Part shown: one piece after another, positions 1 through 64,000 of the stretch
How positions within the stretch are numbered: position 1 is the stretch's first letter
How the letters are laid out: each line of letters starts with the position of its first letter
NCBI GenBank assembly: GCA_049322355.1
Contig: JBMORG010000010.1
Span: forward strand, 435,186-499,185
Length of the DNA: 64,000 bases
Source: Thermodesulfobacteriota bacterium
Lineage (GTDB): Bacteria > Desulfobacterota > Desulfobaccia > Desulfobaccales > 0-14-0-80-60-11
Direction of reading: 5' to 3'
Position numbers and translations under genes: made by a program
Notes under the pieces: model-generated
What the model saw: the letters and a program-made list of their open reading frames with translations, nothing else
Told to the model about the DNA's origin: nothing
The model's database searches: none

Positions 1-7022: not shown

Positions 7023-9989
7023 TCACCAACTGGCGTCCGGGAGATTGGCGGCTTTGGCCATTTCTCCAGCCGCGACTAGCACCCTGCCACCTCCCACAGT
7101 CTGACCGTCATAAATGGTTCGCCGGACGCTATTGCCGCTGAAGATGGCGGTTTGGCTGATTACCCCGGCAACGATCGACTGTAGGGTCTCAAAATTATTA
7201 TCCGCAAGGGTCAGATTTTCACTGAGCAGAGGGTTATAGTCACGCGCAATAATGTTGCTCTTAAAAAGCATGGAGCGGTAAATTCCTGATATAACAGTTC
7301 TCTTGTTTTCCAGCAGTTCCCTTAAGCCTTGGGTCATCTGTCCACCAATCGCGAAACCTGAAAAGAGATTGTTCCAGACTTGCACCGTAGTGCCCAGGCC
7401 ACGCAAGCGGAAATTATCTTTCAGTAATCCACCCATTTTCACCATTTCTTCGACGGTGAGCTCCCCTTCGGGAAATCCATAAAAACTGGCGGTGCCAAAT
7501 ACGGTGTTGCACCCCAAAGCAAGGTCGGCAAGGGCATCCCGAAAGACGACGCCTCTGCCAGCAACCACATGGTGCGTCTGGTCGCGGACTTCTCGCAATT
7601 CAGCCAGCACTGCAGCAAACGCTGCAGTAACACCCCCCAGGGCGGACGTAAGATGTGAGTAAGCAACTTTTTCTTCCAGGGTGAGCCCGATCTCCATAGT
7701 TTCTATATTATGGTCTATATGGGAAGCAATGACTTTTCGGTCTTGCGGGGAGAGCTTGGCAAGGTTTTCGGCCACTTCAGCGGCTGCCTCAAAAAACTGG
7801 TCCCTCTGGGGCAAGGTAAAAAGTTTAACCAAGGGGGGGTAAAATTCAAAAACTTTCTGTGGCCTATCAAATCCCACCGACTGGTAAGCTTCCAGGATAT
7901 TCTTTTCGAGCCGGACCCGGTTGCCGCCGCTGATCAGGAGGAGGGGCCGTTCCAACGCCAGGCCGACCTGGTGCAGTTCGCTGATGACCAATTCGGTGCA
8001 ATTATCCACCACCAAAGGGAACTCGTTATCCCACGATCCTTCCAGAGTGAAATTATCCAGGTAAAGCGAGTTCAGATTTCGAAATCTTAACGGGGCCGTC
8101 AGGACTATTTTGGTTCCCGGACCGCAGCCGGTAATGCTCAGGTTAAAATGATCCTGTCCCTCAAGCGGTTGCCAGGCTCCGCCAAAGTCATGCGGACCGG
8201 TCAGAAGGCAGATGCAGATATCATAAATTTTTTGTTCGATAAGCGTTTTGAGGGCCGCTTCGAGGGTGGGGAATATCCCATCATTCCCCACAGTAACCTT
8301 GCACCCGCCGCTGGGACGTTGACACAAGGCGTCCAAAGCGTCCTGCACTGTGGTAATACCCGGTTGCGCCAGGAAGGTGCAGCCAGGCCCTGGCTGGTAG
8401 GATACCTGGCCGGCCTGGATATCGCACAGCAACTGGAGGGCCTGGGCCAGGTTGGTTACGATCTGCCCCTTAAATATGCTGGTGTCGCAAGGTTTGGAGA
8501 AATTGATATCCTGGGCCTGGATGGTGCAGATCTTGTCCAGGGCTTGTTTCACAGTGCCCACGAAATTCTGAAAGAGTCCCTGCTTGCAATCCGCAGTGTA
8601 ATGAATATGCTCAGCCGCCAGCTCACAGAGGCGATCCAGGGCTTTTTTGACATTGTCGTGGGTGGCATCGAAGAGGCCGCTGGCGCAGTCGGTCTTATAC
8701 CCTACATCCTGGGCCTGCAAGTCGGTCAAAGGGGGAAAATTATGCTGGCGGCGGTCGGCGTCGTCCTCATAACGCTGCACCGAGCCGTCCGCGGCCACCC
8801 GGGCCAATTGCAGGTAGTGGTGGGTGATTCCGGCGGGAGAGGCGCCGTTGACTATTTCGCTGCCGGGGCCGTGGATGGCCTCTCGAACCGGCGCCAGCCA
8901 GAAGTCACCGGCCATAAAACTCCTGCCGGTCAGTTCCAGGGTTAACAGCATGGCCTGCAAGTTGATCCTCAGTACAGGGCCCAAGGAGACATAGCCGGGG
9001 GCGGTGTCGGCCACCGCAGTGGAAAGAGCCACCCCTCGGTCCCAACCCTTTTCCAGAGACCATTTGGCACCGGCTCGGGTCAGTTCGCAATAGCCGTCCC
9101 AACGCCGGACGAAGTCTTTGGGGTCGGCATCACCTTCGGGGATTTCATAGACAGTGTTCAAGATGCCGGCCACGGGAGAGAACCCCTGGGTCAGGTGCAC
9201 TCCGGGATGTTTTTCGGTGGTCAGGTTGAAAAATTCATAAAGATAGCTGGAATTGATGAATCCCGGGGGCATTTTCCCCTGGCTCAGGGCGGCGCCTTGT
9301 TCGGCACCGTTTTCACTGGACCATTTTAGAACCAACCGGGTGGGGTTATTGGCCGGGCCTTCCACCCGGTGGACTTCCAGGCGGAAGAGATAGTTGCCCG
9401 CCCGCCCGGCACCGACCCCGAGAAGGTCAGCACAGGGATCACAGGGGTCCCTGGCCTCCAGACTGGTGTGCAACTCCAAAGACAGGAGGGCGTTGCCGTG
9501 AGCAGGAATGCCGGTTTCAGGATTGGTAGCCACAGGGCAGGTCTTGATCTGCACCATGGTCTGCGTGCGGGTGCAGGTGTCCGCGCCGTAGAGGCCGGCA
9601 TCCCGCAGACCTGCATCTTCCAAGCTCGTGACGGTTCGGTCCCAGATATCGGCATAAACCAGGTAAGGCCCGGCAGCCGGAAAGTCAGGACAGCCTGGCA
9701 GGTCCGGTTGGGCACTGGCTGGCATCGGCCCACTGCCGGGCAGTTCCGCCCGCCTTCCCTCCACGTATAGATCTCCGGGTTCGATGGTTCGGTCATTATT
9801 TATTCGGACAGCTCCGAGCCGGGGAGACCCGCTCCCGATCACGTCCTGCAGAGCGGCAGCCAAAGCCCCTCTGAGCAGGTCCACCGACTCATTCCAATCG
9901 GCATCGGTAATCATCCGCCCTTGCTGATGATAAACTCCGGAGCAACGCCTATCGGGGTTATAAGAATCTTTGGATATCTGGGTCTTCAT
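7023..9989 (-). CDS. DUF6519-type N-terminus, tail-fibre/receptor-binding candidate with Cys-repeat region and beta-helix-like C-terminal half
   Basis: 988 aa. N-terminus SKDSYNPDRRCSGVYHQQGRMITDADWNE matches my memory of DUF6519. Four ~30-aa repeats occupy aa 424-557. It sits directly after the baseplate genes. Confidence 0.6.
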   Translation of the reverse strand: MKTQISKDSYNPDRRCSGVYHQQGRMITDADWNESVDLLRGALAAALQDVIGSGSPRLGAVRINNDRTIEPGDLYVEGRRAELPGSGPMPASAQPDLPGCPDFPAAGPYLVYADIWDRTVTSLEDAGLRDAGLYGADTCTRTQTMVQIKTCPVATNPETGIPAHGNALLSLELHTSLEARDPCDPCADLLGVGAGRAGNYLFRLEVHRVEGPANNPTRLVLKWSSENGAEQGAALSQGKMPPGFINSSYLYEFFNLTTEKHPGVHLTQGFSPVAGILNTVYEIPEGDADPKDFVRRWDGYCELTRAGAKWSLEKGWDRGVALSTAVADTAPGYVSLGPVLRINLQAMLLTLELTGRSFMAGDFWLAPVREAIHGPGSEIVNGASPAGITHHYLQLARVAADGSVQRYEDDADRRQHNFPPLTDLQAQDVGYKTDCASGLFDATHDNVKKALDRLCELAAEHIHYTADCKQGLFQNFVGTVKQALDKICTIQAQDINFSKPCDTSIFKGQIVTNLAQALQLLCDIQAGQVSYQPGPGCTFLAQPGITTVQDALDALCQRPSGGCKVTVGNDGIFPTLEAALKTLIEQKIYDICICLLTGPHDFGGAWQPLEGQDHFNLSITGCGPGTKIVLTAPLRFRNLNSLYLDNFTLEGSWDNEFPLVVDNCTELVISELHQVGLALERPLLLISGGNRVRLEKNILEAYQSVGFDRPQKVFEFYPPLVKLFTLPQRDQFFEAAAEVAENLAKLSPQDRKVIASHIDHNIETMEIGLTLEEKVAYSHLTSALGGVTAAFAAVLAELREVRDQTHHVVAGRGVVFRDALADLALGCNTVFGTASFYGFPEGELTVEEMVKMGGLLKDNFRLRGLGTTVQVWNNLFSGFAIGGQMTQGLRELLENKRTVISGIYRSMLFKSNIIARDYNPLLSENLTLADNNFETLQSIVAGVISQTAIFSGNSVRRTIYDGQTVGGGRVLVAAGEMAKAANLPDASW

Positions 9990-10080
9990 GTTTACTCCGC
10001 TGCCTTAATAAGAAATTGTATGAGTTCGAATTTCCAGGTTTCGCAAAAAGAGATCATACACGGGTCTCGCTTTCAGGCCG

Positions 10081-11592
10081 CTAGTGGTCGCACGGTGGAT
10101 AAGGGAGTGCGAGCAAGCGTAGATCGGGAATTATGACGGCCTCAATTCCCAATGGCAGAAAATCTTGCAGCTTTGTCTGCACCGCGGCCAGCAGCAGGCT
10201 ATAACGCCAATCATGGTGGACGCCCATTTCCCCGCCGTCCTCGGCTCCGAAACGGATCTTTTCAGAAGTAGCGGGATGAAGCACGGCGCAGCCCGGCTCC
10301 CCGAAGGAAGCCTGCCGACGTTCAAGGACGCCGTCAACTGCGAATTCAAATTCGTAACCTATCGGGATATCGGTGGTATTTTGGTAGGCCAATAGGTTAG
10401 CCACCGCCAGCCCCGGGGGAATCCGGGAAAAACGCAGACAATGGGGTGCAGTTTGGGTAGCGGGAGTCAGGTTCAAGGAGCCGTAAAAAATGCAGTCACT
10501 GGCCTGGAGGCGGTCAGCCTGAAAAGCTTCCAATACGGAACAGTATTCCAGGCGGGCCAGACCTCCGATCTCGGCCTGACCGAACAAGGTGTTCTGGGCC
10601 ACCAGCACCGGCTCTGCAACCGGCAGGGCAGCCGTGATTTCCAGTCGCCGGACCGCGCATTTCTGCAAGCGGAGGCTGCCGGCCTTGAGGCCCAGTAGAC
10701 CGTCGACAATCTTATTCTCCAGGAGATGTTCCTTATCCTCGGTGAACTCCACATCCCCAAGTATTTCGAATTGGCCTGGGGTGAAAAAACCCAGAGGCGG
10801 AGGGGCATACAGGAGGACACGCTTGGGATGGCTGTGCCCCTGCCGCCAATCAGGAGTTCTCAGGTCCACAGTGCGCCGGGAGATGTCTTCGTAGCTGCCG
10901 GGAAAGCAGGGACCGCCATGGGGATTCACCTGGCGCCACCACAAGCGGGTGCCTGCAAAATTCGTTTGCTTGGCGGCAGGATTCTGAGGGGGGGCGCCAT
11001 CTTGCGGCTCCACTTGCAGAGCCCGGGAGGGATATCTCAAATCCACAGTAACGGCAGGCAGTCCAGGGTGCCGGGCAGCCCAGGCGGGATGTTGACGGTA
11101 ATCAGAATCATCAAAGAGATCGGACTCGCCCAGAGCTCTGGCCGGCAGCAGCGGCAGGCCCAGCCGGGGAGTAGTGGCCACCTGCTTCCAGCCTTCCTGG
11201 ACTTCCACTTCAAACCGGCCTACCCGCTCGGCGATCTGCTCCAAGACCCTCAGGGTGCCCTTCCGCTGCCGCCAGGCAACCGCCTGGGAAACTTCGTCCC
11301 GACGCCCGGCCTCATCCGGAGACACCAGGCGGACATCCACCAGGTCGGCAAAGTAGGGCAGGAGCCATGGCTGGCAGGCTAAATCCTGATCGGCCGGGTT
11401 ATCGGGAAAGGAGTCTGCCAGGCGTTGATTCAAGGTTTGACGGAGGAGAGTCAGGATATGGCCGCAGGCATCCAGGAACCTGGCAAGGTCACCCGTGGAA
11501 TCGGGGCTCACAGTATCCCGGGTGCGGTAAACTTCGGGGAGGAGATCGTAAATCTGCTTACCCAGAGGGGTTTTGATAAATTCGGCGCTCAT
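10081..11592 (-). CDS. Baseplate/tail protein, P2 gpI-like
   Basis: 503 aa. The N-terminal segment IYDLLPEVYRTRD is typical of phage tail protein I-like baseplate wedge proteins. Located within the baseplate block. Confidence 0.55.
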   Translation of the reverse strand: MSAEFIKTPLGKQIYDLLPEVYRTRDTVSPDSTGDLARFLDACGHILTLLRQTLNQRLADSFPDNPADQDLACQPWLLPYFADLVDVRLVSPDEAGRRDEVSQAVAWRQRKGTLRVLEQIAERVGRFEVEVQEGWKQVATTPRLGLPLLPARALGESDLFDDSDYRQHPAWAARHPGLPAVTVDLRYPSRALQVEPQDGAPPQNPAAKQTNFAGTRLWWRQVNPHGGPCFPGSYEDISRRTVDLRTPDWRQGHSHPKRVLLYAPPPLGFFTPGQFEILGDVEFTEDKEHLLENKIVDGLLGLKAGSLRLQKCAVRRLEITAALPVAEPVLVAQNTLFGQAEIGGLARLEYCSVLEAFQADRLQASDCIFYGSLNLTPATQTAPHCLRFSRIPPGLAVANLLAYQNTTDIPIGYEFEFAVDGVLERRQASFGEPGCAVLHPATSEKIRFGAEDGGEMGVHHDWRYSLLLAAVQTKLQDFLPLGIEAVIIPDLRLLALPYPPCDH

Positions 11593-11611
11593 CGTATCAG
11601 CTATCCTCCGC

Positions 11612-14600
11612 TCATTTGGCGGACCTCTCGGTCAGCAACTCCCGCAGCGTCAGGGTGGCCAATTGGGTTTCATCCAAGGCAATTTGCAGGACCCGGAGCC
11701 GGCTTTGCACTTGCTGGAGAAATGGCACCGGCAAACCGGTGCTGAGGGCCAGAACCTTAACCGGAGCACTCAGGAGATCGGCCAGGGACCGGCTCAGCAA
11801 GGGGGTGGCCAGGGATTTGTCCAAATCCAGAGCCAGAAGCAACCCGGCTTTGGTCTGAAATTCCGCCAGCCGAATGGGAGAAAGCCCCTGAGGCGTCCGG
11901 GCCGGGTCGAGCCGGTGAAGATCTGCCAGGGTGCGCACTCCCGCCGCCCGCAACAGCTGGGTATAACGGGCGCCGACCCCCTGGATGATGCTCACCGGAC
12001 GACTGGCGACCAAAGGGAGCGCAGGGGGGGCCGAAGGCTGCCCGGCTTCAGGCGCAGGACTCAGGGCCGCAGGGCTCCCCTGGTAATCGACCAGCAGCTT
12101 ACCCAGGGTAAGAACTTCTCTGTCTGCCGCCCGGACCCGCCGGAGGGCGGCATCGCCATTGATCACAACCTGTGAATGGCTGACCCCGGCGACCCCTTCC
12201 ACCACCTGAAAGACTTCGCTGAGAAAGAGGTCCTGGCCAAGCTTGCGTTTTTTTAAAGAAAAAGCGGCTTCCAGCGCCGTTTTGACTGTGGCGGCCACTT
12301 CCTCAGGATTAAAGGCCTCGGTGTCCACCGCAAGGAGCACCTCCAGGTCAAAAGTCTGCTCCAGGTAGGGCAGCAGATTCACTTCCACTCCTGGGATGGC
12401 CCGGGCCAGAAGAAAGTCGGTTAAAGTCAAAGTCAGAGGCCCCAAGCCACCGCCACCGGCCGGCACCACCACCACGTCTATCTTGACGTTGCGGCCGAGA
12501 CCCGGAGGCCGATAAAAGGCGCGGGCTTGCCAGACACTGCTATGGCTCATGACTAAGTAGCTGAAGTCGCTGAGGGAAACGGCTCGATCCAGAGTCAGCA
12601 AGGTGGCGGGAGCATTAGCCCGCAGGGAATCCAGCCCTTCCTGATCATTTCCCCCGGTGGCCGGGAGCGGCTGCCTGACTCCAGCTACCAGACGGTGGGG
12701 TTTAACCGGCTTGGCCAGGCTGCCAGCAGGCAGATTGCCGGCCAAACCGGTCCCCTGGCGATAGGTAATCCGCACATTGTTGTTTCCGGTGGGGAGGCGC
12801 CGCCCCCTACGGCCATCGCCAAAAGTTAGTTTCAGATGACCTGGTTCAGTCATACGCACCGTGAAGTGGGGGTCGGTGGGACCGCTGTCCTGGAAACTGC
12901 CGGTCTGCTCCCACAAGCTGCCGGCGACGTTCACCTGGATGGCCGCCCTCACCCCGGCGGGCTGGGTGGCATCCGCGATAAATGAGACCTTATCCTCTGC
13001 AAGGATAAAAGCCTGATTTGACTGGGAGGCGCTGCCGCTGCCCAAAACCTTGGCCGTTTTGGTTTCGCCGTGTCCGGCCCGGACCACATTGGCCGTTGCC
13101 AAGGTGTTGTGGTAAGTAAATCCGGCCGGCAGGACCTGGGCCAGCACCAGGGCGTTTGGTTCGATTTTGGCAATTGTGGTGAAAAATGCGGCGGCCTCAT
13201 CCTGACTGTTTTCAATCATCAGCAGTTGGCCTTTTTTCAGTGCCGCAGGCACCTGGGGCAAGGGTAGGCGGTTGCCTTGCAGGGGCAGGGTATTTGCCTG
13301 CCAGCCCTTAAGCCGCTGGATTTCTTTGAAATGGGCATAAATAACCGTTTCTGCCAGAAAAAAATCTGGCCCACCCCGATCTTCCCAGGCATTTTCCGCC
13401 ACCAGAGCGGCCTGCTCTTTGTCCTGATTCAGGGATACCGCTTCCAATCGGGCCCAGGCCATCTGATTGCCGCTGGCCACCACAGCCAGATCGCCAACAC
13501 TGGTCTTTTTGGGGAGGCTGGCGAAAATGGTTGGTGGCAGGTGGCCGTTCACCTTCTCCAAATAAGTGTCCACCTGCCAGTTACCTGGAATGGCCGGGGG
13601 TGCCAGCAGGCTTTGGGGATTTTTGAGCGCAAAATTATGGCCGTGCTCCACCCGGTCATGGATCACGGTGAGCAGGGTGTAACCTTTGTTGACGTTGGTC
13701 CCCTCCACCGGCTGATAGCGGGCCGCGGTAACCGTATAGACCGGCAGGTGCTTTTTTCCCTGATCATCCACAATGTTGTTGGCCACCCGCCGGTTGGCCA
13801 GATACGACCAATCCCCCGCGGTTTTGAAAGTGTAGGTCACTACGCCGCCGGCACTGTGGGGACGTTCCGCCTGTTCGCTGACGGTCAGCGTCACGGGTTG
13901 GGCCACCCTGGCCGCCTGGATCTGCAAGGGACCCACATCAGCATTACAGACCAGGCGCCTGCCCCGGACCTGGACCAGGCGGCGGTAATATTCCTGTACT
14001 CCGTCCGTAATGTATATGATCATGCCCGGAATAAGGGTCTGAGGCGGTTCGGTGAGGTGCAGGACTCGTTTGACTTCAGCTCCCTGGGCCGCGGGTCCTA
14101 TCGGCAACAAGCGTTCTTTGGGTTTAAGATGCACCTTGGTGTAACCTCTCCGAAGCCGATGGGAAATCCGCGGCGACACCCGAATCAGGGTGGCGCCGTC
14201 CTGCGCCTGGGAGCCTTCGATCCGATAGGCGCGCAACGCCCCGGTCTGTTCATCTTCCAGCACCAGGGGCTCGCCGATGGTCAAATCCTTGATTTCCTGG
14301 TTAAGAAGAAGTTCATGGCCTCCCAGAGGGGTCTGATTCCGGTCGTGTGCGGTTGGCCGCAACTGGTTCAGCGCGGAATCGAGTTCCACCATGTCCAGGG
14401 TTTCGAAGATGACGGGTTTACCGCCATCGGGAGGCGAGTATTTCACCTGAAAGCCTGGCTCTAAGACCCCCTGGGCGTCTTTGGCGGCTTCCAGGACCAG
14501 CAGCGTTGTCGCCGAAACCGGCGGCGAGGGGTGGAAATCCAGCATTTCCACCAGGCGCCGGACGTTGTCCCATTGGCTGGCGGTTCTAAGAAACCCTTCA

Positions 14601-14965
14601 TTGGCGTATTTATCCAGGTATTCGCCTAAAACGTGGCAACTGCGAGCCAGGAGACGGGCCAGTTCCCAGGCCCAATCCTGCCTCTTTGCATCATATTGCG
14701 CCCCGAGACGGTCCAGCCGCTGGCGTTCCGTTTCACTGGCCAGCCGCTGCTGTTCGGCCAGGAGGCGCTCATAGGCATCTTCAGGATCGCCCGCATTTTG
14801 GGGAACCAGGGCCTCCCATTGCAACTGGTGCGCGGCAGCATCAGAGAATCTTGCAATAAAGGCTTGACGCAGTTCTTCCAGAAAGGTCACGGCATTGCCG
14901 TCAAGATAACGGAAGCGGCTTAATCCGGCGCGATTCCAACGGGTCAAATCTTTACGGTCATTCAC
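11612..14965 (-). CDS. Large putative baseplate assembly protein (Afp12/gp6-gp7-like) with helix-hairpin-helix C-terminal extension
   Basis: 1117 aa. N-terminus DLTRWNRAGLSRFRYLDGN is typical of the 'putative baseplate assembly protein' family. ATGA overlap with the upstream gpJ-like gene. The last 154 aa are a Pro/Ala linker followed by IQGVGARYTQLLRAAGVRTLADL. Confidence 0.65.
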   Translation of the reverse strand: MNDRKDLTRWNRAGLSRFRYLDGNAVTFLEELRQAFIARFSDAAAHQLQWEALVPQNAGDPEDAYERLLAEQQRLASETERQRLDRLGAQYDAKRQDWAWELARLLARSCHVLGEYLDKYANEGFLRTASQWDNVRRLVEMLDFHPSPPVSATTLLVLEAAKDAQGVLEPGFQVKYSPPDGGKPVIFETLDMVELDSALNQLRPTAHDRNQTPLGGHELLLNQEIKDLTIGEPLVLEDEQTGALRAYRIEGSQAQDGATLIRVSPRISHRLRRGYTKVHLKPKERLLPIGPAAQGAEVKRVLHLTEPPQTLIPGMIIYITDGVQEYYRRLVQVRGRRLVCNADVGPLQIQAARVAQPVTLTVSEQAERPHSAGGVVTYTFKTAGDWSYLANRRVANNIVDDQGKKHLPVYTVTAARYQPVEGTNVNKGYTLLTVIHDRVEHGHNFALKNPQSLLAPPAIPGNWQVDTYLEKVNGHLPPTIFASLPKKTSVGDLAVVASGNQMAWARLEAVSLNQDKEQAALVAENAWEDRGGPDFFLAETVIYAHFKEIQRLKGWQANTLPLQGNRLPLPQVPAALKKGQLLMIENSQDEAAAFFTTIAKIEPNALVLAQVLPAGFTYHNTLATANVVRAGHGETKTAKVLGSGSASQSNQAFILAEDKVSFIADATQPAGVRAAIQVNVAGSLWEQTGSFQDSGPTDPHFTVRMTEPGHLKLTFGDGRRGRRLPTGNNNVRITYRQGTGLAGNLPAGSLAKPVKPHRLVAGVRQPLPATGGNDQEGLDSLRANAPATLLTLDRAVSLSDFSYLVMSHSSVWQARAFYRPPGLGRNVKIDVVVVPAGGGGLGPLTLTLTDFLLARAIPGVEVNLLPYLEQTFDLEVLLAVDTEAFNPEEVAATVKTALEAAFSLKKRKLGQDLFLSEVFQVVEGVAGVSHSQVVINGDAALRRVRAADREVLTLGKLLVDYQGSPAALSPAPEAGQPSAPPALPLVASRPVSIIQGVGARYTQLLRAAGVRTLADLHRLDPARTPQGLSPIRLAEFQTKAGLLLALDLDKSLATPLLSRSLADLLSAPVKVLALSTGLPVPFLQQVQSRLRVLQIALDETQLATLTLRELLTERSAK

Positions 14966-16137
14966 CCTCGCCGCCCTCCGCTCAGCTTGAGGCTGAAAAA
15001 ACCCCGCTCGGGATGAGCCGGATCATTAGCGCAAACCGCGATCTCAAGTCCCTGGAGGAAAATTATCCCGGTGTCCGTTTGGTCGGCAAATTGGTTACCG
15101 AAGCGTTTAAACCGGTTGAGGCAGACGTTTTCCACCCCATCCAGGGACATCAGGGTCTGGAAAATGTCGCTGGCATATAGATCCTCACCGAAATCCAGCC
15201 GCCCGGGTTCAAAAAATCCACCCGGGCCGGTGCCCAGAGCCTGTTGCACGGCGTGGCGCACTTCCGACTGGAAGAAATCTTCCGCCACCCGGATGGAGAT
15301 GGCCATTTTGATCCCTACTGCGACGGCATTGTGCAGAATTACTTCCTGGCCCAGAAGTCGGAATGTATCCAGGTAGCTGAACAAGATAGTGCGCAGCGTG
15401 GGTGGCTCGGGAAGCCAAACTACTTCGGCGAGGTGGTGGCGGTGGTGAAAAGCGGCAACTTCTTGCTTGAGGTTATCGGGAAACAGGAGTCCTGCTTCAT
15501 CCAAGTGGCGATCCTGCCACAGGACCAGGGCCACCTGGATGGTGGTCCAGGAGCCGCTCCATTCCTCCCAGGCCGTAGCCCGCAGCACCAGGGGATGATC
15601 CACCAGCCGCCTGGCATAATCGTCCACGGTGACCATGCGCCGCTGGGTGTGAATAGCCAGGGGGCCTTCCCGCCGGGCCCGTTCCATGTTGGCCGGATTC
15701 CGGCGCCAATCCAGTTCCAGATACTGCTCCTTGGTGCGAGGGTTTGCAATAAGGGGAGGATCGTCCTGGAAACCTGCCTCCGTGGCCGCGTCATAACCGA
15801 TGAAGGCCAGGAGGCGGCGCACCGATTCGGGACGGCGGGCGGTCTCCAGATAGGCTTCTGCGGCCACCCGGTCGGCCATGTCGGAAAGTTGATCCAGGAC
15901 AGCCGCCAGCACTTCGATCAAAACCACTTCCAGGTCGGCCGGGGTCCAACTGGTGCGTTCCGGAAACCGGGCGGCCAGTTCCTCCAGCATGAAGCGCTGG
16001 AAGCTGTCGAAATCCCGGACCAGCCAGTCAAAATCATCTCCCACCGGCGGCAAGGGGCGGGGCAGCTCCACCCGCCGTTCGGCACAATCCGGGCACCGAC
16101 CGCCGAATTCCAGGGTGATTTCGGGATTTTCCGCCAT
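14962..16137 (-). CDS. Baseplate J / gp47-like protein (Afp11-like)
   Basis: 391 aa. Contains the segment FQRFMLEELAARFPERTSWTPADLEVVLIEVLAAVLDQLSDMADRVAAEAYLETA, which is typical of gpJ-like proteins. Confidence 0.65.
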   Translation of the reverse strand: MAENPEITLEFGGRCPDCAERRVELPRPLPPVGDDFDWLVRDFDSFQRFMLEELAARFPERTSWTPADLEVVLIEVLAAVLDQLSDMADRVAAEAYLETARRPESVRRLLAFIGYDAATEAGFQDDPPLIANPRTKEQYLELDWRRNPANMERARREGPLAIHTQRRMVTVDDYARRLVDHPLVLRATAWEEWSGSWTTIQVALVLWQDRHLDEAGLLFPDNLKQEVAAFHHRHHLAEVVWLPEPPTLRTILFSYLDTFRLLGQEVILHNAVAVGIKMAISIRVAEDFFQSEVRHAVQQALGTGPGGFFEPGRLDFGEDLYASDIFQTLMSLDGVENVCLNRFKRFGNQFADQTDTGIIFLQGLEIAVCANDPAHPERGFFSLKLSGGRRG

Positions 16138-16144
16138 AGTCCCT

Positions 16145-16522
16145 CTACTTTACCAGGAACTCCTGCCGTTCCTGATGTCCAATGGTGGCCAAAGAATAGG
16201 AAATTTCCACGAACAGCTTTTCCTCTTCGGCTCGAACATTGATCTCCAGGGACCGGGGATCGACCTCGCCTTTGAGGGCTTCGGCCAAAGAGGCCACCAG
16301 GCGCTTACGGGTCAAATCCCACAGGGCCGAGGCATTGGGTTCAAAGATTAATTTCTTGATTCCCACCCCGAATTCAGGGCGAAACACCCTTTCATAAGGG
16401 TTGGTGAAAAGCACCTGCTCGATCTGCTGGCGGACATGCTCAGCCCGGCTGGCAAGTTTTGCCCCATTCCTTTCGATCCGGAAAGGAAAGGCCAGATATG
16501 GGGGATCAGTTAGTCGCGGCAT
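16145..16522 (-). CDS. GPW/gp25 family baseplate wedge protein (Afp9-like)
   Basis: 125 aa. Contains PFRIERNGAKLA...IEQVLFTNPYERVFRPEFGVGIKKLIFEP, the gp25 lysozyme-like fold signature. Confidence 0.85.
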   Translation of the reverse strand: MPRLTDPPYLAFPFRIERNGAKLASRAEHVRQQIEQVLFTNPYERVFRPEFGVGIKKLIFEPNASALWDLTRKRLVASLAEALKGEVDPRSLEINVRAEEEKLFVEISYSLATIGHQERQEFLVK

Positions 16523-16548
16523 CTTCAGGCACCTTTTAGGGAAATCAC

Positions 16549-17361
16549 TTAACTTGTCATCACCTTCAGGGACAAGGCGCTCATCTCCCCTTGGGGTATG
16601 GGCGGTCCCGTGGGCCCCATGGGGTGAGGATGTACATGAGTGGCGAAAAGGGTCAGAAAGCTTTGCCCTTTGATTATGGGTTCGCCGCCCTGACCGGCCA
16701 GCATGACTTGTTGTCCTTCCACTACCACCTGTTGGCCTTTAACGGTAATCCCCGCCGCGGCCATCTCAATCTTGTTGCCGTTGCTGTCTTCCACGGTTGT
16801 GCCGCTGGAATTCATGGTCAGGGTATTGCCGTTGGCATCGGTCAACACAATCTCATTGCTGTCGGCGTTGAGGGTCATGGTATTTTCCTGCGCATCAGTA
16901 ATAATCACCGTACCATTTTCGTCCACCGTCATTTCCGTTCCGGCAGGATGGGCCAGGCGAAATCTTTCGGCGCCCTCCGCGTCATCGAATTGCAGCACAT
17001 GCCCGGAAGGTGTCTTGAAGACCCGGGTGGTGGGCGGACTGAGGGCGGCCTCACTGGGCGGGTCACCACTTTGCTGCCAGAAGGTGCCGGTCCAGATGGG
17101 GGCATTGAGATTGCCGGCCTCGAATTCAACCCAGACCTGGGCGTCAACTTCGGGGACCGTGAAGAACCCTTGTTGGGCCAGGCCGCCAAAGGGCAGGCAG
17201 GGCAGGGCCCAGCCCGTGGGCGCTTCACCCAGGACTGCAGGAACGGTAAGCCGCAGACGCCCGAGCTGCTCCGGGTCATTGTTATCGACGACGAACCCCC
17301 GGTATTTGCCGAAATATTTATTTCGAAACTGCCTGGCTAATTCCAGGAGGAGATTTTCCAT
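16549..17361 (-). CDS. gpV/gp5-like central spike (OB-fold + beta-helix repeats + His-rich apex)
   Basis: 270 aa. GKYRGFVVDNNDPEQLGRLRLTVPAVLG is typical of baseplate assembly protein V / VgrG OB-fold. The C-terminus carries short repeats NGNTLTMNSSGTTVEDSNGNKIEM and ends in THVHPHPMG. Confidence 0.8.
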   Translation of the reverse strand: MENLLLELARQFRNKYFGKYRGFVVDNNDPEQLGRLRLTVPAVLGEAPTGWALPCLPFGGLAQQGFFTVPEVDAQVWVEFEAGNLNAPIWTGTFWQQSGDPPSEAALSPPTTRVFKTPSGHVLQFDDAEGAERFRLAHPAGTEMTVDENGTVIITDAQENTMTLNADSNEIVLTDANGNTLTMNSSGTTVEDSNGNKIEMAAAGITVKGQQVVVEGQQVMLAGQGGEPIIKGQSFLTLFATHVHPHPMGPTGPPIPQGEMSALSLKVMTS

Positions 17362-18507
17362 TTAACCTCCAAGCACCCCTGCCAACAGTCCCCCGGCGCC
17401 GGCAAGGTTGTCCCCATAAGCGTTGCGCAGAAGATGAAAGCTCTGCCGGTAGCCGTCGATGTTGAAAACGTGGTTGACCCTATCCACAAAATAAATGCCG
17501 CTATACCGGTCTCCCACCCCGTCAACACCCACAGGCTCCCCGACCCGGAGGACGTGGCCATAAAGGGAGCCATCCAACTCTCCCTCTGCCTTAATGCGCA
17601 AAGAAAGTTCATTGGCCCGGCGTTGGGCCCGGGCCAGCCACTCATCTTCGCTCAGGCCTTCCTGGCGGGTCAGGCGCCAGGAAAATTCCTCCAGGCCACT
17701 GCCTTGATTGAGGACCGAAGTCGTGCCCAAGAGAGGCAGGTCCGGCTCTACGGTTTCAGAAACCGTCCCGGCTCCCGCGGTTTCGGCCCGGTCGAAAACG
17801 ACCCGGTCAGCCTGATGGCCGTCTTCCCTGACATTAAAGCTGAGACAATTGGTTGCCGGCCCGGCGTAGACCATGATGGTTTCCTGGGGCGCGGCGTCCA
17901 GGCGCATGGGGCCGAAATAAACGCTGCCACCGGAAAAGAGCAGATCGTAACCATTGGCTTCAGCCCGCTGGCGCAGAAAATTGATATCGCTGTCGTCTTG
18001 ATTAATCACCAGATTGCTTTGGCCGGCGCCGCTGTCCGCATCCAGACTGAGACCATATCTTCCTAAAATAGTTGAGACGATGACGGTATCGCTGGTGGGC
18101 GCCTCCGCGCCCCAGACTTGGCGGACATGCGACCGGTCCAGCTGGAAAGACTCGTCCTGGCACTCCACAAAGACTAATGCAGAGCCGGCTTCTTCGGGAT
18201 AGTCGGCTCTGATTTCCCGGATGAAACCCCGCATGATTTCTTGGGTTCTGCTGCCAAAGGCCGCTTCAATGACGATGGGCTCCCAGGGGGCGAGGCTACC
18301 GGAGTCCTGAACCAGCCATTGGCCCTGTTCATCGCGCCGGGTTTCAAATTTTAACGTGGCCACCGCCGGCTCGTTACGGCTGGTGTCCACTGAGACTTCC
18401 ACCAAAAAAGGGTACAAGTCCGTGATTTCTTCACCGGAAGATCCCACCCGGATTATACATTCCGCCGGCTCCCGGTCTTTGCCGCTCAGAAGGTCTAGGA
18501 GGCCCAC
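17362..18507 (-). CDS. Late control gpD-like / VgrG N-terminal module (Afp8 N-half-like)
   Basis: 381 aa, GTG start directly after the stop of the gpX-like ORF. Size, position and overall pattern are those of phage late control D proteins. Separated from the gpV-like ORF by a single in-frame TAA. Confidence 0.65.
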   Translation of the reverse strand: MGLLDLLSGKDREPAECIIRVGSSGEEITDLYPFLVEVSVDTSRNEPAVATLKFETRRDEQGQWLVQDSGSLAPWEPIVIEAAFGSRTQEIMRGFIREIRADYPEEAGSALVFVECQDESFQLDRSHVRQVWGAEAPTSDTVIVSTILGRYGLSLDADSGAGQSNLVINQDDSDINFLRQRAEANGYDLLFSGGSVYFGPMRLDAAPQETIMVYAGPATNCLSFNVREDGHQADRVVFDRAETAGAGTVSETVEPDLPLLGTTSVLNQGSGLEEFSWRLTRQEGLSEDEWLARAQRRANELSLRIKAEGELDGSLYGHVLRVGEPVGVDGVGDRYSGIYFVDRVNHVFNIDGYRQSFHLLRNAYGDNLAGAGGLLAGVLGG

Positions 18508-18798
18508 TTAATCTCTCTCTTTAGGAATCAAAATAGCCTGTCCCGCCATGTTCTCGAGAAAAATATCGCCGCCAAAAAGAATGTCCGGGTTGGCGTCGAT
18601 AATGCGCCACCAGAGGCGAGGGTTGTTGTAATAATGGCCGGCTAAGAGATCTAAACGCTCTCCTGTGGTCACAACGTGTTCAATGACCCCCACCGCCGGA
18701 TCAATCTGGCGCGGCCGGATGCCCTTAAAAATAATTTCCCCGGCCGGGGTCGGCTCGAACAACTGGGCTTTGTCGTAACGGGAACCTTTCTTGAACAT
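18508..18798 (-). CDS. LysM-like tail protein X (gpX-like)
   Basis: 96 aa. HVVTTGERLDLLAGHYYNNPRLWWRIIDANP matches the LysM/gpX pattern. Confidence 0.65.
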   Translation of the reverse strand: MFKKGSRYDKAQLFEPTPAGEIIFKGIRPRQIDPAVGVIEHVVTTGERLDLLAGHYYNNPRLWWRIIDANPDILFGGDIFLENMAGQAILIPKERD

Positions 18799-18881
18799 AC
18801 CTTCACCTGGAAGAAGAGACGTGCTAAACCGCCATGTTTCAATGAGTGGCGGCTAGAAAACCCGCCGCGGCTGCTGCACCC

Positions 18882-19520
18882 TTAAAAAATCCCCCCGACT
18901 ATAGTGCGTCCGGTGTTCAAGGCCGCGCCCACAACTTGGCGCACCTTTTCTACCTGGTAAAACGGGTTATTCCCTTCGATCACCTGCATGGACAGAGTGG
19001 CTTTAGCCCGGTAGGGTACCAGGGAAGGCAGGTGAGCCTCTTCAGTTATTTGGACGCTGGTCAAAAAAACTGGCAGAATGTGGCTGCCCCAAACGAGCAG
19101 TAAGACCGAGGCCGATTCGCTGCGCTGGAAAGCCCGTTCGCCCCCGAAACCAAGGCTGGCCAGAGTTTGCAAGCCTCCCGGCCCTTGGGATTTGGGTTCC
19201 ACCATGGTCCGCAGGGTGTCCAATTCAGGCTGAATGCCAAATTGGGTGGCCACGGGTTCACCTTCATTCATGCGGTCAGTGGCATCCAGGAGTATTTCGA
19301 TGGAAAAGCTCTCCGGCTGCACCGTGACGCCCTGGGCCACCCGGGCGGTCTCGGTGGGAAGGGCAAAATCATATCCGCCCCGGGTGCCAGGGGCATTTCC
19401 GGTTCTCAAGGTAATGGTGCGGCTGCGGGTCAGGCTCTGAGGGTTGAACTCAAAGACCAGGATTAACGGCGGCAGGGACAAGGCGTATTCCACCAGCATG
19501 CCTTTGGTCGTGTTGAGCAT
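18882..19520 (-). CDS. CIS tube-domain protein (Afp7/tube-initiator-like, lacking its usual LysM)
   Basis: 212 aa. VFEFNPQSLTRSR near the N-terminus and VPYRAKATLSMQVIE near the C-terminus resemble the conserved FxFNPxxl...P.RA...l.l.e pattern of CIS tube proteins. Confidence 0.55.
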   Translation of the reverse strand: MLNTTKGMLVEYALSLPPLILVFEFNPQSLTRSRTITLRTGNAPGTRGGYDFALPTETARVAQGVTVQPESFSIEILLDATDRMNEGEPVATQFGIQPELDTLRTMVEPKSQGPGGLQTLASLGFGGERAFQRSESASVLLLVWGSHILPVFLTSVQITEEAHLPSLVPYRAKATLSMQVIEGNNPFYQVEKVRQVVGAALNTGRTIVGGIF

Positions 19521-19523
19521 ACG

Positions 19524-19757
19524 TCACCTCGGTAGGTTGTTCACCTGGCCCTGCACTGCGGCGGCGATCTTGCTGGCCAACTGACGGTCACTCCAGCCAG
19601 GCTGGATGGTGATGGGCGGCAGGCTCAGCCTTTCCACCCGCAGACTGCCTTCCCAAGTGAGGGCTCCCAGTTCCTTTGCCACCAGACGAGCGATGAGCGC
19701 CGTCCGGTCCCGGTACGCTGCGGGCAACTTTAGACGCAAACGACTAATGGTCAACAT
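19524..19757 (-). CDS. Small hypothetical protein
   Basis: The ORF track gives 19524..19841. Met29 (ATG at 19757) leaves only a 7-nt overlap with the ATPase stop (ATGTTGA). 77 aa, no motif recognised. Confidence 0.45.
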   Translation of the reverse strand: MLTISRLRLKLPAAYRDRTALIARLVAKELGALTWEGSLRVERLSLPPITIQPGWSDRQLASKIAAAVQGQVNNLPR

Positions 19758-21088
19758 GGCTCTGACTCCGGAAGAAAACGGGAGAGGGCTCCCAGAGCGC
19801 TTTTGGACAGTTCCCGGCCGTCTTTCCCCAACTCCCGCCATACCGCCAGGGCAACATGAGGCAAGGTGATCACCCCTCCATCCCCGGCAGCCAGATAGGC
19901 GGCGTGCAACGCGGCGTTGCGGATATTCCCCCCGGTCAGGTTAATTGCCTGCCCGAGAAAGGCAAAATCGAGGTCCGCCACCCCCGGGGCCCTGGGCGGC
20001 AGCAAACGCCGCCACAGCAGGGCTCGAGCCTGGGACTCTGGCCGGGGGAAATCCACGGCAATCTGAAATCTGCGGGCAAAGGCGGAGTCCAAATGTTTCC
20101 GCAAGTTGGTGGTGAGGATGACCGGCCCGCAGTGATATTCCAAGCGAGCCAGCAGGTGGCTGACTTCCATGTTGGCATAGCGGTCTCTGGCCTCTTTCAC
20201 TTCCCCGCGTTTGCTGAAGAGGCTGTCGGCTTCATCGAACTGCAGGATCATGGGCCTGTTATGCGCAGCATCGAAAAGCCGGTTGAGGTTCTTTTCAGTT
20301 TCGCCGATGTACTTGCTCACCAGGCGACCCAGGTCCACCCGGTAGAGGGGCCAGCCCAGTTCCGTGGCTAAAACTGCGGCTGCAAGAGTCTTTCCGGTCC
20401 CCGACGGACCTGAGAAGAGAGCTACCGGTCCGCCGCAATCCTGGCCTCCCCATTCCTGAACCACGGTGGCTTTCTGGGTGATCCAGAGCAAGAATTCCCG
20501 CAGCATGATAAGGCGGTCCGGCGGCAGAATTAAATCATCCCAACCGGCCCGGATCATGACGGGAATTGCACCGGGAAGGTGGGCGCTGAGCAGGGGCCGC
20601 TGCATCAGCCGGGCGGTGATGCCTGGCGCCGGCCGAACCGGCTGAAAAGGGTCATTCCCTTCCAAATCAATCAACCCGAGACGGCGTAGGGGTGCGGTCT
20701 CGGACAAGACCGCATAAAGCTGGGAAGATTCCGCCGGGGTTAAAGCCAGCAGTTCCTGCAATAAAGCTATGGTGGGGTAGGGTTGCGGGATTCCGGGTTG
20801 CAAGGTCTGAAACATCCAGCCCAGGCGGGGTTCCACCTCCGGGGCCAGGACGCAGGCCAGGACATCTAATTCCAGAAAAGACAGCGGCTTCGCAATGGCC
20901 CGGATTAATCCGCGGCCTTCCTGTCGGGCTCGCTCCACCTGGCCTTGCAGACTCTGCAAGCGCTCCAGCAGTTCCGGGGCCAAATGACGGCCTTGCCGCG
21001 ATTCCCCCAGAAGATGGCCCAGGAGTTCAAGCCGTTCCCATTCTACAGCCAGGGGATCGGTGGCAGACTGTTGGACCGTGGGGTTCAT
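19751..21088 (-). CDS. AAA+ ATPase (Afp15/Pvc15-like)
   Basis: 445 aa. Walker A GPSGTGKT, Walker B ILQFDEADSLF, then SKYIGETEKNL. 4-nt overlap with the upstream DUF4255 gene. Confidence 0.9.
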   Translation of the reverse strand: MNPTVQQSATDPLAVEWERLELLGHLLGESRQGRHLAPELLERLQSLQGQVERARQEGRGLIRAIAKPLSFLELDVLACVLAPEVEPRLGWMFQTLQPGIPQPYPTIALLQELLALTPAESSQLYAVLSETAPLRRLGLIDLEGNDPFQPVRPAPGITARLMQRPLLSAHLPGAIPVMIRAGWDDLILPPDRLIMLREFLLWITQKATVVQEWGGQDCGGPVALFSGPSGTGKTLAAAVLATELGWPLYRVDLGRLVSKYIGETEKNLNRLFDAAHNRPMILQFDEADSLFSKRGEVKEARDRYANMEVSHLLARLEYHCGPVILTTNLRKHLDSAFARRFQIAVDFPRPESQARALLWRRLLPPRAPGVADLDFAFLGQAINLTGGNIRNAALHAAYLAAGDGGVITLPHVALAVWRELGKDGRELSKSALGALSRFLPESEPC

Positions 21089-22116
21089 GGCGTCTCCGGG
21101 TAAACAATGAGCAGCACCGGGTTGCTCCGCAAGGTTACGGAATGGCCATCCACCGGGCGCACGTAGGTTCTTTCCGCATAAAGCACGGCCTGTCCCACCT
21201 CCTGTGGCTTAAAAGGATGAGCCAGGGAGGTAGTAACGGCCTCTGAGGCCTTTTCAGGGTCCATCACCAGAATGCTGGCCGCGGCTTCGGTGACCTCGCT
21301 TTGCCTTTGCCACCCCTGGGTAGAGGTCCATTTTTCCCAAACCAACGTCATCTCTGCCCCCACCTCACCAGCAATCCAGACCCGGGGCTGAAGATTATTG
21401 AGCTCGGCGCTATTGCGGGCCAACGCCAGGCTTTGGATGCAGGCGCCTTGATGAATGAGGCAGATAGCCGGGGTCCAGTCTTCCCGGGAGGCATCAATGG
21501 CAGTGACGGAAACGGGGGGTGAAAAAACCTGGCCCCTAAAAGGGGCCGTCCGCGTCTGTTTATCCGCCCTGACCTGGTAACCCAGGCTGCCCACCAAAGG
21601 ACTGCCGGCCCAAGGTTTGGCCGGGATTATGGGTACCAGGGATAACTCGTAGGCCACGGAAGGGCGATAACTGACCTCACCTTGGGTCGACCAGATGTGA
21701 TTCAGGTCATCGGGGGTTAAGGCTTGAAAAATGACCTGCAATTGGAAGCTCTCTTCATTCACCTTGAGGTTGTCCAATACAGGGTTTTCATGGAATAAAC
21801 GGATAACCTCGCCCAGCAGCCGCAGATCATTTTCCCCGGCACTGATATTGTCTTCGGCGACTCCGAATCCGGTAATCAGGCAATGCAACCGCAACCACCA
21901 GGTTTCTCCGGGTTTGGTGTGCGGAAAGAAACCGGAGGGTTCGATAAGATAGAAGAAGAGGTTGAGGCGATGGTCGGTATCCGATTGGCCCGGAGCAGCG
22001 TCGGTGGGATTGCCGATCATGATGCGCGTGGAATGGGCGCTGGCATTTAAGCCGGTACTGACAAAGTCGGCAATAGCCCGGCATACTTCTGAAAGAGCGG
22101 TGATCGGCAACGGCAT
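21085..22116 (-). CDS. DUF4255 protein (Afp16/Pvc16-like tail terminator/cap)
   Basis: 343 aa. The N-terminal domain (ALSEVCRAIADFV...HRLNLFFYLIEP) resembles the DUF4255 pattern, and it is adjacent to the AAA+ ATPase as in eCIS loci. Confidence 0.65.
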   Translation of the reverse strand: MPLPITALSEVCRAIADFVSTGLNASAHSTRIMIGNPTDAAPGQSDTDHRLNLFFYLIEPSGFFPHTKPGETWWLRLHCLITGFGVAEDNISAGENDLRLLGEVIRLFHENPVLDNLKVNEESFQLQVIFQALTPDDLNHIWSTQGEVSYRPSVAYELSLVPIIPAKPWAGSPLVGSLGYQVRADKQTRTAPFRGQVFSPPVSVTAIDASREDWTPAICLIHQGACIQSLALARNSAELNNLQPRVWIAGEVGAEMTLVWEKWTSTQGWQRQSEVTEAAASILVMDPEKASEAVTTSLAHPFKPQEVGQAVLYAERTYVRPVDGHSVTLRSNPVLLIVYPETP

Positions 22117-22119
22117 GGT

Positions 22120-23379
22120 TTACAAATTCCTTAAATAATGCCGGCTGGCCAGGTTGGTCAGGGGCCGTTGACTCGAGGAAGAAATATGTTGTTGCCCGCT
22201 TTCCGGACTGAGAACCACTATTTCCAGCAATCCAATCTGCACCTGGGGCCTGGTCGGTTCCGGCACCGGCGTCGGCTGGCCTTTGGGCCGGTCGGTAACC
22301 GGCGTGCCGGTAGGCTGGACGAAAGAGGAAAGGGGGATTAAAGGTACCGCCGGTATTTCTTTGCTGGCTGGCGGCGCGTCGCCTAAAGTGGTTTCCTGGG
22401 TCGTCGGCGCCTGAGACAAAAGGTTGGGAGGGGTGGTGGTGCCCGCACGGATTGCAAGCTCCGCTTGCCTGCTCCCCTGCGTTTCCACCGATTCGCCACG
22501 GGTGCTTAGCTTTACACGGGTCGTTAAAGGCATCTCGGCGAAGGAATCTTCCGGACCCAAATATTGCAGACCAGTTGACTCGACCGTAGACGAGCGACTC
22601 TCTCGAACCATGCTGGCTCGACCAATGACTTTCAGCTTCTGTGCCGCAGGTTTGGGAAAAAAATTAACACCATAGGCCTCTGGAAGTCCCGGTTCAACGG
22701 TGGATTCCAAAGGCCGAAGGCGGCCCACCACCTGGCGGGCGGCAGGTTCAGTCGCAGGCGCCTGGAACGCCTCTGTTAGACCCCGCCGGCCCTCCTCCCA
22801 AGCTGTTATTTCATTGTCACTTTGAGGTAACTCAGCTTTCTCTTCTCCCGTTAAGGATAACTCTGCAACCTGAGGATCAGCGGGAATGCCGGCATATTCA
22901 GCAACTCCCGATTGATCCGGATAAGGCTGCAGGTCCCGGGTGTCCGGTGTCTGAGGCAGATTTCCGGGAGCAGTCAGAGGTGCCTGATTCAGCACTTCGG
23001 CTTCAGGTAAAGGACTTTTCAGCCTGTAATCCTGGGTCTCCCCCAAATCCTGCTGGAGGGCGTCAGGTTCAACGGCCGTCCTTTGAAACGACTCAACCTG
23101 ACCCCAACGCCAGCCCTCTTCCGATAATGCCTCAGGATCTCTGGCTGAGATTTCCTGAATCGGCCCCGATTCCCGGGTGGGCTCTGATTCGGCAGGGGAC
23201 ACCAGAGGCGGCCTGAAGCTGGAGGTTCCCGGTACCGGTTCCCCTGCCTCACTGGCGGCACTGTCAAGGTTAATTCCGTAGTTCGGCCGCGCCTGAGGTT
23301 GCGCCGGGACTGCTTCAGTTCTTGGAGAGACCCCGGTCAATCTTCGACTTTCGCCCGCTATTTGATCGAAAAAGCCCAA
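22120..23379 (-). CDS. Pro/Glu/Thr/Gln-rich protein at the tape-measure position (Afp14-like by position only)
   Basis: 419 aa, compositionally biased and likely disordered except for the C-terminal ~50 aa (RPQVQIGLLEIVVLSPE...RHYLRNL). Assigned by gene order only. Confidence 0.4.
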   Translation of the reverse strand: MGFFDQIAGESRRLTGVSPRTEAVPAQPQARPNYGINLDSAASEAGEPVPGTSSFRPPLVSPAESEPTRESGPIQEISARDPEALSEEGWRWGQVESFQRTAVEPDALQQDLGETQDYRLKSPLPEAEVLNQAPLTAPGNLPQTPDTRDLQPYPDQSGVAEYAGIPADPQVAELSLTGEEKAELPQSDNEITAWEEGRRGLTEAFQAPATEPAARQVVGRLRPLESTVEPGLPEAYGVNFFPKPAAQKLKVIGRASMVRESRSSTVESTGLQYLGPEDSFAEMPLTTRVKLSTRGESVETQGSRQAELAIRAGTTTPPNLLSQAPTTQETTLGDAPPASKEIPAVPLIPLSSFVQPTGTPVTDRPKGQPTPVPEPTRPQVQIGLLEIVVLSPESGQQHISSSSQRPLTNLASRHYLRNL

Positions 23380-23515
23380 GGAAACCCTCCTTCCGACTAT
23401 AATGCTAAAGAGAGCAGAACTTACCTCATTGTCCCCTTGTCTGGCCTGAACCAGGGGGTGGAACTCAGAAAAAATTAAGGGTTGAAACCGTGGTTACCGG
23501 TTCACCAGCAGTTCC

Positions 23516-24340
23516 CTAGCCGACAAGGCCCCTGGATCTGTCAATAAGATGCAAATAGCGCTGACGCCGCCGTTGGGGCAGAGAAAGAATTTCAGCTTCG
23601 CTCCAGTGATAGACGGTGGCGAGGTTGTGAACTTGGGCCAAAATATCCCCGTGCTGATGATACAGGCAGAAATACGGATCTATGCCGAGCTTATGGGTTT
23701 GGCCGCAATCAGGACAAGCCGCCTGCACGGCCAGGGTGACCTCCGGCGCCACCGATCCCAAGGCGGTTTCAATCTGGGCCAAATCCGTAGCAGTCAGGCT
23801 GGCCACCCAGAGGTCGGGATCCCGCTCCTGTTGGGAGGCGGGACACTCCACCAGGCACAGGCGCGCCAGAGGCCGGCCCCCATCTTCTCCTGCCGGCAGC
23901 ATTGCCAGATGCTTCTGGTCCGCGCCGCAGGGAACCCGCCAGCAACCGGGACCCAGGGAAGTGTTCACCCGGGCAAAAGGATAAGTGGCTCCGGCTCCCT
24001 TGACCGGGAGTTCGGAGAAACGAATCAGAAAATCAAACTGTGCCCCGCACTGAGGGCAGACGGCAGTCATCCAAACCTCATCCAAGCCCAGCAAAATGGC
24101 GAGTTGCTGCATCAAGAATTGCCGGTCGCCGACACAAAGGTCATCCACCAGTTCCGGTTCCGGGAGCAAATCGCCCAGACTTTCCAGGGAGGCGGCCAGA
24201 GCCAGGGTCACCGCTCCCGGCAAGAAGCGGGACCCCGAAGCAGCTTCGGCAATAGCCAGCTCCACGGCCCCGGTAAGGGGTCGAAAGGCATACCGGTGCA
24301 GCAATTCGCCCCGATGCCATAAACCGCCGGGCAGAGGCAT
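23516..24340 (-). CDS. Zinc-ribbon protein at the tail-assembly-chaperone position
   Basis: The ORF track gives 23516..24472. Met45 (ATG at 24340) shares one base with the tube-gene stop (TGATG). 274 aa with CPQCG and CPDCG motifs plus additional Cys, and a C-terminal HWSEAEILSLPQRRRQRYL. Confidence 0.5.
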   Translation of the reverse strand: MPLPGGLWHRGELLHRYAFRPLTGAVELAIAEAASGSRFLPGAVTLALAASLESLGDLLPEPELVDDLCVGDRQFLMQQLAILLGLDEVWMTAVCPQCGAQFDFLIRFSELPVKGAGATYPFARVNTSLGPGCWRVPCGADQKHLAMLPAGEDGGRPLARLCLVECPASQQERDPDLWVASLTATDLAQIETALGSVAPEVTLAVQAACPDCGQTHKLGIDPYFCLYHQHGDILAQVHNLATVYHWSEAEILSLPQRRRQRYLHLIDRSRGLVG

Positions 24341-24849
24341 CAGGTCTCCGTCGGTTCCACCACGCCGGTGTCGCGCTGCCAGCCTTCGTGCTGCAAGGTA
24401 ATGGTTTGGATGCCCACAGTGTTCATGGAGCCGGCATCCAGGTCGGGCAAGGCTTGAAAATCCGAGACCCAAGCCCGGTAGAGCTTATACGAGATTGCCA
24501 CTTGCCCCTGGAGATTCAACACATTGACGATAATATCCTTGCGAAAATTTTTCAGGGACATGGCCGCGTCGCCCTCGATATTGTTCACCAGGCTGGCCCA
24601 ATTTTCGAAGACCGGGTCGTGAGTGAGCCCCTGCTCCAGGGTAACGGGTTCATAACTCGTACCGCCGGGCATGATTCGCTCATGAGATGGATCATTGGAA
24701 GCTCGCCACTTTACCGGCTCGGTTTTTTTCTTGAGGGCGCCCATCTTTTTAAGTCCGGCCACCACTTTGCCGTCGATGACGACCTGAAACTTGAAGGTGC
24801 GATAAGGATCGTGGCGGTGGGTGTTGACAGGAAACAGGGGTGCAGCCAT
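24340..24849 (-). CDS. Tail tube protein, T4 gp19 / Afp1-like
   Basis: 169 aa. The N-terminal DPYRTFKFQVVIDGKVVAG is typical of the gp19-like tail tube family. Confidence 0.9.
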   Translation of the reverse strand: MAAPLFPVNTHRHDPYRTFKFQVVIDGKVVAGLKKMGALKKKTEPVKWRASNDPSHERIMPGGTSYEPVTLEQGLTHDPVFENWASLVNNIEGDAAMSLKNFRKDIIVNVLNLQGQVAISYKLYRAWVSDFQALPDLDAGSMNTVGIQTITLQHEGWQRDTGVVEPTET

Positions 24850-25012
24850 CTTAGTTCTCCTCTAAGGGTTACTTGAGCCCATCTGAATTTGAGGGCTGGC
24901 ACAAGGCCCTAATCACTGCTCCACAGGCTGACGGCAACCGCACTGGCAATCGCTTGAAAGATTCCCCTACTTGTTGGGGCCGTCACCTCCAGAAGTTTGG
25001 TCCGTCTGACGG

Positions 25013-26938
25013 TTATTGCTGGGCCACCTTCTGCTGAATGCGAACAATGACAAATTCCGCGGGCTTCAACGGAGCAAAGCCCACTATGACGATTACCATG
25101 CCCCGGTCGATGTCGTCCTGGGTCATGGTGTCGCCCTTTCCGCACCGCACAAAGTAGGCTTCCGAGGCCGTCTTGCCTTGAAAGGCGCCAGCCCGGAAAA
25201 GCCCGTCCATGAAGGCCCCGATATTGGTGCGCAGGGAAGCCCACAAGTTGTAATCATTAGGCTCGAAGACCGCCCATTGAATGCCGTTGTAGATGCTCTG
25301 TTCGATCATGATGGCAGTGCGGCGCACCGGCACATAGCGCCACTCCGGTTCGGCCTTGGTAGCCAGGGTCCGGGTCCCCCAGATGACCGGGCCATAGCCG
25401 GGCATACGGCGCAGACAGTTGATGCCCAGGGGATTGAGCTGATCCTGTTCGCCATCTTCAATCTGGTATTGCAGGCTGGTCACTCCCAGGAGAGAGGTTT
25501 CCACCCCGGCGGGAGCTTTCCAAACCCCGCGTTTGGCGTCGATCTTGGCCCACATGCCGGCTGCCGCGGCGCCGGGGGCCACCAGCAAGGTGGTGGGGAC
25601 GCCGGGATTGAACTCGGCTTGGTAAAAAGGGTTGGCCACTTTGATCCAGGGATAGTACACCACCGAGTAAGTCTTGGGTTTAAAGCCCAGATCGGTCACC
25701 GCCTTCTCGGTTTTCAATTCGGTGTTTGCTGGCGGGTCGATAATAACCATGCGGCTTTTCATCTTTTCCGCATGGGCCACGGCGGCATCTATGATGGCCT
25801 GCTCCGCAGTGGAAGACCAGGTCTGCCCCGGCAGGCAGATGATATTAACATCCCGGTATTTTTCCAAAATGGCGAAAATCGCCTGGTAGGCGGCTAGGTT
25901 GGGCTGGTTGCCATTACCCCCACCAGTCAGGGGAACCAAACCATCTACTGTGGCCAGCAACTCGTTCAGCGACTGCTGGCCGGTACGCTCCAAGCCGTCG
26001 TGAGCCACGCCCAGCAGCAAGTGCGCCGCAGCATCATCGGCGCCGCCAGGGCCGGTTACCACCACGGCGGAAGTGGGAAGCCGGGACCCGGAGGTCAGTT
26101 CCAGGCGCTGGTTGACCACGGCACAGGTAAAGCCGTGAACTGCCGGATTTTCTGCAGCCGTGACCGCCCCCCGGACCTGGGTCTGAATGAGACTGGCCAC
26201 GTCGGCCAACTCGCTGTCGTTGTCAAAGGCATCCGCAGCAAAAGAGACGCTCCGGGCGGCGCCATCCACCGTGACGGTCATGGAGTCGCCGTTCAGGACC
26301 GTAAGGTCAGCCAGTCCCCCCAGATTCTGACTGATGCTGACCCCCAGCAGATACTGGCTCAGGTCTTGAACCTCCACCACAATATACTTGGAGATGCCGT
26401 TGACCTTGCTCTCGATGTAGTCCGGAGCTTGGTCGTCAGCGACCGTCAGATCGGTGAACTTCTCCAGGGATTGAAACTTTCCTTCTCCATCCGGGACGCC
26501 CACCTCCAGAACGAAATAATTAGGGAAATCTGGTTTGGGATTGAACCGCACCCTGAGGGCGTTTCCCCACTCCCCTGGATTGACCGCCAGAAATTTAATT
26601 ATCTGGGCGGCGTTCCCCGGATTCACCACAAAGCCTTCCGCTGTGTCTGCGGTGCCCTCGGCAATGGCGCGGACAATATAAGCCGCGGTGCCGCCATTGA
26701 GGAAGAAGTTGTAGGCCGCAAATCCCATGGGATCCCCGGCTTCGTCCTTGCCGAGGTCCTGGATTCCGCCAAACTGATCGTCATAGGCATCCCATTTAAA
26801 AATCAGGGTCGGCTCCGCCACGGGGCCCTTGGTGGTATAGCCGATAAAAGCGGCTGTAGATGTCCCCACCCCTTCAATAGGTTTGACCCCGCTGGGAATT
26901 TCCTCAACATAAACACCCGGATGCAGATAACTGGGCAT
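25013..26938 (-). CDS. Contractile tail sheath protein
   Basis: 641 aa. N-terminus MPSYLHPGVYVEEIPSGVKPIEGVGTSTAAFIG is typical of sheath proteins. AGGAGAAGG precedes the ATG. First gene of the operon. Confidence 0.9.
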   Translation of the reverse strand: MPSYLHPGVYVEEIPSGVKPIEGVGTSTAAFIGYTTKGPVAEPTLIFKWDAYDDQFGGIQDLGKDEAGDPMGFAAYNFFLNGGTAAYIVRAIAEGTADTAEGFVVNPGNAAQIIKFLAVNPGEWGNALRVRFNPKPDFPNYFVLEVGVPDGEGKFQSLEKFTDLTVADDQAPDYIESKVNGISKYIVVEVQDLSQYLLGVSISQNLGGLADLTVLNGDSMTVTVDGAARSVSFAADAFDNDSELADVASLIQTQVRGAVTAAENPAVHGFTCAVVNQRLELTSGSRLPTSAVVVTGPGGADDAAAHLLLGVAHDGLERTGQQSLNELLATVDGLVPLTGGGNGNQPNLAAYQAIFAILEKYRDVNIICLPGQTWSSTAEQAIIDAAVAHAEKMKSRMVIIDPPANTELKTEKAVTDLGFKPKTYSVVYYPWIKVANPFYQAEFNPGVPTTLLVAPGAAAAGMWAKIDAKRGVWKAPAGVETSLLGVTSLQYQIEDGEQDQLNPLGINCLRRMPGYGPVIWGTRTLATKAEPEWRYVPVRRTAIMIEQSIYNGIQWAVFEPNDYNLWASLRTNIGAFMDGLFRAGAFQGKTASEAYFVRCGKGDTMTQDDIDRGMVIVIVGFAPLKPAEFVIVRIQQKVAQQ

Positions 26939-27231
26939 AACCTTCTCCTTACCTAAGTAAAGTTTGATTCCAGGTTAATACCAATGCTTTGAACAACTTG
27001 GATCAAAGCCCGCAAGTCCTCACCGCTTATCAAAAAAGTTACAGTTGATTATAGATAGTTATCTTTAAGGACCCCCCAAGGCCTCGTTCGCTGTGTTTAA
27101 TACCCCAGATTGATTACCTTATTTTCAGGCCCTGCCTTTTTGAAATACTTAAAAATTTATCGCCTCACCGCGGCAGATTCATTGACACCCCTTGCAGTCC
27201 CTTTTTTGAAAGTAATTTATTAAATGGTAAA

Positions 27232-27260
27232 ATAATAGGGACATCATTTTATAAAGTCAA
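27232..27260 (-). promoter_or_regulatory. Candidate sigma70-type promoter of the eCIS operon
   Basis: On the minus strand: TTGACT (27260-27255), a 17-nt spacer, then TATTAT (27237-27232). It lies inside a visibly AT-rich ~330-nt stretch and would give a ~285-nt leader before the sheath ATG. Confidence 0.35.
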
Positions 27261-27720
27261 TATGAATAAAATATTTATAAAAAAATTATCTCTTCCAAAA
27301 TTTTGCCTTACCTTTTCATCAATGATATGAGCACGGTTGGGTGCCACTTCGGGCAGGATAAAGCAATGCATATTGATGACTAAAAATCGAGTCCAATCTC
27401 TACGAAGTGCCTGACAATCTAAATTTTATTGATGTGGGGGTGGATGAGATCCAGAGTCTGGAATGGGAGGCGGTGCATTTTACCAAGAAGCTGGTGCGGC
27501 TTAGGAGGCGAAAGCACTAACGCAGTGCGGGTAATTGTGGCTACCCCCCCTAAACCGGAACCTCGGGGAAAAGGGTTTTGGGGCTGATGCCTCGACATGC
27601 CGCGCTGGAGATTTCATATCTTTGACTGTCAGGGTCAAATTTGATAATCCTTTGTCGGTGGCTTTAACTGAAGTTACGGTTCGGAATCAGCCTTTGTGGC
27701 TTGATAAGGAGATTATTCAG

Positions 27721-30186
27721 ATGTCTAAAGAGCAAAGGCTTCTGCGGCAGGGGCTTCCCCTGGTAATGGCGGCCTTCTTTCTGTTGGTCTGCGGTCAGCC
27801 GGCCCAGCCGGCCCAGGATTCTTGGCCCAAGCGCTTCGAGCACCCCAAGGGCACGGTGGTCATGTACCAGCCTCAATTGGAAAATTTAAAAGACGATATC
27901 TTGTCGGCCCGGGCCGCAGTGTCCGTGAAAACCAAGGACATGAAGGCCCCGGTGTTCGGGGCTGTGTGGCTTTCGGGACGTGTCTTCGCCGACCGGGACA
28001 CCCGCATGGCCACCATCTCTGAGGTCAAGGTTACCGACGCCAAATTTCCCGATGCCAAACCAGGGCAATTGGAGAAATTGAAGGACTTTCTCAATACCGA
28101 GATGGCGGAATGGAGCGTGCCTATCTCCCTGGACCGGCTGCTGGCTGCCCTGGAGGTGGCGGAGCAGGAACAGGCCGGGGACCGGGGGCTGATTAACGAG
28201 CCGCCCAAAATCATCTTCGTCAGCCATCCCGCGGTTCTGGTTCCTCTGGACGGTGATCCCAAGTTGCTGCCCGTCCCCAAATCCTCCCTGATGCGGGTGG
28301 CGAATACGCCTTTCCTCATGCTTTATGACCCTGCGGCCAAGACCTATTACCTGAAGGGTGGCCCCGACTGGTTAGCTGCCGCGGATCTCAAGGGCCCCTG
28401 GAAAGACTTGGAACAAGTCCCGGAAGCCATAAAAACCTTGGAGGCGGCGGCTCAGAAGGCTGCTCCGGGCCAGGCCGCCCCCAAGAAAGTGGAGGCCAAA
28501 GCGGGCAAAATGCCGGAGGTCATGGTCAGCACCGTACCCACGGAACTCCTGGCCACCGACGGGGAGCCCCAGTACACTCCCATTAAGGACACTAATCTCC
28601 TGTTTGTGAGCAATACCGAGAACAATATCCTTATGGACACCGCCAGCCAGGAATATTATGCCCTCATCTCCGGCCGCTGGTTTAAGACCAAGTCCCTGGC
28701 TGAGGGCCCCTGGAGTTATGTGGCGCCAAACCAACTTCCGGCTGACTTCGGCAAGATTCCAGAGAACTCAGTGAAAGGGCTGGTCTTGGTGAGTGTGGCC
28801 GGCACCCCTCAGGCCAAAGAAGCGGTCCTGGAAAACTCCATTCCCCAGACCGCCACCATTGACCGGAAAAAGGCGACCATCAAAGTGAATTACGCCGGGG
28901 AGCCCAAGTTCGAGCAGATTGCCGGCACCAACCTGGAATACGCGGTGAATACCGGTACGACGGTATTCAAGGAAGGAGACAAATATTATGCTTTGGACCA
29001 GGGGGTGTGGTACGAGGCCGACTCCCCCAACGGCCCCTGGACGGTGTCGGTAAATCCTCCCCAAGAAGTGAACAAGGTCCCGCCCAGCAACCCCCGCTAC
29101 AACGCCAAATACGTCAAGGTCTATGAATCTACCGACGACACGGTCACCATCGGCTACACCCCCGGCTATACCGGGTCCTACGTGGACAATGGCACCGTGG
29201 TTTACGGCACCGGCTACAATTATTCGGGATATTCCACCCCTGAGGCCTACATTCCGCCGCCGGCCACTTACGGCTACGCTGCGGCCTATGACCCTTACGC
29301 CGGTACCTGGGGGTATCAGACCCCTTATTATAATCCCGGCAGTTGGCTGGTCCCCGGCTTGGTAGGCTTTACCGCAGGCGCGTTGGTGGGCGCAGCCGCA
29401 GATAACTGGTGGGGCCATGGCTACAGTTACTGGGGTGGTGGCGGCTGGTGGGGAGCCGGCGGCTATAACAACGTCAACATCAACAATATCCATAACAACG
29501 TGATCAACCCGAGGCCAGGACCGCGGCCACCCGGCTGGCAACCGGGCGAGCGGCCCGGAGTGAAGCCCGGAGAACGGCCAGGGAGGCCCTCAACCCTGCC
29601 TGCTGAACGGCGCAATATCTATAACCGGCCGGGCAACGAGAATCGGCTGGCCTCCCGGCCCGGCGGCCCGGCGGCTCGGCCGGAGCGTCCTCCCCAGGCA
29701 CCCAGACCCAAAGCCGAAACCAGGCCGGCCCCGGCGGCCAAGCCCCGGCCCGCAACTCAACCCCAAGTCCGTCCGGCGGGAGGGCCAAACAACATTCTGG
29801 CCGACCAAAACGGCAATGTCTATCGCCGGGGCTCCCAGGGGAACTGGCAGCAGCGCCAGGGAGGCCAATGGAAACCCACCGCAACTCCTGCAACCCGGCC
29901 GGCTCCCCGGCCCGAGCGTCCGGCAGCCGCGCCCCACCCCAGCTTCCATGCCAGCCAGCTGAACCGGGAGTTTGCTGCCCGGCAGCGGGGTGAGATGCGG
30001 ACCCAGAACTTTCAGCGGGCCAGCGCGGGCCCGAGGCCCAGCCCCAGTTTTTCCCGTCCCGGCGGCGGTGGAGGGGGCCGTCCTGGCGGCGGCTTCAGCC
30101 GGCCCTCAGGCGGCGGGGGCGGCGGTCCCCGCGGAGGCGGCGGTCCCCGCGGCGGTGGTGGAGGTGGCCGCGGCGGCCGACGCTAA
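27721..30186 (+). CDS. Secreted protein of unknown function with Gly/aromatic segment and long Pro/Arg/Gly-rich tail
   Basis: The ORF track gives 27535..30186. ATG at 27721 yields MSKEQRLLRQGLPLVMAAFFLLVCGQPAQPAQD, a signal-peptide-like N-terminus. The C-terminus contains GYSYWGGGGWWGAGGY and ends in GGGGGGRGGRR. Confidence 0.7.
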   Translation: MSKEQRLLRQGLPLVMAAFFLLVCGQPAQPAQDSWPKRFEHPKGTVVMYQPQLENLKDDILSARAAVSVKTKDMKAPVFGAVWLSGRVFADRDTRMATISEVKVTDAKFPDAKPGQLEKLKDFLNTEMAEWSVPISLDRLLAALEVAEQEQAGDRGLINEPPKIIFVSHPAVLVPLDGDPKLLPVPKSSLMRVANTPFLMLYDPAAKTYYLKGGPDWLAAADLKGPWKDLEQVPEAIKTLEAAAQKAAPGQAAPKKVEAKAGKMPEVMVSTVPTELLATDGEPQYTPIKDTNLLFVSNTENNILMDTASQEYYALISGRWFKTKSLAEGPWSYVAPNQLPADFGKIPENSVKGLVLVSVAGTPQAKEAVLENSIPQTATIDRKKATIKVNYAGEPKFEQIAGTNLEYAVNTGTTVFKEGDKYYALDQGVWYEADSPNGPWTVSVNPPQEVNKVPPSNPRYNAKYVKVYESTDDTVTIGYTPGYTGSYVDNGTVVYGTGYNYSGYSTPEAYIPPPATYGYAAAYDPYAGTWGYQTPYYNPGSWLVPGLVGFTAGALVGAAADNWWGHGYSYWGGGGWWGAGGYNNVNINNIHNNVINPRPGPRPPGWQPGERPGVKPGERPGRPSTLPAERRNIYNRPGNENRLASRPGGPAARPERPPQAPRPKAETRPAPAAKPRPATQPQVRPAGGPNNILADQNGNVYRRGSQGNWQQRQGGQWKPTATPATRPAPRPERPAAAPHPSFHASQLNREFAARQRGEMRTQNFQRASAGPRPSPSFSRPGGGGGGRPGGGFSRPSGGGGGGPRGGGGPRGGGGGGRGGRR

Positions 30187-30507
30187 CGTTTTAGGGACCA
30201 GGTAAGAATGTGGGGAGAACCATGGCTCCCACCGTGATCACCCCTGGGCTTCCTAATGCTGACCAGTACAAGGCCAGGGTGTCCCTCAAAACGGTTTCAT
30301 AGATGACCTGACTCCCTCAAAGGAGCCATTAGTGAATGCCGCCAGGGAAAATATCTTGATAGTTTTCCTTTCCCTGAACGCGCTGCTTTTTTTATTTCCC
30401 TTCCCCTCCACCTGGAGAATGTTCATCCCGATATTTATGTATAAGTTGGTGAAAGCCACTCCCTGGACAGCAAGGGAAGGTTGGATCCTGGCGCATAAGG
30501 AGTGACC

Positions 30508-33402
30508 ATGAACTGGTACCAACTTGAAATGAACCAATTGTTTGCAGAACTTAATACTTCGGAGCAGGGCTTGACGGAAGCCGAGGCCAGGGAGCGCCTT
30601 GGGCAAATCGGGCCCAACAAACTGGCCGAAGCGGAGAAGATCAGTAGACTGAAAATTCTCTTGCATCAGTTCACAAGCCCCTTGATTTATATCCTCTTGA
30701 TTGCCGCGGTGGTGACTTTTTTCTTACAGGAGTATAAAGACACCGGCGTTATTGCAGCAGTATTGCTCTTAAATGCCCTCATCGGCTTCATCCAGGAATA
30801 CAAGGCCGAAAAGCAGGTCCAGGCCCTGAAAAAGATGGTGGTGGCTAAAGCACGAGTGCTCCGAGAAGGCAAAGAGGTAGAGATCAACGGGGAAGAGGTG
30901 GTCCCAGGGGACATTGTTCTGCTGGCCTCCGGAGGCCGGGTGCCGGCTGACGTGCGTCTCGTGAAGACCATCGAACTCAAGGCCGACGAGGCCATGCTTA
31001 CCGGAGAGTCCATCCCCGCGGAGAAAAAGAGCGGGGTCATCACCGAGGACAACCTCACCCCCGGCGATCAGCGCAATATGGCCTTCATGGGCACGGTGGT
31101 GGTTAATGGCCGGGCCAAGGGGGTGGTGGTTGCCACTGGCCCCAGGACGGTCCTCGGCCATATCGCCAAAGATGTCCAGGAAATAGGGGTGACCAAGTCG
31201 CCGCTTCAGGATAAAATCGACCGCTTTGCCCAGGCCATCGGGATCATCGTTCTGGTGGCGGCGTCGTTGCTTTTTCTGGTGGGTATCCTGGCAGGGGAAA
31301 GCGCCAAAGACATGTTTATGACCACGGTGGCGGCTACGGTAGCCACCATCCCCGAGGGCCTGCCCATTGTAGTTACCATCGCCCTGGCCATAGGCGTCTC
31401 CCGTATGGCCCAAAGCAACGCCATCATCCGGAAACTGCCTGCCGTGGAAACCCTGGGGAGTACTACGGTGATTTGTTCAGACAAGACCGGCACTCTCACC
31501 AAGAACGAAATGACTGTGAAACTAGCTTTTGACGGAGAAAAGATTTATGAAGTGACCGGCACCGGCTACGAACCCTTGGGGGAAATTTTGGAGGAAGGGG
31601 TCCCCATCAACGCCAGCGCCGACCAGCTACTGGCTATGATCTTTCGGATTGGGCTTCTCTGCAACGAATCAGTAGTCTATGAAGAAGAGGGGGCTTATAA
31701 GGTGGACGGCGACCCCACCGAGGGTGCGCTCATCGTTGCAGCCATGAAAGCCGGCCTCAATCCAGAGGAAGAGAAGGACGGGTTTCCACAATTAGCTATT
31801 ATTCCTTTTGAATCTGACCGGGGTTATATGGCCACCCTGCACCGAAACGGGAACCGCAACCTGGTATTTGTCAAGGGTGCTCCGGAGAAACTCCTGGATC
31901 TCTGTGCCGAGTGCCGGATGGACGCTTGGAAGGAGGTCCCCAGGATGGCCGAACGTTTCGCCCGGGAGGGGCTGCGGGTATTAGGCATGGCCTACAAGGA
32001 AATTTCCGGCGAGCAGACGGACATCACCATGGAGGATTTACAAACAGGGCTGATTTTCGCGGGTTTGCAAGGTATGATCGACCCGCCTCGCCCTGAAGCC
32101 GTTGAGGCCGTGGCTGGGTGCAAGGAGGCGGGCATCAGGGTGGTGATGATCACTGGCGACCATGCGGTTACTGCTCTGGCCATTGCCAAGAAGCTGGGCA
32201 TCGCTCCTGAAGAAGAGGTAGTGGAGGACTTGGCGGCGAAGCCGGTGGAGTCTCTGACCGATGAGGAGATCCTGTCCCTGATCCAGGAGGTGGTGGGTAT
32301 TCTGGCCTTGCGCTCCGGCCTGGGCCAGCACCAGCCCGGTAGCCTTACCGGCAAGCACGTGCAGGCTATGAGTGATCCGGAATTCCTGGGATTGGTCAAG
32401 AGCTTGCTGGCCACCCTGGTCAAAAGAGCCGGACCGGAGGGGTCGGTCCGCAACGTCCTTTCGGGCAAAGAGATCGAGTCTATGAGCGATGCCGACCTCT
32501 ACCATCTGGTGCAGAGAGTGTCGGTCTACGCCCGGGTTTCTCCTCAGCACAAGTTACGTATCACCCAGCAGTTGCTCAAGCACGGTGAGATCGTAGCCAT
32601 GACTGGAGACGGGGTGAATGACGCCCCGGCCCTGAAAGCGGCCCATATCGGTGTGGCCATGGGCAAGACCGGCACCGATGTGGCCAAAGAAGCCTCGGAT
32701 ATGGTTATCGCAGATGACAATTTTGCCAGCATTTACCGGGCTGTGGAGTTAGGGCGGGTCGTTTTTGATAACATCCGCAAAGTTGTATTTTTCCTCATCC
32801 CCACCGGCATTGCCGCGATCATTACGATTTTGGCCATCGTGATGCTGAGATTGCCGCTTCCCTATCTGCCTGCCCAGCTTTTATGGATCAATATCGTCAC
32901 CAACGGCCTCCAGGATATGGCCCTGGCCTTCGAGCCTGGCGAAAAAGACGTTTTAATGAGGCCGCCGAGGCACCCGCAAGCCGGCATTTTCAACCGCCTG
33001 CTGGTGGAGCGCACTATCGTTGTCGCCCTGTTGATCTCGGCTGGGGTGATCTATGCATTCATCCATGCCCTGAACCAAGGAATGCCCCTGGAAAAGGCCA
33101 GGACCATCGCGGTGACCACCATGGTCTTTTTCCAATTTTTCCAGGCCTTCAACAGCCGCTCCGAGACGCAGTCCCTCTTTGGCATGAACCCGTTGGGAAA
33201 CCCCTTTCTCTTTTTCGGGACCATTGCTGCCTTTATCGCCCATCTGGCGGCCATTTACCTCCCGGCCCTGCAGTGGGTCTTTCGCATGGAACCCCTCCTG
33301 CCCATGGAATGGCTCAGGATAGGCCTGATTTCGGTCACTGTGGTGATCGTGGTGGAAATTGATAAACTGGCCAGGAGAATCATTGCCTCGGCCCGATCAT
33401 AA
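30508..33402 (+). CDS. P-type cation-transporting ATPase (P2-type, Ca2+-ATPase-like)
   Basis: DKTGTLT phosphorylation motif, TGDGVNDAPAL hinge, PEGLP in TM4, and a Cation_ATPase_N-like N-terminus. AGGAG lies 6 nt upstream of the ATG at 30508. Confidence 0.9.
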   Translation: MNWYQLEMNQLFAELNTSEQGLTEAEARERLGQIGPNKLAEAEKISRLKILLHQFTSPLIYILLIAAVVTFFLQEYKDTGVIAAVLLLNALIGFIQEYKAEKQVQALKKMVVAKARVLREGKEVEINGEEVVPGDIVLLASGGRVPADVRLVKTIELKADEAMLTGESIPAEKKSGVITEDNLTPGDQRNMAFMGTVVVNGRAKGVVVATGPRTVLGHIAKDVQEIGVTKSPLQDKIDRFAQAIGIIVLVAASLLFLVGILAGESAKDMFMTTVAATVATIPEGLPIVVTIALAIGVSRMAQSNAIIRKLPAVETLGSTTVICSDKTGTLTKNEMTVKLAFDGEKIYEVTGTGYEPLGEILEEGVPINASADQLLAMIFRIGLLCNESVVYEEEGAYKVDGDPTEGALIVAAMKAGLNPEEEKDGFPQLAIIPFESDRGYMATLHRNGNRNLVFVKGAPEKLLDLCAECRMDAWKEVPRMAERFAREGLRVLGMAYKEISGEQTDITMEDLQTGLIFAGLQGMIDPPRPEAVEAVAGCKEAGIRVVMITGDHAVTALAIAKKLGIAPEEEVVEDLAAKPVESLTDEEILSLIQEVVGILALRSGLGQHQPGSLTGKHVQAMSDPEFLGLVKSLLATLVKRAGPEGSVRNVLSGKEIESMSDADLYHLVQRVSVYARVSPQHKLRITQQLLKHGEIVAMTGDGVNDAPALKAAHIGVAMGKTGTDVAKEASDMVIADDNFASIYRAVELGRVVFDNIRKVVFFLIPTGIAAIITILAIVMLRLPLPYLPAQLLWINIVTNGLQDMALAFEPGEKDVLMRPPRHPQAGIFNRLLVERTIVVALLISAGVIYAFIHALNQGMPLEKARTIAVTTMVFFQFFQAFNSRSETQSLFGMNPLGNPFLFFGTIAAFIAHLAAIYLPALQWVFRMEPLLPMEWLRIGLISVTVVIVVEIDKLARRIIASARS

Positions 33403-33461
33403 CTTATTGCTGGTTTCAGCTTAGGCGTGTACTTGAACCCATGCACCACAGGGAGGCCCCT

Positions 33462-35186
33462 ATGAAGACCATGTCACCCAGGCAGCTTTCCCGGATTGCT
33501 TACTTCTCTATGGAGATAGGGCTTGAATCGAACCTCCCCACCTATAGCGGCGGTCTGGGTGTACTTGCCGGAGATACGCTGCGGTCCGCCGCGGATTTAG
33601 GGCTCCCCATGGCAGGGGTGACCCTGGTTTACCGGCAGGGGTATTTCCGCCAGCACCTGGATTCCCAGGGAAATCAGAGCGAGAGTCCCGACTCCTGGAC
33701 CCCGGAAGCCATCCTGAAGCCTATGGAACCCCAGGTGACCATCACCATCGAAGGCCGGCAAGTGAAGCTGCGGGCCTGGCGCTATGAGATACAGGGCCTC
33801 GCCGGCCACAAGGTGCCGGTATATTTTTTGGACACGGCGCTGCCGGAAAACTCCCCCTGGGACCAGGCACTCACCGACCACCTCTATGGCGGCGACTCCC
33901 ATTACCGCCTGTGCCAGGAGGTGGTCTTGGGAATGGGCGGGATGGCCCTGATTTCCACTTTGTTCCCAGAGGATCGGGTAATCTACCACATGAATGAGGG
34001 ACATTCCGCCCTCCTGACTCTGTCCTTGTTGGAGTCCGGGGGTCAAAGCGGCGGTGCCTCGGCCCCTACCGAGGCCGAAGTGGAGGCCGTACGGCAGCAG
34101 TGCGTATTCACCACCCATACCCCGGTGCCGGCGGGCCACGACAAGTTTCATTGGGAAATGGTTACGAAGGTCCTGGGGCCGGAACGGGCGGACCTTTTGA
34201 AAGCTTCCAACTGCTGTTTCGACGGCAGCCTCAACATGACATACCTGGCTCTCCGGTTCGCCAGATATATCAATGGGGTAGCCATGCGACACGGTGAAAT
34301 TTCCACCGGAATGTTTCCCGATTATCCCATTGACGCCATCACCAACGGGGTGCACGCCGCGGCCTGGACCTCCCCGCCTTTTGCCGATCTGTTTGACCGG
34401 CGCATCCCTGAATGGCGCCAAGACAATTTCTACCTACGTTATGCCGTGGGTATTTCCCTTAACGAAATCGCCGCGGCCCATGCCCAGGCCAAGCGGATTT
34501 TGTTGGCCGAGGTGGAGAGACAGAGAGGCGTGCGTCTGCCTGAACATATCCTGACCATCGGCTTTGCCCGCCGGGCCACCACCTACAAGCGGCCGGAACT
34601 GCTGTTTTCCGACTTGGAGCGCTTAAAGGGAATGGCCGGGCAGGTGGGGCCGGTGCAGGTGATTTACGGCGGCAAGGCCCATCCCCACGACGAAGGAGGC
34701 AAGGACATGATCCGGCGGGTCTTTCAGGCAACCGCCAAGCTGGGCGACGCAGTGCGGGTGGTTTACCTGGAGAATTATAATATGGCTCTGGGGAAAATCC
34801 TCTGTGCCGGCGTCGACCTGTGGCTCAATACCCCCTTGCGGCCCCAGGAGGCCTCGGGAACCAGCGGTATGAAGGCGGCATTGAATGGCGTGCCCAGCCT
34901 GAGCGTACTCGATGGCTGGTGGGTGGAGGGGCACGTGGAGCAAGTAACCGGCTGGGCCATTGGCGATGAGTCCGCCGACCCGTCAGATGCTTCCCATGAC
35001 GCCATGTCATTGTATGACAAACTGGAGAGGATCATTTTGCCCCTCTATTACGGTAAACCCGAGGCCTATGTCAAGGTAAGGCGCTCCGCCATTGCCTTGA
35101 ACGGCTCGTTTTTCAATACTCAGCGCATGATTTCCCAATATGTTACGAACGCCTACTCTCTTTTGGAAGGAAATAGTCTAAAATGA
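33462..35186 (+). CDS. glgP: Alpha-glucan phosphorylase family protein (GT35, short type)
   Basis: IAYFSMEIGLESNLPTYSGGLGVLAGDTLRSAADLGLPMAGVTLVYRQGYFRQ and EASGTSGMKAALNG (PLP-lysine region). GGGAGG precedes the ATG at 33462. Confidence 0.85.
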   Translation: MKTMSPRQLSRIAYFSMEIGLESNLPTYSGGLGVLAGDTLRSAADLGLPMAGVTLVYRQGYFRQHLDSQGNQSESPDSWTPEAILKPMEPQVTITIEGRQVKLRAWRYEIQGLAGHKVPVYFLDTALPENSPWDQALTDHLYGGDSHYRLCQEVVLGMGGMALISTLFPEDRVIYHMNEGHSALLTLSLLESGGQSGGASAPTEAEVEAVRQQCVFTTHTPVPAGHDKFHWEMVTKVLGPERADLLKASNCCFDGSLNMTYLALRFARYINGVAMRHGEISTGMFPDYPIDAITNGVHAAAWTSPPFADLFDRRIPEWRQDNFYLRYAVGISLNEIAAAHAQAKRILLAEVERQRGVRLPEHILTIGFARRATTYKRPELLFSDLERLKGMAGQVGPVQVIYGGKAHPHDEGGKDMIRRVFQATAKLGDAVRVVYLENYNMALGKILCAGVDLWLNTPLRPQEASGTSGMKAALNGVPSLSVLDGWWVEGHVEQVTGWAIGDESADPSDASHDAMSLYDKLERIILPLYYGKPEAYVKVRRSAIALNGSFFNTQRMISQYVTNAYSLLEGNSLK

Positions 35187-35308
35187 AGAGCATCGGCGGT
35201 GCTGCCAAAAGAGGCTAACTGCCCCGGTATGCGCCGACATCTTTCACCGGGACAGCTTTAGGATCATTTTAGCCATGCCCGAGCCGTGCCCGAGTGGGGT
35301 AAACGGCC

Positions 35309-35347
35309 AAAAAAAAGGCGTAACCCTTTAAGATTACGCCTTATTTA
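35309..35347. terminator. Bidirectional intrinsic terminator between glgP and tRNA-Leu
   Basis: Hairpin GGCGTAA(35317-35323)/TTACGCC(35334-35340), flanked by an A8 run (35309-35316) on one side and TTATTT on the other. Confidence 0.6.
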
Positions 35348-35353
35348 ATCAAA

Positions 35354-35440
35354 TGGTGCCGAAGCGGGGATTTGAACCCCGACGGGGACACCCCCACTGG
35401 ACCCTGAACCCAGCGCGTCTACCAGTTCCGCCACTTCGGC
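35354..35440 (-). tRNA. tRNA-Leu (anticodon CAG), type II with long variable arm, CCA encoded
   Basis: The reverse complement reads GCCGAAGTGGCGGAACTGGTAGACGCGCTGGGTTCAGGGTCCAGTGGGGGTGTCCCCGTCGGGGTTCAAATCCCCGCTTCGGCACCA. Acceptor stem GCCGAAG/CTTCGGC, anticodon loop TTCAGGG, T-loop GGTTCAAATCC. Confidence 0.9.
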
Positions 35441-35491
35441 CGGTTGCCGGGGAAACCCGAAACGTTTCACCCTGGCAATTTCCAAATTCAA

Positions 35492-35521
35492 TATATATAA
35501 TTTCATGATAAATCTTGTCAA
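35492..35521 (-). promoter_or_regulatory. Candidate sigma70 promoter for tRNA-Leu
   Basis: On the minus strand: TTGACA (35521-35516), an 18-nt spacer, then TATATA (35497-35492), about 45 nt upstream of the mature tRNA 5' end. Confidence 0.45.
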
Positions 35522-35548
35522 GGCCAAACTGCGAGAGGCAATGCGTTG

Positions 35549-36475
35549 ATGGTTTATGATGATCTCCCCCCCGGGGAGCCGGCTTTTCCACGAACGGTGG
35601 CCACCATTGGGAATTTTGACGGCGTCCACCTGGGGCACCAGGCCATTCTGGACCGGGTCCGCCGGCGGGCCTCGGAGTTGGGGGGGAAAGCCGTGGCGAT
35701 AACTTTTAATCCCCATCCGGTGAAGGTCCTGCGGCCCGAAGTCAATTTGCCGCTACTCACCACCCAGGACCAGAAACTGAAGCTCCTGGCCGCTGCCGGG
35801 TTGGATGCAGTGGTGGTTTTACCGTTTTCCCGGGAATTTGCCGCGCTGTCGGCTCGGGATTTCGTGAGACAATATTTTTGCGAGCGCCTGCGGGCCCGGG
35901 AAGTGGTGGTGGGCCATGACTATTGCTTTGGGCGGGGCCGGGAGGGTAATATCGATCTCCTTAAGGAGATGGGAGCCGTTCATGGATTTACCGTGCAGGT
36001 AGTTTGGGCCGTGGAGGTGCAAGGCGCAGTGGTGAGCAGTTCCCTGATCCGGGCCATGCTGCGTCTGGGCAAAGTGACAGAAGCCGGGCGTCTGTTAGGT
36101 CGTCCTTACGAGGTGGCAGGCCGGGTAGTCCAGGGCAAGGGACGGGGAGCCAAGCTTCTGGGAGTGCCCACGGCCAACCTCCTTACTCCTAATGAGCTAC
36201 TGCCGGCTTGCGGCATTTACGCGGTTTGGGTCCGCCGGGATGATGCTACCATCCCCGGGGTGGCTAATATCGGCACCTGTCCCACCTTTAACAACAGCGA
36301 GCTCTCTTTGGAGGTGCATCTCATGGAATTCTCCGGCGACCTGTATGGCGAATCCCTGGAGGTGCAATTCGTCGCCCGGTTGCGGGAGGAGCAGCGCTTT
36401 CCCTCCATTGAGGCCCTGGGAACCCAGATCCGGGCAGATATCGACGCGGCCCGCCAGGTATTGGCGGTGCATTAA
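35549..36475 (+). CDS. ribF: Bifunctional riboflavin kinase / FAD synthetase
   Basis: ATIGNFDGVHLGHQAIL at the N-terminus, and a C-terminal riboflavin kinase half (PTANL...GIYAVWV...EVHLMEFSGDLYG). The start could be TTG at 35546 or ATG at 35549. Confidence 0.9.
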   Translation: MVYDDLPPGEPAFPRTVATIGNFDGVHLGHQAILDRVRRRASELGGKAVAITFNPHPVKVLRPEVNLPLLTTQDQKLKLLAAAGLDAVVVLPFSREFAALSARDFVRQYFCERLRAREVVVGHDYCFGRGREGNIDLLKEMGAVHGFTVQVVWAVEVQGAVVSSSLIRAMLRLGKVTEAGRLLGRPYEVAGRVVQGKGRGAKLLGVPTANLLTPNELLPACGIYAVWVRRDDATIPGVANIGTCPTFNNSELSLEVHLMEFSGDLYGESLEVQFVARLREEQRFPSIEALGTQIRADIDAARQVLAVH

Positions 36476-36497
36476 GGAAAAGGTTGAGACAAACATT

Positions 36498-36767
36498 ATG
36501 TGGCGGCACCGTGCAACCTGCGGCCATTGCGGCTGGAAGTCAAGATGGAATCGAGACCGGGAAGTGAGCGAGGCGGAGATCTGTGCTCACCTGAAGGATA
36601 GCCATAAAATTGCGACACCGCTGGACCCCGATGATTACTTGATGGAGAGGGAACGCCAGTGCGACTTTTGCCTGGAGCCGTACGTGGATGACTGCACCAA
36701 ATGCCGGCAGGATTTTTGCAACTTCCACGCCGGGGACATTGATGGCTTGTGTGGCGGGTGCATCTGA
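36498..36767 (+). CDS. Small Cys-rich (multi CxxC) protein, unknown function
   Basis: 89 aa from ATG 36498, within the longer track ORF 36192..36767 whose 5' part overlaps ribF. Motifs CGHC, CDFC, CTKC and CGGC suggest two zinc ribbons. Confidence 0.5.
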   Translation: MWRHRATCGHCGWKSRWNRDREVSEAEICAHLKDSHKIATPLDPDDYLMERERQCDFCLEPYVDDCTKCRQDFCNFHAGDIDGLCGGCI

Positions 36768-36801
36768 AAGACCCCCGCAACCCAGGATGCTCTGAAATAC
36801 C

Positions 36802-36830
36802 TTGACTTTTCCCATGAATTTTAATATATA
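36802..36830 (+). promoter_or_regulatory. Candidate sigma70 promoter for tRNA-Gly
   Basis: TTGACT (36802-36807), a 17-nt spacer, then TATATA (36825-36830), with the tRNA starting at 36841. Confidence 0.55.
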
Positions 36831-36840
36831 TATTTGTTGA

Positions 36841-36916
36841 GCGGGCATAGCTCAGCTGGTAGAGTACAAGCTTCCCAAGCTTGGTGTCGCGGGTTCGAAT
36901 CCCGTTGCCCGCTCCA
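36841..36916 (+). tRNA. tRNA-Gly (anticodon CCC), CCA encoded
   Basis: GCGGGCATAGCTCAGCTGGTAGAGTACAAGCTTCCCAAGCTTGGTGTCGCGGGTTCGAATCCCGTTGCCCGCTCCA. Anticodon stem CAAGC/GCTTG, loop TTCCCAA, T-loop GGTTCGAATCC. Confidence 0.9.
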
Positions 36917-37094
36917 GCCCGGGGGCGAGACGCGGTAGTAGCGGTTGCGGCCAGCGTCTCTAATCTTCCGGAAACCCGCTTCCCCCATCGAGGGGGCCGA
37001 TGTCCGGGGCAAGAACGTCGGTCTGCTTTGAGGGCGGAGTTAAGTAGTTTGCTCTGGGGCGCCCCGAGATAAAAAATCTTGGATTTTCCCGGAA

Positions 37095-37117
37095 GTGGGC
37101 TGCGGCCCGCTTTTTTT
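37095..37117 (+). terminator. Intrinsic terminator downstream of tRNA-Gly
   Basis: Stem GTGGGC/GCCCGC with loop TGCG, followed by a T7 run (37111-37117). Confidence 0.7.
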
Positions 37118-37235
37118 GTTGGTGGGAAGAGACTATGAACAACGACCTGGTTTAGTTTGAAAACCAGATAAAAAGGACCCAAGCGAAGCTTGGGTTGCAT
37201 TTGGGTTCCCAAGTTCAATTTGGGAGCCAGAACAA

Positions 37236-37766
37236 ATGAAAAATTTTACAGAAGAACGGACATTGTCAGACGAGTTAGGAACCAAACCGGAAGTGGTCAC
37301 AAAGGTGGAAGAGCTGATCCTGCCCCTTCTGGAGGCCCAGGGCGCGGAGTTGGTTGACCTGGAATATGCCCGGCCCCGGCGGGGGCGCGCCATCCTGCGT
37401 CTGTTTGTCGATCATCCCGGCGGCGGCATTACTCTGGAGGAGATCACCCGGATCAGCCGGATCGTGAGCGGCCTCTTGGACGTCCATGACCTCATTCCCG
37501 GTTCCTACAACCTGGAGGTGTCGTCTCCGGGCCTGACCCGGGCCTTGAAGAAGCCCCAGGATTATCAGCGCTTCGTGGGCCGGCTGGTGCGGGTCACTAC
37601 CCGGTCACCCTGGGAAGGGCACCAGGTTCACAGCGGCATCCTGCAGGGTCTTAAAGACAATGGTGTCTGTCTCAAAGAGGGTGATCACGTCACCTGCATC
37701 CCTTTGAGTGAAATTGCCCGGGCCCGGCTGGAGATTGATCTGAAAAATACTGGCAAGGAGGGCTAG
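37236..37766 (+). CDS. rimP: Ribosome maturation factor RimP
   Basis: 176 aa with LEVSSPGLTRALKKPQDYQRFVG. First gene of the rimP-nusA-infB block. Confidence 0.9.
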   Translation: MKNFTEERTLSDELGTKPEVVTKVEELILPLLEAQGAELVDLEYARPRRGRAILRLFVDHPGGGITLEEITRISRIVSGLLDVHDLIPGSYNLEVSSPGLTRALKKPQDYQRFVGRLVRVTTRSPWEGHQVHSGILQGLKDNGVCLKEGDHVTCIPLSEIARARLEIDLKNTGKEG

Positions 37767-37774
37767 TTCCTCGC

Positions 37775-39061
37775 ATGAATATAGAATTGAAGCGAATTAT
37801 CGATCAGGTAAGCCGCGATAAGGGGATTGAGAAAGACCTGCTCGTCGGGGCCATTAAGGACGCCATCCGTTCCGCGGCCAAGAAGAAGTACGGACCGCGC
37901 CTGGAAATCGAGGTGGAATACCGGGACGACACCGGGGAGATCGAGGTCTTTCAATATAAGGAAGTGGTGGAGGAGGTCAAGGATCCCAGTCTGGAAATTT
38001 CCCTGGTTGAAGGCCGGAAAGAGGACCCGGAATGCGAGGTGGGGGACAGTCTGGGCTTCAAAATGGACGCCTCGGCCTTCGGGCGCATCGCGGCCCAGTC
38101 GGCCAAACAGGTGATCATGCAGCGCATGAAGGACGCGGAGCGGGACCTGGTGTATGAAGATTATAAGGACCGCAAAGGTGAGATCATGAACGGCATCGTG
38201 CAGCGCCTGGACCCCGAGGGCATTATCGTTAATCTGGGGCGCACCGAAGCCTTGCTGCCGCCCATGGAGCAGGTTCCCCGAGAAATCTACCACAAAGGAG
38301 AGCGCATCCGGGCTTACGTCCTGGATGTGAAGCGGCAGACCCGGGGACCCCAGATTATCTTGTCCCGTACCCATCCCCAGTTTCTGGTGGCCCTGTTCGA
38401 AGCCGAGGTGCCGGAGATTTCCGAAGGCATCGTCCAGGTTTTAGGTTGCGCCCGGGAGCCGGGCAGCCGTTCCAAGATCGCAGTATCTTCCCGGGATTCG
38501 GATGTGGACCCGGTGGGGGCCTGCGTGGGTATGAAGGGAGCCCGGGTCCAAAATATTGTGCAGGAACTGCGGGGTGAAAAGATTGACATTATCCCCTGGC
38601 ACCCCGACCCGGCCAAGTTTGCCACCAATGCCTTGGCCCCGGCCCAGGTGAGCCGCATTATTTTGAGCAAGGAAAACCAGAGCATGGAAGTTATCGTGCC
38701 GGATGATCAGCTTTCCTTGGCCATCGGGAAAAGGGGTCAGAATGTCAGACTGGCTTCGCGCCTGGTGGGATGGAAGATCGACGTCAAAAGCGAGTCCAAG
38801 TATTCGAAATCTCTAAAAGAAGGTTATCTCTCCCTTTTAAGTATTCCCGGGGTGGGGGAGATCACGGCCAGTCTTCTGCACGAAGCAGGGTACACTTCTG
38901 CCCGGGAGGTGGCAGAAACCAATCTGGATGAGCTGATCCAGGCTACCGGATTGAATGAGAAGAAGGCTGCGGCGCTTATCAATGCGGCTCAGGAAATGAC
39001 CAGGGGGGGCGCGCCGGAGGATACAGTCGGTGGCCCTGGAAAGACAGCCGAGATCCAGTAA
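37775..39061 (+). CDS. nusA: Transcription termination/antitermination factor NusA
   Basis: 428 aa with an S1 and KH domain pattern (GACVGMKGARVQNIVQELRGEKIDII) and a C-terminal HhH. Confidence 0.95.
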   Translation: MNIELKRIIDQVSRDKGIEKDLLVGAIKDAIRSAAKKKYGPRLEIEVEYRDDTGEIEVFQYKEVVEEVKDPSLEISLVEGRKEDPECEVGDSLGFKMDASAFGRIAAQSAKQVIMQRMKDAERDLVYEDYKDRKGEIMNGIVQRLDPEGIIVNLGRTEALLPPMEQVPREIYHKGERIRAYVLDVKRQTRGPQIILSRTHPQFLVALFEAEVPEISEGIVQVLGCAREPGSRSKIAVSSRDSDVDPVGACVGMKGARVQNIVQELRGEKIDIIPWHPDPAKFATNALAPAQVSRIILSKENQSMEVIVPDDQLSLAIGKRGQNVRLASRLVGWKIDVKSESKYSKSLKEGYLSLLSIPGVGEITASLLHEAGYTSAREVAETNLDELIQATGLNEKKAAALINAAQEMTRGGAPEDTVGGPGKTAEIQ

Positions 39062-39121
39062 GGCTGAGGAATATTTTGCACCGCCAAGGGTGAAACCAGT
39101 TTCGGGGGTTAAGTTACGTAT

Positions 39122-41917
39122 ATGGGTAAGACCAGGATTGGAAATTTGGCCAAAGAATTGAAAATGGAAGTCCGGGAGTTGATCCAGCGTCTTAGGGACG
39201 AATTGGGGCTGCAGGAAAGCATCCACCATCTCAGTCTCCTGGACGATGAAACCGTGGCCCGGGCCCGACAGACAATCAGTACTGCTGCGCCCCAGGTCGA
39301 AGAGCTGCGGGTGGGTGATAAGGTCAAACGGCGGCGGCGAGTAGCCCCGCCTCCGTTCATCCCACCGGCCCCGCCCCCGGAAAAAGCCCAGGAAGCGGAA
39401 GCAGCACCCGCACCGCCCCCGCGTCCCAAAGAGGTGGTCAAGCCCCGGAAGCCCAAAGAAACCGTGGCCCGGGTGGTATCGCTGCCTCCAAAAGAAAAGG
39501 CGGTGTCTATGGAGGCGCCGCCATCGCCTCCGGCTCCAGAAATTTTGACAGCACCGGAAGCGAAAGCCGTAGTGACTCCCGAAGTGACCCCCGAAACCCC
39601 GGCGCCTACAGCTCCTGCACCCTCGCCGCCTCCTCCCCCGGTACAGCCGGCTGCTGCCACTCCCAAGCCCGCTGTGGCCGGGGACTCAGGGGCGGCATTG
39701 AAGCGGCAGCGGGGTAAAGCCAAAAAGAAAGAAGTGCCGGCCAGGATTATCAGCCTGCCCACAGAAAAAGCGCCAGCTGCGGCGCCGGCGGCGCCTGTGG
39801 AAACTCCCGCTGCCGTGGAGCGGGCCGCGCTCCGCCCCGCCGCAGAAAAAGGGGTTCCCAGCCCTGTCAAGGCCGGGGCCGGGCCAGTCAAGCCTACCGT
39901 GATCGTGGAAGAGAAAAAGGAGGTTAAAGGCAAGAAAAAGGCCAAACGCCCGGAAACGGAAGCCGCCCGGGCCAAACCCGTTAAAAAACGGGAAGTCCGG
40001 GAGCGGGCCGACCTTTACGGCGGCGCCGAAGCCGAAGTCCGGGGACCCGGCCGCCGCAAAGGCCTGAAAAAGGCCATCAAGAAAGTCTCCAAGGCCGAAC
40101 TTACGGTGCCCAAAGCCATCAAGCGGCGGGTCAAAGTGGGGGAATCCATTACCGTGGGCGAACTGGCCAAGCGCATGGGTATCAAGTCCGGCGAAATAAT
40201 CAAACAACTGATGCAGATGGGGGTTATTGCCACCATTAATTATCCTATTGATTTTGATTCCGCGGCCATCGTGGCGGGGGAGTTCGGTTATGAAGTGGAG
40301 CATGCCACTATGCAGGAAGAAGACCTGCTGGCGGTCGCACCCCGCAAGGAAGGCGAGGCTAAGCCCCGGCCTCCGGTGGTTACCATCATGGGCCACGTGG
40401 ACCATGGCAAGACCTCGCTTTTGGACGCCATCCGCCAGACCCGGGTGACTGAAGGAGAAGCCGGCGGCATTACCCAGCATATCGGCGCTTACTATGTAGA
40501 ACTCCCCGAAAAGCAAGGAGAAATAGTCTTCCTGGATACGCCGGGCCATGAGGCCTTCACTGCCATGCGGGCCCGGGGCGCCAAGGTCACGGACTTAGTG
40601 GTTCTGGTGGTGGCCGCAGACGATGGCGTTATGGAGCAGACCTCCGAGGCCATCAACCACGCTAAAGCCGCGGGAGTGCCTTTGGTGGTGGCCGTCAACA
40701 AGATCGATAAACCCAATGCCAACCCGGAACGGGTTAAGCGGGAACTGTCCAATGCCGGCGTGGTTTCGGAGGAATGGGGCGGCGACGTCCTGTTTACCGA
40801 GGTGTCGGCCAAAAAACGCATCGGCATTAAAGACTTATTGGAAAAGATCCTTCTCCAGGCAGAAATTCTGGATCTTAAAGCGGTGGCAGAGGTGCCGGCT
40901 TCGGGCCGGATTATCGAATCCCGCCTGGATAAAGGCCGGGGGCCGGTGGGCACCGTGCTGGTCCAGGAAGGCACTTTAAAGCCGGGAGATTATTTTGTGT
41001 GCGGCCCGCAGTATGGCCGGGTTCGGGCCCTGTTCGATGACCGGGGTGAAAAAGTGGAGGAAGTCCCTCCGGGTTTGCCTGCGGAAGTCCAAGGATTTAG
41101 CGGGGTTCCCGAGGCCGGGGACGAATTCCTGGTTTTGGAAGATGAACGCAAGGTTAAGCAGATCGCCATGATGCGTCAGCAGAAGCTGCGGGAGGCCACT
41201 TTGGCCCGCATCAGCCGGGTAAGCCTGGAAAAACTCTACCAGCAAGTGCGGGAGGGGGCGGTCAAAGAACTTAAGCTGGTGCTCAAGGCCGACGTGCACG
41301 GGTCTATCGAGGCTTTAGCCAAGGCCCTTTCTGAGTTGGGAACCAAGGACATCAAGGTATCTTTAATCCATTCGGGTTTAGGGGAGGTTTCCGAAAGCGA
41401 TATCATGCTGGCCTCGGCTTCAGACGCCATTGTGGTAGGGTTCAATGTCCGGGCCAATCCCAAGGCCGTGGCCCTGGCGGAGCAGGAGCAGGTGGATGTG
41501 CGGTACTACGATATCATCTACAACCTGCTGCAAGATATCCATGCCGCCCTGGAAGGGCTGTTGGAGCCCATTGTGGAAGAAAAGGTCATGGGTCGGGCCG
41601 AAGTGCGACAGATCTTTACCATCAGCAAAGTGGGCAGTATTGCCGGCTGCATGATCTTGGACGGCAAGGTGGAGCGGAACGCGCTGGCCCGGGTGCTGCG
41701 CCAGGGGAAGGTAATGTCCGAAGGCGGCAAGGTCACATCCCTGAAGCGCTTCAAAGAGGATGTCAAAGAGGTCTTGGCCGGGTACGAATGCGGTATCGGC
41801 ATTGACCGGTTTAACGAGTTTGAAGTGGGCGACATCATTGAAGTTTATACCCAGGAAAAAGTGAAAGCCGTCTTAGAGGCCCCTGGAGCCAAGGCGGAAG
41901 TGACAGCCGAAGCCTAG
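39122..41917 (+). CDS. infB: Translation initiation factor IF-2
   Basis: 931 aa. Pro/Ala-rich N-terminal region, G-domain motifs [14 protein letters not shown] and NKID. Confidence 0.95.
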
Positions 41918-42003
41918 GCTAATCATAAGGCGCACCCAGGTTTTGCGCCCACTTATAGAGCGGACACAAGGGTCCATCCCTGCAACGGTTCGTAAGAGCG
42001 CTT

Positions 42004-42297
42004 ATGATTATCGCCGCGGCTCAAATTACTTTGGTTATTCCTGAGAACGATTCCTTGAAAGGTAAGCGGCGGGTGGTTAAAAGCCTCGTCGAGAAAGTGC
42101 GGCACAAGTTTGAGGCAGCCGTGGCTGAAGTGGGCGACAACGACCTGTGGCAGAAGGCCAAGATCGGGGTGGCCCTGGTGGGCAATGACTCGCAACTGTT
42201 GAGGAGCCGTCTGCAGCAGATCATGAAATTTATGGAGAACCAGCACCTGGCAGAGATTATCGATTCCCAGGTGGAACTCTGTTACCTGGAAAAATAA
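42004..42297 (+). CDS. DUF503 (YlxP-like) protein
   Basis: 97 aa with LVIPENDSLKGKRRVVKSLVEKVRHKF...AEVGDNDLWQKAKIGVALV. It occupies the conserved position between infB and rbfA. Confidence 0.75.
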   Translation: MIIAAAQITLVIPENDSLKGKRRVVKSLVEKVRHKFEAAVAEVGDNDLWQKAKIGVALVGNDSQLLRSRLQQIMKFMENQHLAEIIDSQVELCYLEK

Positions 42298-42302
42298 GAC
42301 AC

Positions 42303-42683
42303 GTGAAACATCGATCCCCTACTGGACGCCCCCATCGGGTGGCGGAACTGCTCCGGGAGCGGCTGGCGCTGATTCTGCTACATAAGTGCGCCGATCCCCG
42401 CCTGAAGGAGCTCACCCTCACCGAGGTGGAGATGAGCCCGGATTTAAAACAGGCCCGGGTGTTTTACGTGGTGCGGGAAAAAGTGGACGCCACGCAGGTG
42501 CAGATGGCGCTGGATAAGGCGTTGGGCTTCATCAAACAGGAAGTGGCCAAAGAAAACCTTTTCCGGTTGATGCCGGAATTCTTCTTTCAACCGGACACGG
42601 GACTGGATCGGGCGGCCCAGTTGGAGAAGTTGTTTGAGGCGGCAAAGAGTCAGCAGAAATCAGACGGTCCGGAAGAGGATTGA
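42303..42683 (+). CDS. rbfA: Ribosome-binding factor A
   Basis: 126 aa, GTG start. RVAELLRERLALILLHK...LTEVEMSPDLKQARVFY. Confidence 0.9.
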   Translation: MKHRSPTGRPHRVAELLRERLALILLHKCADPRLKELTLTEVEMSPDLKQARVFYVVREKVDATQVQMALDKALGFIKQEVAKENLFRLMPEFFFQPDTGLDRAAQLEKLFEAAKSQQKSDGPEED

Positions 42684-42779
42684 AGGGTTGATAAAGCAAT
42701 TTAGGGCACGCATGCCTGCCAAAGGGTAGGCGATGCCTCCAAAATATCGGGACTAAGCGCGGCAAGAGCCAATCTTTTT

Positions 42780-42858
42780 CCTCCCCCTTGATGGGGGAGG
42801 GTAGGGAGGGGGTGAAAAAATCCCCCTCCCCTTTATCCCCTCCCACCAGGGGAGAGGA
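42780..42858. repeat. GC-rich triple-hairpin repeat (family 1: CCTCCCCCTTGATGGGGGAGG type)
   Basis: Three consecutive hairpins: CCTCCCCC-TTGA-TGGGGGAGG, GGGAGGGGG-N9-CCCCCTCCC and CCCCT-N6-AGGGG. A ~30-nt core recurs in inverse orientation at 51381-51418. Confidence 0.85.
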
Positions 42859-42863
42859 AGATA

Positions 42864-42926
42864 TGTAGGGCGGGCACTGCCCGCCATAATAGCAAAAAGG
42901 AAAAAAAGGCGGGCGGTGCCCACCTA
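42864..42926. repeat. Inverted-repeat element (family 2: TGTAGGGYGGGCACTGCCCGCCAT ... GGCGGGCGGYGCCC)
   Basis: Left arm TGTAGGGCGGGCACTGCCCGCCAT and right arm AGGCGGGCGGTGCCCACCTA, separated by an A-rich ~20-nt loop. A second copy with the same architecture lies at 59153-59220. Confidence 0.85.
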
Positions 42927-42934
42927 TATGAAAC

Positions 42935-43831
42935 ATGATCTCCGGCATCCTTCTCATCGACAAACCTGCGGGTGTGACCTCCTTCGAGGTGGTGCGCCGG
43001 ACCCGACGGGCGTTGGGGATTAGAAAGATCGGGCACCTGGGCACCCTTGACCCCATGGCCACGGGACTTTTGCCTCTGTGCCTCAAGGAGGCCACCAAGC
43101 TGACGCCCTACCTGATGCCCGAACCCAAGACCTACCGGGCGCAAGTAAGGTTGGGCATTACCACCGACACCCAGGACGCCACCGGTGAAGTGGTGGCCCG
43201 GTGCGAGGCGATGCCCACACCGGAGCAGATTTTCCAGGCCGCGGCCCGGTTTGTGGGAGAGGTGACTCAGGTGCCACCTCGTTACTCCGCATTGCGCTAC
43301 CAGGGGCAGCGGGCCTACCGTCTGGCCCGCCGGGGAGAGAAGGTGGAATTGGCGCCCCGGAGGGTGACGATTTACGATTTGACCGTGGAAGAAACGGTTA
43401 TCCCGGAGTTCACTATAACGGTGCGCTGTTCCCAGGGCACCTATATCCGCACCCTGGCCCAGGACTTGGGCGAGGCCTTGGGGTGCGGGGCGCATCTTTC
43501 CGCCCTGCGCCGTCTGGCGGTGGGGCCGCTCCGGGTAGAAGACGCCCTGCCCCTGGCTGGTATGGAAAAGCTTAGTCGGGAAGAGGTATGGAGCCGGGTT
43601 CTGCCGCTTACCGCCTGCCTGCCGGGGATGCGCCCCATTGAGGTGAGCGAGAACGCAGCACGGCAGTTGCGCCAGGGCCGGCCCCTGGTGCATGAAACCA
43701 CGGATTTTTATGACGGAGAGCAGGTGCGGGTCATGACGGACACCGAACTGGTGGCCGTGGCTCAGGTTCGGAACCTATCACCCCAGGCGGTGCTGGCGCC
43801 GGTAAGGGTGTTTTGTAGCCGCAGGCTTTAG
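42935..43831 (+). CDS. truB: tRNA pseudouridine(55) synthase TruB
   Basis: 298 aa with GILLIDKPAGVTSFEVV and GHLGTLDPMATGLLPL (catalytic Asp motif). Confidence 0.95.
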   Translation: MISGILLIDKPAGVTSFEVVRRTRRALGIRKIGHLGTLDPMATGLLPLCLKEATKLTPYLMPEPKTYRAQVRLGITTDTQDATGEVVARCEAMPTPEQIFQAAARFVGEVTQVPPRYSALRYQGQRAYRLARRGEKVELAPRRVTIYDLTVEETVIPEFTITVRCSQGTYIRTLAQDLGEALGCGAHLSALRRLAVGPLRVEDALPLAGMEKLSREEVWSRVLPLTACLPGMRPIEVSENAARQLRQGRPLVHETTDFYDGEQVRVMTDTELVAVAQVRNLSPQAVLAPVRVFCSRRL

Positions 43832-43955
43832 CCTGTGCCACCGCCGCCTGTGCCACCTTTTAAAGAGTCAAATAATGCGGTCCCCATTGCTTATGCCATT
43901 GAGTCTTGGCTGATGGCTGAAAGCTGTAAGCCGACCGCTATAAAAGGAGGAAGAC

Positions 43956-44225
43956 GTGGCTTTAGATACGGAACAGAAACAGGAGATCATCGATCGCTAC
44001 CGGCTGCATGACGCCGACACCGGTTCACCGGAAGTGCAGGTGGCCATTTTGAGCGAGCGCATCAGTTACTTGACGGATCATTTCAAGGTTCACGCCAAGG
44101 ACCACCATTCCCGTCGGGGATTGATCAAACTGGTAGGTCAGCGTCGGCGCCTCCTGAATTATCTGAAGGACAAAGACATCGAACGTTACCGGGCCTTGAT
44201 CGAGCAACTTGGTCTGAGAAAGTAG
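43956..44225 (+). CDS. rpsO: 30S ribosomal protein S15
   Basis: 89 aa, GTG start. [36 protein letters not shown]. Confidence 0.95.
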
Positions 44226-44243
44226 GAGGCTCATCGGAATCAT

Positions 44244-46385
44244 ATGCCAAAAACATACTCAGTAGAAATCGGGGGTCGCGACCTCCGTTTCGAAACGGGC
44301 CGGTTGGCCCAACAGGCCAGCGGCTCTGTGCTGGTGCGCTATGGGGAGAGTGCGGTGCTGGTGACCGCAGTCATGTCCGACTTCCCCAGAGAAGGTATCG
44401 ATTTTTTACCGCTGACGGTGGATTACCTGGAAAAGGCTTACGCCGCCGGGCGGGTGCCCGGGGGGTTTTTCCGGAGGGAGATCGGTCGCCCCTCGGAAAA
44501 GGAGACTCTGACCTCCCGGCTTATTGATCGCCCTTTAAGGCCTTTGTTCCCCAAAGGCACGGTCAACGAAATTCAAATTATCGCTACGGTGCTTTCCGGC
44601 GACATGGAAAATGACCCGGATATCGTCGCCTTAAACGGCGCCGCCGCGGCCTTGGAAATTTCCGACATCCCCTTTAACGGCCCGGTGGCCGCGGTGCGGG
44701 TGGGAAAAATCGGCGGCCAGCTGGTAATCAATCCCACTAATTCCCAACTTAAGGAGAGCACCCTGAACCTTATCGTGGCCGGGGCGCCCCAGGGTCTGGT
44801 GATGGTGGAAGCCGGCGCCCAGATGATCCAAGAAGAAGAAGTGCTGGAAGCCCTGTTTTTCGCCCAGGAGCAACTGCAACCCATCCTGGAAACCATCAAA
44901 GGCATGGGCCGGGAGATTGGCCAACCTAAACGCCCCATCACTGAGCCGCCGGATTACTCGGAGTTGCGCCAGAAAATTGAGGCCATAGCCCGGGAAAAGA
45001 TTTTGGCGGCAGTGGCTATCTCTGAGAAGCAGGCCCGATATCGTGCCTTGGACCAGGCCCGGGATGATGTGCTGGCGGAACTGGGAACGGAAGTGGAGGG
45101 CCAGGAAAAAGTCGCAGCTAACCTTTTCAGTGAGATTAAGAAAAAGCTGGTGCGGGACCTGGTCCTCACTGAACAGCGCCGCATCGACGGCCGCGGCTAT
45201 ACCGACGTTCGCCCCATCAGCGGCGAAGTCGGCCTGTTGAGCCGCACTCATGGTTCCGCGGTTTTTACCCGGGGAGAAACCCAGGCCCTGGCCGTGGCCA
45301 CTTTAGGCACGCCTTCGGACGAGCAAAAAATCGAAACCCTGGTGGGGGAGACCTTCAAGTCTTTTATGCTGCATTACAATTTCCCCCCTTATTCTGTGGG
45401 TGAGACTCGCATGCTTCGGGGTCCGGGGCGCCGGGAAATCGGCCATGGAGCTCTGGCGGAACGGTCCATTTCACCAGTGTTGCCGTCGGCAGAAGAATTC
45501 CCTTACACCATCCGCATCGTCTCCGAAATTCTGGCTTCCAACGGTTCCTCGTCGATGGCGACGGTCTGTGGGGCTTCCATGGCCCTGATGGATGCCGGGG
45601 TTCCGGTAAAGGCTGCGGTGGCCGGGGTGGCCATGGGGCTTATCAAGGACGAAGACCGGGTGGCGGTGTTGTCTGATATCCTGGGGGATGAGGACGCCCT
45701 GGGGGACATGGACTTCAAGGTGGCCGGCACTCGCCAGGGTATCACCGGTCTGCAGATGGATATCAAGATGACGGGACTGACCAAGGAGATCATGTCCCAG
45801 GCCTTGACCCAGGCCCGAGACGCCCGGCTGCACATCCTGGGAAAAATGCAAGACATCATTGCCGAACCTTCACCGACGCTGAAGGAACACGCCCCCAAGA
45901 TCATCGTGATCACCGTCAACCCCGACAAGATTCGGGAGGTGATCGGACCCGGGGGCAAAATGGTGAAGCAGATTGTGGCAGCCACCGGAGTAAAAATTGA
46001 CATCGAGGACGACGGCCGGATCCACATCTCTTCCCCGGACCAAAAGGCGGCTGACGAAGCCATCCGCATGATCAAAGAGATCACCGCGGAGGCGGAAATC
46101 GGCGCCATCTATACGGGCAAGGTGAAGAAGATTATGGATTTCGGGGCGTTTGTGGAAATCCTGCCGGGCACTGACGGCCTGGTGCACATTTCGGAATTGG
46201 CCCACCGCCGGGTGAAAACCGTGGACGAGATCCTCAAGGAAGGGGACGAAGTGACAGTTAAAGTCCTGGATGTTGATCGGCAGGGGAAGATTCGCTTGTC
46301 CAGGAAAGCCCTGCTCCCCCAGGAAGGTCCGCCCCAAGAACCCGAGAGAAAACGCGACCGTGTACCGAAAAAGCGTCCTGAGTAA
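44244..46385 (+). CDS. pnp: Polyribonucleotide nucleotidyltransferase (PNPase)
   Basis: 713 aa with two RNase PH domains, KH and S1 (GKVKKIMDFGAFVEILPGTDGLVHISEL). Confidence 0.95.
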   Translation: MPKTYSVEIGGRDLRFETGRLAQQASGSVLVRYGESAVLVTAVMSDFPREGIDFLPLTVDYLEKAYAAGRVPGGFFRREIGRPSEKETLTSRLIDRPLRPLFPKGTVNEIQIIATVLSGDMENDPDIVALNGAAAALEISDIPFNGPVAAVRVGKIGGQLVINPTNSQLKESTLNLIVAGAPQGLVMVEAGAQMIQEEEVLEALFFAQEQLQPILETIKGMGREIGQPKRPITEPPDYSELRQKIEAIAREKILAAVAISEKQARYRALDQARDDVLAELGTEVEGQEKVAANLFSEIKKKLVRDLVLTEQRRIDGRGYTDVRPISGEVGLLSRTHGSAVFTRGETQALAVATLGTPSDEQKIETLVGETFKSFMLHYNFPPYSVGETRMLRGPGRREIGHGALAERSISPVLPSAEEFPYTIRIVSEILASNGSSSMATVCGASMALMDAGVPVKAAVAGVAMGLIKDEDRVAVLSDILGDEDALGDMDFKVAGTRQGITGLQMDIKMTGLTKEIMSQALTQARDARLHILGKMQDIIAEPSPTLKEHAPKIIVITVNPDKIREVIGPGGKMVKQIVAATGVKIDIEDDGRIHISSPDQKAADEAIRMIKEITAEAEIGAIYTGKVKKIMDFGAFVEILPGTDGLVHISELAHRRVKTVDEILKEGDEVTVKVLDVDRQGKIRLSRKALLPQEGPPQEPERKRDRVPKKRPE

Positions 46386-47607
46386 TGGACTCCGCATTGT
46401 TACTGAAGAAGTTCCTCACTTCCACTCGGTGGCGGTGGGGGTGTGGCTTAGCGTGGGTTCCCGGGATGAGACCGAGGAAGAGAGTGGCCTCAGCCATTTC
46501 CTCGAACACATGGTCTTTAAGGGCACCCCTAGACGCACTGTCCTGGATATTGCCCGGGAAATCGACCACTTAGGTGGGCAGTGCAACGCCTTCACCACCA
46601 AGGAGCAAACCTGCTTCCATGGCCGGGTCCTGGGGGAGAACCTGCCCCGGCTAGTGGACCTGCTGGGCGATCTGGTGCTCCGGGCTCAACTGGCGGCCCC
46701 GGACCTGGAGCGGGAACGTCAGGTCATTCTGGAGGAGATCTATGCCCAGGATGACTCCCCGGAAGAATTGGTGCACGTACACTTTGCCCAGAACTTTTGG
46801 GGGGACAACGCCTTCGGGCGGCCCATCCTGGGGGCCGCAGAGCACATCTCCCGAGTCAAGCGGGAGGACTTGCTGGCTTACCGCGCCCAGGTCTATCGCC
46901 CAGCGAGTACGGTGGTGGCGGCTGCCGGAAAAATCCGCCACGAGGAATTAGTTGACCTGGTGGGGGCAGGTTTTCAGGATTTTTCCAATGGCACCCCGGC
47001 CCGGCCTCGGGTCCCTTTCAGCACTCATCCCGGGACCTATAGCCTCTTTCGGGAACTTGAGCAAGTCAACCTGGTGTTGGGAGTCCCGGGCGTGGCCGCA
47101 GGCGACCCCATGCGTTATGCGGCCACCATGCTGCAGTTGATCCTGGGGGGCAACATGAGTTCCCGTCTCTTCCAGGTGATTAGGGAGCAACTGGGGTTGG
47201 CCTATGCCATCCAGTCATACATACAGTTTTTCAGTGATGCCGGTCTGTTGGGCATCGTCGCGGGAGTGAGTCCTGGCAACCTGGAAGCCATTCTGGCAGC
47301 CATACGCGGGGAACTGAAAAAACTGCAAGCCGAGGCGGTCTCAGGGGGGGAACTGACTGCGGCTCAAGAGCATCTCCGGAGTTCCATCATGCTTTCGGCC
47401 GAGGACTGTGAGCACCTCATGCTGCGTCTGGCCAAAAATGAGATCAACTTCGGCCGTTATATCCCCCTGGAGGATATTATTGCGGGCATGATGAAGGTCA
47501 CCGCGGCGGAGATCCTGGAAGCAGCCCGGGACTTGCTGAGGCCCGAGGCGTGGGGGCTGGCTCTACTGGGGCCGGTGGCTGACCCGGATAAATATGGTCT
47601 GGCTTAA
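46360..47607 (+). CDS. M16 family (pitrilysin-like) zinc peptidase
   Basis: The ORF track gives 46270..47607. GTG at 46360 yields MYRKSVLSNGLRIV, a typical M16 start, and overlaps the pnp 3' end by 26 nt. Inverted zinc motif HFLEHMVFKG. Confidence 0.85.
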   Translation: MYRKSVLSNGLRIVTEEVPHFHSVAVGVWLSVGSRDETEEESGLSHFLEHMVFKGTPRRTVLDIAREIDHLGGQCNAFTTKEQTCFHGRVLGENLPRLVDLLGDLVLRAQLAAPDLERERQVILEEIYAQDDSPEELVHVHFAQNFWGDNAFGRPILGAAEHISRVKREDLLAYRAQVYRPASTVVAAAGKIRHEELVDLVGAGFQDFSNGTPARPRVPFSTHPGTYSLFRELEQVNLVLGVPGVAAGDPMRYAATMLQLILGGNMSSRLFQVIREQLGLAYAIQSYIQFFSDAGLLGIVAGVSPGNLEAILAAIRGELKKLQAEAVSGGELTAAQEHLRSSIMLSAEDCEHLMLRLAKNEINFGRYIPLEDIIAGMMKVTAAEILEAARDLLRPEAWGLALLGPVADPDKYGLA

Positions 47608-47671
47608 GTAGCGGTCAGCGCAAATAACATTGCTTTGCAGCAACAATTTTTGACCAGCGATAAAAATCAAC

Positions 47672-47689
47672 CGGGGCCCGAAGGCCCCG
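47672..47689 (-). terminator. Hairpin terminator in the convergent intergenic region
   Basis: CGGGGCC-cgaa-GGCCCCG. A T-rich tract (GTTGATTTTTA) follows only on the minus strand, so it probably serves the small minus-strand gene. Confidence 0.5.
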
Positions 47690-47769
47690 TGCTATCTAAG
47701 AATCATTTTGACTGATCGACCAATGCAGGCATTTCACCCCCGGGTCTCAGAAGTTAGCTGGGCTTCCGC

Positions 47770-47997
47770 CTAAAAATCCTCCCCGTCTTCCAGGATGGCC
47801 TTGTTGATGAACTTATAGAGGCTGCCGATCCATTCCAGTTCGTTTTCCAACTCCGAATTGGCGAAAATCCATTCGCCCTCCCGGTCTTTGGCGATAATGA
47901 CGATTTCTTCGATGTCATCCAGATCCTGATAGAACTTCTCCACTACTTCCTTGACAGACCGTTGGGCCCGGGCAAAAGGAATAATGTTTTTTTTCAT
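47770..47997 (-). CDS. Small acidic hypothetical protein
   Basis: 75 aa from MKKNIIPF (Met11 of track ORF 47770..48027). Rich in Glu/Asp. No motif recognised. Confidence 0.5.
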   Translation of the reverse strand: MKKNIIPFARAQRSVKEVVEKFYQDLDDIEEIVIIAKDREGEWIFANSELENELEWIGSLYKFINKAILEDGEDF

Positions 47998-48166
47998 GTG
48001 TATGTGGCGGGTAAAGGCGCCCGTCACCCTCCCCTGGCGGTTATTTCCTTCGCATGAAGGATAATATGTCCCTTCTTTTAATTCTTTATTTTATGGCACA
48101 AAAAATCAATGATAATTTTGGCCAGCTTTGGTAGCACAGGCTTTCTAGCCTGTGTGGTAACTAATC

Positions 48167-48955
48167 TCACTTATGATTTTTCACAGGCTGGAAGCCTGTG
48201 CCACTAATCAGTCCGCTAGCCGGGAACCCCGGTAATCCCGCGGGCATAATTACACTTTCCGGCAACAAGGCCCCTTTAATGGTGATACCAAAGACCGTGG
48301 ACCAGGCCCGCCGGGGGAGACGCTGGGCATCGATAGAGGCGAACACCACCCCCCGGGTATCTTCGAAGACCGAGTTGACTAAAGAGACCATGGCTTGGCG
48401 GCCGTCCTCGATCTCGGTCCCCAGGCGCACCTCCATGGCTTCGGGCCGGGGATAGGGGATGCCCTGAATAATGCTGGTCTCGCCCTCCTTGATGGGACCC
48501 AGGATCTTTAAGCGGCAATTATAGAAGGCACTCAGGGGATCATAAAATTGCTCAGACAAAGGGGTCTCCCATTTCTTCTCCAGCCCCTTGCCTTCCTGGC
48601 GCTGCCACATTTCTAACCGTTCCTGATCATAATTGAAGCGGTATTCTTTAAAATTATGCTTCCCGTGACGCCATGATTCTTCCTGGTAAATCAGGGGCAC
48701 CAGGCGTCCATCCCGCCAAACCATCTCGGTTTGGAGGCGCTCCCGGTGATTGCCGGTGATGAGCTTGATGAACCCCTGGGTCTGTCCAAAAGCCTCTGCC
48801 AACAGGCGGCCTTGCCCCTGATTCTTTAAGGTGACCCGGACCCGGGCGGCATCCGGCCATGCCAATACCGCCATCTGGTAGTGCAAATCTTCAAGTGTAT
48901 CTGGGGCGGCTTTAGCCGCGGTCCCCGGCAGTAAGAGCAGGAGCAGGGTAAGCAT
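48167..48955 (-). CDS. DUF3108-like secreted protein (paralogue 2)
   Basis: The ORF track gives 48167..49108, but 48956-49108 is built from intergenic-type repeats. Met52 gives MLTLLLLLLPGTAAKAAP. It is colinear and similar to 49366..50157 (LHYQMAVL/LRYQVSLG, YQTEM[VI][WY]RDGRL[VK]PL[IV]YQE, KEYRF[ND]Y[DE]). The 3' end overlaps a family 3 hairpin. Confidence 0.55.
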   Translation of the reverse strand: MLTLLLLLLPGTAAKAAPDTLEDLHYQMAVLAWPDAARVRVTLKNQGQGRLLAEAFGQTQGFIKLITGNHRERLQTEMVWRDGRLVPLIYQEESWRHGKHNFKEYRFNYDQERLEMWQRQEGKGLEKKWETPLSEQFYDPLSAFYNCRLKILGPIKEGETSIIQGIPYPRPEAMEVRLGTEIEDGRQAMVSLVNSVFEDTRGVVFASIDAQRLPRRAWSTVFGITIKGALLPESVIMPAGLPGFPASGLISGTGFQPVKNHK

Positions 48956-49133
48956 CACCAGGCAGGGGAGGGCGCGCCAGACCTTTGGCCAGCGCCCGAC
49001 TAGTGGTGAGTGCCTAAAATGAAAAGATAAGCTATCAGCCAATTTTTTAAAATTCCCAAAATTAAGTCCCCCTTTCCTAAAGGGGGATTGAAAGGCAATA
49101 CTGTTCACTTAAGCACAAGGAGAACCAGGGGTT

Positions 49134-49206
49134 TGTCATTCAGAGGGAGCCAAGGGCGACCGAAAAATCTCAAAAGACGAGATGCTTCGCTGCGCTCAGC
49201 ATGACA
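49134..49206. repeat. 73-nt imperfect long-hairpin element (TGTCATTCAGAG ... CTCAGCATGACA)
   Basis: The terminal inverted repeats TGTCATTCAGAG and CTCAGCATGACA enclose the inner complementary segments GAAAAATCTC and GAGATGCTTC. It lies in the spacer between the DUF3108 paralogues. Confidence 0.75.
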
Positions 49207-49365
49207 GAAAAAGATACAAGGGCAAGCACTGCCTATCAATTCCTTGAGATACCTCTCAGGTGAACCGTATTGGATTAATCCCCCCTGCCCCCTTTGGGAA
49301 GGGGGGATAATATTGGCGTTTTTTTGGTCATTTTCCGTAAACAGCCTGGTTTATGAAACGTTTCA

Positions 49366-50157
49366 TTAACGCGCTCCTAAAACAGGGGACGCAGCCGGAG
49401 ACGGGGACGGCAGCCAGTTCTCCCGGATTTCGCCGGGATTCAGCAACCGCCCCGCCAGCTTGCCGAAGAGGGTTACCCGGGTCCAGGCCAGGGTAGGTAC
49501 TCCCTGGTGGTTGAGAAAGATGAAATAGTGGTCCTCGGTGGTGGAGTCCGGAGGACGGAAGTTCAACATCACCTTGAGGCCCTGGCTGGTTTTATCGGCA
49601 ATGCGAAAGATCATCTCCTGGGGTTTGGAGGACAGAACCGCCACCCGCAGGCTGGACCCCCCCTGCAAAGTCCCCAAGGTCCCTATCCGGACATTGTAAA
49701 ACAGGGACAGGAGATCGTACACCGGTTCGGTCAGGGGCGTTTCCCATTTCCTGACTTTGTCGTCACCGCCGGTCTGTTGCCAAAGCGTCAGGCGGTTATT
49801 TTCGTAGTCGAAGCGGTACTCTTTGGTGACGTGCCGTCCTTTGTCTATAAACTTTTCCTGATAAACCAAAGGCTTAAGACGTCCATCCCGGTAGATCATT
49901 TCAGTTTGGTAACGCTCAGGCAGCCAGCGGCTGAGCAACTTCCACATCCCCTGGGCCGCGCCGGAAAATTCGGCCAGATAACGACCCGGTTCCAGCTCCT
50001 TCAGCACCAGGTGAACCCTGGCCACATCATCCCAGGGACCCAGGCTCACCTGGTAGCGTAACTCTTCCCTGGTGTCCGACCCGTTCGCGGCTACAGCCGG
50101 CCCCGGCATCAGGAGGATTTGAACAAAAATCAGAAAAACCAGCATGCGGGCTGACAT
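49366..50157 (-). CDS. DUF3108-like secreted protein (paralogue 1)
   Basis: The ORF track gives 49366..50232. Met26 (ATG at 50157) shares one base with the stop of the J-domain gene (TGATG) and gives the signal-like MSARMLVFLIFVQILLMPGPAVAA. Confidence 0.6.
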   Translation of the reverse strand: MSARMLVFLIFVQILLMPGPAVAANGSDTREELRYQVSLGPWDDVARVHLVLKELEPGRYLAEFSGAAQGMWKLLSRWLPERYQTEMIYRDGRLKPLVYQEKFIDKGRHVTKEYRFDYENNRLTLWQQTGGDDKVRKWETPLTEPVYDLLSLFYNVRIGTLGTLQGGSSLRVAVLSSKPQEMIFRIADKTSQGLKVMLNFRPPDSTTEDHYFIFLNHQGVPTLAWTRVTLFGKLAGRLLNPGEIRENWLPSPSPAASPVLGAR

Positions 50158-50474
50158 CAATCGTTGCCGTCGCCTTGATCTTTCGGGGGCGGTGGCCCCC
50201 ACACCCCGGTGTAGAACCTGTCGGCCCACCATTTCTGTAGGTCTTCGGGGCTGGCTTCTTCCACCAGGTCGTAGCGATAAGTTTCTATGAATTGGACAAT
50301 CCGCTGGTAGGCCGCGTTAATTTGTTGCATTCGAGAGCGGTAGAGGGCTTCTTCTCCCGGGGCGGCGCGGTCAGGATGCCAGAGGCGGGCGGCCCGGCGA
50401 TAGGCCGCTTTGATCTCCTTTCGAGTGGCTTTGAGATCCAAATTTAAGACCTTTCGGGCTTCTTCCAGGGGCAT
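50157..50474 (-). CDS. J-domain (DnaJ-like) protein
   Basis: ARKVLNLDLKATRKEIKAAYRRAARLWHPDRA contains the HPD motif. I prefer the start at Met30 (ATG 50474) because the track ORF begins with TTG at 50561. Confidence 0.7.
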   Translation of the reverse strand: MPLEEARKVLNLDLKATRKEIKAAYRRAARLWHPDRAAPGEEALYRSRMQQINAAYQRIVQFIETYRYDLVEEASPEDLQKWWADRFYTGVWGPPPPKDQGDGND

Positions 50475-50709
50475 GGTTTGGCCGGGTTTGGCTGGGTGCA
50501 AGGGAAAATCCTTATGAAGATTAATGAGTGTTATTATATCTCCGATTCCCCTGGCAGCCAAGAAAGGATCACTGCAGGGCCAGCTAATCTTGTCTTATTT
50601 AAGAAATAATGGTAATAATTATACTTTATAATTTGCTTACCAAGAATTAAATCGGCGCGTTGCCAGTGCGATGTTGCTGGGTACGGAACAAGGGGAAAGT
50701 GAAAATTCC

Positions 50710-51264
50710 ATGACCAAAACCAAGACCTCAGTCATGTCTGCCAGCGAACTGAACCGGAACCTGGCCCGTCTCACCGATGAAATTATGGCGAACCATCAGA
50801 ATCAGGACGCCCTGGTGCTGGTGGGGATCAGGACCGGCGGGGCTTTTTTGGCCCAGCGGCTGGCCGACATCATTGCCCGGCGGACCTCCAAGCCGGTGCG
50901 GGTGGGGGTGCTGGATATCACCCTTTACCGGGACGATTGGACCCAACTCAACCATAAGCCATTGGTGGGCAAGACGGAATTGCCGGGCTCCATTGACGAC
51001 CAGGAAGTGGTATTGGTGGACGATGTCTTATTCACCGGGCGCACCGTTCGGGCGGCCCTGGACGCGCTCATCGACTACGGACGGCCCCGGCGCATTGAGT
51101 TGGCGGTGCTGGTGGACCGGGGCGGCCGGGAATTGCCCATCCAACCGGATTATGTGGGGCGGGTTTTGGAATTGCCTCCGGGGCAGAGGGTCAATGTTTA
51201 CTTAAGTGAGATGGGCCAATCGGACGAAGTGGCCATCGAATCGGGCCCGCCGGAAAGGTCCTAG
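50710..51264 (+). CDS. pyrR: Bifunctional pyrimidine operon regulator / uracil phosphoribosyltransferase PyrR
   Basis: LVGIRTGGAFLAQRL and the PRPP-binding motif VVLVDDVLFTGRTVRAALDAL. The ATG at 50710 is in frame within track ORF 50671..51264. Confidence 0.9.
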   Translation: MTKTKTSVMSASELNRNLARLTDEIMANHQNQDALVLVGIRTGGAFLAQRLADIIARRTSKPVRVGVLDITLYRDDWTQLNHKPLVGKTELPGSIDDQEVVLVDDVLFTGRTVRAALDALIDYGRPRRIELAVLVDRGGRELPIQPDYVGRVLELPPGQRVNVYLSEMGQSDEVAIESGPPERS

Positions 51265-51308
51265 ATAGTTTCACGTCCTTAAAGACCTATCATAAGTCCA
51301 GGACTTTT

Positions 51309-51418
51309 AACCTCCCCCTCACCTGGTGGGCTGGGAGAGGGTTAGGGGGAACAGGGTAATATAATCGGGGAATATTTCACCCCCACCCTGACCCTCCCCC
51401 ATCAAGGGGAGGGAAAAA
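51309..51418. repeat. GC-rich hairpin repeat cluster (family 1, inverse orientation)
   Basis: CCTCCCCCTCACCTGGTGGGCTGGGAGAGGGTTAGGGGG, followed by CCCTCCCCCATCAAGGGGAGGGAAAAAG. The latter is the near-exact reverse complement of 42775-42803. Confidence 0.8.
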
Positions 51419-51447
51419 GCCGAATTATTGCGTGGGATATAGCGCTT

Positions 51448-52680
51448 GTGGAACGCGTAAAGAAGCAAAAGACTCATTCCATGGCGGCGGCCCCAATGTC
51501 GCCTGAGGCCCAGGCCCGGCTGGCCAACCAGGTGTCCGGGCTCGTCGCGGCCCTGGAGGCCGGGGCTGACCTGCCCGCGCTCAAAGAATACCTAATCCCG
51601 GATCCCCAGGACCCCCAATGGGATGTGCAATTGATGGCAGCCCTGGGGGCCCTGCCTTATCCTGCCATTCCGGCCCTGTTGGCCGCGTTGTTTGGCGAGG
51701 CCAAAGACAAATTCCGTCGCAAGGCTCTGAAAAAGACCTTGCATCTGCTAAAAACCCGGGGAGTGACGGTCCCGGAAGATCTCTTGCCCCGGGAAGAGGC
51801 AAGCCTGGGGGCGCCGCGGTCTGGAACCGCTATGGCTTATGGTAGCCCCATTTTTGGAAATGGCGAAAGCTACATCATTTTAGAAGGCTCCCCTGAGATT
51901 TTACGCGGCAACTTCCTGGTCTCCCGGATCAGCGACCTGGAAGGCTTCCGGGAGTGTGTGCTTCTGAACCTCAAACGTAAGCAGCAGGCGGAATTTTGGG
52001 AACATTTCCGCGAGCAGGGGGTTGAGGACTTCTTCTCTCCCCCCCCAGCCTTTGCAGTTTCGCTGCTGGAGGCGGCCTACACCGCCCACTCCGACTCTCC
52101 CGGCGCTTCCCAATACGGCGCCCTGCGGGAGAAAATATTTCAGCACTGGGGTCGCCCGGAGACTGCCCCGGATCTGGAGGGAATACTGCCGGCAGCCAAT
52201 CCCGGAGAGAAGGCCCGGCTCCTGGAGGAGAGCCGAAAGCTGGCCCTGGACCCATTATTCCATTCCTGGCTGCCGGGGCCGGAGGAGATAACTCCCTGGC
52301 TGACGAAGCTTCAAGAAGTCCAGGACAGCCCCCTGGTGTTGTCGGATCAACAAAAGCAGGTCCGAATTGATGCCGTGCTGGAGGAAGCCACCCGGTCCCT
52401 TTACTCTCCTGAGACTCGCTCTGGATGGAGCCGGCGCCTCATGATTATGGCCTATTATCTGCATCTACAGGGGCGGCAGGAGGACTCCCGGGCTGCAAAA
52501 GTTGCGGCGATCGATCTGGTGGACTCAGCCCGGAGCACACTCCACGGGGAAAACCTGTTCTTGAAGGCACTGGTACAGTTCGCCCTACGCCTGGCCTGGG
52601 AGGCTCAACAACCACGGGAAACTACCACGCCCTCCGGTCTGGTGGCCCCGTCCAGTGATGGTCTCCTCATTCGGAGGTAG
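51448..52680 (+). CDS. Hypothetical protein, no recognised motif
   Basis: 410-aa ORF with a GTG start (alternative ATG at 51481). Codon usage resembles its neighbours. It ends 2 nt before the duplicated yjbQ start. Confidence 0.6.
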   Translation: MERVKKQKTHSMAAAPMSPEAQARLANQVSGLVAALEAGADLPALKEYLIPDPQDPQWDVQLMAALGALPYPAIPALLAALFGEAKDKFRRKALKKTLHLLKTRGVTVPEDLLPREEASLGAPRSGTAMAYGSPIFGNGESYIILEGSPEILRGNFLVSRISDLEGFRECVLLNLKRKQQAEFWEHFREQGVEDFFSPPPAFAVSLLEAAYTAHSDSPGASQYGALREKIFQHWGRPETAPDLEGILPAANPGEKARLLEESRKLALDPLFHSWLPGPEEITPWLTKLQEVQDSPLVLSDQQKQVRIDAVLEEATRSLYSPETRSGWSRRLMIMAYYLHLQGRQEDSRAAKVAAIDLVDSARSTLHGENLFLKALVQFALRLAWEAQQPRETTTPSGLVAPSSDGLLIRR

Positions 52681-52681
52681 C

Positions 52682-52798
52682 CATGATCCATACCCTGAGC
52701 GTGCGGACTGGCAGCCGCATCGAAATGGTGGATATAACCCGCAAGGTTCAGGAACTGGTCCAGGCCAGCGGCGTCGATGAAGGCTGTTGCCACCTCTT
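52682..52798 (+). repeat. 117-bp direct repeat, copy A (duplicated 5' end of yjbQ)
   Basis: Matches 53611-53727 at 114 of 117 positions (mismatches at 52734, 52785 and 52786). Confidence 0.95.
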
Positions 52799-52802
52799 TT
52801 AG
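52683..52802 (+). pseudogene. Truncated yjbQ 5' fragment (39 codons then TAG)
   Basis: Encodes MIHTLSVRTGSRIEMVDITRKVQELVQASGVDEGCCHLF* versus the intact MIHTLSVRTG...DEGLCHLFVAHTT at 53612. The sequence turns AT-rich immediately after 52798. Confidence 0.85.
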
Positions 52803-53610
52803 TAACACACAAACTATTTTTGACTGTGTTATCCCGTTTAAGTTTAATGGGTTAGTCTCTGCAAGGATGTGTGCCACATCTTAAAACAATAGCCCCTAAC
52901 TAAATTATCTCCATGCCCAGATAGATTATAGCTCGGCCCGTGAGGCAGGTGATATGAATAAAAAAGGCTGTGGTTGTTTAGGAGTACTTGGGATAATAGT
53001 TGTTTTGATAATTTTTGGTTCATTATCTGAAAAAAATAAAACTACGCCAAAATCGAATATTGAAAACATTAAAAATAAACATCCTGATTTATTTATTTAT
53101 GAAGACCCCAATAGCGATTTTAATAAAATGAGCCCTTCCGAACACCTATCCCAAGCCAAAAAAGATTTAGCAGATAAATCTAGTAACTGGCCCTATGGGA
53201 GATTATCATTAGCAAAAAAACATTTAGAAACAATTAAGAAAGAAAATGATGAATATAAAGAAGCTCAACTATTATTAAAAGAAATTGAAAAAAAAAGAAA
53301 ACTCGATATGGAATTTGCTAAAAAGTTGGGTATTAAATTGGAAATCGAAAATCGCAAAAATTATGTCAAACAATTAGAATTAAATTATTTGGAAGCCGGC
53401 TTGGATATTGAGGTTTCTATCTCTGGAAAGAATCAAACAACTATCACTTTAAAAAATATTTTACTCTCACGTCCAGTTATTTATAAGTTAACTAAAGACG
53501 GAGAACTTCTTTCAAAATTTAAGAGCTTGGGCTTTAAAAAAGCTGTTTTTTCGGATGGATATAATTCGTACACCTATGATTTAACAAAATAACCGCAATG
53601 AAGGTAAAAA
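52799..53610 (+). other. Visibly low-GC 812-bp insertion carrying one gene
   Basis: Composition changes abruptly at both repeat boundaries, with long A/T runs throughout. By eye it is roughly one-third G+C, against clearly more than half in the flanks (not computed). Confidence 0.8.
52954..53592 (+). CDS. Lys-rich membrane-anchored/lipoprotein-like protein of foreign composition, unknown function
   Basis: 212 aa. N-terminus MNKKGCGCLGVLGIIVVLIIFGS (TM or lipobox-like), then a Lys/Glu/Asn-rich coiled-coil-like region. AT-rich codons are unlike any neighbouring gene. Confidence 0.7.
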   Translation: MNKKGCGCLGVLGIIVVLIIFGSLSEKNKTTPKSNIENIKNKHPDLFIYEDPNSDFNKMSPSEHLSQAKKDLADKSSNWPYGRLSLAKKHLETIKKENDEYKEAQLLLKEIEKKRKLDMEFAKKLGIKLEIENRKNYVKQLELNYLEAGLDIEVSISGKNQTTITLKNILLSRPVIYKLTKDGELLSKFKSLGFKKAVFSDGYNSYTYDLTK

Positions 53611-53727
53611 CATGATCCATACCCTGAGCGTGCGGACTGGCAGCCGCATCGAAATGGTGGACATAACCCGCAAGGTTCAGGAACTGGTCCAGGCCAGCGG
53701 CGTCGATGAAGGCCTTTGCCACCTCTT
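53611..53727 (+). repeat. 117-bp direct repeat, copy B (5' end of intact yjbQ)
   Basis: See copy A. The same duplication shows in the antisense track ORFs 52605..52877 and 53534..54136, which share AFIDAAGLDQFLNLAGY[IV]HHFDAAASPHAQGMDH. Confidence 0.95.
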
Positions 53728-54010
53728 CGTGGCCCACACCACCGCGGGCCTCACCATCAACGAAAACGCCGACCCCAGCGTCCAGTCGGATATTCTCATG
53801 GTCCTGAATAAAATCATCAGCGACCGGGAGGCTTATCGACACAGCGAAGGCAATTCGCCCGCCCATATCAAGGCATCTCTTATGGGCCCCGCCCTGACAG
53901 TCCTGGTGAGCAACGGGCGTCTGCTGCTGGGCACCTGGCAAGGGGTGTATCTCTGCGAATTCGACGGACCCCGGACCCGTAAGGTGCATATCAAGATTAT
54001 GGCAGGTTAA
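53612..54010 (+). CDS. yjbQ: YjbQ/UPF0047 family protein (secondary thiamine-phosphate synthase-like)
   Basis: 132 aa with GLCHLFVAHTTAGLTINENADPSV...HSEGNSPAHIKASLMG...LLLGTWQGVYLCEFDGPR. Confidence 0.85.
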   Translation: MIHTLSVRTGSRIEMVDITRKVQELVQASGVDEGLCHLFVAHTTAGLTINENADPSVQSDILMVLNKIISDREAYRHSEGNSPAHIKASLMGPALTVLVSNGRLLLGTWQGVYLCEFDGPRTRKVHIKIMAG

Positions 54011-55750
54011 ATGGCGAACACCCGGGAATTCTTCAGCGAAGTGCAACTGGAGGGCCTTCCCCTGGCGGCCTACCAGCGGGAACCGGCCAGAATCCGGGAC
54101 CGCAATCTTCTCAAGGATTTTCTGGAATACAGCCACATCCGCCAGGGATTGCTGGCTCCCTACACCTCCGACTACCCCCTCATCGAGCCCCGGGAACTCC
54201 TGCCTTCCTTTGAAAAAAGTTTTTCGGAATTTAAGGATCTACCTAGTTTCAGCATGGTCGCCTTCAACCGGCCACTTTCGTATCAGGAAGAAATTTTCCA
54301 ATTCGATCTGCTCCACCCCCCGGAAGCAGGGAATCGCCGGACTGTCCGGGAAAATCTGGACAAGATTCTTCCCCACCTGGACCGTGACTTAAGGCCCATG
54401 TTAAAGCAGCAGTTGGGTTTTCGCGATATCACCGATCTGGCGCACTATGAAGAATTGTTGAAGTTTATCTTCCACATGGACCGGGCCCATGTCATTGCCA
54501 GGGATGAAGGGGGGGATTTCCGCCTCTTGGGTGTTTACGGTTCCTTTCCCTCGGACCTGGACACCGAACTGAAGGTCCTGGGGCGCAAGCTGGGGAAATT
54601 TAAAAAGCTGGACCATGCCACTTATGAGCGGGAACGGGAATTCGTCTATCAATTTCTCATGGAGCTTTACGGGTTTCCCATCGCTTCCGAGCGTCGGACC
54701 TCAGGGGCGCTGTTCGCCCGGCGGCTGAGCCGGCTTAAGGAGCAATACCTCATCAAGGTGCTGGGGGCCTCGGACCGCACTATCACCAGCCTCTCGGGTT
54801 TCGAACAGAAGAGGTATCCTCTGGTGGAAAAGGTCGCGCTTATTGCGCTTTCTCCGGGACTGGCAGAGTCCCATCCTCATCTTCGGGATGGCGGCTTTTA
54901 CGTGGATTATCGGCGACGGGTGTTGATTCTGAAGGTTACTTACCAGCAACATAAGTACAACCGTTACAATGTCTTGGAAGACCGCGCCCTGTCCATCCTG
55001 CGCCAGGAAGTCATCCACCCGTATCACGGGGGCCGGGAATCAAGTCTCAATATCCTCAAGGATACCAAGCGGACTCTCAAAGAGCTCACCGATATAGTTC
55101 GGGGCGAGCATATCGGTTCCATTACCTACCGGCGCAGCGACCTCATCACGTCGACCAAGACCCACGAGGAGCGCCTGAAGTTTCTGGCGGCCTGGCTTGC
55201 CAAGAATCAGCGCCGGCTGGGGGCTTATGGCCAGGAAACCTTCGAGGCAGTGAAAAAATTATTGAACAGCTATCTTGCCCAGCGGGAAAATCGTGAGGTC
55301 TTCAGCAAGCACCGGGACTTGCACCGGGAAGTGGTGCATCAACTGGCCTACCTGAACCAGGTGCAGGAACTCCAGCCCCTGGAAAAGCTGGCGCAGCCCG
55401 GGAAGCATCAGAAAGGGATGGGCCCCGGACGGCGTCTGGCGCAGGCCTTGGCCTTTTTGGAAGAAAAGCAACATGAATTGCCCTATTTTTACTCCGACCT
55501 GTTTGAAAAGGCTTGTCATCTCTATAGCCAGGTCACGAACCACCCCCACTTTAAGAAATTGCTGACTGAAGCAGACCCTCCGGCCAGTTCTTTCAGGCGC
55601 CGGATTTGGGAGATGCTTATACGGGGACAAGAACTTGTGACCCAACTGAAGAAGCAGCACTGCTGGATTAAGGCGGAAATCAAGCGGGGGCATCCCTTTC
55701 CGGTGGTCGCCCTGGAGGACAAGGCTTCGTCTGTCCATAAAATCGCTTGA
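54011..55750 (+). CDS. Large hypothetical protein, no recognised motif
   Basis: 579-aa ORF whose ATG directly abuts the yjbQ stop (TAAATG). No Walker, HExxH or other signature seen. Confidence 0.65.
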   Translation: MANTREFFSEVQLEGLPLAAYQREPARIRDRNLLKDFLEYSHIRQGLLAPYTSDYPLIEPRELLPSFEKSFSEFKDLPSFSMVAFNRPLSYQEEIFQFDLLHPPEAGNRRTVRENLDKILPHLDRDLRPMLKQQLGFRDITDLAHYEELLKFIFHMDRAHVIARDEGGDFRLLGVYGSFPSDLDTELKVLGRKLGKFKKLDHATYEREREFVYQFLMELYGFPIASERRTSGALFARRLSRLKEQYLIKVLGASDRTITSLSGFEQKRYPLVEKVALIALSPGLAESHPHLRDGGFYVDYRRRVLILKVTYQQHKYNRYNVLEDRALSILRQEVIHPYHGGRESSLNILKDTKRTLKELTDIVRGEHIGSITYRRSDLITSTKTHEERLKFLAAWLAKNQRRLGAYGQETFEAVKKLLNSYLAQRENREVFSKHRDLHREVVHQLAYLNQVQELQPLEKLAQPGKHQKGMGPGRRLAQALAFLEEKQHELPYFYSDLFEKACHLYSQVTNHPHFKKLLTEADPPASSFRRRIWEMLIRGQELVTQLKKQHCWIKAEIKRGHPFPVVALEDKASSVHKIA

Positions 55751-55914
55751 AGCGTGATGAAAAAAATTAAAATCACCCTTGAAATAATTTAAGTGATGAT
55801 TATTATAAATTCGAAAGCCTGAGGACCGGAAAGTCTGCCGCCGGCCCCCCTAAAGCAATGCGACTGGAAGGGGCGCGATGTGGGGGTTGCAGTCCCACCA
55901 GGCTTGCATCAACC

Positions 55915-55949
55915 GGAAGGCCATGTCGTGAGGCATGGCCTTCTGGTTT
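55915..55949 (+). terminator. Intrinsic terminator
   Basis: 10-bp stem GAAGGCCATG/CATGGCCTTC (55915-55924 / 55933-55942) with an 8-nt loop, followed by TGGTTTT. Confidence 0.65.
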
Positions 55950-56006
55950 TAGGTTATTTTAAGTCCATTTTTCTGAAGATAATTTTTCTGGAGGGTTTTA
56001 AAAAGC

Positions 56007-56036
56007 TTGATATTTCCGTTTAATTTGAGATAAAAT
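56007..56036 (+). promoter_or_regulatory. Candidate sigma70 promoter of the ilv leader
   Basis: TTGATA (56007-56012), an 18-nt spacer, then TAAAAT (56031-56036), in a visibly AT-rich stretch. The predicted start is at about 56043-56044, the A of the small-ORF ATG. Confidence 0.4.
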
Positions 56037-56043
56037 TTTGTGC

Positions 56044-56175
56044 ATGAAAAAGTTATCACAGCCCTTAACCCATCTTTGCAGCTTGCGAGTATGCAGCGGC
56101 GCCGTATTGCCCGGTGTCGCGGCCGGCCTGTTGGGTTTGGGGCTGGTGGGGCTAAGGAGGATGTCGCGGCCATAA
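56044..56175 (+). CDS. 43-codon Leu/Val/Gly-rich small ORF (candidate ilv/leu leader peptide, or a small membrane peptide)
   Basis: Encodes MKKLSQPLTHLCSLRVCSGAVLPGVAAGLLGLGLVGLRRMSRP* with 10 Leu and 4 Val. No SD is present. The stop lies 30 nt upstream of a strong terminator. The ORF is below the track length cutoff. Confidence 0.35.
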   Translation: MKKLSQPLTHLCSLRVCSGAVLPGVAAGLLGLGLVGLRRMSRP

Positions 56176-56204
56176 CCCGTGACCCCCGCTACCGAAACTT
56201 TCAG

Positions 56205-56233
56205 GCAGGGCCGCTTGCGGTCCTGCTTTTTTT
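56205..56233 (+). terminator. Strong intrinsic terminator (candidate attenuator) upstream of the ilv genes
   Basis: 10-bp stem GCAGGGCCGC/GCGGTCCTGC with loop TT, followed by a T7 run (56227-56233). Confidence 0.8.
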
Positions 56234-56429
56234 GTCGGTGGCAACAATTTGGTTGGACGGGAGGGTTTGCCTTGGATTACCGCTACACTACCGTTAATCC
56301 TAATTGGACATGAACAACTCTTAGCCATCGTACTTGAGGCTAGGTCTTATTCTGGCAATGATTGACAAATACCTAACGCTATTCTAATATGTTAACTTTA
56401 ATAATCTATTGCATGGTCAGGGGCAGAGC

Positions 56430-56666
56430 ATGGAAAGACATGACCAGGAACTCATTGATCAGTTGATGGATGGGAACCCGGAGTTGAAAAAGTATGTAGA
56501 GGAACACCGGGAATATGAGAAACTCTTGGAGGAATTCAACCGCCGCCCTTACTTGACAGCCGCGGAATCCATGGAGCGGAAAAGGTTGCAGAAATTGAAG
56601 CTGGCCGGCCGGGACAGGATTGAACAGATCCTGGCGCAGCATCGCCGGAAGGAAAGCATGCAATGA
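56430..56666 (+). CDS. DUF465 (YdcH-like) small coiled-coil protein
   Basis: [36 protein letters not shown]...[17 protein letters not shown] matches the DUF465 pattern. Start ambiguous (TTG 56409 or ATG 56430). Its stop overlaps the ilvB ATG (ATGA). Confidence 0.65.
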
Positions 56667-58351
56667 AAAGGAACGGAGCCCAGATATTTCTGGAATGTTT
56701 GGAACGGGAGGGAGTTAAACATATCTTCGGGTATCCCGGCGGTGTGGTTCTGGATATTTACGATGAACTGACCCGGCATCCGGATATAAAACATATACTG
56801 GTGCGCCATGAGCAGGCCGCGGCCCACGCCGCCGACGGCTATGCCCGGGCCTCCTCGCAGGTGGGCGTGGCTCTGGTGACTTCAGGCCCCGGCGCCACCA
56901 ATACGGTTACGGGGATTGCTTCGGCCTATATGGACTCCATCCCCATCGTGGTGTTCACCGGCCAGGTGCCCACTGCCCTGATCGGCAACGATGCCTTTCA
57001 GGAGGTGGACATCGTGGGCATTACCCGGCCTTGCACCAAGCATAATTACCTGGTTAAGGACGTCAAAAATCTGGCCCACACCATTCACGAAGCTTTTCAT
57101 ATCGCCCGCTCCGGGCGGCCGGGGCCGGTGCTGGTGGATTTGCCCAAAGATGTCATTCAGGCGTCCACGGTCCCCAAGTTTCCCGAGGCCATAAAGATCA
57201 AGAGTTACAACCCCACCTATCACGCCAATCCCCGGCAGGTGAAACGGGCTCTGGACATGATTCTGACCGCCAAGAAACCGGTGCTTTACACCGGGGGCGG
57301 CATCATCCTGTCCAATTCCTCGGAGGAACTGCTGAAGTTCGGCGAGACCCTGCAAATCCCGGTGACCAGCACCCTCATGGGCTTGGGAGGCTTCCCCGGA
57401 GACAATCCCCTGTGGATGGGCATGCTGGGCATGCACGGCACCTATTGCGCTAACATGGCGGTATCCCAGGCCGATGTTCTGATTGCGGTGGGGGCCCGTT
57501 TTGACGACCGGGTCACCGGCAAGCTGGCGGAATTCGCGCCCCATGCCAAGATCGTCCATATTGATATCGACCCCAGCTCCATCAGCAAGAACGTCAAAGT
57601 CGATGTCCCCATCGTGGGCGACTGCAAGGACACCCTGCAGCAGCTCAATGACCTGTTGGCAACCAAGACGGGCCAGAATTGGAAAGAGCTTCGCCGGTCT
57701 TGGCTGGACACCGTGAAGACCTGGGAAAAGGAACACCCCCTGACTTACACCTGGAGCGATACGGTCATTAAACCCCAATATGTGGTGGAGAAGCTGTGGG
57801 AGCTGACCAAAGGCGAGGCCTATATCACCACTGAAGTGGGCCAGAACCAGATGTGGGCCGCCCAATTCTATAAGTTCAAGCGTCCCCGGCAGTTAATGAC
57901 CTCCGGCGGTCTGGGGGTCATGGGCTACGGCTTCCCCGCGGCCATGGGGGTGCAGGTGGCCAAGCCTGGTGCCACGGTCATCGATATCGCCGGGGACGGC
58001 AGTATCCAGATGAACATCCAGGAGCTGATTACGGTGGTGGAAAACGAACTGCCGGTGAAAATCGCCATATTGAACAACAACTTCCTGGGCATGGTGCGCC
58101 AGTGGCAGCAACTGTTTTACGAACGGCGCTACAGCGCCACACCCATGACGGCCCCGGATTTTGTCAAGCTGGCCGACGCCTACGGGGCCGTGGGCTTGAG
58201 GGCCACCAAGCCCCAAGAAGTGGTGCCGGTGATCCAAGAGGCCCTCAATACCCCCCGGCCGGTGATCATGGACTTTAGGGTGGAACCGGAAGAGTGCGTC
58301 ATGCCCATGGTGCCGGCAGGCAAGGCCATGCACGAGATGCTACTGGCTTAA
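56663..58351 (+). CDS. ilvB: Acetolactate synthase large (catalytic) subunit
   Basis: 562 aa. The N-terminus [23 protein letters not shown] and the ThDP motif [14 protein letters not shown]...NN are present. Confidence 0.95.
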
Positions 58352-58361
58352 GGAGGGGGAG

Positions 58362-58850
58362 ATGGAATCGCGGCATACCATTGCAGTGTGGGTGGATAAT
58401 ACTCCCGGGGTGCTCTCCCGGGTTACCGGCTTGTTTTCCGGCCGGGGCTTCAACATTGAAAGTCTGTGCGTGGCCGAAACCATGGATCCTCAGGTCTCCC
58501 GGATCACCCTGGTTTCCGTGGGGGATGAGCAGATCATCGAGCAAATCATCAAGCAGCTCCATAAGCTCATCAACGTCATCACGGTGGTGGATTTAAGCGA
58601 ATTGCCCCACGTGGAGCGGGAGATGGCCCTGGTCCGGGTCAAGGCCGAGGATAAATCCCGGGCCGAAGTGTTGCGCATCGCGGACATCTTCCGCTGCCGG
58701 GTAGTGGACGTCAGCGCCAACACTTATACCCTGGAGATCACCGGGAACCACGAAAAAATCGAAGCGGTGCTGGGCCTCCTGAAATTGCACGGCATTCAGG
58801 AAGTGGTGCGCAGCGGCACCTTGGCTATTCAGCGGAGCAAGAAGGAGTAA
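58362..58850 (+). CDS. ilvN: Acetolactate synthase small (regulatory) subunit
   Basis: 162 aa. ACT domain HTIAVWVDNTPGVLSRVTGLFSGRGFNIESL. Confidence 0.95.
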   Translation: MESRHTIAVWVDNTPGVLSRVTGLFSGRGFNIESLCVAETMDPQVSRITLVSVGDEQIIEQIIKQLHKLINVITVVDLSELPHVEREMALVRVKAEDKSRAEVLRIADIFRCRVVDVSANTYTLEITGNHEKIEAVLGLLKLHGIQEVVRSGTLAIQRSKKE

Positions 58851-58947
58851 AAGAAGCTTTCAGCTATCAGCGGTCAGTAGCCAGCTTTTTTTCCAAGGCG
58901 GCATCGCCTTTATTGAATTGGCTATCCGACAGGGGGATAGCGTGAGC

Positions 58948-59157
58948 ATGGGAATTCAAAGTGCACAAAAATGTTTCACTGAGAACCTTCAGCTTTTTGG
59001 TAATGCCAAAACTCAGCCAGAAAAGTTCAATCTTTACAATGGCCTTCGAGCATTAGCCGAAGCGATTGAATCTTTGGAAAAGCGAGTCGCACTGATCGAA
59101 CATAACCTTAAAATTATAAATAATAATATAATCTCGTCTAAACGTTGGAACATGTAG
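58948..59157 (+). CDS. Small hypothetical protein of low-GC composition between ilvN and ilvC
   Basis: 69 aa from ATG 58948 (the track ORF starts at TTG 58918). GGGGGA lies ~10 nt upstream. Visibly AT-rich. The stop lies inside a family 2 repeat. Confidence 0.4.
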   Translation: MGIQSAQKCFTENLQLFGNAKTQPEKFNLYNGLRALAEAIESLEKRVALIEHNLKIINNNIISSKRWNM

Positions 59158-59220
59158 GGTGGGCACTGCCCGCCATTTGCCAAAAATTTAAAGAAATCTA
59201 TGGCGGGCGGCGCCCGCCCG
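59153..59220. repeat. Inverted-repeat element (family 2, second copy)
   Basis: TGTAGGGTGGGCACTGCCCGCCAT, an A/T-rich loop, then ATGGCGGGCGGCGCCCGCCC. The architecture matches 42864-42926. Confidence 0.85.
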
Positions 59221-59242
59221 AAATAAGGGGAAAAATTTAACC

Positions 59243-60232
59243 ATGAAGATGTATTACGATGCGGATGCGGATTTAGGGGTGCTCAAAGGCAAGAAGGTGG
59301 CCATCATCGGGTTCGGCTCCCAGGGCCACGCCCAGGCCCTCAATTTGCGGGACAGCGGCGTGGACGTGCTGGTCTCCGAAATGCCAGGGACTCCCAACTA
59401 TGAGCTGGCGGAGAAATACGGCTTCAAGCCCGTAAACGCGGCGGAGGCCGCAGCCCAGGCCCAGGTGGTGCAAATCCTGACCCAGGACCACGTCCAGGCC
59501 ATGCTCTATGAGCAGGACTTGAAGCCACACATGACCAAAGGCAAGGCCTTGCTCTTTTCCCACGGCTTTAATATCCATTTCGGCCAGATTGTGCCCAGCC
59601 CCGAAATCGATGTCATCATGGTGGCTCCCAAGGGTCCCGGCCACCTGGTGCGGAGCGAGTACGAAAAAGGCGCCGGCGTCCCTGCCCTGGTGGCGGTAGA
59701 ACAGGACGCTTCCGGCAAGGCCCTGGCCACGGCCCTGGCCTACGCCAAAGGTATCGGGGCCACCCGGGCCGGGGTGTTCGAAACCTCCTTTGCCGAAGAA
59801 ACGGAAACCGACCTCTTCGGGGAACAGGCCGTACTATGCGGCGGCGTCTCCGAACTGGTCAAGGCTGGGTTTGACACCCTGGTGGAAGCGGGTTACGCCC
59901 CGGAGATCGCCTACTTCGAGTGTCTCCACGAGCTCAAGCTCATCGTGGATCTTTTCTATCAGGGCGGCATCAGCTATATGCGCTATTCCGTGAGCGACAC
60001 CGCGGAGTACGGGGACTACACCCGGGGGAACCGCATCATTACCGAGGAAACCCGGGAGGAGATGCGCCAGATTCTCTATGAAGTGCAGTCCGGCGAGTTT
60101 GCTAAGGAGTGGATATTGGAAAACCAGGCCCGGCGCCCGGTTTTCAATGCCCTCCGGCGCCAGGAAGCCGAGCACCCCATCGAGGAAGTGGGCAAAAAGC
60201 TCCGGTCCATGATGGGGTGGTTAAAAAAATAG
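59243..60232 (+). CDS. ilvC: Ketol-acid reductoisomerase (class I)
   Basis: 329 aa with [23 protein letters not shown] and [11 protein letters not shown]. Confidence 0.95.
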
Positions 60233-60245
60233 AAAACTTTTGATT

Positions 60246-60902
60246 ATGACTGTGTCTGCCGCCAAAAGGCGGGGATTAATCGCCGCACCGGGTTATAATT
60301 TTATCCTGGCCGGCGTGGTGTTGATCTTCCTGGGATTGATCGGTCACTGGCCCTGGATCACTGTCCTGGGATTGCTGGCCAGCGGGTTTTTCGCCTACTT
60401 TTTCAGGGACCCGGAACGGCCTATTCCCGGTGGTCCCGAGGCGATCGTCTCCCCCGCAGACGGCAAAGTGGTCTTTGTGGATGAAGTCCAGGAAAACCTG
60501 TTTCTTAAAGGTGCGGCCCGGCGCGTCGCCATCTTCATGGATGTCTTTGACGTCCATGTGAACCGGTCCCCGGTGGCGGGCGTCGTCACGGAGATGCAGC
60601 ACCGGCCGGGGGAATACAAAGCGGCGTTTCGCCAGGACGCGGCAGTGCGCAACGAACAACAAGCCGTGGTCCTGGAAAGCGAAACCCGGCAGCGAGTATT
60701 GGTGACCCAGATTGCCGGACTCCTGGCCCGCCGGATTATTCCGTTTGTAAAACCCGGGCAGTACTTGGCCCGGGGCGAACGTTTCGGCATGATTTGTTTC
60801 GGCTCCCGGGTGGACATTTATCTGCCCCGGGAGGCCGACATCCAGGTGAAGGTTGGAGACCGGGTGAAAGCCGGGAGCAGCATAATCGGGAGGTGGGCAT
60901 GA
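60246..60902 (+). CDS. psd: Phosphatidylserine decarboxylase proenzyme (short, archaetidylserine-type)
   Basis: About 218 aa with N-terminal TM segments and the self-cleavage-like motif FGSRVD near the C-terminus. Start is TTG 60240 or ATG 60246. Confidence 0.8.
   Translation: MTVSAAKRRGLIAAPGYNFILAGVVLIFLGLIGHWPWITVLGLLASGFFAYFFRDPERPIPGGPEAIVSPADGKVVFVDEVQENLFLKGAARRVAIFMDVFDVHVNRSPVAGVVTEMQHRPGEYKAAFRQDAAVRNEQQAVVLESETRQRVLVTQIAGLLARRIIPFVKPGQYLARGERFGMICFGSRVDIYLPREADIQVKVGDRVKAGSSIIGRWA

Positions 60903-64000: not shown

Follow-up and report, generated by a model that had tools for sequence, protein, structure and literature searches.

Results

We propose that the compact, low-GC cassette lying at the start of yjbQ in a Thermodesulfobacteriota metagenome-assembled genome (635-kb contig) is probably a single-gene unit of a temperate phage or integrative element, inserted independently of any recombinase at nucleotide 117 of the gene and with a 117-nt target duplication. 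The inserted unit would comprise a regulatory region, the gene of a membrane-anchored protein and 18 nt of downstream sequence; the right-hand copy of the duplication would rebuild a complete yjbQ, its ribosome-binding site supplied by the insert, and the left-hand one would persist as a non-functional stub of 39 codons that keeps its coupling to the upstream gene. All positions refer to the 64-kb window, that is, the whole stretch of DNA analyzed, and the features of the locus are collected in Table 1.

Table 1. Features of the interrupted yjbQ locus (L001 is the locus of the cargo relative with 84% identity)
Feature	Position	Strand	Remarks
Upstream gene up410 (410 aa, no Pfam)	51448..52680	+	Marks the ancestral left flank
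Repeat copy A, yjbQ 5′ end at the ancestral position	52682..52798	+	Native GGAGG ribosome-binding site; coupled to the upstream stop
Dead yjbQ′ fragment (39 aa)	52683..52802	+	Residue 35 Cys; TAG stop formed across the junction
CCACCTC, candidate junction microhomology at the end of copy A	52790..52796	+	Heptamer also present in L001
Insert 5′ non-coding part (40.6% GC)	52799..52953	+	Homologous, with indels, to the L001 excisionase-cargo intergenic region
Cargo gene (212 aa, unannotated family)	52954..53592	+	N-terminal membrane anchor, helical region, small C-terminal alpha/beta domain
18-nt linker CCGCAATGAAGGTAAAAA	53593..53610	+	GAAGG, ribosome-binding-site-like, 7 nt before the yjbQ ATG
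Repeat copy B, 5′ end of the functional yjbQ	53611..53727	+	Leu35 codon common to the closest relatives
Intact yjbQ (132 aa, UPF0047, secondary thiamine-phosphate synthase family)	53612..54010	+	PF01894, E 8e-47
Downstream gene down579 (579 aa, no Pfam)	54011..55750	+	Directly after the yjbQ stop; ancestral right flank

A foreign gene between two copies of the yjbQ start

The two direct repeats, each 117 nt long and spaced 929 nt apart, agree at 114 of their 117 positions (97.4% identity) and are the sole high-identity repeat pair within the window. The original prediction had placed them at the same coordinates and had taken copy B for the start of an intact yjbQ, a reading that the domain assignment confirms and that agrees with the name YjbQ given by NCBI to the 132-aa product. 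The duplication starts 1 nt ahead of the yjbQ start codon, and the up410 stop lies 2 nt ahead of the native start in copy A. The first of the three mismatches (T at 52733 in copy A, C at 53662 in copy B) is synonymous, with GAT or GAC encoding Asp17, and the other two form an adjacent pair (TG at 52785-86 in copy A, CT at 53714-15 in copy B) that makes codon 35 Cys in the former and Leu in the latter and sits 12-13 nt from the repeat end, which is the left junction; the mismatches delimit blocks of perfect identity of 51, 51 and 12 nt. The fragment encoded by copy A had been described as sharing its first 34 residues with YjbQ and diverging thereafter up to a TAG stop. The shared residues and the TAG end stand, but there is no divergence beyond residue 34: the 39-aa stub corresponds to YjbQ residues 1-34 and 36-39, and residue 35 alone is different.

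The 812 bp between the copies (52799-53610) contain a single 212-aa ORF and are, as had been noted, strikingly AT-rich, with 31% GC against 57% for the window. The GC and codon-usage statistics that had been suggested as a check agree with this picture, the cargo ORF having 28.5% GC and a GC3 of 22.5%, as opposed to GC3 values of 67-76% in the neighboring genes. The predicted lack of integrase, transposase and inverted repeats was likewise borne out: Pfam and PHROG profiles detected no mobility gene in the insert, a scan of the ten large ORFs flanking it within ~10 kb was equally negative, and no inverted repeat of at least 14 nt was found at the insert's borders. The surrounding 20 kb are of a housekeeping nature (truB, pnp, an M16 peptidase gene, ilvBNC, psd and pssA), and the nearest tRNA genes are ~16 kb from the insert. 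Elsewhere in the window, a second low-GC patch (26904-27437) corresponds to a long divergent intergenic region and not to a cassette.

Empty sites in relatives and the origin of the duplicated DNA

The original prediction had further proposed a comparison with relatives in order to find the empty site. We examined ten, eight of them as loci with DNA (L005-L012) and two as contigs in the form of gene tables only, and in all ten the order pyrR-up410-yjbQ-down579 is uninterrupted. Six of these loci (L005-L010) are species representatives from Desulfobaccales or delta-proteobacterial genomes, and the remaining two with DNA (L011 and L012) are closer metagenome contigs, the YjbQ proteins of which are 91-92% identical to that of the window. 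The gap between the up410 stop and yjbQ measures 2 nt in these closest relatives, as it does at copy A, and 2-5 nt in the six species representatives. Furthermore, agreement with the closest relatives is 24/30 and 21/30 over the stretch of 30 nt preceding copy A, compared with 8/30 and 10/30 over the one preceding copy B; because of this far better match copy A can be assigned to the ancestral position, and copy B, by the same alignments, runs on into the ancestral gene body. Measured against these relatives, the insertion is shown to be the derived state, and the uninterrupted sites in all ten support the view of an inserted single-gene cassette, horizontally acquired, that duplicates the yjbQ 5′ end and leaves the gene intact.

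The same relatives point to the source of the repeat. Over the 117 nt the closest ones match at 95-98 positions (81-84%), and sister species differ by 16-19%. Since copies A and B are 97.4% identical to each other and the nearest relatives only 81-84% so, both must come from this lineage. In this comparison, the duplicated DNA is shown to be the host's own, and a surrogate yjbQ 5′ end that a phage had brought from another host can be ruled out. The earlier suggestion that the incoming DNA brought along a diverged yjbQ 5′ end is thereby narrowed, as any donor copy would necessarily be of the same species-level lineage. Codon 35 bears on it as well: across 117 aligned YjbQ homologues the residue at this position is Val in 103, Leu in nine, Ala in two and Phe, Ile or Glu in the others, and Cys occurs in none (0/117). 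Leu35 of copy B, on the other hand, is also found in its two nearest relatives. Given that Cys35 is unseen among the homologues, the double change in copy A resembles degeneration of a dead copy or a mistake made at junction formation, and not an incoming natural allele.

The cargo protein and the native contexts of its relatives

The cargo had been predicted to begin with a hydrophobic, lipobox-like segment. The hydrophobic part of this claim stands, with a transmembrane helix at residues 9-25 of the predicted model, but the segment is not a lipobox, as the Cys residues precede the hydrophobic stretch. In the model, which is a confident one (pLDDT 89, 71 sequences), the membrane helix and helical hairpins come first, then a helix of 47 residues, and last a small domain of beta-beta-alpha-alpha-beta-beta order, and no structural neighbor was retrieved for it from the PDB or BFVD. 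Some family members carry N-terminal zinc ribbons ahead of the membrane helix, which supports the predicted N-in, C-out topology.

Only four close cargo sequences were found among 5.8 billion, the three others being 92, 84 and 63% identical to the one in the window, and a profile search gathered 1,046 clusters at 50% identity (E <= 1e-3). The family has no significant match in Pfam, PHROG, PADLOC or NCBIfam, and the cargo matched no nuclease, methylase or defense model. The one NCBIfam match to the cargo, YtrI, was rejected, with 18.3 bits against a cut-off of 125. Between the cargo genes of the window and L001 the dN/dS ratio is 0.21 (dS 0.37), from which we conclude that the protein is under purifying selection.

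A search for the 212-aa protein and its native context, which the original prediction had recommended, found kin beside excisionase and integrase genes and in repressor/integrase modules of predicted prophages. In L001, from JGI 3300033061, the N-terminal part of a tyrosine integrase gene (phrog_1) is followed by three small ORFs, an HTH_17 excisionase gene and then, divergently, the cargo gene, which lies ~230 nt from the excisionase gene and 1.2 kb from the integrase gene. In L002, the locus of the 63%-identical relative, a hairpin resembling a terminator (read by eye) comes after the cargo gene, and beyond it lie small ORFs and a gene for an HNH endonuclease. At both loci the cargo gene forms a ~30% GC island within flanks of ~54-62% GC, and in blastn comparisons of the window with the homologues' DNA, homology begins 14 nt ahead of the cargo ATG and ends 2 nt past its stop. 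The 92%-identical cargo (P0002) lies on a 962-nt contig from another sample, JGI 3300075153, and the ORF layout of this contig is compatible with the end of a repeat, the insert and the start of a repeat. More distant kin were located on two IMG/VR prophage contigs, one carrying an anti-repressor, a CI-like repressor, the family member and an integrase (L015) and the other a repressor-like gene, a 155-aa ORF and the family member (L014). Further family members occur either in stretches of short ORFs without annotation or as isolated units of lower GC content. A metagenome scan added two further relatives only (L003 and L004), both distant; a viral scan with the alignment of close homologues returned no family member, and neither cultured phages nor plasmids yielded a match to the cargo. 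Taken together, these contexts make the native surroundings of the cargo recoverable as what appear to be the lysogeny modules of integrative elements. From the position in such modules and the predicted membrane anchor we infer that the cargo may be an envelope protein which temperate elements, in the manner of a moron, express in the lysogen, with superinfection exclusion as one example of a conceivable function.

These relatives also speak to the integrity of the assembly. As the window comes from a metagenome-assembled genome, a foreign low-GC fragment might have been threaded into the contig at the repeat, but we regard such an artefact or chimera as extremely unlikely: no exact stretch longer than 51 nt is shared by the two copies, so that larger k-mers separate them; local sequence duplicated precisely, in frame and across a start codon is not what a chimera would generate; independent homologues of the cargo exist, and the protein evolves under purifying selection; the independent P0002 contig has a similar ORF layout; and the contig itself is 635 kb long.

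Junctions and the extent of the donor piece

A gap-tolerant local alignment of window positions 52780-52940 with positions 1540-1812 of L001 scored 45.5, against 24.0 ± 4.5 (maximum 39.5) in 300 shuffles, and on this ground the 155-nt 5′ non-coding part of the insert is taken to be homologous to the intergenic region between the excisionase and cargo genes of L001. The homology takes in a TTGAC(T/A) box. The alignment begins at CCACCT (52790-95), within the last 9 nt of copy A, and in L001 the heptamer CCACCTC corresponds to the ribosome-binding site of the excisionase gene, read on the complementary strand. L001 is to be read here as a relative of the donor, with 88% identity over the ORF and far lower identity over the non-coding part. 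We conclude from these alignments that the donor piece would have extended from the excisionase translation-start region to just beyond the cargo stop. The position of the left joint at the 7-nt microhomology CCACCTC is suggestive, with a rough chance expectation of ~1%. On the right side, the linker CCGCAATGAAGGTAAAAA stands directly before the C-ATG at which the repeat starts; it has no second copy in the window and no match in 13 fetched loci. The two joints would have been made at short stretches of microhomology, namely CCACCTC for the left joint and CATG, as a minimum, for the right one.

The left junction further weighs against site-specific integration into a gene end, one of the two origins suggested initially. 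According to such a scenario, the 117-nt repeats would be the attL and attR sites left by an element resembling L001, which had brought a substitute 5′ end for yjbQ and of which only the cargo escaped later deletion. The neighborhood of the L001 cargo gene, with an excisionase gene at ~230 nt and a tyrosine integrase gene at 1.2 kb, is of the kind it calls for; duplication of gene ends by integrative elements has precedent (PMC2853133); and the L001 intergenic region contains a borderline 16/19 match to yjbQ codons ~24-30, which scores 11.5, compared with 8.3 ± 1.0 and a maximum of 12 for shuffled sequences. The test for an attP/attB-like core, with L001 or L002 set against the reconstructed empty site, gave no more than this borderline result. 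However, the left end of the insert aligns directly with the L001 intergenic region from the repeat boundary onward, with no intervening arm, which would demand that the deletion endpoint coincide with the core boundary. Moreover, neither the insert nor the ten large flanking ORFs scanned (~10 kb) include an integrase, L001 is devoid of a 117-nt yjbQ-like segment, as whole-contig blastn matches the cargo only, and a phage-borne 5′ end is not expected to be 97% identical to that of the host when sister species differ by 16-19%. We therefore hold a site-specific remnant to be very unlikely.

Discussion

A recombinase-independent route of insertion

Recombinase-independent insertion with duplication of the target could have come about in more than one way, and microhomology-mediated template switching is the most likely route. 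A nascent strand would depart from yjbQ at around nucleotide 112-117, be extended over 812 nt of phage DNA present in the same cell and then switch back to the start of yjbQ. We favor this route because one step would account for the duplicated sequence, for the two joints and for the clustering of mutations at the left one. Template switching mediated by microhomology is at the heart of the MMBIR and FoSTeS concepts, and homology-facilitated illegitimate recombination, reportedly set out by de Vries and Wackernagel in 2002, is said to join foreign DNA at short microhomologies without a dedicated recombinase, although in its classical form it usually deletes recipient DNA rather than duplicating it. 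The locus shares with these processes the point changes near a joint, with two of the three mismatches lying 12-13 nt from the left junction.

The alternative is a route in two stages, namely illegitimate circle formation followed by a RecA crossover. In this Campbell-type or homology-facilitated form of entry, a circle or linear fragment would have pre-joined the cargo to a yjbQ 5′ segment from a conspecific strain and RecA would have acted on the 117-nt arm, the three mismatches then being allelic differences between strains. A single crossover with a circle yields exactly the observed product; the 51-nt perfect blocks, present in both copies, are of sufficient length for RecA, given the minimal homology lengths that it requires; and the ORF layout of the 962-nt P0002 contig is as expected of a loop or circle of ~929 nt. 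Building the circle, though, still takes two illegitimate joints, so that the problem is merely moved; Cys35 of copy A, found in 0/117 homologues, argues against an inter-strain origin of that difference; and the neighboring peptides guessed for P0002 were not matched by exact look-up in the sequence collection. On balance, we rate this form of entry as unlikely and retain template switching as the preferred account.

A more far-reaching proposal can be attached to the same contig. The 929-bp unit, consisting of one 117-nt yjbQ copy and the cargo, might itself be a recombinase-free mobile mini-circle that exits by RecA action between the repeats and re-enters conspecific chromosomes by a single crossover, the captured host gene start serving as the homology arm and the gene being rebuilt on entry; the 962-nt P0002 contig would then represent such a circle or loop. 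We consider this a long shot, but one that, if true, would give insertions with long target duplication a life cycle, as was hypothesized by Kobayashi's group for restriction-modification units and never demonstrated.

Relation to known classes of inserted DNA

Insertion with long target duplication is an established class (Nobusato et al. 2000, Gene 259:99; Furuta, Abe & Kobayashi 2010, NAR, PMC2853133), in which inserts without mobility genes and often of lower GC content are bounded by direct repeats of 30 to >400 bp that are present as a single copy at the empty site (PMC2853133). The repeats may span start or stop codons, and the target gene stays intact (PMC2853133, PMC3457768). Restriction-modification cargo was a screening criterion of the 2010 study rather than a mechanistic requirement (PMC2853133), and “other DNAs” besides restriction-modification genes have also been noted (PMC3457768); the mechanism of these insertions is not established in the literature. 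In its anatomy the yjbQ locus is a further case of this class with a non-restriction cargo, and fits it in that there is one event, no loss of host DNA, a duplication of host sequence, no recombinase and microhomology at one joint at least. The likenesses extend to the repeat itself (117 nt, hence >30 bp, found as a single copy at the collinear empty site and representing neither a tRNA nor an attachment site), to the insert, which at 812 bp and one ORF is well below 20 kb and has no mobility gene, and to the lower GC content, the start-spanning position of the repeat, the survival of the target gene and the slight divergence of the copies. It differs in that the cargo is a predicted membrane-protein gene of phage lysogeny modules instead of a restriction-modification gene, that the host belongs to an uncultured Desulfobaccales-type lineage and that the donor-like context suggests junction microhomology. 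A search for more such cases, in nine regions of eight other family loci and across the window, returned none.

Insertions of this type have been catalogued for 25 years almost only with restriction-modification genes. The present case extends the pattern beyond DNA-cutting cargo and to an uncultured anaerobe lineage. Furthermore, donor-like sequence that can be aligned up to the junction points to microhomology at ribosome-binding-site-like motifs and offers a testable lead as to mechanism.

The cargo also recalls the phage morons of the Hendrix/Juhala concept, single accessory genes of atypical base composition that may be independent transcription units. As with morons, a low-GC extra gene is found between genes that are adjacent in relatives, its kin lie beside integrase, excisionase or repressor genes, and it may form a transcription unit of its own. 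In contrast to morons, the unit resides in a bacterial housekeeping operon on a chromosome and not in a phage genome, no terminator was called for it and its promoter-like site is weak by consensus, and morons are not defined by target duplications. With >1,000 clusters (50% identity) and a recurrent place in prophage lysogeny modules, the family is a candidate for envelope functions expressed in lysogens.

Integrative elements that restore a gene end, with attL and attR at the ends of tRNA or protein genes, likewise leave direct repeats that duplicate the end of a functional gene, but here no integrase was found in the insert or the flanking ORFs scanned, the inserted DNA measures just 812 bp, and the repeat (97% identity) consists of host sequence and not of an element-borne surrogate. 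Unlike insertion sequences, transposons or MITEs, the cassette has no terminal inverted repeats and no transposase, and its duplication is 117 nt long instead of short and fixed in length. It also differs from an integron gene cassette, which ends in an attC site formed by an imperfect inverted repeat, in having just 18 nt and no inverted repeat after the cargo stop.

Expression and consequences at the locus

A promoter-like arrangement upstream of the cargo gene, TTGACT (52820-25) and TTTAAT (52843-48) separated by 17 nt, was read by eye; the consensus scan did not call it, and neither a plus-strand promoter ahead of the cargo gene nor any terminator within the insert region was among its calls. 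The 5′ non-coding region of the insert has no significant RNA structure (z -0.8), and Rfam gave no match in the insert. The ATG of the cargo is preceded by a strong ribosome-binding site, AGGTGAT. Since no terminator was called in this region, transcripts that read through from the pyrR operon should cover the cargo gene and then yjbQ, and we infer that the insert is transcribed by such read-through, from its own weak promoter, or by both.

The effect on the host is likely to be modest. The 39-codon stub is, to judge from the sequence, still translationally coupled to up410, and yjbQ, intact but uncoupled from up410, now stands behind foreign DNA. The two 51-nt blocks of identity should permit a RecA-mediated pop-out that restores the exact empty site, and with this outcome expected, the persistence of the insert implies either a recent event or selection for its retention.

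Cargo family and its genomic context

The 212-aa cargo protein belongs to a family that numbers over 1,000 clusters when grouped at 50% identity (proteins P0125-P0273; loci L003, L004 and L013-L019) and that shares a common architecture in which, from the N to the C terminus, a transmembrane anchor is followed by an 'EHL..AKK' helical region and an 'SRP...GFKK..F.DGY' C-terminal domain. No entry for the family was found in Pfam, PHROGs, PADLOC or NCBIfam. Its genes often have a GC content below that of their flanks, as also seen for a distant member at the L004 locus (Table), and their recurrent neighbors are repressor, integrase or excisionase genes. The L004 member directly adjoins an ORF which, judged by eye from its sequence, resembles the N terminus of an IS-type transposase.

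A 92%-identical homolog of the cargo, P0002, is encoded on a 962-nt contig from JGI sample 3300075153, where a 40-aa ORF lies upstream of the cargo gene and another ORF begins 6 nt past the cargo stop and runs off the contig end. The same 6-nt offset separates the cargo stop from an ATG in the linker that precedes the intact yjbQ in the window. At about 929 + 33 nt, 929 nt being the repeat spacing in the window, the contig has a length that would be compatible with a looped or circular 'repeat + insert' form.

In L001, the relative's contig on which an 84%-identical cargo sits beside excisionase and integrase genes, a short segment matches yjbQ codons ~24-30 at 16 of 19 positions (CTGGGCCATGCCAGCGTCG versus CTGGTCCAGGCCAGCGGCG). 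The match is borderline, with a score of 11.5 against 8.3 ± 1.0 for shuffled sequences (maximum 12), and could reflect either chance or the trace of an attachment-site-like relationship.

Coordinates of the features discussed
Feature	Location	Strand	Remarks
yjbQ side of the 16/19 match	window about 52754-52772 and 53683-53701		duplicated part of yjbQ
L001 side of the 16/19 match	L001 1673-1691		excisionase-cargo intergenic region
Distant cargo-family member, 266 aa	L004 2379-2921	-	38% GC; contig 52% GC
410-aa gene flanking yjbQ	window 51448-52680
579-aa gene flanking yjbQ	window 54011-55750
Skipping-rope RNA (Rfam RF02924)	window 55814-55906	+	40.1 bits vs. gathering score 36.7; E 6e-7
Second-lowest GC patch of the window	window 26904-27437		36.9% GC; 534 nt
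Direct repeat, 102 nt	window 3871-3972 and 6051-6152		76% identity; 2.2 kb apart

The yjbQ neighborhood and other features of the window

The 410-aa gene, yjbQ and the 579-aa gene are found in strict synteny and with tight spacing in every Desulfobaccales-type relative examined, and neither flanking protein has a match in Pfam or NCBIfam. A skipping-rope RNA lies directly downstream of the 579-aa gene, itself 3' of yjbQ.

The second-lowest GC patch is not a cassette and lacks flanking repeats. It represents a long, AT-rich intergenic region separating two divergent ORFs, one ending at 26938 on the minus strand and the other starting at 27535 on the plus strand. Each copy of the 102-nt direct repeat falls within a large ORF on the minus strand (2682-4253 and 4688-6289, respectively), and these genes are probably paralogs.
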